64,000 nucleotides of DNA from Heterodontus francisci (taxonomy: Eukaryota): the NCBI RefSeq assembly GCF_036365525.1, contig NC_090379.1, positions 75,794,513 to 75,858,512 on the forward strand. Reading direction: 5' to 3'. The translations under genes were made by a program, and so were the position numbers. The number at the start of each line of letters is the position of its first letter. The stretch's first letter is position 1. Shown here one piece after another: positions 1 through 64,000 of the stretch. A model generated the notes under the pieces. It was not told where the DNA came from. It made no database searches and was given only the letters and a program-made list of their open reading frames with translations.

Positions 1-1129
1 ATGCTTTCTTGTCTCTGCTTGAGGCTGAGATGCCTATGGAGGTCATCCTCATCGTGGAGGTGCCAGTGGGGGCATCTCCTGAGGCTGCTGCACTGGCATC
101 AATGCAGAGGCGGCCTCCGTCACAGAGCCCTGCTAAATAGATGGTCCCTCAGTCAGAGGACCAAGGAGACCGATGATGATGGCGCCCCATGAGGGGAGGT
201 TCCCTTATCCTCATCGGTGACTGCCGCCACCTTTTGATGTTGCTTGAATCACTGGAGGGGACCACCACCATCTGGGGTGCAACTGGCATCCACTCCCTGC
301 ATATTCGCACCATCAGCACCACTGACAGCTCAATGATACAGAACTTTGCATGCATTCAGTGCATGTTAGCATCTACGCAGGGTGCTGTTGCATGTGACTG
401 TCTATGAGGTTGGCCACTCTCTCATTGGAGGAGCTCATGTGTTCAAAACACTGAGCCATAGCAGTGCACATGAGCTGAATGGACTTCTCTATTCTCAGCC
501 CATGACTCTGCACTGCCTCAGGAAACTCCAACCATATGGGCATGCACCTCATACTGCTGGTCAAAGTAGAGCCACCTTGCTTGTGAATCCTGAGGCTAAT
601 CACCTGCGCCCAGCTAAGCATGTCTGCATCTGTTATCCATCCTCCGAGGAGATTGAGGAGGATTGCCCACAGCTACTTCTGCCTCACTCACTTCCTCCTG
701 CTTACTTGTGATGTGCTCCACCCCGTTCCTCCCTTTCTAATTGCGCTTGAGTACCCATCAATGTGAATGTACCTGCGTTGGTGGAGGGTGAGCTTGTATG
801 ATGTGACGGTGCTGGCTCTGTGGTTTCCATCTCCTCTGAGGACCCCGGTGATGTCACTGTGCCATTGGCATCCTGCCCCTCCACAACTGGCCCTGTGAAG
901 GACATAAGAAGGAGATCATGAGAACTTGCCTGTGACAGCAGATGCCTCTGCAGAGCTGAGCCTTCCCAATGCAGCTGAGGTTTTGGCATGCTGTCACACA
1001 GAGAGGACTACATTCCATTCCCTTCATCTACAGAATTCAATATCTTTTCACTTTCTCATCCAGGTATTCCCATCTCTCCATCACCCAATTCCTCATGCAA
1101 CAAGACCCTTGCAATGTCAAGTGCCGCTC

Positions 1130-1512
1130 CTTCCATTCAAGAGAAGGCTGAGGGGGGATCTGATTGAGGTATACAAAATTATGAGGGGCATTTATAGGAT
1201 AGATAGGAAGAAACTTTTTTCCTTGAGGAGGGGTCAATAACCAGGGGGCATAGATTTAAGGTAAGGGGCAGGAGGTTTAGAGGAGATTTGAGAAAAATAT
1301 TTTCACCTAGAGGGTGGTTGGAATCTGGAATGCACTGCCTGAAGGGGTGGTAGAGGCAGGAAACATCATAACATTTAAGAAGTATTTAGATGAGCACTTG
1401 AAACGCCATAGCATACAAGGCTACGGGCCAAGTGCTGGAAAATGGGATTAGAACAGATAGGTGCTTAATGATCAGCACAGACACAAACAGTATAACTCTG
1501 TGACTCTATGAC
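1130..1512 (+). mobile_element. CR1 LINE 3' end
   Basis: [17 protein letters not shown]-terminal ORF2 motif, 3' UTR and short-repeat tail (actctgtgactctatgact). Confidence 0.85.
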
Positions 1513-1514
1513 TA

Positions 1515-1820
1515 ACATTTTGTGAATCATGTACAAGGACACCCAGATCTCTCTGTAGCACAGCATCCTGCAGTCTCTCTCCATGTAAATAATATCTGCT
1601 TTTCTATTCTTCCTGCCAACGTGGACAACATCACATTTTCCCGCATTATACTCATTCTGCCAAATTTTTGCCCACTCACTTAACCTATCTATATCCCTTT
1701 GCAGACTCTTTGTATCCTCCTTACAACATGCTTTCCGACTTGTCATTGTATCATCCATAAATTTGGCCACAATACACTCGGCCTCTTCATCCAAGTCACT
1801 AATATAGATCATAAATAGTT
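1515..1820 (-). mobile_element. CR1 LINE RT fragment
   Basis: ORF 1465-1881 contains IYISDLDE..VAKFMDDT..LQRDIDRLSEWAKIWQ. Confidence 0.85.
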
Positions 1821-2047
1821 GAACCCTCTTCTCCTGCAAGGACAAAAGAGAGAGAGATAAGACAATGGTGGCCTCTCTCACTAATTCCAGCAGTTCATTT
1901 AAATGAGATGCTGCATTTATCAGTGCTGCCAGCTCCTCAGTAGCACTAGGGATTTATTTTGCACCTTACTCACATGTCAATAATTATCCTGGGCACACAT
2001 TTCCCCCATGCCCCATGTTCAGGAGCACTACGTGCCCTCAGGGTGCT

Positions 2048-2178
2048 CAGAATCACAGAATAATACAGCGCAGAAGAGGCCCTTCGGCCCATCGAGTCTG
2101 CACCGATGCATTAAAGACACCTAACCTGTCTACCTAATCCCATTTGCCAGCACTTGGCCCATAGCCTTGAATGTTGTG
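2048..2178 (-). mobile_element. CR1 3' tail fragment
   Basis: cagaatcacagaat..aggcccttcggcccatcgagtctgc is the reverse complement of the CR1 terminal stem-loop and repeat tail. Confidence 0.7.
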
Positions 2179-2789
2179 ATGTCTGCTGGCGTGTCTGCTA
2201 ATGGCTGCAGACCTGGTGGCCTGTCATCTGGGTGTCATGCTGCACTCACTTTACCAGAATAAAGGAGGTCATTGAACATCTTACAGCACTGCACCCACGT
2301 TCTCTTCACAATGAAGTGGCTGTTCATTTGCTTTTCCACCTCCAGTCAGGCCAGCTTAGTCTGGCTGAGTAGCCTTCTCCTGTCAGTCTCTGGGTACAAG
2401 ATACATCGATTATCCACCTCCAGCATCACCTTAAGGGATGAATCACTGAACCTTGGGGCTGCCCTGCCACGGGTGTTGGCCTTTGCCTTTCCTGCTCTTC
2501 GCTTTTCCCAGCCATAGCATTTCAATTAGCCAGCCATAATAAACCAGGCCCGCACTTTCAGCCTCCCACCTCCTTCCCATGCCCACCGCCCCTAATTGGC
2601 TGCCTAATCTACCCTCCAGACAATTAGGAACAACATCTGGAAAAATTGCATCCTGTGACTGCTTCCCCCTTGGAGCGGAATGGGGTCCCAGAAATGGTGC
2701 CAACATTGGGGTCACAACTCCAAAAGGAAAAACCAGCTAACTATTATCCTCGCAGAAATATAGACTTTTTTGGGTGCCAACCTCAGCTC

Positions 2790-3040
2790 AGTAAAAACAC
2801 TTTTGCCTCTGAGTTGAAAGGTCACGGGTTCAAGCCCTAGCCTACCATCTCAGATGGATGTTATCGTTTGAAGAGCAGGGAATTTGTTTTGTTGTTCTGG
2901 CCAGCATTCATCCCTCAACGAACATCACTAAAACAGATAATCTGTTTATTTATCTTCTTGCTGTTTGTGTGACCTTTTACAGTACTTATGTTATAACAGT
3001 GACTACATTTCAAAAATACATCTCGGTTGTGAACACAATG
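2790..3040 (+). mobile_element. Degraded tRNA/Deu-domain SINE (SacSINE1-like)
   Basis: B-box gggttcaagcc, gaagagcaggga, atccctcaacgaacatcac and acagtgactaca motifs, all shared with the better copy at 26472-26885. Confidence 0.6.
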
Positions 3041-3061
3041 GTCATTTCCAATAGGTACAAT

Positions 3062-3846
3062 GGGCTGATTTTTATCTGCCCCTTGACGCCATGGGTTTTG
3101 GTGGGGAGGCCCATAAAATGCTAGGGGGAGCAGCAAGCCATGACCCATGTCACCAAGAAGGCCCCGCCGGATATTAGTGGCAACGGCAAGGTCTTGGTGC
3201 GGCACCCCCGCCGCCAAGCGGCAGGTCCTTCATTAAAATATTGAAATGAGCCACATTAAAATGCAAATGAACTTACCTGCTGCCACTGGCTATCCCACGC
3301 CGATTTTACAGCCAACCGGCCACAATTTGCACGCCTGTGGAACTACGTTGGAGTTCCAAGGCAAGACACTGGTGGGGAGGGGGAAGGAATAAAATTATCA
3401 GGGAGATGGGGGGATGGTGAAAAGGGGTTGAGGGTCAAAGATACTGAAGATCGTGGGGGGAAAGTTCAGAATTTCAAAAAGTGTATTTTTGGGGGCGAGG
3501 TCAATTTATGTGTTTAGGACTCAGTGTGGGGAGTGGGATAGGGGAGTCAATGTTACATTAAATGTTTATTAATTTTTTTAAGCTCACCGGCACCTTTAAA
3601 TATTTAAATATATCCTGAAGGGCTTGAAGCCCTTTAAAAATGGCGCCAGCGCCTGCACAGTGGCTCAAGACACCATTGCTGGGGACACGGCAGCTGCCCC
3701 CTCTATGTCACCAGGGGCGGCCATTCTGCCCCCTCCATTTAAATCAGCCCCTGTGCCTAATATCGCGGGGGCTTTGCAGCTGCACCTCCATGGCAGAAGG
3801 CTGCTGCTTTCACAGCACACCATGATGCACTGGTAAAATCCAGCCC
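3062..3846. mobile_element. Non-autonomous Harbinger-type DNA transposon (MITE)
   Basis: TIRs GGGCTGATTTTTA and TAAAATCCAGCCC; 3-bp TSD AAT at 3059-3061 and 3847-3849. Confidence 0.85.
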
Positions 3847-3939
3847 AATGTACTTGATGCCTGACAGGATAAGGAGAAAGACTGTGGAGAGGACAGCCGC
3901 AATGCTATCATGTAGCAGATAGCTATCTAAAGAGGATAG

Positions 3940-5575
3940 GAGCAGAAAATAAACATAGTAGTTATAGGGGATTCAATAATTAGGGGGATAGATAGCATCC
4001 TCTGTAGCCACAATTGAGAATCCTGAAGATTGAGATGCCTACCTGGTGCCAGGGTAAGGGATATCTCAATGCAGCTGGAAAGTTACTTGGAAATGGATGG
4101 AAAGATCCAGTTTCATTATCCATGTTGGGAAGAATAGGGAGAAGTTCCTGATGAAGGAGTATCAGGAGTCTGGAGCTAAACTGAAAAGCGGATCCTCAAG
4201 GGCGGTAAGCTCAGTGTTTTTGGCCATGCTAACTGTCATAGTGACAACCAGATCAGGCAGATAAACACATGGCTAAAGGAGTGGTGTGGAAAGGAAGGAT
4301 TCCATTTCACAGCCACGTGGAAGTATGATGTTGTGACAATAACGGAGACCTGGCTCAAAAAAGGGCAGGCTGGGTACTAAGTATTCCTGGATACAAGGCT
4401 TTCGGGAAAGAAAGGGAAGGAAAGAAAGGAGGAGGGATGGTAATATTGATTTAGGATAATATTACAGTTCTGGAGAGAGAGGATGTCCTAGAGAAGTCAA
4501 GGACTGAATCTATTTGGCTAGAGACAAGAAACAATAGAGGTACCAATACACTACGAAGTGTATTGTATAGGCTTCCAACCAGTGGAAAATATATAAAGGA
4601 ACAAATTTGCAAGGAAATTACAGAGAGGGGCAAAAACTATCGAGTAATTATAATTGGGGACTTTATCCTGGTATCGACTGGGATAGTAATAGTGTAAAGG
4701 TTAGAAAGGAGGAGGAATCTCTAAAGTGTGTTTTGGAGAATTTTCTAGATCAGTGTGTTTCCATTCCAATAAAGAAGTAGGCATAGTTGGATCTGGTTCG
4801 AGAGAATGAGGTGGGACAAGCGGATCGAGTGTCAGTAAGAGAACATTTAGGGGACAGTGATCATAGTATCGTAAGGTTTATGTTATTTATAGAAAAGGAC
4901 AAATAGCAATCCAGGGTAAAAATAATGAATTTGGGGAGGGCCAATTTAAATGGCGTGAGAAGGGATATGGCCGAGGTAAATTGCAATCAAATTTTGGCAG
5001 ACAAAACTGGAAGTGATCAATGGACAGCCTTTAAAGAGGCGCTAGCTCAGGTCCAGTCAAGGTAACATTCCCACAAGAGGGATAGGTAGGACAAATAAAG
5101 CCAGAGCTCCCTGAATGAAGAAAGTGATAGGGAGTAAGATGAAGCAGAAAAAGGGTGTGTATGACAGATGACAGATGTCAGGTTGATAATTCAAGTGAGA
5201 ACCAGGCTGAATATAAAAAGTTCAGAGAAGTAGTGAAGGAAGAAATAAGAGCAGCAAAGAGAGGACATGAGAAGAGACTGACAGCCAAAATAAAAGGGAA
5301 TACAAAAGATTTCTATCGACATATAAATAGTAAATGTGTGGTAAAAAGTGGATTAGGGGCATTTAGGGACCAAAAAGAGGATTTACGCATGGAGGCAGAG
5401 GGCATGGCTCAAGTATTAAATGATTACTTTGTATCTGTCTTTACCCCGGAGGAAGATACTGCCAAAGTTGTAGTGAAAGAGGAGATAGTTGATACGCTGG
5501 ATGGGCTAAAAACTGATAAAGAGGAGGTATTAGATAGGCTGGCTGTACTTAAAGTTAATAAGTCACCAGGACCGG
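3940..5575 (+). mobile_element. Decayed CR1 LINE: ORF1 esterase remnant, internal deletion, APE endonuclease and linker, 3' truncated
   Basis: VVIGDSIIRG-like ORF1 motif near 3960, ITETWL near 4340, and ORF 5155-5589 ending at KSPGP. Confidence 0.8.
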
Positions 5576-5990
5576 TGGCACAATTTTAATCTTTCCAATT
5601 TGATGATGTTTTAATGTAAGCACAATTTGTTGTTATCAATTATCTAATCAATCAGGATCAACTGCAACCAATATGTTGGGTATGTTGAGTTTAATCAGAG
5701 TTTAAGATGGGCTTTAACACACTTGTTATGTAGCAAAGACGTATGACCATGACAAGTAATGAGTACCAGTCCAGGTCAGGCGGGACAGCTGGCATGCGTG
5801 AACAGTTCTTTCTTACTTCTTTATCTTTTCTTCTTGGTGCTTCACATCTTCATGAATTCTCAATGAACCAAGAGTGTTAGCATGGATTTACCCTGAGGAG
5901 TTTCTCTCCACCACTTACTGCACTGAGGCCTCCCAAAGTCTCTTACTTTATACAGTTTTTCAGGGGTGTACCTGGATGGATTATGGACAG

Positions 5991-8900
5991 TGTTATGACC
6001 AAGGCGGGAGTAATGCACTGTGAATTCAGTCCCACTCCACAGGCCATAGCATATCAATAAAGCTTCCCACCTACTGAAGAATAGCCAAATTAAACACTGT
6101 ATTTTTCCCCCAGAATAAAGCACACCAATCCAGTTTTCTTTAAACAATAACATTAACTATTTATCAGAAAAGAAATAATAGGTCTTAACTACTAATGAGA
6201 TAAATCTATATGAAAAATGCATTATTTCCTTAACCCTCATGCACACTCATACATTCAAAAAAAAAACTGGGGAAGTAGGATTTTTTGGTTTACAGCTATT
6301 TCTTAGGAATAGAAGGAATAATAAAAAATAATTGAGTTTATCACGCTCTGGTAGGATGTTTTTGGTACAGTGAGGTGTCCCAGAGTCGAATTATCAGATG
6401 GCACTCACATTCTCTCCAGGCATGGTTGATGAACAGTCTGTGATGGGTAGGCATTACGGCAATTTAACTGCAGCAGGCGTCACATAGGTCTTCCACCGGG
6501 GTGTAGCAACAGGTCTGCTTAGGTCAGCAGCAGTCTAGCAGTAGAAGATTGCAGGATTTCTTAGAATACAGGAGGCAGCAGGAATCTTACTGGATGCAGA
6601 AATTCTTCAGAGACTGGAGGCAACAAGAATCTGCCACCTTTCAAATGCAGGATTCCTTTTCAAGAGATGCAAGTCTCCTTTCCAGAGAGATAACACTTTT
6701 CTGGGTCTTTCTCTCTTGCTCCAGGCAGGTCAAAGCAAAGATTTCAAATGCCTGCCCTTTGTCCAATTCACAGGCTTTTTAAAGGGTCCAAGGTAAAAAA
6801 GAACATTCTTGAACATGGTCACATGTCCAGACACAGAGTCTCCCCCGTTACTCAAAAGCTGCTCTGAAAAAAGGTCAAATCTTTGTGGTTTCCTTGAAAT
6901 TGCTGGTTTTCCTGTCCTTGTACGAGTTCAGCTTCCTTTCATGGAGTGTGGTTAATAGGACTGGGGAGGTACAGGTGCAGATTGCCCTGCGAAATACGAT
7001 GTTGTGGCAATAACAGAGACCTGGCTCAAAGAAGGGCAGGACTGGGTGTTAAATATTCCTGGATACAAGGTGTTCAGGAAAGATAGGAAAGAGAAAGAAG
7101 GGGTGGCGGTATTGATTAAGGAGAGCATTGCAATGCTGGAGAAAAAAGATGTCCCAGAGGGGTCAAAGACAGAATCAATTTGGCTAGAGCATAGGAACAA
7201 AAAAGGTGCGCTTACATTGCCCGGTGTTGTCTATAGGCCACCAGCTATTGGGAAGGATGTGGAGTAACAAATTTGCCAGGAAATTACAGAGGTGCAAAAA
7301 TTATAGGGTAATTATAACGGGGGACTTTAGTTATCCAAACATATACTGGGATAATAGTAGTGTAAAGGGTAGTGAGGGGCAAGAGTTCCTAGAGTGTGTT
7401 CAGGAAAATTTTCTGCAACAGTATGTTGCTAGTTCAACAAGAAAGGAGGCATTGCTAGACCTGGTTCTTGGAAATGAGGTGGGCCAAGTGGATCAGGTAC
7501 CAGTAGGGGAGCATTTCGTGGGTAGTGATCATTGTATCATAAGGTTTAGGCTGACTATGGAAAATGACAACTTCAATGAGATAAGAATGGAGCTGGGGTG
7601 AATAAATTGGAGTCAAAAGCTGGTAGGAAAACCGTAGATAAACAATGGGCTACCTTCAAAGAAAAGATAGTTCAGGCACAGTTAAGGTATGTTCCCTCGA
7701 AGGGGAAAAGTAGGGCAAACAAATCCAGAGCTCCCTGGATGACAAAAGAGGTAGAGATTAAGATAAAAAAGAAAAAGTATGCTTATGACAGATGCCAGGT
7801 AGAAAATACTATTGAGAACCAGGCTGAATATAAAAGGTCCAGAAGGGAAGTGAAAAAGCAAATAAGAGAAGCAAAGAGAGAGAATGAAAAGAGACTGGCA
7901 GCCAGCCTTAAGGGAAATCCCAACGTTTTCTATTGGCATATAAATAGTAAGAGGGTGGTAAAAGGAGGAGTGGAGCCGATTAGGGACCAGAAAGGAGATT
8001 TACACATAGAGGCAGAGGGCATAACTGAGGTATAAATGAATACTTTGCATCTGTCTTTTCCAAGGAAGAAAATGAAACCCAGGCAATGTTGAAAGAGGAG
8101 GTAAGACTGACACTAGAGGAGTTTAAAATTGATAAAGAGGAAGTATTAGATAGGCTGTCTGTACTTAAAGTGGATAAAACACCAGGACCGGATAAAATGC
8201 ATCCAAGGATACTGAGGGAAATGAGGGTGGAAATCGCTGAGGCACTGTCCATAATTTTTCAGTCTTCCTTAGACTCTGGGGTGGTGCCAGAGGACTGGAG
8301 AATTGCAAACATTACACCCTTGTTCAAAAAAGGGGGTGAAGATAAGCCCAGCAATTACAAGCCAGTCAGTTTAACTTTGGTGGTGGGAAAACTTCTTAAA
8401 AAATTAATTCAGGACAAAATCAATAGTCAAGTGGACAAATGCGAGTTAATTAAAGAAAGCCAGCATGGATTTCTTGAGGGAAAATCATGTTTAACTAACT
8501 TGCTGGAGTTTTTTGAGGAGATAACAGTAGGGGTTGATGAGGGCAATGCTGTTGATATGGTGTACATGGACTTTCAAAAGGCATTTGGTACAATGCCACA
8601 CAACAGACGTGTGAGCAACCTTGTAGTTCATGGAATAAAAGAGATGGTAGCAACATGGATATGAAATTGGCTGAATGACATGAAACAAAGAGTAGTAGTT
8701 CATGGCTGTTTCTCGGGCTGGAGGAAGGTTTGTAGTGGAGTTCCCCAGGGATCAGTGTTGGGACCCTTGCCTTTCTTGATATATATTAGTGACCTAGACC
8801 TTGGTGTACAATTGCAAAGTTTGCAGGTGATAGGAAACTTGGAAGCATTGTGAACTGTGAGGGGAATAGTGTAGAACTTCAAAAGGATATAGTTGGTGGA

Positions 8901-9897
8901 ATGGGCAGACAGGTGGCAGATGAAGTTTAATGCAAAGAAATGTGAAGTGATTCATTTTATAGGAAGAACATGGAGAGACAAGATAGAATAAAGGGTACAA
9001 TTCTAAAGGGGGTGCAGGAGCAGAGGGACCTAAGTGTATATGTGCAAAGTCATTGAAGGTGGCAAGACGGGTTGAGAGAGCTGCTAATAAAGCATACAGT
9101 ATCCTAGGCTTTATTAATAGGGGCATAGAGTACAAGCGCAAGGAAGGCATATTGAACTTGTATAAGACACTAGTTCGGCCTCAGCTGGAGTATTGTGTCC
9201 AGTATTGGGTGCCACACTTTAGGAAAGACATGAGGGCATTGGAGAGAGTACAGAAAAGATTCACAAGAATGGTTCCGGGGTGAGGAATTTCAGTTATGAA
9301 GACAGATTGGAGAAGTTAGTACTGTTTTCCTTGGAGAAGAGAAGGCTGAGAGGTGATTTGATAGAGGTATTCAAAATCATGAGGGGTCTGGACAGAGTAG
9401 ATAGAGAGAAAGTGTTCCTACTCATGAAAGGTTCGAGAATGAAAGGGCACAGATTTAAAGTATTTGGTAAGGCGAGCAAAAGTGACATGCAGAAAAACTT
9501 TTTCACGCAGCGAGTGGTTAAGGTCTGGAATGCACCGCCTGAGAACGTGATGGAGGCAGGTTCAATTGAAGCATTCAAAAGGGAATTAGACAGTTATATG
9601 ACAAGAAAGAACATGCAGGATTATGGGGAGAAGGCAGGGGAATGGAACTGAGGGAATTTCTCTTTTGGAGAGCCAGTGCGGACACAATGGGCCAAATGGC
9701 CTCCTTCTGCACTTTAACGATTCTGTGATTCAAAGCACCCATAAAGTTCAACTTTTGTTATGACTTTCTTTCAAAACATTGCAGGAATTCCAACTATTTG
9801 CAGGTTTCTGTCCACTGAGCAAAAAAAATCCTTTTCTCAGTTTTTTTAAACACACAGAATTCTAACTTTTCTTTTTAAAAGCAAAACACTTGTAACA
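5991..9897. mobile_element. Solo LTR (Gypsy-like), interrupted by a CR1
   Basis: Termini TGTTA..TAACA; 4-bp TSD ACAG at 5987-5990 and 9898-9901. Its left end is reverse-complementary to the LTR ends at 49523 and 56345. Confidence 0.8.
6945..9731 (+). mobile_element. CR1 LINE, near-complete decayed ORF2 (APE-RT) plus 3' UTR
   Basis: Consecutive ORFs 7004-9651 carry AITETWL, GDFSYP, SDH, QHGF, VYMDFQKAF, QGSVLGP and RRLRGDLIEVFK; tail gattctgtgattc. Confidence 0.95.
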
Positions 9898-10468
9898 ACA
9901 GACTTTATTGCCCTATAAAGATTTTCTTTAGTACAAACTGTCCAATAATATACTGAGATTTAAAAAATCTAAACCATTGGTAAAAGCCCACTCGAATGTT
10001 ATCTACCTACCATTAGCTTCTTGAGCCTTGGCACATATCTTCTGTCCTTGATCAACCAGGCCTTTACATCACCTTTCCTCATCTCACCATAGGCTGTTCC
10101 CCATGTCTATTTTATAACTCCTTTCCATCTCATTTCTGTCCTTCAACTAACTTGCAGGGGCTCCATTGTTCAGGATATCAGTTATTTATGCCCAAAGCTG
10201 CTCATAAGACCTGTTAATGAGTTGTTCATAACATCTATCCTGTCTAAGTGGTCTTATTCCTTATTAGACTATTGAACCAGTGGGTTGTCCACCAAAGTAA
10301 CTCCTATTCTACTCCTACATAACAATTAAGTTTCACATTCCAGCAAAAATATTAATTAAGCAAGGTTAAGTGGAAAGCCTAACACAGCTTTGTAATATGG
10401 TTATCTATTTATGCATTTACTCAGCTGTGGCCCCTTTTCAAGCTAACTACCGTTACCTACAAATAATT

Positions 10469-10862
10469 GGCACAGTGGTGCAGTGGTTAGCACTGCAGCC
10501 TCACAGCTCCAGCGACCCAGGTTCAGTTCTGGGTACTGCCTGTGTGGAGTTTGTAAGTTCTCCCTGTGACTGTGTGGGTTTCTACTGGGTGATCTGGTTT
10601 CCTCCCACAGCCAAAGACTTGCAGGTTGATAGGTAAATTGGCCATTATAAATTGTCCCTAGTGTAGGTAGATGGCAGGAGAATTGTGGGGATGTGGAAGG
10701 GAATAATGTCTTTCTTTGTCTTTGGCCTCCTTGTCTTGAGAGACAATGGGTAAGCGCCTGGAGGTGGTCAGTGGTTTGTGAAGCAGGATTAGCATAAATG
10801 GGTGGTTGATGGTCAGCACAGAGTCAGTGGGCCTGAGGGCCTGTTTCAGTGCTGTATGACTC
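10469..10862 (+). mobile_element. HE1-type V-SINE (tRNA head, CR1-derived tail)
   Basis: A-box tggtgcagtgg, B-box-like ggttcagttc, V-domain tgtgtgggtttc..ggtttcctcccacagccaaagac, and tail gggcctgtttcagtgctgtatgactc. Confidence 0.85.
10709..10786 (-). mobile_element. ~80-bp RTE 3'-end fragment nested in the HE1 SINE
   Basis: Aligns with 27016-27089, the RTE 3' UTR and tail: ggcctccttgtcttgagagacaatgg..gtggtcagtggtttgtgaagcag. Confidence 0.85.
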
Positions 10863-11920
10863 GATAAATAATATTCCACTAGTTTGGTTCAAGAGAAACA
10901 AACCCTTAAGCAGTTTCCAGTAAAACAAAACTGACAGTACTAACTTATTATTTTACCTATTTCAGGCTGACTACTGAATATATGTTAATTTTAAGCATAT
11001 TTCTAATTTCTAACACCGGATTGGATCAGATGCATCCAAGGTTCCTTGGGAAGTAAGGGAAGAAATTGTGAAAGGTAGTGGCCATAATCTTCCAATCCTT
11101 CTCAGATATAGGGTTGGTGCCAGAGGACTGGAAAATTGCAAATAATACACCCTTGTTCAAAAAAATGTGTAAGCATAAATCCAGCAATTACAGGCTAGTC
11201 AGTTTAACCTCGGTGGTGGAAAATCTTTTAGAAACAATAACTTTGGACAAAATTACAGTCACTTGGACAAAAGTGGAATAATTAAGGAAAGCCAGCACAG
11301 ATTTGTTAAGGTCAAATTGTGTTTAAATAACTTGATTAAGTTTTTCAATGAAGTAACAGCAATGATTGATGAGGGTAATGCAGTTGATGTGGTATCTATG
11401 GGCTTTCACAAGGTGTTTGATAAAGTGCCACATAACAGGCTTGTAAGCAAATTTAAAGCCCATGCAATAACAGTGACAACCTGGATATGAAGTTGGCTGA
11501 GTGACAAGAAACAGAGTGTAGTGATAAATTGTTGTTTTTTGGACTGGAGCAAAGTATATAGGGGTTCCCCAGGGGTCAGTAATAGGATCACTGCTTTACT
11601 TGATATATATTAATGACCTAGATTTGGATATGCAGGGCACAATTTCAAAATTTGCAGATGACACAAAACTTGAAAGTATTGTTAACAGTGAAGAGAATAA
11701 TGACTTCAGGAGGACATAGACTGGCTGGTGGAATGGGCAGACACATGGCAGTTGAAATTTAATGCAGAGAAGTGTGAAGTGAAACATTTTGGTAGGAAGA
11801 ATGAAGCAAGGAAATAAAAAATAAAGGATACAATTCTAAAGGGGGTGCAGGAGCAGAAGAACCTGGGGTATATGTGCACAAATCATAGAAGGTGGCAGGG
11901 CAGGTTGAGGTAGTGGTTAC

Positions 11921-14900
11921 TTTTTTTTATATTATCCATTCATGGGATGTGGGCATCACTGGCCAGGCCAGCATTTATTGCCCATCCCTAATTCTCCTTG
12001 AGAAGGTGGTGGTGAGCTGCCTTCTTGAACTGCTGCAGACCATGTGAGGTAGGTACCCCCACAGTGCTGTTAGGAAGGGAGTTCCAGGATCTTGACCCAT
12101 CGACAGTGAAGGAACGGCGATATAGTTCCAAGTCAGGATGGTGTGTGACTTGGAGGGGAACTTGCAGGTGGTGTTGTTCCCATGCATTTGCTGCCTTGTC
12201 CTTCTAGTTGGTAGAGGTCGTGGGTTTGGAAGGTGCTGTCTAAGGAGCCTTGGTGCATTGCTGCAGTGCAACTTGCAGATGGTACACACTGCTGCCACTG
12301 TGCGTCAGTGGTGGAGGGAGTGACTGTTTGTAGATGGGGTGCCAATCAAGTGGGCTGCTGTGTCCTGGATGGTGTCGAGCTTCTTGAGTGTTGTTGGAGC
12401 TGCACCCATCCAGGCAAGTGGAGAGTATTCCATCACACTCCTGACTTGTGGCTTGTAGATGGTGGACTGGCTTTGGGGAGTCAGGAGGTGAGTTACTTGC
12501 CGCAGGACACCTATCCTCTGACTTGCTCTTGTAGCCATGGTATTTCTATGGCTACTCCAGTTCAGTTTCTGGTCAATGGTAGCCCCTAGGATGTTGATAG
12601 TGGGGGATTCAGCGATGGTAATGCTATTGAATGTCAAGGAGAGATGGTTAGATTCTCTCTTGTTGGAGATGGTCATTGACTGGCACTTGTGTGGCATGAA
12701 TGTTACTTGCCACTTATCAGCCCAAGCCTGGATATTGTCCAAGTCTTGCTGCATTTCTACACAGAATGCTTCAGTACCTGAGGAGTCACGAATGGTGAAC
12801 ATTATGCAATCATCAGCGAACATCCGCACTTCTGACCTTATGATTGAAGAAAGGTCATTGACGAAGCTGCTGAAGATGGTTGGGCCTAGGACACTACCCT
12901 GAGTAACTCCTGCAGTGATGTCCTGGAGCTCAGATGATTGACCTCCAACAACCACAACCATCTTCCTTTGCGCTAGGTATGACTTCAGCCAGCAGAGGGT
13001 TTTCCCCCGATTCCCAATGACCTCAGTTGTGCTAGGGCTCCTTGATGCCATACTCGGTCAAATGCTGCCTTGATGTCAAGGGCAGTCACTCTCGCCTCAC
13101 CTCTTGAGTTCAGCTCTTTTGTCCATGTTTGAACCAAGGCTGTAATGAGGTCAGGAGCTGAGTGGCCCTGGCGGAACCCAAACTGAGCATCACTGAGCAG
13201 GTTATTGCTAAGCAAGTGCCGCTTGATGGCACTGTTGATGACACCTTCCATCGCTTTACTGATGATTGAGAGTAGGCTGATGGGGTGGTAATTGGCTGGG
13301 TTGGACTTGTCCTGCATTTTGTGTACAGGACATACCTGGGCAATTTTCCACATTGCAAAATAGATGCCAATGTTGTAGCTGTACTGGAACAGCTTGTCTT
13401 GGGGTGCAGCAAGTTCTGGAGCACAGGTCTTCAGTAGTATTGCCTGTATACTGTCAGGGCCCACAGCCTTTGCAATATCCAGTGCCTTCAGTCGTTTCTT
13501 GCTGTCACGCGGAGTGAATCGAATTGGCTGTGGTCTGGCATCTGTGATGCTGAGGACTTCAGGAGGGGGCCAAGATGGATCATCAACTCAGCACTTCTGG
13601 CTGAAGATTGTTGCAAATGCTTCAGCCTTATCTTTTGCACTGATGTGCTGGGCTCCCCCATCATTGAGGATGGGGATATTTGTGGAGCCACCTCCTTCAG
13701 TTAGTTGTTTAATTGTCCACCACCATTCACGGCTGGATGTGGCAGGACTGCAGAGCTTAGATCTGATCCGTTGGTTATGGGATCGCTTAGCTCTGTCTAT
13801 CGAATGCTGCTTACGCTGTTTGGCACGCAGATAGTCCTGTCTTATAGCTTCATTTTGAGGTATCCGTGGTGCTGCTCCTGGCATGCCCTCCTGCACTCTT
13901 CATTGAACCAGGGTTGGTCTCCTGGCTTGATGGTAATGGTAGAGTGGGGGATATGCTAAGCCGTGAGGTTACAGATTGTGGTTGAGTACAATTCTGCTGC
14001 TGCTGATGGCCCACAGTGCCTCATGGATGCCCACTTTTGCACTGCTCAATCTGTTCGAAATCTATCCCATTTAACACAGTGGTAATGCCACACAACACGA
14101 AGGAGGGTATCCTCAATGTGAAGGCAGGACTTCGTCTCCACAACGACTGTGCAGTGGTCACTCCTACCAATACTGTCATGGACAGATGCATCTGCAGCAG
14201 GCAGATTGATGAGGACGAGGTCAAGTATGTTTTCCCCCTTTTGTTGGTTCCCTCACCACCTGCCGTATACCCAGTCTTGCAGATATGTCCTTTAGGACTC
14301 GGTCAGCAGTGGTGCTACTGAGCCACTCTTGGTGATGGACATTGAAGTCCCCCACCCAGAGTACATTCTGTGCCCTTGCCACCCTCAGTGCTTTCTCCAA
14401 GTGCTGTTCAACATGGAGGAGTACTGATTCATCAGCTGAGGGAGGGTGGTAGGTGGTAATCAGCAGGAGGTTTCCTTGTCCATGTTTGACCTGATGCCAT
14501 GAGACTTTATGGGATCTAGAGTCGAGGTTAAGGACTCCCAGGGAAACTCCCTCCCTACTATATACCACTGTGCCGCCACCTCTACTGGGTCTGTCCTGCC
14601 AGTGGGACAGGACATACCCGGGGATGGTGATGTCAATGTCTGGGACATTGTCTGTAAGGTATGATTCCGTGAGTATGACTATGTCAGGCTGTTGCTTGAC
14701 TAGTCTGTGGGACAGCTCTCCCAACTTTGGCACAAGCCCCCAGATGTTAGTAGGGAGGACTTTGCAGGGTCAACAGGCTGGGTTTGCTGTTGTCATTTCC
14801 GGTGCCTAGGTCGATGCCGGGTGGTCTGTACGGTTTCATTCCTTTTTATTGACTGCGTAGCGGTTAGATACAACTGAGTGGCTTGCTAGGCCATTTCAGA

Positions 14901-15194
14901 GGACATGTAAGAGTCAACCATATTGCTGTGGGTCTGGAGTCACATGTAGGCCAGACCAAGTAAGGACAGCAGATTTCCTTCCCTAAAGGGCATTAGTGAA
15001 CCAGTTGGGTTTTTACAACAATCGACAATGGTTTCATGGCCATCATTAGACTAGCTTTTTTGAAATTCCAGATATATTAATTGAATTCAAATTCCATCTT
15101 CTGCTGTGGTGCGATTTGAACCCATCCCCAGAGAAATACCATGTGCCTCTGGGTTACTAGTCCACTGACAATACCACTACGCCACCGCCTCCCC
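11921..15194 (-). mobile_element. Full-length tRNA-headed, ORF1-less LINE (CR1/L2-group APE-RT), decayed
   Basis: 5' end GGGGAGGCGGTGGCGTAGTGG followed by a ~430-nt leader. APE motifs TNIWGL, VILTESYL and WVGDFN (14221-14770); RT motifs QFGFR, LDIKAAFD, QGSVLGP and MFADD; stop at 11988. 3' UTR GGGATGGGCAATAAATGCTGGCC..CCCACATCCC then an A-rich tail. Confidence 0.9.
15112..15184 (-). promoter_or_regulatory. Type 2 Pol III internal promoter (A box and B box) at the LINE 5' end
   Basis: A box TGGCGTAGTGG at 15184-15174, starting 10 nt inside the 5' end; B box GGTTCAAATCG at 15122-15112. Confidence 0.8.
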
Positions 15195-15919
15195 TTGAAA
15201 GGACATATGGGATTCTGGGCTTTATAAAAAGAGGCATCGAGTACAAAAGAAAGGAAGTTATGATGAACCGTTATAAAACACTGGATCGGCCTCAACTGGC
15301 ATATTGTGTCCAATTCTGGGCACCACACTTTAGGAAGGATGTGAAGGCATTGGATAGGGTGTAGAAAACATTTACAAGAACGGTTCCGGAGATGAGAGAC
15401 CTCAGTTACGAAGATGGATTGGCGAAGCCGGGATGTTCTCTTTGGAGAAGCGAAGGTTGACAGGAGATTTGATCGAGTTATTCAAAATCATGAGGGGTCT
15501 AGTCAGACTAAATGGGCAGAAACTGTTTGCACTAGTGGGAGGGTCGAGAACCAGAGGACACCAATTAGAGGTAATTGGCAAAAGAACCAGAGGCAACATG
15601 AGGAAAATCTTTTTTTTCAGCAAGTGGTTAGGATCTGGATTGCACTGTCTGAGAACGTAGTGGAGGCAGATTCAATCATGGCTTTCAAAAGGGAATTGCA
15701 TAATTATCTGAAGAGAAAAAATTTCCAGGACTACAGTGAAAAGGCAGGGGAATGGGGCTGGCTGAGTAGCTCTTACAGAGAGCTGGTATGGAAATGATGG
15801 GCCAAATGGCCTCCTTTTGTGCTGTAACCATTCTATAATTCTAAGTCATAAACAGTGATATAGCTGCTCCAGGTGAAAGTAATATTAAAATAACCTAAGT
15901 AGTTGCAGCAGGAGTAACA

Positions 15920-16975
15920 ATGGTGTGAGAAAAACTGCGCGGGGCAGAGGGACAGGTTAGATCTCTCACCCAAATAAGAGTTTTATGTACTAACACATGA
16001 AGTATCAGAAATAAACTGAATGAATTAGGGCTCAAATGCAGATTAGAGGATATGGTGGCCATTCCTGGGTCATGGCTGCAAGCTAGTAATGATTAGTCAT
16101 AGTCATGAGTTAAATATCCAGATTAGAATCTCTTAAAAGGATAGGGAAACTGGGAAGAGGGGTGGGGGGGTGGGGGGGTAGCCTTTTTGATTAAAGATAC
16201 TATAATTACAACATTAGTAAGAGAGGATACAGGTAAGTGAAAATAGTCAGTGGAGATTCTGGTTTGAATTGAAGAATAAGAGAGTTCTTGAAGCTGAAAT
16301 GGGCAGTGTCTACAGGCCTCCTGATAGCAGCAATTAACTGGCAGAATGTATTAATCTAAAGATTAGAGAGGATTGGAGCAAAGGCAGAATTGTTTTAATG
16401 GGAGGCTTTAATTTTCGTATAGACTGGGAAGAGCACAGTCGGAAAGGTAATGAATTTCTTGAGCGCATTCACAGTGGTTTTCCGGAGCAATATATTCTAG
16501 AACCTAAAAAAAGACAGGCCTTACCAGGTTTCATTATAAGTAAGGAGAAAGATTAAGTTAATAATCTGACTTAAGGGAACAATTTATGTAACAGTGATCA
16601 TAATATGAGGAAAGGTTACATAAATTAGGTTTGTATTCCTTAGGTTAAAAGTTTATTTAATTGGCTAGGTTTTTAGGATTTTGAAAGGAACTGATAGAAT
16701 AGATTTTCTGCTGGGTGGGGGAGCCCAGGACAAAGTGAGCCAGGCCATTCAGAAAAGTTAAGAAACACTTCTTCGTGCAAAAGCATGGTGTAAGTGTGAA
16801 ACTCTCTCCCACAAAATAATTCAAATAAAAATTATAAATCTGCAATCAATAGATTTTTGCTAGCCAAATGTATTAAAGGATATGGAGCTAAGGCAGATGA
16901 AGAAGTTAGGGTACAGATCAGCCATGATCTCATTGAAGGGTGAACAGGCTTGTGGAGCTGAATGGTATATTCCGA
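15920..16975 (+). mobile_element. Old diverged CR1 pieces (APE region and 3' end)
   Basis: Degenerate MGGFNF and SDH motifs, then a 3' UTR with gatcagccatgatctcattgaa; a short SINE/L2 tail follows at 16980-17045. Confidence 0.6.
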
Positions 16976-17280
16976 TCCGATGAAGCACTTGGGGGATGTC
17001 CTGAGATTGTGAAAGGTGCTATACAAATGCAAATCCTTTCTTTCTTTGGCACAGACCATGGGTCTGAGAGCAAATGATTACTAAGTCTGTCTTTGTGTGT
17101 GATGTGCTGCAGTGAAGGCTGCATGTTTTTAGGATGTTTAATAAAATAAATAGGGATGCCAGAGGCAAAGCCTGGCTTTTTCAGGAAGTCATTTTAACAG
17201 TAACATTCATTTGGTCTGAATTCCAGGAGATTAGAATCCATGAGCTCTGAGCATTTACATGACTAAATATGGTTTCTTAC

Positions 17281-17293
17281 CTTGGTGACAAAA
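17281..17293 (-). other. Candidate 13-nt micro-exon of an unidentified transcript
   Basis: Minus strand reads tactgat-tttatttttatgggtttacag|TTTTGTCACCAAG|gtaaga, in apparently unique sequence. Confidence 0.35.
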
Positions 17294-17722
17294 CTGTAAA
17301 CCCATAAAAATAAAATCAGTAGTTATGTAAAGAGCATCAGTTCTTTGTGTTTTCTTTGCTGTGGCATGATGTAGGCAGGCATCTCCATGCAGAAAGGGAA
17401 GCAAAAATGGGTTTTCCCCCTAATGGCCAATCAGAAGGCTGGTGGCATCTTACTTGCCCTCTTTCTAAACTGGGAAATGACATTTTAGGAAGAGGGAAAC
17501 CTGGAATTATAGGATGAAGGTGAGGGTTTCCCCGAGAGGAAGACTAGTTGAAAAGTAAAGGACCTAAATTATTTCTGCAGCTGTTGATGAATGCAGCCAT
17601 TTAATTAATTCCATCAACTTGCAGTGGCAAAGAAACCAGGCTTCTATTTATTGTTTGTATAGCAGGGAAGCACTCCCTCACTGAGAGATATCATAGGTAC
17701 ATTCCCAGACTGTAGAAACACA

Positions 17723-18549
17723 GGACTGAATTTTGCAGACCCCCCGATGTTGGGGTTGTGACGGGGAAAGGAGGGCCAGAAAATGCCTCCGGGAGAAGCA
17801 CACCATGGTCTTCGATGCCAGGAAGGCTCGTCCCCATATTGCCAGTGAGGCCTCGTGACAACCCCTCCCACCACTCGGCGATGGGAGTCCAATTTAAATA
17901 TGTTAATTCATGTAAATAAATGAACTGATTACCATCGCGCTCCCGCCGTCCGTCCTGGAGCGATATTGGTGCCGGTGGCCAGCACTCCCACGCCTTTGGA
18001 TCACTGTCTCAGGGATCCAAGGCGGAGCGCTGGTGGGGAGAGGGGAGCAGGTAAGTTTTTCAGTGTGGTTGGTGGGGGGGCGGTAGTGGAAGTGGTGTCA
18101 GAGTCATTTCACTGGTGTGGGGGTTGGTGGGAAGGGGTAAAGTTTGAAGTTTATGAACTTTGGAGGGGAAGGTCAGGTGCACAAGGTAAGCATTTTGTAG
18201 GAGAGAGGGCAAGGAATTAAGTCTATGATTGTTGGAGGGGTGGGAAAAGGGCAAGATCAATTAATTTAATTTTTTAAAATCCATTCTCCTTTAAATATTT
18301 AATTGTAACGATATGACTCAAAGCCCTTTAAAAATGCCATCAGTGCCTGCACAAAAGCAGCTGATGCCATTGCCAGGGACGGACTGCCCACCCCCTCCAT
18401 GTCATTGGGGTGGGGGGGTGGGTGCGGTGGTCTGCCTCGACCATTTAAATGAGCCACCGCGTTTAATATCACTGTGACTCTGTGACATGCGGCCCGCGGG
18501 GCAGACCGCAATTGTTTACGTCCAACGCCGTACGTATAAACTTCAGCCC
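17723..18549. mobile_element. Harbinger-type MITE
   Basis: TIRs GGACTGAATTTT and AAACTTCAGCCC; TSD ACA at 17720-17722 and 18550-18552. Internal blocks such as aagccctttaaaaatg are shared with 3062-3846. Confidence 0.85.
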
Positions 18550-19849
18550 ACAGTTCCTGTCTGACATTCACAAAAGGGCTTTAATGTGGACTGGCAAATA
18601 AGCCAAATTTTCATTTTAATATTTGGAATTCCAGAATTTTAAAGTATTTTGGGGATTACTTTCTGTAATTTTATCCATTTTTCATATTTATTTCCATTTT
18701 CGCTAAGGGATACCCTGGCAATGAAGGAGAAATTGCAAAAGGAGGAAAATTAAAATAAGTAAGAAAAAAATTGCAGTAAAATTTGAAAACCAGGTTCCCG
18801 AGAGATGATTACATAATCCTTGTTGTTGGTGGCAGCAATCTGAGCAGCAAAACTGATGTTAAAAAAACCCTGAACATTTTGTCTGCTAACCTGGAATATA
18901 TGGACGTTGATCAATAAAAATTTGAAACCATTCCAAACACAACTGATATCATAAACATTTCATCTGTCCAAAAAGCAACACAATTGAATGGGACTAATCA
19001 TGTTGCCTTCACAGAAATTCACTGCAGATTAATGTTGTTGGATAATATGATGACAGTAATGGTGAAAATTAATCCATTGAAGCAGCAAGATCTTCAGTAT
19101 TAAAAATCAGGGACTAATGTACTGCCAATTTATTTTGTCCAATAGTTTTACATCGTCCAGCCCCAAATGAACACACTCCTTGTTTCTTTGAGACCATTTC
19201 AGATGAAGTAGTGCTTAACCCAATGATAAGTCTGCACTCTTGAGACCTTGCCTCAAGATTATATCCTTGCACTACGTATCGACTCTGGCCAAAATCTGCC
19301 TAAAATTCCTTGAGCTATCATGCTGACTAAAAATCTGAAACACACAAATTATGAACCATAATTTTATTTCCACTGCAGGTGAAAGTAATTAGTTCTATGT
19401 TGCATATCAAGGACGTCATGTACACCCTCAGCAATTTATAGATCTAACTGCATAATGCAAGAACAGTCACAGCTGTGTTTGACCTGGTGTGCCCATGAAT
19501 TAGAAAAATCTAACTTCATACTATCACTTCACAGGTGGCAATAGGCAGTAACAAAAATAAATCAAAACTGTTAATGCAAAATGAAGTTAAGGGCCTGCTT
19601 GATATCTAGTGTGAAACTGTGGGGGAACATCCTGAAAGGCTGTGCAAGATTATGGGCCTGCAGTTTGGGCTATATATTAGCCCTTCCAATTTTGTCATTG
19701 TAATCAATTCAGAAGATAGGGTTCAGATTCCTCTGGTCTGTTCTCACTTCTATTTTTTGTTCCACAAGATTTGTTCTTGGAATCTCTGCCTCTCTTTCAC
19801 TTGATGTTTATTGTGGAGATGAAGGCACACGAGATGAGTAAATCTGGTG

Positions 19850-20085
19850 GCTAATATTCTTTCCCAGAGAGTGGTGAGTATGTGGAACTCGCTACCACGT
19901 GAAGTGGTTGAGGTGATTAACAGAGAGACATTTAAAGGAAAGCTAGATAAATATGAGCGAGAAAGGAATAGAAGGATGTGTTGATAGGGTGAAATGGTAG
20001 GAGGCTCATGTAGAACGTAAACACAGGCATAGATCTGTTGGACCAAATGTCCTCTTATTGTGCTGTAAAGATTTTACATAATTCT
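19850..20085 (+). mobile_element. CR1 3' end, old
   Basis: ttttcccagagagtggtg..tggaactcgctacc..tgtgctgtaa CR1 terminal pattern. Confidence 0.65.
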
Positions 20086-20334
20086 GTACAAAATGTTGAC
20101 AAAATAGTAATCACTGGGGGGAGAAATGTGAAAGAGAAAAAGGGGTCTCTGAGTGTCCTTTTTTCTGAAGATCTTTGGGTAGTTCTCTCTGTCACAAGGT
20201 GTCTGTTCTGGTATCTTTCTTAAAATCTCTTAAATTTATGAATTACCTGAACCAGGGTGATCTATGGCACCACTTGGCACATTTCACAAGTGTTTAATTA
20301 TTTATTCATATTTCAACCAGAAATAGGCTGTCGT

Positions 20335-21509
20335 AATGCATTGTCCAGCTGCGTGAGACTGCTGTCACCTGGTTCTATTCTTATCTATCTAAATGTAGCC
20401 AGAGTATCATTGCAATGCCTTCTCTTTCTGCTCCCGCACCATTACCTCTGGTGTCCCCTAAGGATCTATCCTTGGTGCCCTCCTATTTCTCATCTACATG
20501 CTGCACCTCACCAACATCATCTGAAAGCACGGCGTTAGTTTTCACATACATGCTGACAACTCCCAGCTCTGGCTCACTACTGCTTCTCTCAACTCCTCCA
20601 CTGTTGCTAAATTATCAGACTGCTTATCGGACATCCAGTGCTGGATGAGCAGAAATTTCCTCCAGTTAAATATTGGGAAGACTGAAGCCATTGTTTTCAG
20701 TCCCTGTTCCAAACTCCATTCCCTAGCTATTGACTTCATCCCTCTCCCTGGCAATAGTCTGAGATTAAACCAGTCTGTTCGCAACCTTGGTGTCACATTT
20801 GACCCCGAGATGAGCTTCCAACCTCATATTCACACCATCACTAATACTGCCTATTTCCACCTCTGTAACATCACCTGACTTTGCCCCTGTCTCAGCTCAG
20901 TGATGCTGAAACTCTCTTTCATGCCTTTGCTACCCTAGACTTGACTATTCCAATACATTCCTAGCTGGTCTCCCACATTCTACCTTCTGTAAACTTGACG
21001 TCATCCAAAACCCTGCTGCTCGTGTCCTAACTCGCACCAAGTCCTGTTCCCCATCACCCCTGTGCTCGCTGGCCTACATTGCCTTCCAGTCAAGCAATGT
21101 CTTGATTTTAAAATTCTCATCTTTGTTTTCAAATCCCTCGATGGTCTTGCTCCTCCCTATCTCTAATCTCCTTCAGCCCCACAGCCCACTGAGATATCTG
21201 CACTCCTCTAATTCTGGTCTCTTAAACATCCCCAGTTTTAATCATTCCACCATTGGTGGCCGTGCCTTCAGTTGCCTAGGCCCAAAACTCTGGAATACCC
21301 TCCCTACACCTCTCTGCCTCTCCACCTTGCTTTCCTCCTTTAAGACACTCCTTAAAACCTACCTCTTTGACCAAGCTTTTGGTCATCTAACCTAATATAT
21401 CCTTAGGTGACTCGTTGTCATATTTTATTTTATAATGCTCCTATGAAGCGCCTTGGGCCAATTTATTACGTTAAAGGCGCTATATAAATATAAGTTGTTA
21501 TTATTATTA
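20335..21509 (+). mobile_element. L2 LINE 3' half
   Basis: MSRNFLQLNIGKTEAIVF, VRNLGVTFD and GGRAFS motifs; tail aaaggcgctatataaatataagttgttattatt. Confidence 0.9.
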
Positions 21510-22834
21510 CAGTTTATTGTTTACTGCACCAAGATCCACGGAACGGTCTTTTGTTTGAACAACTGAATTGATCCCGAAGTCTTTTGAAAAAGAACCATTT
21601 TTTAAAGGAAGTCTTATTCTGAACTGTATCAAAATGTGTTGAACACTGGTCCTTTCCCAATCCAACAAGGCCAGCAGCAGGAATGCAAGCTGCCATGGAG
21701 AGCATTAAAATAAAATAAAATTGAAAAAGTGCACTTAACTTCACTAATGGAAAGATAAAAGCTGATCTCAGAGAACACAGCAGTGAAAGTTCTGTAAATG
21801 AAGCAGATGCACAACAAATCAGAGCATGCTCAGAAAGCTAATACAGAAGCTGAGAAAGCCAAATGAAAAACAAAGACTAACTCATAAAACTGGTGTGAAG
21901 ATCAACATAGCATTTAAAATACCAGTGAGCCATCAGGGATACTTCAGTTGTTCCTAAATGGCCTCTGAATTTCAAGCTTGAATTACATCCAGATACTGGT
22001 TATTTTATGCAATGCTATATATTGTACATGATACAGCAAAAAGAGAAATATTATATTTGTGTTAATTTGTTTAGCCTTTAACAAGCATCTGTATGATTAA
22101 AGCAGCATGACACAGGAGCTAGCGTATCACTGTTTTAATACAAGTATTCAGTGATACACAAAGAGCAGCTTAAGATCTAAATACTTCTTTTTAACTAAAC
22201 CTCTCATGGTTAAAACAGGCTTTGATAAAAAAGCTTTTGAGAGTGCTCAAACATCATGATCTGACCACAATCTTTCCTCTGTATTTCATCTTTGCTTTGT
22301 CTATACATGTGCAGTTTTAAAATCACTATGACTATTGTGGATTCGATAAAGTGTTTTTTCTTTTGTTTATTGATCTGATTAATTTATACATTTCATTTTC
22401 TGCCATACAGTTGATCTCTTTGCTTGCTTTTTATCTCAGATGTCTAGTTGATTCTCTTATATTTTATTCTCTTGCTGTTTTTCTCCGCTTTCAGTTTCGC
22501 ACTCTGGCTCTCCCCCCTCCAATTTCTCTCTCCTCTTAAAATGTAAGCGTAGCCCAAACCACTAATTTTGTAAGTATAACATTTTTCAGTACAAAAATTC
22601 ACATTGCATAAGAAATAAATGAAGTACGATGAAGCACAAATTCAAGCATACAATGTAGTAGACCTGTCTATAAGCTGAGCATGATTGGGAGCAGAATATC
22701 CCAGGCTACAGGATCTTTAGAAAGGGCAGGGAAATTGAGTGAGATGAGCAAGTAGCAATAAGAGATACCATTACAGCAGCAAAAAGAAGGAATTTCATTA
22801 AAGATGAAGTGGAAATTAAGGCAATGGAAACATG

Positions 22835-23432
22835 GGGCCGGATTTTCAAAGCACTTTGGGGTGAGCATGGGTACAGGTGCGGATGGAAGACTGCATTCCC
22901 AAAAGGCGTCTCTGGATCACAACGCCTCCAGGACGTACACCAATTTTCAAAGTGAGAGCGCGGGGGGGAAGGAGTCAACAACGTGGTCATCTCAATTTAA
23001 TGGCCTGTTAAGCTCCTTGAGGAGCTTGTTCACGGGCCGGGGAGGGTGAGAATGCAATTTATGATCGGCAAATCAGCGAACCCGAACAGTCTGGTGCATA
23101 TTCATGCATAGCTGTCAGATTCAATGTGGGGAAAAGTTAAAGTCTTTTTTTTAATAAGGTGAAGACTCCCAAAACCTGGAAGATCTTGCAGCAGATCTTG
23201 CAGAGAGGTGCATTACCTCTCATTTGGCCACTTTCCTGTGCGGTGAGGCTGTGCAGGCAGCTCCCACCTCCTGGTAATGTTCAGCACCACTCATTGGGTA
23301 CCAAGCTTGCCTCCAACCCAATTAGAGTATTAATATTTAAAGATAGTGTCGTTGGAGTGACACAGATCCAGCGTTGGGACCAGCACATTTTTCAGGTGTC
23401 GGGCTCCCGATCCTGAATTGAAAATCGAGCCC
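22835..23432. mobile_element. Harbinger-type MITE
   Basis: TIRs GGGCCGGATTTTCAA and TTGAAAATCGAGCCC; flanks ATG/TTG form a TSD with one mismatch. Confidence 0.75.
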
Positions 23433-24099
23433 TTGGTGTGTACATAATTGAGGTACAGTAAAGGGTGAAAGACTCTCGCAGGAGTTGACTACAGATTTCT
23501 TGATCGTAGTGATGCAGTGGGCAATGTATCAATATGGAGATTAGGAAAATACGTAGCAAAAACAATACGGTTAAATGAGAGATTTTAATTTTCAGATAGA
23601 CTCAAGAAACAGAGCACCTCAAGTAGTAAAGGCAGTGAATTTCGACAATGCAATCAGGAAGAGTTGTTCTCGAGCAATATGTTTTAGAACAAACAAGAGA
23701 ACAGGCCATACTAGATTTAGTGATGAGTAACGAATAATTTGGTTAAGACACATTTCAAATAATGGCCATAACATGACTATTTGATATCGGGTTTGAGGAG
23801 AAGGGATAGTCACAAACTAAAGCTTTAAGTTTAAGTATGGCAAATCAGAGGGAGAAGAAATGAGTGAAACAGAGAAAATTGGGCTGAGCTGTTTGAGTAA
23901 ACCTACAGACAAATCAGTGGGAAGTATTCAAAGATGTTTTTGGGATGGTACAAAATTGGTACAGACCTCTAGTTGTGTAGTTATGCAACAGTGGTCAACA
24001 AATTATGGAAGAAAGTATCAAGCTAAAGAAAAGACAAGACAAGGCCAGTAATAAAGATGGCGCTGCTCATATATACACAAAAAAGTGAATACATGCAAA

Positions 24100-24370
24100 C
24101 CCATTCCCCCCTCAATGCTCGCTTCTCTTCCCCACTCCCTCCCGCAATCACCACCATCCTCACAGGCAGCGGGTTCAAGGTCATTACCACTGACTGCATT
24201 AAAAAGTTTGTCCTCACATCCCCCTGCATCTCCTACCCAAAACCTTAAATCTCTGTCCCCTAGTCCTTGTACCATCAGCTAATGGGAACAGCTTTTCTTT
24301 GTTTACCTTATCTAAACATTTCAGAATCTGGTACACTTCTATCAAATCTCTCCTCAATCCCCTTTGCTCA
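24100..24370 (-). mobile_element. CR1 3' end fragment
   Basis: EQRGLRRDLIEVYQILK..TRGQRFKV on the minus strand. Confidence 0.8.
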
Positions 24371-24432
24371 ACTTTGCAAAGGCAGTGGGAGCAAATAGCC
24401 ATCGCTGTCAATGTCAACAGTGTAGTCTTGGG

Positions 24433-24797
24433 TAATAAAAACAAGAAATGCTGGAATCACTCAGCAGGTCTGGCAGCATCTGTGGAAAGAGAAGCAGAGT
24501 TAACGTTTCGGGTCAGTGACCCTTCATCGGAACTGACAAATATTAGAAAAGTCACAGGTTATAAGCAAGTGAGGTGGGGGTGGGGCAAGAGATAACAAAG
24601 GAGGTCTAGATTGGACCAGGCCACATAGCTGACCAAAAGGACACAGAGCAAAGGCAAACAATATGTTTTTTTAACATTCTTTTTTACAATCTTTTTTTTG
24701 CATTTATTTCATTTCATCTTTGTTTGTTCAGTTTGCTTACCCACTGTTGTTTTCAGGTTTGCACTTGCTGCTGTTCAATATTCAGTGTATCCACGCT
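24433..24797. mobile_element. Penelope-like element terminal fragment with 15-bp TSD
   Basis: TSD CAGTGTAGTCTTGGG at 24418-24432 and 24798-24812. The left half resembles the terminus at 38001-38110; the purine/pyrimidine skew flips near 24665. Confidence 0.8.
24497..24535 (-). ncRNA. Minimal type I hammerhead ribozyme motif (Penelope-associated)
   Basis: Minus strand CAGUU-CCGAUGA-A-GGGUC-ACU-GACCC-GAAA-CGUU-AACU: core, 5-bp stem II, palindromic AACGUU stem III and 4-bp stem I. Core position 4 is C rather than U. Confidence 0.6.
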
Positions 24798-26189
24798 CAG
24801 TGTAGTCTTGGGAACTGGATGCATGCAGTGATGGAAGAGGTTCAATGACCTCACGAGTAGTTAACGTTCGTGAATTCATCTTCAAATGCCAAATCCTTAC
24901 AACTGAACCATTAGCTTCACACACAGCTCACTTCACCACATCCGCATCACTCACCAACCAACAATCTCAACAAGCCATGACTCATGCCTCACATTCATAG
25001 CTTCGCCTCACCCTCATACACTTAGCACTCCTGCAAGCCTTACCTCCATATCTCACCGCTTGTACACACTGCTAGCTATTCAACCAAGACAAGCACATCA
25101 CCCAAACACATTGCACCACACTTACTGACACACTTCCTCTCTCTTGCAGGACAAGATGGCACACAAGCTCAGGAAACAGGAGCTAACCAGTGGGGGACAG
25201 GCACCTCATCCTGATGGAGGAGACAGTGCTCGCCATCATTGGAATGGCCATAACTGGGGCCATGGCCCAGCAGTGCTGAAACAATCGAAGAAGATGGGAT
25301 GCTCGTACCCAATCTGCCTTCGCAGCTCCCATTTCCCCTCGTCCCACAATCTCTGCTGATTTACAAGCTGCAGATATTTGAAAGATGCACCTCTTGCTTC
25401 CCCATTCCCTCCCTCCCTCCCTCCCCTCACAACAAACCTATCCTTGTGCCTTTCTTCTTTCAGATACCCAAGAACTGAAATCTGGCCAGGCAGTGGTGCA
25501 GGAGCAAGAAGTGGAAGAGGAAGAAGGCATGACAATGAAGAAACACTGTCACTCAATCTCACACGCTCAGCCATCAGCTCAAATATTGGCGTTGCACATA
25601 CTTTAGAGGATAGTTTAGAGGTGGGATCTGCATACGGTGAGACACCAGGCACAAGTGGCCTGCTTCCATGCATAAGCAGAAGCCATGCAACCTCTGAGTG
25701 CTGCAGTGGAAGCTTAGACCGAAGTCATGCAAGCTCAAATTGCTGGCACGCAAGCTCAGTCTGTTGCCATCATGGCTGTAGATATCAGTACACAAAGGGG
25801 TATTCAGGTCTCACAGCACTCCAGCAATCTGTGCTCGAGCAGATTACTAGGATTGCTGAGGTGCTACCTGGGGTAATGGTAGTGGCCCTGTGAAGGACAA
25901 ACCTGCTGTCTTCTGTCAGGATGGCACCATTCGTCCTCTCACTACTGCCACTCTGCCAATGCCCTTGCTGTTGCCTGTCAGCCAGCCAGCCCAGACTGTG
26001 GCCACCCATGCCATGGTCATACAGTCAGAAGCTGGGCCCTCTAGGGCCAGAATCACGCTGGGTTTTCCTGCAAGACCTTCTTCAGTCTCCCCTGTTGAAA
26101 GTTAGCAGCATTCCAGCCACTAGGCCAGGCAAAAAGGCACTAAGGGACTGCACAAGGGTGATTAGTTAACATCTGTTTGATTTTTAGAT

Positions 26190-26471
26190 GATTTAGATTT
26201 TAGATTTAGAGATACAGCACTGAAACAGGCCCTTCGGCCCACCGAGTCTGTGCCGACCATCAACCACCCATTTATACTAATACTACACTAATCCCATATT
26301 CCTACCACATCCTCACCTGTCCCTATATTCCCCTACCACCTACCTATACTAGGGGCAATTTATAATGGCCAATTTACCTATCAACCTGCAAGTCTTTTGG
26401 CTGTGGGAGGAAACCGGAGCACCCGAAGAAAACCCACACAGACACAGGGAGAACTTGCAAACTCCACACAG
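26190..26471 (-). mobile_element. HE1-type V-SINE, 5' truncated
   Basis: Reverse complement of the body and tail of 10469-10862. Confidence 0.85.
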
Positions 26472-26885
26472 GCAGAAGATTGTGGGTTCAAGTCCCACAC
26501 CAGGACTTGAGCACAAAATCAAAGCTGATGCTCCAGTGCAGCACTGAGGGAGTGCTGCACTATAGGAGATGCTATTGTTTGGATGAGTTGTTAAACTGAG
26601 TCCCCATCTGCCTGCTCGGTTGGATGTAAAAGATCCCATTGCACTATTTTGATGAAGAGCAGGAGAATTATCCCTGGTATCCTGGTCAATATTTATCCCT
26701 CAAACAACATCACAAAAACAGGTTATCTGGCCATTATCACATTGCTGTTTGTGAAAATTGGCTTCTGCATTTCCTACATTATAACAGTGACTACACTTCG
26801 AAGTACTTCATTAGCTGTAAAGTACTTTGGTACTTCCAGTGGTCGTGAAAGAGGCTATATAAATGCAAGACTTTCTTTTTCTTTT
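26472..26885 (+). mobile_element. tRNA/Deu-domain SINE (SacSINE1-like) with L2-type tail
   Basis: B box gggttcaagtccc; Deu-like core gatgtaaaagatcccattgcactatttt..gaagagcagg; tail gctatataaatgcaag. Confidence 0.8.
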
Positions 26886-26910
26886 CAAACATGCTAATAA
26901 ATACTGTATT

Positions 26911-27003
26911 ATCACAGAATTGTTACAGCACAGAAGGAGGCCATTCGGCCAACCGTGTCTGCACTGGCTCTCCGAATGAGCAATCACCGTGTGCCACTCC
27001 CCA
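26911..27003 (-). mobile_element. CR1 3' tail
   Basis: atcacagaattgttacagcacagaaggaggccattcggcc is reverse-complementary to the tail at 9690-9731. Confidence 0.8.
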
Positions 27004-27013
27004 TCCTGGAATG

Positions 27014-28024
27014 TTTCTTTCTTTTGGGCCTCCTTATCTCGAGAGACAATGGATACGCGCCTGGAGGTGGTCAGTGGTTTGTGAAGCAGCGCCTGGAGTG
27101 GCTATAAAGGCCAATTCTAGAGTGACAGGCTTTTCCACAGGTGCTGCAGAGAAATTTGTTTGTCGGGGCTGTTGCAAAGTTGGCTCTCCCCTTGCGCCTC
27201 TGTCTTTTTTCCTGCCAACTGCCAAGTCTCTTCGACTCACCACACTTTAGCCCCGTCTTTATGGCTGCCCGCCAGCTCTGGCGAACGCTGGCAACTGATT
27301 CCCACGACTTGTGATCAATGTCACAGGATTTCATGTCGCGTTTGCAGACGTCTTTATAGCGGAGACATGGACGGCCGGTGGGTCTGATACCAGTGGCGAG
27401 CTCGCTGTACAATGTGTCTTTGGGGATCCTGCCATCTTCCATGCGGCTCACATGGCCAAGCCATCTCAAGCTTCGCTGACACAGTAGTGTGTACAAGCTG
27501 GGGATGTTGGCCGCCTCGAGGACTTCTGTGTTGGAGATACGGTCCTGCCACCTGATGCCAAGTATTCTCCGGAGGCAGCGAAGATGGAATGAATTGAGAC
27601 GTCGCTCTTGGCTGACATACGTTGTCCAGGCCTCGCTGCCGTCGAGCAAGGTACTGAGGACACAGGCCTGATACACTCGGACTTTTGTGTTCCGTGTCAG
27701 TGCGCCATTTTCCCACACTCTCTTGGCCAGTCTGGACATAGCAGTGGAAGCCTTTCCCATGCGCTTGTTGATTTCTGCATCGAGAGACAGGTTACTGGTG
27801 ATAGTTGAGCTTAGGTAGGTGAACTCTTGAACCACTTCCAGAGCGTGGTCGCCAATATTGATGGATGGAGCATTTCTGACATCCTGCCCCATGATGTTTG
27901 TTTTCTTGAGGCTGATGTTTAGGCCAAATTCATTGCAGGCAGCCGCAAACCTGTCGATGAGACTCTGCAGGCACTCTTCAGTGTGAGATGTTAAAGCAGC
28001 ATCGTCAGCAAAGAGGAGTTCCCT
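27014..28024 (-). mobile_element. Young RTE-clade LINE, 5' truncated (RT C-terminal half plus C2H2 zinc finger)
   Basis: Open frame ELLFADDAAL..RWLGHVSRM..CSTCGKACHSRIGLYSHSRRC, short 3' UTR, (GAAA)-type tail; CpG-rich. Confidence 0.95.
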
Positions 28025-29560
28025 GTTTCGAATGCTACGTGCATTCAGATACAAAACCTTTTGTACTCTCTATCCCTTCCTGTCATAGTCTGTTTATCAT
28101 TTCCCATATTAATACCTTTCTCTCTTGCCTTGTCTCTACTCTTTGATTTAACACTTCTTCCCAAATTTGATCCCTTGCCGCCACTATTTAGTTTAAAACC
28201 CTCTCTACTTCTCCAGTTCTGCTGCTTGCTAGAACACCAGCCTCAGCACGGTTCAGATGTAGACCATCCAAATGTTACAGCCCCCACTTCCCCAGTACTG
28301 GTGCCAGTGTCCATGAACTGGAACTCACTTCTACCACACCAATCTTTGAGCCAGGCATTCAATTCTCTAATCTTATTTACGCTATGCCAATTTGCACTTG
28401 GCTCAGGTAATAATCCAGAGAGGAACCTTTGAGGTTCTGCTTCTTAATTTGGTTCCTAGCTCCTCATACTGACTGTGCAGAACCTCCTTCCTCATCCTGC
28501 CTATGTCATTGGTACCTACATGGACCACGACGACTTGATCCTCCCCCTCCCACTGTAATTCCTCTCCAGTCCTGAGCAGATGTCCCAAATCCTGGCACCG
28601 GCAGGCAATACAGCCTTCTGGACTCTCGCTCTTTGCTGTAGAGAACAGTGTCAATCTCCCTCACTTTCCTATCCCCTACTACCACTACATTCCTTTTTGC
28701 TCCCCCCACTTGAATGGCTTCCTGTACCACAGTACCATGGTCAATTATCTCATCCACTCTGCAGCCTCCACTTTCATCCAAACAAGCTGAAAGAACCTCA
28801 AACCTTTTGGACAATCACAAAGGCTGAGGCTCCTGCACTCCTGCCCTCTGGGTCCCCTTACTTGCCTTAGCTGCAGCCACTCTCTCCTGTCCCTTACTGC
28901 TGATGAAATCAGAAGACCCTATCCTAAGGGGTGTGACTGCCTCCTGGTACAAAGTGTCCCAGTAACTTTCCCCTTCCCTGATGTGTCGCAGTGTCTGCAG
29001 CTCGGCCTCCAACTCAATGACTCTGAGCCGAAGCTCCTCGAGCCACAAATACTTACTGCAGATGTGTTTGCCCTGGATCACACTGGCATCCAGGAGCTCC
29101 CACATGCTGCAGCCGTGACAAATCACCTGTCCTGTCATCCTTAATGTGTTTAATTAACTATATAATTATTTTATTCAATTATTTATTTTCCTTTTCTATA
29201 TATTTTATTAACCTCACCACCACTTCCTGTACTATTTTAAACCTTAGGAATAGAATAGACAATAACCACTTATCAGATACCAAACAGCTAGCTTCTTCCC
29301 TGAACTCCCAGCGCTCTGTTCAAGTTGCACTCTAAATCCTGTCCTCTCCTGCTGCTTCTCTCTGAATCTCCGAGCTTTGGCGCACTTTTTGAATCCTCTC
29401 ATTTTCCCGCTGATTCTCTCTGAGTCGCCAGGTTTTGGTGCACTTTTTAAATCCTCTCCACTCCTGTGCTGGCTCTCCTTCATTGGCCCATGCTTGCCCA
29501 AGCAGCTGTAAATTTTCTCCCAGACTATTTATTCTAAAAGTTTCCCCACCACTCACACTA
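28025..29560 (-). mobile_element. CR1 5' portion: 5' UTR, ORF1 (Cys zinc finger, leucine zipper, SGNH esterase), start of APE
   Basis: CHGCSMWE..HICSK..LRVIELEAEL, VVVVGD and VVHVGTNDIG motifs; YLNARSIRN at the RTE junction. Confidence 0.9.
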
Positions 29561-30265
29561 AACTGATTGGGCTTGTAATTACCAGATTTATTTCAATAAG
29601 GGTGTAACATTTGCAAACCACCAGTCCTTTGGTACCACGCCTGCATTTAAGGAGGACTGGAAGATCATGGGCCGCACCTCTGCAATTTCTACCCTTACTA
29701 CCCTCAGCAAACTAGGATGCAGCCCACCAAGACCAGGTGACTTATCCATTTTAAGTCCTGCCAGCCTTTCCACTGCTTCCTTTCTATTTACTTTTATCTC
29801 ATCCAGTATCGCAACAACCTCCTTGTTTACCATAGCTTTGGCAAAGTCCTGTCCTGTCCTTGGCAAACACCACTGCAAAGTACTCACTTAGTACCTCCCA
29901 TGCTGTCTGCCTCCACCAATAGATCTCCATTTTGGTTCCCACTTGGCCCCACTGCTCCCCTATCAACCGTTTTACTTTCAACATGCCTGTAGAAGACCTT
30001 TGGATTCACTTTTTTGTTGGCCGACAATCTATTCTCGTACTATCTCTTTGCCCCTCTTATTTGCGTTTTTACTTGTCCTCTGTACTTTTTATGTTCAGCC
30101 TGATTCTCCCTCATATTATCAAGCTTTTTTCACTTCATCCTACTCTCGAACTCCTTTGTCTTCCAGGTAGCTCTGGCTTTGATTACTCTCCCTTTCTCTC
30201 TTGTGGGAATACACCTAGACTGTACCTGAACCACCTCCTCTTTAAAGACAGCTCATTGTTCCAAT

Positions 30266-32212
30266 AAGAACAGCAACTTGCATTTATATAGTGTCTTTAA
30301 TGTAGTAAAACATCCCAAGGTGCTTCACAGGAGCGTTATAAAGCAAAATTTGACACCGAGCCGCGTAAGGAAATATTAAGGCAGATGATCAAAAGCTTGA
30401 TCAGAGGTAGGTTTGAAGAAGACTTAAAAGGAGAAAGAGGTAGAGCGGTGAAGAGGGTTAGGGAGATAATTCCAGAGCTTAGGGCCTTGGCAGCTGAAAG
30501 CACAGCCACCAATGGTGGAGTGATTGAAATCAGGGCCCCAAGGCAGGAGGGAACAGTGTATTGCAACGGGTGGCAGGGGGCCGGCGGGGCGGAGGGCCCA
30601 TGGCCCAGTGATTTTTCCGTGGGACAGAATAGGCCGATGATGGCCTTCCTGCCCAGAGGCCAATTGAGGCCCTTAAGTGGCCAATTAAGGGCTTTCTTCC
30701 CGCCATTGCTGGGATCTTACCAGCAGCCGGTGGTGGTGGGGGGGTGGGGGGACGGGGGGGCCTCTGCCGTGCGGGGCGGATGCCTTGTAAAACGAGGCAC
30801 TCTCCCTGCGGCTTGTGGGGTGGTCCCTCCTCCGTGGGCAATTTGTGGCCCATGGAGGACCCCCACCGAGAACAATACCCCTCCAGGACCACCCTCCCCT
30901 GTACTGAACGACCACCACCCCCACTTCCCTGGCCGAGGCCTTCCTGACTGACCCCGGTGGTCCCTGCCTCACCTCTTCTCTGGGGTTCCACTGCTGGGCC
31001 TGGGTCCAAGGCCTCTGCAGTACCAGCAATGGCAACTACTGCTGATGGCGCTGCTGATACTGGTGAGCTGCCAGCCCTCTGATTGGCGAGCAGCTCTTGG
31101 AGGCGGGATCCCTATCCCTTTAAAGACTTTACGGGGGCGGGAATCCCGCCTCCTAAAACTTTGAATCAAAAAGACCAGAGGATCGCTCTGAGGGGGCATA
31201 AAAAGGCAGAGGCAGGCACCCCCCCACCTTTTCAGCCCAGCACCGAGAGACCCACCTCCAGCACAAAATCCAGCCCCAGGTATGTGCAAGAAGCCAGAAT
31301 TGGAGGAGTGCAGATATCTTGGAGGCTTCTGTGGCTGGAGCGTCCATGCAGAGATTTGAAAAAAAGGATGAAAAGTTTAAAATTGAGGTTGTGCTTAACC
31401 AGGAGCCAATGTAGGTCAGCAAGCACAGGGGTAATGGATGAATAGGACGGTGTGAGTTAGGACACAGGCAGCAGAGTTATGATGAGCTCAAGTGTACAGA
31501 AGGTGGAAGGTTGCAGGCCAGCCAGGAGTGCATTGGAATAGTCAAGTCCAGAGGTAACAAAGGGTGAGAGTTGCAGCAGATTAAACGTGGGGGGGGCCCG
31601 TGTTGGGAGGGGGAATGACGCGATGTTACAAAAGTGGAAATAGGTCGTTTTAGTGATGCCATGGATATGTGGTCAGAAGTTAATCTCAGAGGTCAAATAT
31701 GATACCAAGGTTATGAACGGTCTAGTTCAGCCTCTGCCCCAGGGAGAGGTATAGAGTCAGCTAGGGAACAGAGTTTATGGTGGGGACTAAAGACAATAGC
31801 TTGGGCCTTCCCAATATTTAATTAGAGGAAATTTCTGCTCATCCAGTACTGACTGTCGTATAAGCAGTTTGATAACTTAGAGACAGTGGAGGGGGTCGAG
31901 AGATGTGGTTGTGAGGTAAAGCTGGATGATGCCAGCATACATGTAGAAACTGATGCTGTGTTTTCTGATGATGTCACTGAGGGGCAGCATGTGGATGGAA
32001 AATTGGAGGGGGCCAAGGATAGACAAGAATGGAACCAGGTGAGTACAGACCCACTTAGCTGGAGGATGGTGGAGGGGCATTGGAGGAGAACAGTGTACTC
32101 AACCATGTCAAAGGCTGCAGACAGGTCGAGAAGGACAAGGAGAGATAGTTTGTCACAGACACCTAGGATGTCATTTGTGACTTTGGTAAGAGCCATTTCG
32201 GTACTGGAGCAG
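30266..32212 (-). mobile_element. L2 LINE 3' half, interrupted by a MITE
   Basis: LLVLLDLSAAFD, YWMSRNFL and LADLHWL motifs; tail cttgcatttatatag at 30278-30291. Confidence 0.9.
30534..31276. mobile_element. Harbinger-type MITE (left TIR damaged)
   Basis: Right TIR AAAATCCAGCCC; TSD CAG at 30531-30533 and 31277-31279. GC-rich; the L2 sequence is continuous across it. Confidence 0.75.
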
Positions 32213-34313
32213 TGCCAATCTTGGACTCCAGTTTACCTGGGCCAGATGCCTCCTCAATTCACTGAAATTCCCCTCCTCCAGTTAAATATTTTTATTCTAG
32301 ATTGCTCCTTGTCCTTCTCCATAGCTAATCTAAGCCTCATACTATGATCATTGTTCCCGAGATGCAGTGACATTCTCCACTGGAGCCATTTCATTCACCA
32401 TGGCTAGATCCAGCAATACCTCCTTCCTCATTGAACAGGAAACATACCTATCAAGAAAATTCTTCTGAACACAGTTCAGAAATTCCTCCCGTTTCTCTGC
32501 CTTGAACACCATCACTGTTCTATTTGATAGCAGGGCAGTTAAAGTCTCTCATTTATTACTACTCTATCATTCTTGCTCCTTCACTAATTTGTTTACAATT
32601 CTTCTTCTCTATCTCCTTCCACTATTTGGTGGCCTATGAAATAGACCAAGTAGCATAATAACTCCTTTATTGTTTCTTAACTCCAACCAAATACATTCTG
32701 TCTTTGACATCAAGGACATTCTCTGTTTTGAACACTGCAATATTTTCCTTAATCAAAAACTGCTACCCATCCCCGCCTTTCTTTCCCTTCCCTATCTGAC
32801 CTGAATACCTTGTGCCCAAGAATATTAAGTATCAACCCTCCCCCTTTTTAAGCCAGGTCTCCGTTATCACCACTACATCATATCTCCATGTGACTATTTG
32901 TGCCTGCAGCTCACTAACCTTATAAACCATACTTTGTGCACTTACACACGTGCACTCCAAATCTAACTTAGACCTCTTTGTATCTTCTGTGATCCCATTT
33001 AATTCTGTATTGTTTCTGTCTCTCCCAGTTCTCTGCACACCTTGTTTCTACCTTTTATTACTATATCTTGTTTCCTAACTCCTGCCTATTTACTTTACAC
33101 CCTCCCTCACATCACTAGTTAACCTGCCCATAAGGATATTGATCCCAGCTCTTTTCAAATGCAAACTGCCCAACTTGCTCAAGACCTTCTTGCCACAGAA
33201 CGGTCTCAATGCCCCCGGACTCTGAAGTCTTCCCTCCTGCATCAGGTCTCAACCTCGCTTTAACCTCCCATTGCTTCTATTTCTAATCTCATTAGCACAT
33301 GGCAGTGGGACTAATCCAGAAATTATTACCTTCGAGGTTCTGCTTTTTAATTTCTTCCCTCGCTCGTTAAACTCTGAATTCAGGACCTGAATCCTTTTCC
33401 TTCCTACGTTGCTGGTTCAGGCATGGACCACAGCTTCTGGTGCTTCCCCGTCCCCTCACAGAATGCTCTGCACCTTCTCTGTGATGTCCCTTACCCTGGT
33501 ACCAGGGAGGCAACATACCATGTGGATCTCACGCCAGTGGTAGCAGAACTACTAGTCTGTGCCTGACTATCAAATCCCCAATTACTGCTGGTCAGATGAT
33601 TTACGTCATGAAAGCCATGTCCTCCAGACAGTGATGGCTACATTGCTCTTGGGTATCTCTTCCCAAGCTTTTCTGCCCAGAGCTTCATTCATGTTTCTCC
33701 AAAAAGGGAAACAGAACTAACTTACTCACTTTCAACTTGTTGAAACAGAAACTCCATGCACACATTATTAAAGGAGGAGATCCAAATAACTGAGTACAAT
33801 TTTGAGGTGATTCTGGACAGCTTTTTAAAATAAACAGGCACAGAGGAACAGAACTCACCAAAGACATTAAATTGGAACACCTCTTCCAAATTCCCAACAA
33901 TGCACTGCAGCAAGCTGATTCATAGAAGGCCTAACATTCTCTTCTAGTTTCCTGGGTGTTTCAATCCAGTGCTAAATTGGATAAATCTTAAGCATGCCTC
34001 AGACTTTCCTCACACAAATGAGGACAAGAAAATTTGGCAATATCAGATGTTTCCAGGTGGAGAATACTTTTGTTTTGCTTCCCTTATTTAGCCTCCACTC
34101 CACTGCTCCCCAGAAAAATTTATCCTCGTGCTATCTGAGAGAGTTTGTGATGGACTACATTTTATTTTGTATCATTTAGTCTGAGTGCTTAAAAAAAAAC
34201 TATGGCTGGAGTAGCTGTCAGTGCTTCTTTTCAGAGGCACATAGTACTATTTCATTCTGATAAAGTAAATAAACTCCAATTTGCATGTTTTTATGTTGTG
34301 CCTTCACACTGGT

Positions 34314-35036
34314 CCAGACTGGCCAAGAGAGTGTGGGAAAATGGCGCACTGACACGGAACACAAAAGTCCGAGTGTATCAGGCCTGTGTCCTCAGTACCT
34401 TGCTCTACGGCAGCGAGGCCTGGACAACGTATGCCAGCCAAGAGCGACGTCTCAATTCATTCCATCTTCGCTGCCTTCGGAGAATACTTGGCATCAGGTG
34501 GCAGGACTATATCTCCAACACAGAAGTCCTTGAAGCGGCCAACACCCCCAGCTTATACACACTACTGAGTCAGCGGCGCTTGAGATGGCTTGGCCATGTG
34601 AGCCGCATGGAAGATGGCAGGATCCCCAAAGACACATTGTACAGCGAGCTCGCCACTGGTATCAGACCCACCGGCCGTCCATGTCTCCGTTATAAAGACG
34701 TCTGCAAACGCGACATGAAATCGTGTGACATTGATCACAAGTCGTGGGAGTCAGTTGCCAGCATTCGCCAGAGCTGGTGGGCAGCCATAAAGACAGGGCT
34801 AAATTGTGGCGAGTCGAAGAGACTTAGTAGTTGGCAGGAAAAAAGACAGAGGCGCAAGGGGAGAGCCAACTGTGCAACAGCCCCAACAAACAAATTTCTC
34901 TGCAGCACCTGTGGAAGAGCCTGTCACTCCAGAATTGGCCTCTATAGCCACTCCAGGCGCTGCTTCACAAACCACTGACCACCTCCAGGCGCGTATCCAT
35001 TGTCTCTCGAGATAAGGAGGCCCAAAAGAAGAAGAA
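34314..35036 (+). mobile_element. Young RTE-clade LINE, 5' truncated, with TSD
   Basis: Uninterrupted frame to ..SHSRRCFTNH*, (GAA)n tail, and 10-bp TSD TCACACTGGT at 34304-34313 and 35037-35046. Confidence 0.95.
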
Positions 35037-35849
35037 TCACACTGGTGTGCCCGAGGCTCGTCAAGGAGGAATTGACCGTACAGAGCACAGTTAAATTGCT
35101 GAGACAATTTCTTCCAGAATCAAATTGGAGCTAATTATATCCCAAATAAGCACAGTAGTTGCCACAAGCTCACGCAGCATCAACTCTGAATGATGGGAAC
35201 AACCTCAAGGCTATTGGTACCAACCTCATTGGGAAAACTAAGGATCTTGTGAATCTGCCACAATATTAAAGTTGTCCAATGGATCAACACATTGTGAGTT
35301 GTGTTTGATTGATAGCTAACAGCCTTTTTTTAGATGGAAACATTACAATATCTGGGTGGAATTAGTCAGAGAATCACACTTAGAAATGGGAAATTATTGC
35401 AATTGGCAAAAGGTATTTTTCATTACTTAAAAAAACTATAGATTGCTTTGTTGAAAGCTTATACTTTCTTGTGTATATTATGTTTATTCTGATCAATGTA
35501 TGAAGAAATAATTCTGTTCAGGAAAAGAAGTCCAATTAATTTTTCAACTTTAAGTAAAAAGATTACTGTAACCCCTATTTTTTTCAACATCACTTACATG
35601 GAAAGGGTCAAAATTCTAGGTATTAAAATTGAATACAAAAGATAACACTGCATCCTCTGTTTAGGTTTCTTGGATGTGTGGCCTTTGTTTTGAGGTTTAT
35701 AAATTCCCAGTGATTTTTATTATGGATTAAAATAAAGTACAGTGTAGGAAATAGTAACTAGAACAGAAAGAAACTAAGGGAGATGGGAATTGCAGAACGA
35801 CCAAAATAATTAAACAAATAACCTGCTGAAAAACTTTTAAGTACACATC

Positions 35850-36044
35850 TTAATGCACAAGATGTGGCTTTTTGAATTTATACTTTTCTTCACCATCACG
35901 CGCCATTCTCTGTGCAATAACATATGCAAGCGGTCTATTGCCAAGCCTCTTCAGCAGAGCTTGAGGTATTCCGTTTTGTTCCATTTCCTCTATCTCCAAA
36001 CAGTTACATATCCTTGCAATGACAACACATGTGCAATTAGGAAT
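35850..36044 (-). other. Candidate exon, unidentified
   Basis: Acceptor ccttttcctttgtttaccccaattgtaacag, then a phase-0 open frame IPNCTCVVIARICNCLEIEEMEQNGIPQALLKRLGNRPLAYVIAQRMARDGEEKYKFKKPHLVH*. No homologue recognised. Confidence 0.25.
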
Positions 36045-36984
36045 CTGTTACAATTGGGGTAAACAAAGGAAAAGGCCTGAACTAGTAATTAACACCATTA
36101 TTTTTTGGTGACATTTCAAAGGTTACTTAATTCACTGTAAAATGCTTTGGGATATTCTGAGGTCATGAGAAGTGCTCTCTAATTATGTATGCTATACAGT
36201 TTTCTAGAACAACATGTCAAGCAACCAACTAGATTTTAGATTTTGTATTATGTAATGCGACGGGCTAATTAGTAATCTTATAGTAACGGATTCTCTGGGG
36301 AAGAGTGATCATAATATGATGAATTTCATACTAGATTTGAGAGCAATGTGGTTAAGTCTAAAACTTAAGGGTCTTAATTTTAAACAAAACCATCCACAAA
36401 GGTACGAGGGCAGATACAGAATGTCTCCTGACAATGCAGCCAAGCTTCTCTTCCCCGCTTCCTCCCCCCCCCCCCCCCCGATTCTCTCCTGGGCCCACCT
36501 GCTTGCTGCTCCGTTTCGCCGCCCCTGACCGGTCGCTGCTTCATTCTGCCTCACTGCTAGCACCCCACTCACTCCCCCTTCCCACCCCTAACCTACCACT
36601 TCTCCAGGCAACAAGGCAGGGAGCGAGCAGCGGGAGGGAATGGCAACCAGTCGGGCACTGGAGACAATGGTACGATAGAGCGGCCAGCAGTTGGGAGCAG
36701 CAGGATGGAGTGGCGAGAAAGCGGGCGCTGGAAGGAACGGGAAACTGAATGTGGAAATTGAGGTACGATCACAGAAGGGAGTGAGGAACAGAAGCGGCGA
36801 TCACAAGAGGGTAGTGTTGGGGTGGTGGTGGGTGCAGGTGGTGATCACGGCCATTGAGGGGTGAGGGGATTTGGGTTAAAATTTTCTTTGTGTTAAATTG
36901 AGCAGCACCATCTTTATTACTGGCAATTGCCTGAAACGTCGCAGACAGTGACGTTTCAGGCTGCATTTGCGCATGTACCTGTAT

Positions 36985-37001
36985 TGTGCCACCTAGTGGT
37001 T
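36985..37001 (-). promoter_or_regulatory. CTCF-like motif
   Basis: Minus strand AACCACTAGGTGGCACA matches the CCACYAGRKGGC core. Confidence 0.45.
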
Positions 37002-37039
37002 GAATTGTCAGAAAACATAGCATTCTTGATATCACAGGA

Positions 37040-37400
37040 GTGAATCTGTGATGCTGGGGAACTCAGGAGGAGATCGAGATGAATCACCCACTCTGCACTT
37101 TTGGCTGAAGATAGTTGCAAATGTAACTTGTCTTTTGTATGCATGTGCCAGGCTCCCTGACCATTGAAGATGGGGACGTTCATGGAGCCTCCTCCTCCCT
37201 TTAGTTGTTTAATTGTACACCACCATTCACGACTGAATGTGACAGGACTGCAGAGCTTTGATCCAATCCATTGGCTGTGGGATCGCTTAGCTCTCCGTCA
37301 ATAGCACGCTACTTCCATTTTTAGCAGGTTTGTCGTCCTGTGTTGTAGCTTCATCAGGTTGGCACCTCATTTTTAGGTATAATCAATGCTATTCCTTGTC
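37040..37400 (-). mobile_element. Older internal fragment of the tRNA-headed LINE family (another at ~37740-37870)
   Basis: Aligns with 13560-13870, e.g. ttagttgtttaattgt.caccaccattcac..ggactgcagagc. Confidence 0.75.
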
Positions 37401-38711
37401 CTTTTAGATCAGGGATCAGCAAACTTAATAACAAGAACTATTTTGTAAAATTTAATCAAAAACGCTGTATCTTAGGTACCACAATGCTGCTACTAAAATG
37501 TCACGAATAATGAAAAACAAGAGAGATGCATCTCAACAACATTTTAAAGGTTATGCAAAAAAGTTGTTAATTGAATGATACTTTCTCATAACTACAATGT
37601 TAATAAATATGTTTTTAACAAGCTAGTTAATTACCATCAAAATAGGTCTGATCGATCAAGGTTGAGAGCTACACGAGTCCTTAATGAGCCGCATGCAGCT
37701 CCAGAACTGCAGGTTGCCGATCTCTGTTCTAGATGGTGGAGTCTGCAGGTCTGGGAGTTGCTGGTGAAGCAGCCTTGGCGACTCGCTGCAGATCGTCCAG
37801 GAGATAATACATGGGTGGTGGAGGGGGCTAATCCAGTGGACTGCTTTGTCCTGGGTGGAGTTGAGCTTCTTTACATCAATGCATGTTCGATCACCAATTC
37901 ACTTAGGTACCATGCCACCTGACCATATTAGTAGTGCAGTGTTAAAAACTATTCAGATTTTTTCGAGCTGTAAAGAACAGGTTTCATTTTGTACTAATCC
38001 AAAAACAAAATACTGCAGATGCTGGAAATCGGAAATAAAAATAGAAAATGCTGGAAATACTCAACCGATCTGGCAGCATCTGTGGAGGGAGAAATAGAAT
38101 TAACGTTTCAGGTCAGAACTGAGAAAATTTGAAAATATAATAGGTTTTAAGTAGGTCAAATGCGGGAGGGTGGAAAAAGAACAAAAGAGAATGTCTGTGA
38201 TAGGATGGAAAAGAGGACACATTAAATAAAAAAAGAGCTGGTGGAGTAGAGTCAAAGGGAGCAATAATGGAACAAATAAAATGGACAAAAGATGTGTCTG
38301 AAAGAGGTGTGAGTGACAGAATAATGAACAGCTGCCATTGGAAAGCAAAACAAATGAAAACAAGATTAAGACTGAAATATGCAAAGAAAAGGAAACAAAA
38401 TGGGGGCAGATATTACGGTCTAAAATTGTTGAACTCAGTGTTAAGTCCAGAAGTCTGTAAAGTGTCTAGTCATAAGATGAGGTGCTGTTACTCGAACTTG
38501 CATTGAGCTTCATTGGAATACTGCAGTAGGCTGAGGACAGAAATGGCAGCGGGAGAGCAAGGTGGCGAATTAAAAATGGCAGACCACCAGCAACCTGGGG
38601 CTATTCTTGTGGAACAAACAGAGGTGTTCTGCAAAGCGGCCACACAATCTGCATTAGGTCTCCCCAATGAAGAGCAGACTGCATTGTGAGCATCAAATAC
38701 AGTATATAAAT

Positions 38712-39100
38712 TGAGAAGGACACGAAAATGGCCGTTTCCCTTTGAAGGAGTGTTTGCAGGCCTTGATGCGGAGAGGATGTTTGCCCTCATGGGGAATCCA
38801 GAGCTAGGGGGCACAGTAAAAATAAGGAGTCTCCCATTTAAGACGGTGATGAGGAGGAATTGTTTCTCTCAAAGGGTCGCTATTGTTTGGAATTCACTAC
38901 CCCAGAGAGAAGTGAAGTGGAAGCTGGGTCATTGAATATATTCAAGGCTAAGTTAGACAGATGATTGATCTACAAAGGAGCCAAGGGTTATGGGGACAGG
39001 CAGGAAAGTGGAGTTAAGGCCACAATCAGATCAGCCATTATCTTATTGAATGGCAGAGGAGGCTTGAGGGGCCGAATGGCTGACTCCTGCTCTGATTACT
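38712..39100 (+). mobile_element. CR1 3' end inserted in the Penelope element
   Basis: GLDAERMF..MRRNCFSQRV..WNSLP and 3' UTR gaggggccgaatggc. Confidence 0.85.
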
Positions 39101-40020
39101 TATGATCTTGGATGGTGAGGAGAGAGGAGGTAAAAGGGCAGGAGTTGCATCTTCTGCTCTTGCATGGAATGGTGCCGTGGGAAGGGGACGGGGTGTTGGG
39201 GTGATCGAGGAGTGGACCAAGGTGTCATGGAGGAAATGGTCCCTTTAGAATGCTGAAAGGGGAAGGGAGGGGAGGGGGAAGGTGTGTTTGGTGGTAGCAA
39301 CATACTGGAGGTGGTAGAAATAGTGGAGGATGATCTGTTGAATATATGGAAACTGGTTGGGACCTCCATTCAAGGAAGAAGCAGAGAGCCCTCAGACTGC
39401 CCTGGTGAGGGATGGAGGTGTAGAGAGATTGGACGTCCTTGGTCCAGAGGCAACAGTTAGGGCCAGGAAATTGGACACTGTTAAAATGGCGGAGGGCATC
39501 AGAAGAATCACAGATACAGATGGGGAGAGACTGGACAAGGGGAGAAAAAAATAGAACCAAGATAGAAAGAAATCAATTCTGTGGGGCAAGAACAGGCTGA
39601 AACATGGCCTACCTGGGCAGTACTGTTTGTGGATCTTGGAAAGGAGGTAGAAGCAGGGTGCTCAGGGTTGGGGGACTATGAGGTTGGAAGCCTTGGAGGG
39701 AAGATCTCCCGAGGAGTTGATGTCAGTGACAGTCCTGGAAACGATGGCTTGATGTTCTTGTGGGGGGGGGGGGGGGGGGCGTCATGATCCAGGGGGAAGT
39801 AGGAGTAAGTATCCAAGAGTTGGCATTTGGCTTCTGCTCAGTAGGGGCCAGTTTGCCACACAACAGCACCACCCTTGTCAGCAGGTTTGATAACAATGTT
39901 AGAGTTGGGCTTGAAAGAACAGAGTGCAGCAAGTTCAGAGGGGGACAGGTGAGCATGAGTCAGGGGGCAGAGAAATTGGATTGGTCGACGTCATACTGGC
40001 AACTTTCAATGAAATCAAGT

Positions 40021-43000
40021 CATCTGGTTCACTAATGTCCTTCAGGGAAGGAAATCTGCCATCCTTACATGTAACTCCAGACCCACAGCAATGTGGTTGA
40101 CTCTTAAATGCCCTCTGAAATGGCCTAGCAAGCCACTCAGTTGTATCAAATAGCTACAAAGTCTAAGAGGATTGAAAACGGACAAACCACCCGGCATCGA
40201 CCAAAGCACTGGAAACTACAATGGCAAACCCAACCCTGTCGACCCTGCAAAGTCCTCCTTACTAACATCTGGGGGCTTGTGCCAAAATTGGAAGAGCTGT
40301 CCCACAGACATGTCAAGCAACAGCCTAACGTAGTCATACTCATGGAATCATATCTTGCAGACAATGTCCCAGACACCACCATCACCATCCCTGAGTATGT
40401 CCTGTCCCACTGGCAGGACAGACCCAGCAGTATAATGGTACACAGGCGGGAAAGTGTTGCCCTGGGAGTTCTCAACATTGACTCTGGAACCCATGAAGTC
40501 TCATGGCTTCAGGTCAAACATGGGCAAGAAAACCTCCTGCTGATTACCACTTACCGCCCACCCTTGACTGATGAATCAGTACTCCTCCATGTTGAACAGC
40601 AATTGGAAGAAGCACTGAGGATAGCAAGAGCACAAAATGTACTCTGGGTGGGGGACTTCAATGTCCATCACCAAGATTGACTCGGTAGCATCACTACTGA
40701 CCAAGCTGGCTGACTACTAAAGGACATAGCTGCTAGTCTGGTTATGTGGCAGGTGGTGAGGGAACCAACAAGAGGGAAAAACCTACTTGACCTCGTCCTC
40801 ACCAATCTACCTGTCATAGATGCATCTGTCCATGAAAGTATTGGTAGGAGTGACCACCGCACCGTCCTTGTGGAGATGAAGTCCCGTCTTCCCACTGAGG
40901 ATACCCACCGTGCTGTGTGGCACTACCACTGTGCTAAATGGGATAGATTTTGAACAGATCTAGCAACTCAAACCTGGGCATCCAAGAGGGCCATCAGCAG
41001 CAGAACTGTATTCAACCACAATCTGTAACCTCATGGCTCGGCATATCCCCTACCATTACCATCAAGCTGGGGAATCAACACAGTTTCAATGAAGAGTGCA
41101 GGAGGGCATGCCAGGAGCAGCATCAGGCATAACTAAAACTGAAGTGTCAGCCTGGTGAAGCTACAATATAGGACTACATGCATGCCAAACAGCAGAAGCA
41201 GCATGTAATAGACAAGGCGAAGCAACCCCACAACCGACAGATCAGATCTAAGCTCTGCAGTCCTGCCATATCCAGTCATGAATGGTGGTGGACAATTAAA
41301 CAACTGACAGGAGGAGGAGGCTCCACAAATATCCCCATCCTCAATGATGGGGGAGCCCAGCACTTAAGTGCAAAGGGCAAGGCTGAAGCATTTGCATCCA
41401 TCTTCAGCCAGAAGTGCCGAGTGGATGATCCATCTCGGCCTCTTCCTGAGGTGCCCATCATCACAGATGCCAGTCTTCAGCCAATCCAATTCACTCCATA
41501 TGATATCAAGAAACGGCTGAAGGCAATGGATACAGCAAAGGCTGTGGATCCTGACAACATTCCGGCAATAGTGCTGAAGACTTATGCTCCAGAACTAGCC
41601 GCGCCCCTAGCCAAGCTTTTCCAGTACAGCTACAATACTGGCATCTAACGCAAACGTTACACCCTTGTTCAAAAAGGGTGTAAAGTTAAGCCCAGCAATT
41701 ATAGGCCAGTCAGTTTAACTTCGGCAATGGGAAAACGTCCAGAAAAAATAATTTGGAACAAAATCAGTCGTCACATGGACAAATGCAAGTTAATTAAGGA
41801 AAGCCAGCATGGATTCCTTAAGGGAAAATCATGTTTAGTTAACTTGCTGAGTTTTTTGAGGAGGTAACAGAGAGGGTTGATGAGGGCAATGCTGTTGATG
41901 TGGTGGACATGGACTTTCAAAAGGCATTTGATACAATGCCACTCTCTGGTACAACAGACTTGTGAGCAAACTTGTAGCTCATGGAATAAAAGGGACAGTA
42001 GCAACATGGATATGAAATCAGCTGAGTGACAGGAAACAAAGAGTAGTGGTTAATGGATATTTTTCGGGCTGGAAGAAGGCTTGTAGTAGAATTCCCCAGG
42101 GGTCAGTGTTGGGACCTTGCTTTTCCTGATATATATTAATGACCTAGACCTTGCTGTACAGGGCACAATTTCAAAGTTTGCAGATGATAGGAGACTTGGA
42201 AGCATTGTGAACTGTGAGGAAGATAGTGTGAAGCTTCAAAAGGACATTGACAAGTTGATGGAATAGGCAGACAGGTGGCAGATGAAGTCAATGCAGAGAA
42301 ATGTGAAGTGATTCATTTTAGTCAGAAAAACATGGAGACACAATATAAAATAAAAGGCTACAATTCTAAAGGGGTGCCGGAGCTGGGACCTGGGTGCATA
42401 TGTGCATAAGTCATTGAAGGTGGCAGGACAGGTTGAGAGAGTGGTCAATAAAACATACAGTATCCTGGGCTTTATTAATAGGGGCATACAGTACAAGAGC
42501 AAAGAAGTTATGTTGAACTTATATAAGACACTAGTTCGGCCTCAGCTGGAGTATTGCGTCCAATTCTGGACGCTGCACTTGAGGAAAGACGTGAGGGCAT
42601 TGGAGAGAGTACAGAAAAGATTCACGAGAATGGTTCCAGGGATGAGGAATTTCAGTTGTGAAGATAGATTGGAGAAATTAGGACTGTTTTCCTTGGAGAA
42701 GAGAAGGCTGAGAGGTGATTTGATAGAAGTATTCAAAATCATGAGGGGTCTGGACAGAGTAGATAGAGAGAAACTGTTCCCACTCGTGAAAGGATCGAGA
42801 ATGAGAGGGCACAGATTTAAAGTATTTGGTAAGGGAAGCAAAAGTGACATGAGGAAAAACTTTTTTATGCAGCGAGTGGTTAAGGTCTGGAATGCACTGC
42901 CTGAGAGTGTGGTGGAGACAGGTTCAATTGAAGCATTCAAAAGGGAATTAGACATTTATATGAAAAGGAAGAACGTAGAAAGTTATGGGGAGAAGGCAGG

Positions 43001-44509
43001 GGAATGGAACTGAGGGAATTGCTCTTTCGGAGAGCCAGTGCGGACATAATGGGCTGAATAGCCTCCTTCTGCATTGTAACGATTCTGTGATCTACCCAGC
43101 AATGTGGAAAATTGCCTAGGTATGCCCTGGACTCAAAAAGCAGGACAAATCCAAACCGGCCAATTACCACCCTATCAGTCTACTCTCGATCATCAGTAAA
43201 GTGATGGAAGGTGTCATCAACAGTGCTATCAAGCAGCACTTGCTCAGCAATAACCTGCTCACTGACGCTCAGTTTGAGTTCCGCCAGAGCCACTCAGCTC
43301 CTGACCTCATTACAGCCTTGGTCCAAACATGGACTAAAGAGGTGCGGTGAGAGTGACTGCCCTTGACAACAAGGCAGCATTTGACCAAGAATGGCATTAA
43401 GGAGCCCTAGCAAAACTGGAGTCAATGGGAATCAGGGGGAAAACTCTCCATTGGTTGGAGTCATACCTAGCACAAAGGAAGATAGCTGTGGTTGTTGGAG
43501 GTCAATCATCTCAGTCTCAGGACATCACTGCAGGAGTTCCTCTCGGTAGTGTCCTAGGCCCAACCATCTTCAGCTGCTTCATCAATGACCTTCCCTCCAT
43601 CATAAGGTCAGAAGTGCAGATGTTCACTGATAATTACACAACATTCAGCACCATTCGCGACTCCTCAGATACTGAAGCAGCCCATATGCATATGCAGCAA
43701 GACCTGGAAAGCAGCCAGGCTTGGACTGATAAGTGGCAAGTAACATTCGTGCCACACAAGTGCCAGGCAATGACCATCTCAAAGAAGAGAGAATCCCCTA
43801 GACGTTCAATGAATGGGATTCAATCACTGAATCCCCCACTATCAACTTCCTGGAGGGGGTTACCATTGACTAGAAACTGAACAGGACCAGCCACATAAAT
43901 GCTGTGGCTACAAGAGCAGGTCAGATGCTAGGAGTCCTGCGGTGAGTAACTCACCTCCTGACTCCCTAAAGCCTGTCCACCATCTACAAAGCACAAGACA
44001 GGAGTGTGATGGAATACTCTTCACTTGTCTGGATGGGTGCAGCTACAACAACACTCAAGAAGCTTGACACCATCCAGCACAAAGCAGCCCACTTGATTGG
44101 CAACCCATCCACCACATTCAACATTCACTCCCTCCACCACCACCGCACAGTGGCAGCAATGTGTACCATCTACAAGATGCACTGCAACAACTCACCAAGG
44201 CTCCTTCAACAGCACCCTCCAAACACACATCCTCTACCACCTAGAAGGACAAGGGCAGCAGATGCATGGGAACACCACCACCTGCAAGTTCCCCTTCAAG
44301 CCACACACCATCCTGACTTGGAACTATATCGCCATTCTTTCACTGTCGCTGGGTCAAAATCATGGAACTCCCTTCCTAACAGCTCTGTGGGTATACCTAT
44401 CCCCACCCAAGGTCTGCAGCGGTTCAAGAAGGCTGCTCACCACCACCTTCTCAAGGGCAATTAGGGATGGGCAGCAACGCCCACATCCCCCAAATGAATA
44501 AAAACAAAA
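40021..44509 (+). mobile_element. Second copy of the tRNA-headed ORF1-less LINE (head truncated), split by a CR1
   Basis: Same leader (ctggttcactaatg..ggcctagcaagccactcag) running into CKVLLTNIWGL; RT at 43100-44464; same 3' UTR ending cccacatcccc..aatgaataaaaacaaaa. Confidence 0.9.
41648..43090 (+). mobile_element. CR1 LINE RT and 3' end nested in the previous element
   Basis: ORF 42402-43013 is nearly identical to 9053-9651; tail gattctgtga; probable TSD ATCTA at 41643-41647 and 43090-43094. Confidence 0.95.
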
Positions 44510-46634
44510 GGTCAGAGGGAGGACTTCAGGTGGGAGGGAGAATACTGGAGACGGGTAAAAGGGTCCACTGTGTGGGGGAGGACTCCTGGCCAAAGAAATG
44601 AGCACGGAGGCGAAGGAAGAGCTCAAAGCTGTGCTGAGCTCAAAATTCATTGAGGTGGGGGCATACAGGGACAAAGCTGAGTCCTTTACTAAGAAGATCG
44701 TTCAGGGTCAGAGGGGAAGATCGGAGGGTATTGTGAATACATGGCAAATGGTGAGATTAGAAGAAGGGATGGGGTCAGAGGGAAGTCAAGGGAAAGAAAG
44801 ATCTGGAGGGGCATTGATACCCATGAGTTATTAGAGCTTTTGATCATCAACAAAAAACTTCTTATCTTCCTTTCAGTTGTTGAAGTGTCAGGTTAGATGA
44901 ATGGTGTAATGAAACTGTGGAGCAGGACAGCTTTGAGATAGGGAGAGTTGATGCTGCTGAAGAGAGAAATCGAATGAGTGTGTGTAGTGACACATGGCAC
45001 TAAGTGTGAATCTGATTTTGAGGAACATTGAACGTATCAGAGATACCTGTAAACGTGGGTCGATCCGAAACATGAAGGATGGAATTTTAGTTGGAATCCA
45101 TGTGGAATAAGTTGGAGCTGGAGGCAGCTGCGGAGGAAGGAGATGTGGCTGTGAAAGAGAGTTTTGATAGATATCTGCTCAAACATGAGAAGGGAGGTAG
45201 AAAGCAAACCGAAATGATAACTCTGATCATTTTGTCATTTAATATCTCCCGTCTTCTGCCCTATCTCAGACCTTCCCATTTGTTCTTTTTCCACCCTTCC
45301 CCATTTGACCTACTTAAAGCCTATTACATTTCTAACTTTTCCCAGCTCTGAAGGGTCATCAACCTAAAATGTTAACTCTGATTCTCTCTCCATTGATGTT
45401 GCCAGACATGCTGAGTACTTCCAGCATTTTCTGTTTTTATTTCATTTTCTGCTGTTAAGTATATATTCCGGACCCTCTGACGTTTGTTTTAAATACATGG
45501 CTGGCTCGAAAATTTAAGAGGTATAGGCATGGAATTTTATATAGCCATGTAAATGATGTCTAGCATGAATATTTTATAAAAAGTAGTCCATATCCTGTGG
45601 TATTACCAATGGCAAGTTGGATAGCTTGTTAGGAAAGTACAGGATGATCATGCAGCATAACAGAATGGATTATTCTAATGGAATATTTCACATATAACAG
45701 AAATGAAGTGAATGGTAGATTTAAATAAAAATGAATGGTAGAGAGAAATGTTAGAGATTTAAATTAATTTAGTTATTTGAAAATTAATGAGATGACATTT
45801 TTATATAATCAGGCACTTTGGAATAAAGGAAATGTGAGCTACAATAAATTCATGTGTAATATATATCCAGGAAACACTATATTTACTTGCGTGGTTGGGC
45901 TCGTATGTTCTTTTTATTAGTTGACTGTCAATCTCTCAACAGTAATCAGGTTGGTGCACAACATTAAGTGGGAGGCTTGCTATTTTGAAAGAGGCAGGGG
46001 TTATGCTGGATTCTTCTACCCGTGTTTGACACTGGGGAGCTGTAACACATGAGAAAAGGAGAATAAGGAAAGCATGGGGTCACAGCGAGCTTAGTGAGGG
46101 TGAGTGGGAAATTGGTTGTTGGGATCAGCTGTGAGCAGGAAACAGGGAGTCATGATATTGCTGAAGGTTGGAATGATGGTATAGGGGAAGGAAAAAAAAT
46201 CTATTTTAAAAATATCATAACTGGAGGGATGGCTGCAGATAAAATTAAATGGAAAAGAACATTCAACAAGGTTTATTCTGTAATACAGGAATTGCCAGAC
46301 AGATTCTTTACCCATCTGGTGCAAGACTTGTACAAATGTAAACGATATTGATGAGAAAAATTTAGTCTGTAAACAAGCACCTAGATCCAGAAAGTAATGG
46401 GAATAGGCTGCAATTCCCACACAATGAAGTGTAGAGCAGGGGTCTGGCATTTTCCCAGAGGAAGAAAAATCAGATGTAAATCTCCTTGGCTGATCATACG
46501 TACATCTTAACGAAGGAACAAGATAAGCAACATCTGGAAGCAGGTCACACCCAGCTTTTCTGCCAGAGTAATAGGTGAAAAAAAAATGGATTTTCAGGGC
46601 TTCTGTGATTAATTTAACTGACTGAACTAATCAG

Positions 46635-46870
46635 TAGCCAAGCCACATATGTCAGGACGGTCCAGGTTGGGAGAAGAAAATCAGCTAAGGCTTCTGTTTC
46701 CAATTGTTATTGAATGACCTCTGCTAAGCAATGTCCCCTTGGTAAGTAAGCTGCCTTTGCTGGCCTTTAGAATCAGCCATGAATATTGGCCACTTGATTG
46801 AAGACTGGAGGGCATGAGGCAACTGTGGAAATGTACCCCAAAGAGTGAACAGTTTAGAGGAGGAAAGAAG
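46635..46870 (+). mobile_element. Very old SINE remnant, possibly UCON3-related
   Basis: aagccacatatgtcaggacggtccaggtt and aaaatcagctaaggcttctgtttccaattg..tgacctctgct resemble my recollection of the UCON3 consensus; not verified. Confidence 0.35.
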
Positions 46871-47159
46871 AAAAACAGCAGGAAAAAAGTAAAAAAATTA
46901 GTTTGTTTAAAGCACATCATAGGAAAGGTGATGTAAGATTATACAAGATCAAACTGAATTGGATAACCCAATTGTAACAAAGGAAGAGAGAAGACAACAG
47001 GAAACAGGAAGGCTCCCATCTTCACCCTCTCGAGTCCAAGGGTATAAACTTGAGCACACCTGGCAAACAATTCACTGTCACCAGATCTGGTGTCATTACA
47101 GTATTATACTTTCCTGGGCATCTCTTTCCTCATCCAAAATCATCCATGACTCTCATACC

Positions 47160-48795
47160 AATTATGAGCAGAAGTAGGCCATTCGGCCCCTCTAGCCTGC
47201 TCGGACATTCATAAGATCAAGGTTGATCTGTTTGTGTCTCAAATTCCACACTCCCATCTACCCCTGATAACCTTTGATTCCCTTGTCTAACAAGAATCTA
47301 TCTACTTCCGTCTTAAGAATATTCAATGACCCCGCCTCCACCACCTTCTGAGGCAGAGAGTTCCAAAGTTGAACAATCCTGAGAAAAAAATTTCTCCTCA
47401 TCTCTGTCCTAAAAGGGAGACCCCTAATTTAAAAACAGTGGTGCCGAGTTCTGGACTCACCCACAAGAGGAAACATCCTTTCTACATCCACCTAGTCAAG
47501 ACCATTCAGGATCTTATATACTTCAATCAAGTCTCCCCTCACTCTTCTAAACTCCAGTGAAAACAAGCCCAGTCTGTCCAACCTTTCCTCACAAAACAAC
47601 TCGCTCATTCCAGGTATCAATCTAGTAAACCTCCTCTGAACCGCCTCCAACACATTTACATCCTTCCTTAAATAAGGAGACCAAAACTGCACACAGTATT
47701 CGAAATGTAGTCTCACCAATGCTCTATATCACTGAAGTATAATATCCTCACTTTTATTTTCAATTCTTCTCGTAATAAAGGTTAGCATTCCATTAGCCTT
47801 CTTTATTACTTGCTGTACCTACATACTAACTTTTCGTGACTCATGCACGAGAACACCTAGATCCCTCTGCACCTCGGAATTCTGCAGTCGTTCTCCATTT
47901 AAGTAATACTCTGCTTTTTTATTCTTCATGCCAAAGTGAACAACTTCACATTTTCCCACATTATACTCCATCTGCCAGATTTTTGCCCACTCACTCAATC
48001 TATCTATATCGGTCTGCAACCTCCTTATGTCCTCTTCAAAACATACTTTCCTACCTATCTTTGTGTCATCTGCAAATTTAGCTACCATGCCATTGCTTCC
48101 CTCATACAAGTCATTGATATAGATTGTAAAAATTTGAGGCCCCAGCACAGACCCCTGCGGGACTCCACTCGTCACATCCTGCCAATCGGAAAAGGACCCA
48201 GTTATGCACACTCTCTGTTTTCTGCTAGCCAGCCAATCTGCTATCCATGCTAATATGTTACTGCCTACACCATGAGCTCCTACTTTGCACAATAACCTTT
48301 TATGTGGCACCTTGTCAAATGCCTTCTGGAAATCCAAGTACAGTACGTCAACAGCCTCCCCTTTATCCACAGCGCATGTTACTCCTTCAAAGAACTACAA
48401 TAAATTGGTTAAACATAATTTCCCTTTCACAAAACCATGCTGACTATTCCAGATTACCTTGAGATTTTCTAAGTGCCCAGCTATAGCCTCGTTATGATTG
48501 ATTTAACACCTTCCTCACGACAGACGTCAGGCTAAAAGGCCTGTGGTTAACCGTTTTCTGCCTCCCAGCCCCTCCCACACCTTCCTGAACAGAGGGGTTA
48601 TATTTGCTGCTTTCCAGTCTGATGGAACCTTTCCAGAATCTAGCTAATTTTGAAAAATTAACACTAGCGCATCTACTACCTCATTATCCACCTCTTTTAA
48701 GACCCTAGGATGAAGCCCATCAGGATCCGCGGACTTGTCAGCCAGCAGCTCCAACAGTTTGTTCAGTACCGCTTCATTGGTGATTGTAATTTCAC
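47160..48795 (-). mobile_element. CR1 LINE RT and 3' end
   Basis: ORF 47819-48370: [30 protein letters not shown]; ORF 47492-47719: [12 protein letters not shown]. Confidence 0.95.
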
Positions 48796-48799
48796 CTAA

Positions 48800-49523
48800 G
48801 AGAGGTTTTGGGTTTTAGACTTTGGACCTCATTAAAAACAAAGGGGATTGAGGGAACCGTGTGGCCATCTGTCCATCTCCGAAAAAACTGGGAGTTTTAT
48901 TACACTCACAAGAGACAAGCAGTAACTGAGACTGCAGCAGCAGAGAAAGCTGTGGGCCTCCCTTTCTTTCTCTCTCACCAGAAACCATCAAGTTTGAAAA
49001 CCGTCTATGATTGTAGACCCTCCAAGCCTACAGACTGCTACAGCCAGAGACCAGGAGAAGAGAACCAACTACAATTCTGCCTTCAAGAAAACCCTGAGCA
49101 AAGCAGGCCAGCCATGAAGTGCACTTTGACCAACCAAGGTCTTCAAGAGTACAACTCCAGCCAGACAATCACCGAATCATCCAACCTCAAAATGCGTATT
49201 TAACTTTTATTTATTCTGGACTATAATCCAACCAAAAACCCTACTTCCCACTTTGTAATCTATTTGAGTGCATGTGATTCTTGTGTGAATTTGTGCGTGA
49301 ATGTGTAGCGTGATTTTAAAAATTATTTTTAAATTAGGTTTAGACTGTTAAGTATAATAAACTTACCTCTTTCTTGTTTAAACTCAAGAAAACCTGTCCA
49401 ATTGGTTCTTTCACGATCACAGTAAAGGAAAAAGATAAAACACTCAGAGGTAGTAAGCATAACCAAATAAGAGGAAGGGCAAGAGGAGTGACTGTGACCA
49501 CCCCTTCTCACTTGGCCGTAACA
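48800..49523. mobile_element. LTR remnant (Gypsy-like), left end lost
   Basis: Ends cttggccgtaaca; shares aaactcaagaaaacctgtc..ttc with 56175-56205. Confidence 0.7.
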
Positions 49524-49733
49524 ATAGGGATGTTTCCTGGGAAGTATTTCCCAATCCATTACTATGAATTAGTGGTACAGAATCTTCACTGTTCACAAGA
49601 TGAGTCCAATTTTACCTTGATTACAAAGGAAAGCAGTGATCCTAGGCTCTGCACTTTTAAGTTCTAAATGCTGTATCATATAACAAACTGAGTCACAAGA
49701 TAGGGTGAATGGCTATTTTGATTCTTTTCTTAC

Positions 49734-49980
49734 CTCTTCCTTCTTTCTACCGGTTGATAGTTAGCAATCACACTATAACTTTATCACGGACAGGTTAGCT
49801 TATCATGTATGCATTTGCTTAACAATATCAAGAGCTTGATGCCTCATTGTAAATACCATTTACTTAAACAACTCCAATTGAGGAGCTGGGGCTATTCCTT
49901 GGTGTTATATGGTAATGAAAAAGTTATGTTTAATTTGAATATTCTTATGTTTGGACGACCGAAAGTATCATGGTTTCTTT
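49734..49980 (-). other. Candidate 247-nt non-coding exon
   Basis: Acceptor ttgtgtttttgttgtttcttttcactttcag and donor GAG|gtaaga; stops in all three frames. Confidence 0.25.
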
Positions 49981-50399
49981 CTGAAAGTGAAAAGAAACAA
50001 CAAAAACACAAATCCGCAAGGTGAGAGGAAGGTGGGGGAGTGGGGTTGGGGGGTAGGGAAGAGACAAAAGTAACACCAAGGAATTACAGAGAGGACTTAA
50101 AACCTTCATTAAAGCTTTCAGACTAACTTATTCAAGAATCAGATCCTAAGCAGCTATGACAGCTCTAGTATGTTAACTATTGTGTTTGTTATGCAATTAC
50201 AAGCAAACCTATTTACATCTTACACAGCCTATGGCCAGTTATATTTGCATTTTACATTTCAGCTCATTTCCCTTAAGCATGCGCTACAGGGATTATTATT
50301 ACAAGGAACTGCATTCTAGAGGCTATTAACAGCAAAAATATTTAATTTCATTTAAAAGTTGGTTTTTATTTAGGAAAATAGTGAAATCTATATATATCA

Positions 50400-51200
50400 A
50401 AAATACTGCGTTCTTTTACACAAGATTCCATTTGTCTAGGCTGAAAAATATATCTTATGTCACACAGAAGGCCTTTGGAAAAATACAACCCATGGAAATA
50501 CTGATCAGATATGCATTTGGTAGAAATTTTACAGGCAGAGGATTGTCATTAATGATATTGGATCTGAATTTGACTTGGTCATGAGCAGAGTTCCACAGGG
50601 CTCCCTGTTGGCATCACAGCTCTTCATTTTCATTAAGATTTAGATGAGGGCATAAGTAACAGTATGAAGTTTGCAGATAACACTAAAAATATGTACAGGG
50701 CTGAGTACTTAAGACCAAATCAATACATTTCAGATCTACATGGACAATTTAAGAGAATGGGCCAGTGTGTGGCAGTTCTCCTTTAGTGCAGATAAGTGCA
50801 GCATTATGCATTTCGAGTTGTTAACAGGTAAAAATTTAAGAAAAGGACCTGGTGATAATTAACCACTCATTAAAAGTGCACAGGAAAAGCAAACATGGGT
50901 TTGGGATATATAGCTATCTCGGATCATTTATATAAAATTAACATTCTACCGAGGGTATACAAGGCTTTGGTTTGATCACACTTAGAGTTTTGTTTCCAGC
51001 TTAGGTCCCCTTACATTGTGCAGTATATTGGAGGCAGTGGAAAAGATGTAGAGGAGAGCAACCAAAATGATAACTATTTGCAGGGCTTTTAGAGAAACAA
51101 AGTCTCAGTGTACATGTGACAAAGGATTTGAAAAACGATCAAGACTTTAGGCATAGTGGACAGGTTATCTGAGACTACCTGGACATGTGATGGGTATGGA
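50400..51200 (+). mobile_element. Ancient CR1 RT remnant
   Basis: Degenerate gttccacagggctccctgttgg (VPQGS) and aagtttgcagataacac (KFAD.T). Confidence 0.6.
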
Positions 51201-51249
51201 TACAATGCAGTCTCTCTACCCTTTCAACATCACTTCTTCCTGCATTCTT

Positions 51250-52010
51250 CCCTGGAAAGATCTCATCCAAGTTACGTCCAAATGCTGCCCATTTGATCAA
51301 CCACACTCACCACCACCATTGCAGCCATTTTCCCCTGCAAAACCTCTTCTCACCCCATCCTTGTAAGGCCACCACCTTCACTCCTTCAAATCCGAGAGGT
51401 GTACACTTGAGTACATATGCATCTATCACCAGAACTGCTACACTGCATTCAGCACGATTGGTTCCACTCTCCTCTGTCAAAATCACCCATTAATCCAGGA
51501 TCAGACTAGATAAAACATAATCCCCTGGCTAGCAACTTTCTCTTTAAACCCTTCTCTGCCCCATCCAACAACTGTGACAAGTTCAAGAACTTTTCATTAA
51601 GGCTGAGACCATCCATTGAGCTGCCTCTGCTGTTTCCACCCACTTGCCCACCAAGCCAAACCTCTCCTTAGGCTCCACATCTCTAATTCCCATCTCCCCT
51701 GTAGCCTTTGAGCCTACTGTATCTGAGACTCACCTCTTGCTCCATTGACCCTATGCCCACTCAAATACCCAATTTCTCTTTTTGGACCCCATGCTAGCAT
51801 ATTGTAAACAATCACCTCTCAGGTACTGTTCCTTTCCTTTCAAAATTGCTGTCATGCACCCTCTCAATAAACCCAACCCCCACCTCCACCATCCTTGAAA
51901 ACTACTGCCCCATTTCCAACCTCACTTTCCTCACCCTTGAGGGTGTTGCTTCCCAAAGCAGTGTCTATTTTTTGACAGAACTCTCCCGATCAGGTCTCCA
52001 CCCCTGCCAC
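51250..52010 (+). mobile_element. Old L2 internal fragment
   Basis: LENYCPISNLTFL motif and the C-rich sense-strand composition typical of L2. Confidence 0.6.
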
Positions 52011-52936
52011 AAAAAGAGTGATTTGATGATAGCAAGGGCACTTCACAGCTTTGTTGAGAAATGTGTTTTCTGAGACCAGATTAGCCAACATAACTTAATC
52101 CAGGTACAAAAGGACCCATAAATAAATATCTGGTTTGGATTAATTTTGGGCAAACAAGATTATAGTCTAGCTATATAGGTTAGGAAAATTCCTCTCCAAC
52201 CCCTTTAGGCAAGCAAAATCAGTCCAGATCATATGGACCACATGTCTGTTTTTTGTTAATCCACTTAGCTTCTAAATGGTGAATTTTCTTGCCCACTCAA
52301 GAATCAGTCCAGTTCCCTCTCGAAGGCAGGTTGAGAGAGTAAAGTAGAGCCAGCAATGCATTCCAGAGGGTCACGACTCTCTGGGGAGGAAAAGAAAATC
52401 TGCCAATGTTTGATCTATTCCTACCTCTGCACAGTTTAAATGCATGCCCCTTGGTCATCTCCAATCTGTCAAACTGGAATACTCTTTATCAATAGGCATG
52501 CAATCCAGCCTTATTTTAATATACATCAAAGGCTGCCTCGAAGTTAACACTGCTCTCAAGTAAATAGGCATTCTGTGCTTTCATATGCTCCGTGGAGAGC
52601 CCGCATGGATCACACTCCAATTGAGCATCAAATAGGGCTTCTATACCTTTCAAAGATTTCCTGCTTGGGTACCAGTGCTAATAGAAAATGGCACAACACA
52701 AAATAGATTGAAAAGTGTATTCATTGATTTGAAATGGTGCCATTAAGAATGCTTAGCTGAGCATCAGAATTCAGTCAAGATCTGTAAGGTGCAACTAACA
52801 GTGACAATGACCAACTCAACTGTCTGTCTGTCTTTGCTTCGCTCTCAAACCCAAATCTGATTATCCAGGCTAAATCAGCAAAGCTCACTTATCAAGGTTC
52901 TTCTGACCATTTCCTAAGCAGTATAAAGCAAGAAGT

Positions 52937-52940
<4 letters not shown>

Positions 52941-52987
<47 letters not shown>
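52941..52987. repeat. (TA)23 microsatellite
   Basis: Perfect dinucleotide run. Confidence 0.98.
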
Positions 52988-52990
<3 letters not shown>

Positions 52991-53021
52991 ATGAATATCT
53001 TCATAATTTCCCAAAGAACTG

Positions 53022-53253
53022 TGTGTCTGCGTGGGTTTTCGCCGGGTGCTCCGGTTTTCTCCCACAGCCAAAGACTTGCAAGTTGATCGGTAAATTGGCC
53101 ATTATAAATTGCCCCTAGTATAGGTAGGTGGTAGGGGAATGTAGGGACAGGTGGAGATGTGGTATGAATATGGGATTAGTGTAGAATTAGTATAAATGGG
53201 TGGTTGATGGTCAGCACAGACTCGGTGGGCTGAAGGGCCTGTTTCAGTGCTGT
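53022..53253 (+). mobile_element. HE1-type V-SINE, 5' truncated
   Basis: tgcgtgggttttcgccgggtgctccggttttctcccacagccaaagac..gggcctgtttcagtgctgta. Confidence 0.85.
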
Positions 53254-54519
53254 AAAATTCACTTATCTAAATATAGAACCAATTTGGGCTGGGGGTTATT
53301 TCAGACCTGCCAGCTTACTGTTTTGCTTAAAGATTAGCTAAACTTTGGTAAACTTTGTTTTTAAAAATATAATTTGGCAACATAATTTCTATCGAATAAA
53401 ACAGCACATTCTTTGGTCAATACCATAGAGAGATAGGACCGGAAATGGTTCCTGCTGCATTAGCATGTGGACTGTTCCATAAAAATTCACTGAATTAGAT
53501 GAAACATTAAGGTTCTGCTAGCAGCAGGAGTTGAAGATTAAAAAATGACAGCGATCCCAAATTTGGTACAATGGCTTAAACTACTACTTGGAATAATGAA
53601 TATGCTTTTCAGATTACAAACCACATTTTTGTTATCTGTCATGCAACAGCTGAAAATATTTCCTGTATGATTTTTATGTTGCCTTTTGTTAAACCAACAA
53701 TGGATCCATATATATAGATTTTCAAAATAAGTTGGAAATGTAATTGTTTTAATTTGACACAGACATGCTCAAAAGTAGCCTTAAGGGATAATTTAACCTT
53801 ACTTAAAAAGGTACATTTCAAGAGTATGTTCAAAAGCCCAGCATTGGTACACAACTTGAACATGGTGAGCATGGGTCGTGGAAAAATTAAGCCTCAAATA
53901 GTTTCCAATCCTCTCCTCGCCACAGTGCATGCTGACATCACATGTCTGCAATTGTGGTTTTCATAAAGATTTTAAAAAGCAAATAAAAGCCAAGTGGGTC
54001 AGGTTTCTAAATTTTGACAACCTTTTCCGAGAGAGAGGAGTTGGGACAATTGTGACTTTTAATGCTGGGTTTTTAATAGGAGTGCATATTCACGAGATTT
54101 AATATATAACGGCTGAACTGGTTCTTGACTGGGGCAGAGACTGCATCATCTTGAAGGTAAGTGGCTTAACAGATATATAATCTGGGTATTCAGAAAGAAA
54201 ACTGATATCTGTGTTGGAAAACCTTATTATCTTGGTCAGTATGCGAAAGGGACAGACACTAACACAGCAAGAGGCTTTTAAGAACAGATCTGATCTTTCA
54301 GTCAGTCTGGTTTTTGGGAGATGAGATGCTACAAAGGTGATAAAGTCCTGCCAAAGGGTTTGAAAAAAGGGAGAGGAGAGAGTTCTGTGCTGAGCAGAAG
54401 TTATTCTGTTGAAGTGAAATTAAGATGACCCATTTCAAAGTGGGATAGGACTGCACGTTCCCATTTTGTCCTGCATGAATACAACTTGTACCTATTGAAT
54501 AAAGTAACTTTGATCATAC

Positions 54520-54606
54520 CTGATGCATTGTATGTTGTCTGTGAAAGCAAGCAGTATATCATTCAAATCAAACTTCACCTCATTTAGTATTAACTTGGAC
54601 CACCAC
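54520..54606 (-). other. Candidate 87-nt exon, unidentified
   Basis: tatttgttcaatcctag|G..CAG|gtatga; one open frame, WWSKLILNEVKFDLNDILLAFTDNIQCI. Confidence 0.3.
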
Positions 54607-54696
54607 CTAGGATTGAACAAATACATATGCGCAAGATACAAGTATCCAGTCCTGATCACAAGAGCATGCTATATTTTACATCCTGGATTATACCAT

Positions 54697-56345
54697 TGTC
54701 ATGCCAACTTGCTGCGTTGAATGATAATTTTCTTTAATCCATTGACTGGAGATCTGAACTTATTTTTTATTTTAAAAAGAAATTTAGAAAGAACAGATTT
54801 TAAAAAAAGATGACTTTGCTAGCAGCTTAAGAGGGCAACACTGTATCCTACACTGCAAGGCCTGTGAGGAGGGAGATGAAATGTCTGCTCATTCCCCAGC
54901 AAGAACCAAGACCCAGGAAGTTTGTTCTTTTTCTTTTGCCAGAAGAAATACGGCTAACTACTACATTTGAATCATTGAGTGACTGTCATGTGACAAGCCC
55001 CTCCCCATTGGTGGTTTTAAGCTTCTTTTTCTCTACAGGGATTCGGACAGGTAGAGACCCAATTGGCGTCCCTCTCGCACTCTCTCCATTCCAGCTTGAA
55101 AGCTTAAAAACTAGTCTGTTGACTGACCACCTTTGCACACTCCAGCTATACTCAGAAACCCTGGTGGAGGAAATCATCCATATTGCAGTCTGCAGGAGAC
55201 CCACCAAACCAGTCATCTGCCTCTTCAAACTAAAAGCCTCAGGATCACTGAATTCAGCTAGAATCCAGCTGAATCACCAAATGCCAAAAACTGTACACCC
55301 CTTTTTTCCATGGACTCTAACTCAACCAATCTACCTTTTCCCACTCTAACCTATGTGAGTGTGTGTAAACCTCTCGTGTTTGTGTGTGTGTGAGAATTGG
55401 TGCGTTATTTTCATTAGTTCGGTTTAGACAGGCAGAGAGATCTGGCGTACAGGTCCACAGGTCAATGAAAGTGGCAACGCAAGTGGATAAGGTAGTCAAG
55501 AAGGCATACGGCATACTTGCCTTCATTGGTCGGGGCATAGAGTATAAAAATTGGCAAGTAATGTTGCAGCTGTACAGAACCTTAGTTAGGCCACACTTAG
55601 AATATTGCGTGCAATTCTGGTCACCACACTACCAGAAGGACGTGGAGGCTTTGGAGAGGGTACAGAGGAGGTTTACCAGGATGTTGCCTGGTCTGGAGGA
55701 CATTAGCTATGAGGAGAGGTTGGAAAAACTCTGATTGTTTTCACTGGAACGACGGAGGTGGAGGGGCGACATGATAGAGGTTTACAAAGTTATGAGCGGC
55801 ATGGACAGAGTGGATAGTCAGAAGCTTTTTCCCAGGGTGGAAGAGTCAGTAACTAGGGGACATAGGTTTAAGGTGCGAGGGGCAAAGTTTAGAGGGGATG
55901 TGCGAGGCAAGTTTTTTTTTTTTATATACACAGAGGGTGGGGAGTGCCTGGAACTTGCTGCCAGGGGAGGCGGTGGAAGCAGATACAATAGTGACGTTTA
56001 AGACACATCTTGACAAATATATAAATAGGAAGGGAACAGAGGGATATGGGCCCCGGAAGTGCAGAAGGTGTTAGTTTAGGCAGGCATCAAGATTGGCGCA
56101 GGCTTGGAGGGCCAAATGGCCTGTTCCTGTGCTGTACTGTTCTTTGTACTTACAATAAAGTTAACCTTCTTTGTTAAACTCAAGAAAACCTGTCTGATTA
56201 GTTCTTGTTATGATCATAGCAAGTAAGTAATCAAACACCTACTGAATTGGCCAGTACATCCACTTTAAAAAAGAACTAAACCTCTGGTGGGCAGAGAGAG
56301 GGAATAAAGGGAAGCCCTTCGACTCTTCCTCACTTGACCACAACA
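54697..56345. mobile_element. Solo LTR (Gypsy-like), interrupted by a CR1
   Basis: Termini TGTCA..CAACA; flanks CCAT/CTAT form a 4-bp TSD with one transition; related to 48800-49523. Confidence 0.65.
55428..56146 (+). mobile_element. CR1 3' portion
   Basis: [19 protein letters not shown] and RRWRGDMIEVYK; tail tgtgctgtactgttctttg. Confidence 0.9.
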
Positions 56346-57117
56346 CTATTGTGTAAATTGGTATAGTGCAGTATTAGACAATTCCCTTAGAAGAGGCTCA
56401 AGCAGCCTGATGGAGTGCCTGATGCCACTGAACCAGAGAAAGCATTTATATGAGAATCATAATGGCATAATTAAAAAGAGTAAACTAATAAAACATTTTT
56501 TTTTATTGACTTGGGCAAAGCGTCTGCAATTTTAAAATGTCAAATCAGAAGCATAATTTTTTTTAACTACACTTTTGATTTCAGCAACTTGTCAAAATGC
56601 TCCATTCAATTTTTATATTTTGCATCTCACCTTTTTTTTTTATTGTACACATAGTTCTGTAATACTTGCAAATCTCTACATTATTCATGTAAGCAGGGGT
56701 GGGACAAATCTTGGTATAATGATCATTGATCAGCATTTTATATGGCAAAAGTTACCGAGTAAACACATTTTAATGAATTCTCAAACTTTTAAAAATCAAA
56801 TCCTCAATATGGTTTCTCACCATCCCCCCATTCCCCTACCAAATACAAAGCTACCTATCTGTGCTTACATGGATGCAAGAAATTGGAGTCAGGAAGCAAC
56901 AAAGAAAGTCACTGCACACAAATGTGGACTATTTTGAAAGGAATTTGACCAGTGTTTCCTTTGCTAAATGTCCATTCTCAGTGAAAAAACTGAATATTAA
57001 TATGTAAAAAATCTGATCATCCCCCAATTCACCCTCACCCCCTTTATTATTCCTGGCACATACAAGTGCTCACACTGACAGAGGAAGAGGAAATAATATA
57101 ATTTATGAGCGACATAC

Positions 57118-57176
57118 ACAATGACTGGTACAAAGCCAATTGACCTGGCCCGATGGAACACAATCAGCACACACCC
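57118..57176 (-). other. Candidate 59-nt exon (or part of a conserved regulatory element)
   Basis: cctaagactgtgttttccctgtgtttag|GGGTGT..CATTGT|gtatgt. Confidence 0.3.
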
Positions 57177-58199
57177 CTAAACACAGGGAAAACACAGTCT
57201 TAGGTCATTTTTACACTTTCACATTGCTGTATAAATGTTTGTTACTGCAAAGTTTGCTGTCTTGAACTAATTGCATTTGTGCACCAAAGATTCCAGGTGG
57301 TAAGCTGGAGGTTTGCTATGTAAAGCATTCCAATCTGTTGCATAGAAAGTAAAAAAATCCTGAACTAACAACTCTTGTTTATTTCTAGTGGGTCAGAGCT
57401 GCATTAATCCATTTCCGCCTTCCCTATTATGGAGCTCATCATGCAGCTCTGTTAGGTTTGACATAAGCCTTTGGAACTCATAAATGAAAGTTATCAGGAG
57501 TTCCAATACTATTACAAAGAAGATACTCCTATCTAAGTAAGTGAGAATACTAGTAATTACACAAGTATCTGTTTACAGGAAACAATTAGCTCTAGCCACA
57601 CAAGTGACTGTAGCACAAGTGGTTTCTTCGAGTGTACAGGATAAGTACATAAGTGCTTATAAGTGCAAACTGAAAAAAAAAAACCTTGAAATTAATTAAA
57701 AGAAAAAAAAACTCTACAGTTACTGTAACAAGAGGGATACCACTTGGAAGAATTGGGGAACCTCCAAAAAAAATGTAAACATGACAGAAAGGCAATGAGA
57801 AAATACAAAATGAGCATTGTTGTAGAAAGCAAATTCAATGTTAAGAAATTGTTTTAGACTTTTAAACAGCAAGAGTGTTAGCAAGAATTGAAATGGAAAG
57901 TTCAGCAGGATGGAAACATGACAATTAACTATTTCAAGTATCAATATAGAAGATACCAATCATTGGAGGCTCGATAAGTAACCTTAAATAGATGAGAAAA
58001 ATATCCTCGACCAGCTTAAAAGGACCCAATTCTAAAACCACAAGGACAGATACTACACATTCAAAGTTGCTAAGCCAATAGGGGACTCTCAGTGCTGCTT
58101 ACCTGCATTGACTGCTGCCTAAGGCACAGAGTGTGAAGAAGGGAGTTTGGTAAGTGAGGGAGTTCAGCAAGGAGGGGAATGATAAATTAATTATGAAAA

Positions 58200-60720
58200 A
58201 ATAAATTTAAATTAACAGAAGATGGCAGGACAGGGGTGATGTGTCACAGTTGCAGTATGTGAGATTTCCTGGATGCCACTGCAATCCATGGCAACCATGT
58301 CTGTAGCAAGGGTCTGTGGCTTGAAGAGCTTCGTCTCAGAGTCATTGAGCTAGAGGCCGAGCTATTTAGCTCGGCACCAGTATGGGGGGGGGGGGGGGGG
58401 GGTGGGTTAGTGGTGGCTGTACTGTTGGGATGGTCTACACTTGAATTGTGCTGGGACCAGTGTTCTAGCGAGCCGCATAACTAGGGAAGTAGAGAGGGTT
58501 TTCGGTTACGTAGTGGGGGCAAGGGATCAAATTTGGGAAGATGTCATAAATCAAAGAGTAGGGACAAGGCAAGAGAGAAAGGCATTAATATGGGAAAAGA
58601 CAAACAGACCGTGACAGGAAGGGACAGTGATTACAAATCTAAGAGTAAATCAGCAGACAATGCTAGACATTACAAAGATAATAAAAAGGACAAAACTAAA
58701 GGCTCTGTACCTGAATGCATGTGCATTCAAAACAAACCATATGAACTGATAGCGCAAATAGAAATAAATATGATCTGATAGCTATTACTGAGACATAGCT
58801 GCAGGATGACATAGATTGAGACCTGAATATTGAAGGGTACAAGAGATTAAGGAAGGACAGGAAGCTAGGAAAGGTGGAGGGTGGCTCTGTTAATTAATGA
58901 TGGTATTAGCACAATAGAGAGGGATGACCTAAGTTCAAAAAACCAGAATGTAGAAGCAGTTTGGGTCGAGATGAGAAATGATAAAGGAAAGAAGTTACTT
59001 GTGTGAATGGTGTACAGGCACCCAAACAGTAACCACATGGTAGGACGGGGTATAAAGGATGCTTGTCAGAAAGGTATGGCGATAATCATGGGGGATTTTA
59101 ATCTACATATAGTTTGGAAAAATCAGATGGGCAAAGGTAGCCTAGATAAGGAGTTCATATAACATTTTCAGAATTGTTTCTTAGAACAGCACATTCTTGA
59201 GCCAACCAGAGAGCAGGCCATACTAGACGTGGTATTGTGCAATGAGATAGGATTGATTACTGACCTCATTGTGGTGAAGACACCCCTAGGCATCAGCAAT
59301 CATATGATTGAATTTTACGTTCAGTTTGAAGGAGAGAAGAGTGGGTCAAAAACTAGTATTCTTAAACTTAAATAAGGGCAATTAGGAGAGCATGAAAGCA
59401 GAGCTCGCAAAAACGAACTGGCAAAGTAGGTTAAGGAATAGGTCAATAGAAATGTAGTGGCAGACATTTAAGGGGATATTTCAGAATACACAGAATAGAT
59501 ACATTTCAACGTGGAAGAAAAATTCAAGGGAAGGACCTGCCATCCGTGGTTAACTAAAAAAGTTGAAGATCGTAACAAACTTAAGAAAAAGCATATAATT
59601 GCGCAAAGATGGGTGGCAGGCCAGACAATTGGATAGAATATAAAAAGCAGCAAAGAACGACTAAAAGATTAATAAGGAGGGAAAAATTAGAGTATGAGAG
59701 AAAGCTGGCTAGAAATATAAAGACTGATAGTAAGAGTTTCTATAGATATTTAAAAAAGTTAAAGTGAGCGTTGGTCCTATAGAAAGTGAGTCTGGGAAAT
59801 TAATAAGGGAAAATAAGGAGATGACAGATGAATTGTACAGGTATTTGTGTCGGTCTTCACCACAGAGGAGACAAGTAACATTCCAGAAATAGGTGTAAAT
59901 CAGGAAATGGAAGGGAGGGAGGAACTCAGGAAAAAGGAAAATTACAACCACCAGGGAAGTGGTACTGAGCAAATTATTGGAGCTGCAAGCTGACAAGTCC
60001 CCGGGTCCTGATGAACTTCATTCTAGGGTCTTAAAAGAAGTGGCTAGTGAGATAGTTGATGCATTGGTTTTAATTTTCCAAAATTCCCTAGACTCGGGGA
60101 AGGTTCCATTAGATTGCAAAATAGCCAATGTAACTCCTTTATTAAAAAGGGAGGGAGAAAGAAAGCAGGAAACTACAGGCCAGTTAGCTTAACATCTGTC
60201 TTAGGGAAAATGTTGGAAGCTATTATTAAAGACATTATAGCAGGGCACTGAGAAAAATTCAAGGTAATCAGGCAGAGTCAACATGCTTTTGTGAAAGGGA
60301 AATCGTGTCTAACCAATTTATTGGATTTCTTTGGGTAAAGGGGATGTACTGCACTTAGATTTCCAGAAAAAGGTGCCACATCAATATTTATCATGGAAAA
60401 TAAAAGCTCATGGTGTAGAGAGTAACATATTGGCATGGATAGAAGAGTGGCTAGCTAACAGGAAACAAAGAGTAGGCATAAATGGGTCATTTTCTTGTTG
60501 GCAAAATGTAACGAGTGGTGTGCCACAGGAATCAGTGCTGATTTATATAAATGACTTGGATGAAGGGGCCGAAGGTATAGTTGCTAAATTTGCTGATGAC
60601 ACAAAGATAGGTAGGAAACTAATTTGTGAAGAACACATCAGGAGTGATAAGTGAGTGGGCAAAGATCTGGCACATGGAGTATAATGTGGGAAAATGTGAA
60701 ATTGCCCTGCTCCTAATTTG
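58200..60720 (+). mobile_element. Decayed CR1: ORF1 zinc finger, deletion, APE, RT, abrupt jump to tail
   Basis: CHSCSM..LRVIELEAE at 58240-58362, LYLNA at 58705, MGDFN, KSPGPD and KFADDTK. Confidence 0.85.
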
Positions 60721-60979
60721 GATTTATGTTCGTATATAACAAAATCTATGATATGCCATCAATTCTCATGGAGTCAATTGAATATGGGTGAGATCCCATT
60801 GGTCAGCAAACTAGTCATAAAATAGTATCTATTTTCAAAGGCCATAAAACAAACCATGGTAACAACATATCCATTCATCTTGTGTTAGTAACTGACAAAA
60901 TATGGATTCAATTGTTAAAAGTTTAAATGTCTATATGAAAATAATTTAAGTTTCAGAAAGGGACTGATTCTGCCTGACC

Positions 60980-61770
60980 AGCCTCCTTCACGAGGAAGTG
61001 ACATCATAAATAGATGTTAAGAAGCCCCATTTCCCTCGATTTTCTGAAAACCTTCAATAAAAGTTTCACATGAAAGGCTGACAAAGCAGCTAAAGAACTA
61101 CAAAAAGACCTAGACAATATTTGCAAATAAACAGAACTATGGTAGATAAAATTCAGTAAATTGCAAGGTCTTACACGCAAGTAAAAAAAAAACAGGGGAT
61201 GAATAATGAATGGCATTAAACTAGGCAGGGGAGGGGCAGAAAAATCTGATAGTGAATATAGACTCAACATTGATTACATCCAGTCTTTGTAAAGTTGCAA
61301 TTAAAGTGAACATAATACCGAATTACAGTTTTAAAATCAGTAAGAGTCTGAGGCCATCTTGCCAAAGCTATCTGATTCTCGAGTTGTACGTTAAATATTG
61401 TGCTCAGCTCTGGTCATTGGGGCTGAATGGCAACAACCAAGTCCTGAATGTGCACAAAAGGCCATGAGGCACCATTAGAAAAATAGCCTGGAAAAGAGAC
61501 AAATGGGAGGGGGTTCTTATGCTTAGTATCTTACTCCCACAACAAAAAAGGTCAATCCAAAGCAGTACAAAAAGGAGCACAGGTATAAACAAGTAAAAGG
61601 TACGTTTAGGACAGATGTAGGAAACACTTTTTCTCTCATAAGTGATGAATATCCAGAATGGTCTTCCAGATAGCGAAAACGTCAAATATTTCTACATGCT
61701 GCTACATAACATGGGGAGAATAAATGGTTCTACAGAAGGATGAACTAGTTGAGTCAAATAGCATGCTCCT
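60980..61770 (+). mobile_element. Ancient CR1 RT and 3' remnant
   Basis: Degenerate FNKVSHERL, LQKDLD and YCAQLWS motifs. Confidence 0.55.
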
Positions 61771-61799
61771 TTTTACTTGCCTTTATTTTGGTAAAGCAT

Positions 61800-62990
61800 A
61801 AAAAAAGGGGATGGAAACAAATAGCACAGCTTTAGAAGAGTGGGAGCTGCATACATAGACCTAAGCGTAGAGAGGCTTTGCTGAGATAGGTGAAGCAAGA
61901 CCGTAGAAGGATCTGAAGAGGAAGATGGGGATTCTGAAGTGGATACATTAAGGGAGGGCAGAAATGACAGATGTGCATGACAAGGTAGCAGACCCCTGAA
62001 TGAGTTGGAATTTGTGCAGCGAAATATACCAGAAGTATTTTGGAGGACTTATGCCTTGATGGATGAGATAGATCGTGCAATTGGAGGTCTTGGTGATGAA
62101 CCAGATATGGGGCTTGAAGCTCAGTTCAAGGGAGGTATGTACTTGCAAATTTGGTCAGTTAGCAGCCTGGGACAGTTACGGAATCAGCATTTGAAATCCA
62201 TTTTCTGGTAGCAGCTGTATAGGATGGCTTCATAGCTTTTCATGTTAATCTGGTTAGTTCTAAATCCTGCAGGATTTTTGTCAGGCAGTACTGTGACCCT
62301 TTGAAATCAAGAGTGGAAATGGAGAAATGAGTGTCATCAGCACACACAGACTTGCAATTACAATTATGTTGCTGAGGAGTGGCATATATAGGTAAGGAAT
62401 AGTAGAGTGCTACTAATGGCAGTATGGGCCACAATGAGGCGATGAACTGCACTGGAACAAGAAAGTGTCCCGTATTACAACAGAATGGTCTACCATATCT
62501 AAAGTTGCAAGGAGGCCCAGGAAACAAGGATGGCTAACATATTCAAAGACCTTCCAGACAAAAAGTAGATGGGAAATCACTAACAGTTTGAGGAGTCAAG
62601 GGAAGACTTTTAAGGGAGGGTGTCCATGAGAAGTGTTTACAAAGTACAGCATGATGCCTGATGATATTTGAAAGCACTGGACTGAGCAGTAATAATTTAG
62701 TGGTGAGTATCTGAATTTGGAGGGGATAGTAGCAAGTGGAGAGCTTCAATGAGGAAATAAACATGGTAAAGTCTGGGGCTATGGAATTGTAGGCAGAAAC
62801 TGTGGAAAGTGATCCTGAATGGGGACTGGATTGTGAGAGGTAGAGGAGCTGTTGGGGGCTGAGGCAAATACTGAGACTATCAAATCAGGTGTAAGATGAG
62901 GCTGGAGCAGCAGGGAGGAAGGAAAGTTGCAAGAGGCAGTTTGTAATAAGGAAGATGTTTGAAATGATTATTCTACTCCAGGGCAAACCT
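61800..62990 (-). mobile_element. Ancient L2 remnant
   Basis: ADDTHF (62240-62527 ORF) and degenerate L2 C-terminal motifs. Confidence 0.55.
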
Positions 62991-63094
62991 GAAGTACTAG
63001 GATGTTTGCTGGATAGTGTTAGAATTAATACCACACTCTACATTCAAATAAAGTGACATGACACTACAGATACAGAGTTGTGTCGAGTATAAAG

Positions 63095-63720
63095 AATGAA
63101 CTTGTATTTATTCATTTTTCACATCCACAGGCTGTTCCAAAATATTTTATAACCAAGGAATTACTTTTGAAGTGCCTCTTACAATTTTCCTTCCGCCCTG
63201 CTCCTCCATCCTCATCTGACACCCAATTCAATAGTCTTAGCCTTAGAAATTGAGGCTATTTTTTTTTTTTACTGAGCTACCTCAGCCTCCAATATCTCTC
63301 CTTTCACAGTCCAGTCCCCATTCAGAAACACTCTCCACAGTTTCAACCTACAATTCTGCAGCCCCAGATTTTACCAGATTTATTTTACCGTTATTTAGGG
63401 AAACATGGCAATCAATTTGCACATAGCTTGGTCCTACAAACAGCAAATAAAATGAAAGACCAGTTACCTATTTTTCATGGTATTGGTCGAGGGAGAAATG
63501 GTGGCCAGACACTGAAAATTCAGCTGTTCAAATACTACTGTGGGATCTTATCTTGACCTATACAGAGAGACTTCAATTTAACTTCTCATCTGAAAAGTGG
63601 GATCTCCAACAATGTAGCACTCTTTCAGAAGTGCACTAAAGTGTGATCTTTGATTATATGCTGAAGTTCTGGAGTGGAACCTGAACCCAGAACATTCCAA
63701 CTCCGATAGAGAATGCTATC
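63095..63720 (-). mobile_element. Old Deu-domain SINE containing a ~210-bp inverted local insertion
   Basis: Reverse complement of tail (aacttgtattta), Deu core (tgtgggatctt) and B box (gaacctgaaccc); interrupted at 63173-63385. Confidence 0.65.
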
Positions 63721-64000
63721 AAGTTACAAACAGAATACAGCACTGCAGAACAAGTAAAATACCTATAGCATCAATTCCTCGCACCAAAACTATCTTAATC
63801 CAAATGAATTTACTGAAATAAAGCAGCAATGCAAAAAAAAACACAAGTAAATGGACATGGTATTATTTGATTTCAGTCAATTAAACTGAACAAAAAAAAA
63901 ACTATGTACCATTATAACTTTGCAGTTGAAATGAAGAAATTACCAACAATTATCTTGAGCTTATTCTCAATTCTGTTGCAACTGATCTGCGATGTTACTT

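Follow-up and report, generated by a model that had tools for sequence, protein, structure and literature searches.

The window, a 64,000-nt stretch of the Heterodontus francisci genome (contig NC_090379.1, positions 75,794,513 to 75,858,512), carries on its minus strand at 11921-15194 a decayed, full-length copy of a Zenon LINE, 3274 bp long, inserted into a CR1. The copy differs by 4.8% from the column majority of 30 copies and is dead, with stops and frameshifts in its coding frame. Element positions are given as q coordinates on the minus strand, with q1 at window position 15194, and ‘majority’ denotes the most frequent letter in each column of an alignment of natural copies, which served as our yardstick. 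The element and its relatives in the window comprise the following features:

11921..15194, minus strand: Zenon copy, full length, decayed, inside a CR1
15100..15194, minus strand: head derived from tRNA-Thr(AGT), its variable arm carrying a hairpin insert of ~17 nt and its 5′ end fixed at 15194
15174..15184, minus strand: Pol III A box, TGGCGTAGTGG
15154..15160, minus strand: anticodon loop (AGT), retained
15112..15122, minus strand: Pol III B box, GGTTCAAATCG
14872..15099, minus strand: non-coding body common to the ~400-nt partner SINE, with several upstream ATGs and the SINE joint at q323-325
14700..14839, minus strand: conserved AUG (q356) that follows an A-rich linker; in the family it opens a frame of 46 codons, which is stopped earlier here
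11990..14885, minus strand: single APE-RT frame, in the family some 970 codons long and with an N-terminal stretch rich in Arg, broken here
14296..14748, minus strand: APE endonuclease domain (Pfam PF03372, E 3e-11)
12578..13308, minus strand: reverse transcriptase domain (Pfam PF00078), spread over two frames
13000..13008, minus strand: G/A homopolymer in the RT, one base short here and in 29 of 52 scored copies
11921..12004, minus strand: 3′ tail common to the SINE, with a short A run at its end
40021..41647, plus strand: second Zenon copy, 5′ part, headless, starting at q188
43099..44473, plus strand: second Zenon copy, 3′ part, beyond a CR1 insertion at 41650-43091
37044..37380, minus strand: older Zenon-family fragment, 79% identity

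The family is abundant, with 43,105 first-look candidates in a search of the 6.0-Gb genome, 40 of which were scored. Its 5′ end is fixed: 19 of the 29 other best copies, which were picked by length so that this share is not a genome-wide rate, start at q1-6. Pooled searches yielded 64 headed copies, of which 46 run on into the LINE body, all entering it at the same point, and 18 are short (one copy, L009, was reassigned to the LINE class). The 5′ flanks of these 64 copies are unrelated, with common sequence abutting the junction in 0 of 2016 flank pairs, which indicates that q1 is the true 5′ end and that no ORF1 lies farther upstream. Only an overlapping 46-codon frame precedes the APE domain, whose first motif starts at q447. 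A preliminary description of the locus had claimed that the element is full length and leaves no room for ORF1, and had proposed checking that full-length copies share the head, all of which these comparisons bear out. Target-site duplications are short or absent, with no clear target motif seen, and the 3′ ends are A runs, that is, poly-A rather than a microsatellite. Half of the ten 5′-truncated copies (L010, L011, L017, L023 and L028) start at q261-271, or about 14924-14934 in the window, where a small hairpin with a GCAA loop could mark an RT stop or a second start site. The second copy in the window lacks the head and is split by a CR1, while the first sits in an older CR1 (11012-15845), and this reciprocal nesting implies that CR1 and Zenon were active in overlapping periods.

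The family, which the preliminary description thought might already be in repeat databases, is a published one. Stuart et al. 2026 (PMC13343379) describe shark and ray Zenon elements, all without ORF1 and ending in poly-A, and from 5′ identity to their consensus rows, which were compared over the first 400 nt, we assign our element to the elasmobranch Zenon LINEs of the CR1 group; both the family and its lack of ORF1 are thus already known. Since all Zenon elements are already on record as lacking ORF1, its absence is not evidence for Pol III. In a quick RT tree, which contained no named Zenon RT, excluded three rows without an RT match and was used solely for placing controls, the element falls far from the canonical CR1 of the genome. 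The published Zenon-1 elements CarCar, HypSab, RhiTyp, ScyCan and SquAca resemble the window element in length (3.24-3.31 kb), absence of ORF1, APE-RT content and poly-A end, and by eye are nearly identical to it over the first 400 nt. All five rows start with the same head, and their A-box changes, as judged by eye, stay within the consensus. The words ‘tRNA’ and ‘polymerase III’ occur zero times in the main text of that paper, as does ‘tRNA’ in the searched text of its supplement, and the head, the T-tract avoidance, the out-of-frame AUG and the partner SINE are not described in that text. The two hagfish Zenons and the coelacanth one differ, by eye, in having no such head and in carrying T4+ runs in their first 400 nt, where the 5′ ends are perhaps poorly trimmed.

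The tRNA-like head, with its A box at 15184-15174 and B box at 15122-15112, had been recognized in the preliminary description and was confirmed. With relaxed thresholds, ARAGORN calls a tRNA in 60 of the 64 heads, 52 of them with anticodon AGT, as against 1 of 320 shuffled sequences; default ARAGORN and Rfam runs on the window did not call the head. The best match, in a set comprising only Thr and Lys tRNA genes, is the tRNA-Thr of the same genome (z 6.5), and alignment to tRNA-Thr(TGT) places the D, anticodon and T arms in order, with an insert of ~17 nt in the variable arm. From the 5′ end of the head it is 10 nt to the A box and ~3 nt to the start of the tRNA acceptor stem. Type 2 promoters and SINEs have their start site at such a position relative to the A box. 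No excess of G was found at position −1 of the heads (12 of 64, against a background of about 13), which may be a weak hint against a capped template. The A and B boxes are kept no better than neighbouring bases among the copies (0.945 and 0.935 vs 0.941); this ordinary conservation is expected of dead copies and lends no support to Pol III use either. Neither head nor body gave a blastn match in 80 metagenome loci. Two observations on tRNA genes of the genome arose alongside: tRNA-Lys(TTT) genes are tandemly arrayed in units of ~1.7 kb (L188-L193; G000 C28, 10.9-11.15 Mb), and many identical tRNA-Thr(TGT) genes (L171-L187) lie on C35 and on unplaced contigs.

The same head and tail occur in a SINE of ~400 nt. 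A head-only search returned 30 loci, 12 with a LINE body and 18 short, the latter joining head to tail at q323-325 to q3176-3203 (n=11), q337 to 3127 (n=3), q348-352 to 3124 (n=2), and, more rarely, q396 to 3085 or q1120 to 3073 (n=1 each). An older head subfamily, 73-83% like the window copy, yielded a single LINE among 25 loci, the others being short and mostly carrying the same joint, and SINE-form joints are present in contigs of four organisms. The longer short forms hold LINE-only sequence and thus arose from the LINE by deletion. For the main ~400-nt form either the SINE or the LINE may have come first; the simpler origin would be that a headless Zenon captured the head of a SINE, since the relatives outside lack one. 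Of the traits of SINE2 elements, a tRNA-derived head with A and B boxes is present, whereas the short, non-coding character applies to the ~400-nt form and not to the 3.3-kb coding element (dN/dS 0.18). Motif searches for Deu, V, CORE, Meta and UCON3 bodies, as given in two published supplements, produced no convincing match. In the 3′ tail of the young family an AATAAA stands ~40 nt before the A run, where the older SINE form has AACAAA. The encoded terminator that T+ SINEs carry just before the A tail is lacking, most copies having one T there. A captured terminator was considered as the source of oligo-T before the A tail and rejected, since a T directly follows the A run in 10 of 12 tails with T4+ vs 13 of 42 others (P 0.002) and total length stays constant, as fits quasi-palindrome conversion. 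In tails such as L005, L012, L030 and L044 the A tail with its T has often been turned into a T4-6 A5-6 palindrome (10 of 12).

We next consider T-tracts on the sense strand. The counts in the preliminary description hold, with one T4 run in the window copy (13360-13357), two in the second copy (at 40948 and 41617) and nine in the CR1 at 6945-9731. Its chance estimate of 5-6 runs stands against a mononucleotide shuffle (5.3, P 0.022) and fails against a dinucleotide shuffle, where only 2.5 are expected (P 0.28), so that scarcity of T4 in a single copy proves little. Its observation that the two-copy consensus is free of T4 is borne out at family level. Specifically, the 30 copies contain 20 T4 runs in all, none common inside the element; per 5-nt bin a run is shared by at most two copies inside the element and four at the tail, and A4, C4 and G4 runs are common to up to all 30 copies of the same set. 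More broadly, 119 genomic Zenon pieces (272 kb) contain 0.12-0.35 T4 per kb, vs 1.4 for RTE, 3.3 for CR1 and 5.5 for L2.

For a coding-frame test we took the majority of the 18 in-frame copies among 57, which gives an open frame of 933 codons that is cut off at the locus edge and contains no T4 and four T3+ runs. Zero T4 is by itself weak (P 0.0125 in a mononucleotide shuffle) and not significant under codon-aware nulls (P 0.08 in a synonymous and 0.33 in a CpG-aware shuffle), and the statistical weight lies more in avoidance of T2 and T3. Against the CpG-aware synonymous shuffle, T3+ runs number 4 vs 9.6 expected (P 0.002), T|T codon junctions 5 vs 16 (P 0.0002) and windows with four Ts in five 1 vs 5 (P 0.03). 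The antisense strand of the frame, with 11 T4, is normal, by which avoidance of self-insertion was rejected as the cause. CR1, RTE and L2 elements of the same genome, sampled at 20 loci each, show no T-tract deficit (P 0.11-0.98), with 9 T4 and 31 T3+ in CR1, 3 and 20 in RTE, and 5 and 18 over 464 codons in L2. The RTE is matched in composition (T 0.204 vs 0.202 for Zenon) yet has these 3 T4 and 20 T3+; its T|T junctions are low in a plain shuffle (16 vs 25.8, P 0.007), a deficit that is gone after allowing for CpG decay. Depletion of T-tracts thus survives the proposed comparison with codon-aware controls and other LINEs, on the strength of T3+ runs and T|T junctions more than of absent T4. 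With this, each sequence prediction of the preliminary description holds, and its reading of the element as read through by Pol III is partly supported.

The deficit also stands out among relatives. All 44 related ORFs of at least 600 aa, from the 80 metagenome loci, have at least five T4, and their lowest T3 ratio of observed to expected is 0.85; the closest relative, L091, has 7 T4 and 31 T3+ at a T content of 0.235. From a regression of 47 ORFs on their T content, Zenon would be expected to have 19.7 T3+ and 3.6 T4, where 4 and 0 were observed. Amino-acid use is shifted as well, with Phe at 1.7% in the Zenon frame vs 3.1-7.0% in the relatives, while 8 of 10 conserved Phe residues are retained and the TTA codon goes unused. 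No TCTTT terminator (the motif being that of PMC10572872) was found in the frame. Taken whole, T-tract avoidance is strong and specific to the sense strand. The TT dinucleotide is itself depleted (observed/expected 0.70), more than T4 termination needs, so that the depletion could stem from some other force acting against U. Among shared changes to T, those producing runs of 1, 2, 3 and 4 number 11, 6, 1 and 0, with 294, 204, 46 and 5 opportunities, and these 18 changes, a small number, show no visible avoidance of longer runs. One metagenome relative without a detectable tRNA head, L113, has a milder T4 deficit (5 vs 14, z −3.5, plain shuffle). Searching for an older LINE subfamily recovered chiefly copies of the main family.

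The long APE-RT frame opens behind a stop at q307, and its first in-frame Met does not occur before codon 285; its Arg-rich start resembles the basic N-terminus of a 976-aa relative (P0001). Ten ATGs lie upstream at q70-356, the last of which 47 of 49 copies retain; in 39 of the 49 it is offset from the APE phase by one base, so that the 46-codon frame it opens overlaps the long frame out of phase. Each of the five published Zenon-1 rows also has the q356 ATG, which in the stingray row stands in the same phase, as read by eye in the first 400 nt. In the overlap no slippery site or significant fold was found, and folding of the leader and of the overlap gave no signal (z −1.8 to +1.4). From this arrangement, initiation on the long frame must be unconventional under either polymerase, which would weaken the objection that Pol III RNA is uncapped. 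Non-CpG variants present in at least six copies comprise 39 synonymous and 23 replacement changes (dN/dS 0.18), whereas private non-CpG variants give 0.93; the low ratio for shared variants indicates that the source elements were autonomous. The one-base loss in the G/A run at q2190 is common and does not mark a lineage: a frameshifted non-autonomous subfamily and a programmed RT shift were both rejected, as 53 shared variants fail to separate the classes. Most in-frame copies have the G run of this homopolymer broken by an A, and the fraction of copies one base short varied with the query used, being 26 of 29 for one and 5 of 27 for another. Slippage seems frequent given that the copies have diverged by only 4%.

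From these features we propose that the element is probably an autonomous LINE transcribed by Pol III and translated independently of a cap. An ancestral Zenon would have acquired, probably via template switching, the first ~323 nt of the SINE that is its partner. TFIIIC and Pol III would start 10 nt upstream of the A box, read 3.3 kb because oligo-U tracts have been purged, and stop at the first flanking T-run. Ribosomes would enter internally, as ten upstream AUGs would block scanning, and would reach the long frame either by initiating at a non-AUG codon or by initiating at the conserved q356 AUG and then shifting by −1. The protein would act mainly on its own RNA, copied from the A-tract by target-primed reverse transcription, and internal deletions that preserve promoter and tail would give ready-made SINEs. 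We also lean, on balance, towards the broader reading that the genomes of sharks and rays harbour a natural Pol III unit, 3.3 kb long and protein-coding, which arose by a SINE-head promoter swap before the shark-ray split, had its codons and amino acids reshaped for Pol III, is expressed cap-independently via a non-AUG start or frameshift, and sheds SINEs by deletion. The headed Zenon family is one evolutionary sample, as the five headed species are relatives. Published work indicates that type 2 Pol III promoters can give translated reporter RNA after removal of TTTT (PMC8223928, which cites Gunnery and Mathews 1995).

The alternative that survives best, possible though in our judgement unlikely, is that Pol II makes the coding RNA, from an internal body promoter or by host read-through, with the SINE head retained either because it serves the stability, translation or processing of the RNA or through frequent SINE exchange, and with T-poverty reflecting avoidance of U-rich decay or cleavage, or RT bias. 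LINEs are regarded as Pol II units in reviews (PMC5786205, PMC10886601), the Zenons of Lepidoptera function with no Pol III head (PMC6740152), and the excess TT depletion, the AATAAA of the young family and the 5 of 10 truncated copies beginning at q261-271 would all suit such a transcript. However, three co-resident LINE families and 44 relatives lack the T-tract deficit, which in Zenon spans the whole frame and extends to amino-acid use; the 5′ end is SINE-like, lying upstream of the acceptor stem and not at the RNase P site; and AACAAA replaces AATAAA in the older SINE form. A division of labour, in which Pol III makes the reverse-transcribed RNA (in effect a 3.3-kb coding SINE) and protein is supplied in trans from Pol II transcripts of copies within host genes, appears improbable. 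It accounts for the head and the purge of T-tracts without translation of an uncapped RNA, the abundant SINE derivatives show that the protein works in trans, and the same RT frameshift occurs in over half of the scored copies; against this, dN/dS of 0.18 on source-lineage variants implies that the copied RNA is the translated RNA, and the frameshift, which does not track lineage markers, resembles repeated slippage in a homopolymer. Finally, chance juxtaposition of a SINE beside a truncated LINE, with low T4 from base composition, has almost nothing left to recommend it: although a single copy is not significant against dinucleotide shuffles, it is refuted by the 46 of 64 heads that run into the LINE body at the same point, with unrelated flanks, by the common 5′ start of the best copies, by the same structure in five other species and by the ordinary T-runs of the composition-matched RTE.

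Searches of the open full-text literature turned up no account of an autonomous LINE transcribed by Pol III, and the preliminary description likewise knew of none for this family. The head on an autonomous Zenon is apparently an undescribed promoter architecture with a specific terminator-avoidance signature, though parts of it have parallels. The lepidopteran Zenon with its internally deleted derivative Persaeus (PMC6740152) is likewise a CR1-group LINE without ORF1 and with short derivatives retaining both ends; Persaeus, as described there, lacks both homology to tRNA and a Pol III promoter, whereas both the long and short shark forms carry a predicted one. RTE-1_DAn and relatives (Repbase; PMC5786205) are LINEs reported with tRNA-like sequence, as in Zenon here, but belong to the RTE clade, and the comparison is by description, the report being a one-sentence mention without position, promoter role or terminator analysis. 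Bov-tA, SINE2-1_ACar and the shark elements HE1 and SacSINE1 combine a tRNA head, a body and a LINE tail, and our ~400-nt form is of the same kind; in them the head sits on a non-coding LINE remnant, and here also on an autonomous coding LINE. The TRIMp3 elements Cassandra, Helenus and Ajax (PMC10886601) also have a Pol III promoter derived from a small RNA and reach 1.26 kb, but are non-autonomous, non-coding LTR elements, unlike the coding Zenon.

RNA polymerase III normally makes only short non-coding RNAs. If Zenon is a Pol III-transcribed LINE, a long-lived, high-copy vertebrate family would break the division of polymerases between LINEs and SINEs, and would offer a natural model for how an uncapped RNA of 3 kb is translated, provide a template for designing long cassettes expressed by Pol III, and open a direct path by which a LINE gives rise to SINEs. 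In the reviews that assign LINEs to Pol II, SINEs encode no protein and Pol III limits element length (PMC5786205, PMC10886601), known SINEs measuring 100-700 bp, a length tied to weak Pol III processivity (PMC10886601), which speaks against a Pol III transcript as long as Zenon.

Two further repeat families were seen in the window. A young RTE family, at 27019-28069 and 34312-35030 on the minus strand and also at L221-L240, was recently active, with 98% identity between copies and an open majority frame of 817 codons, and another short repeat family has at least three copies, at 10536-10857, 26212-26475 and 53022-53254.
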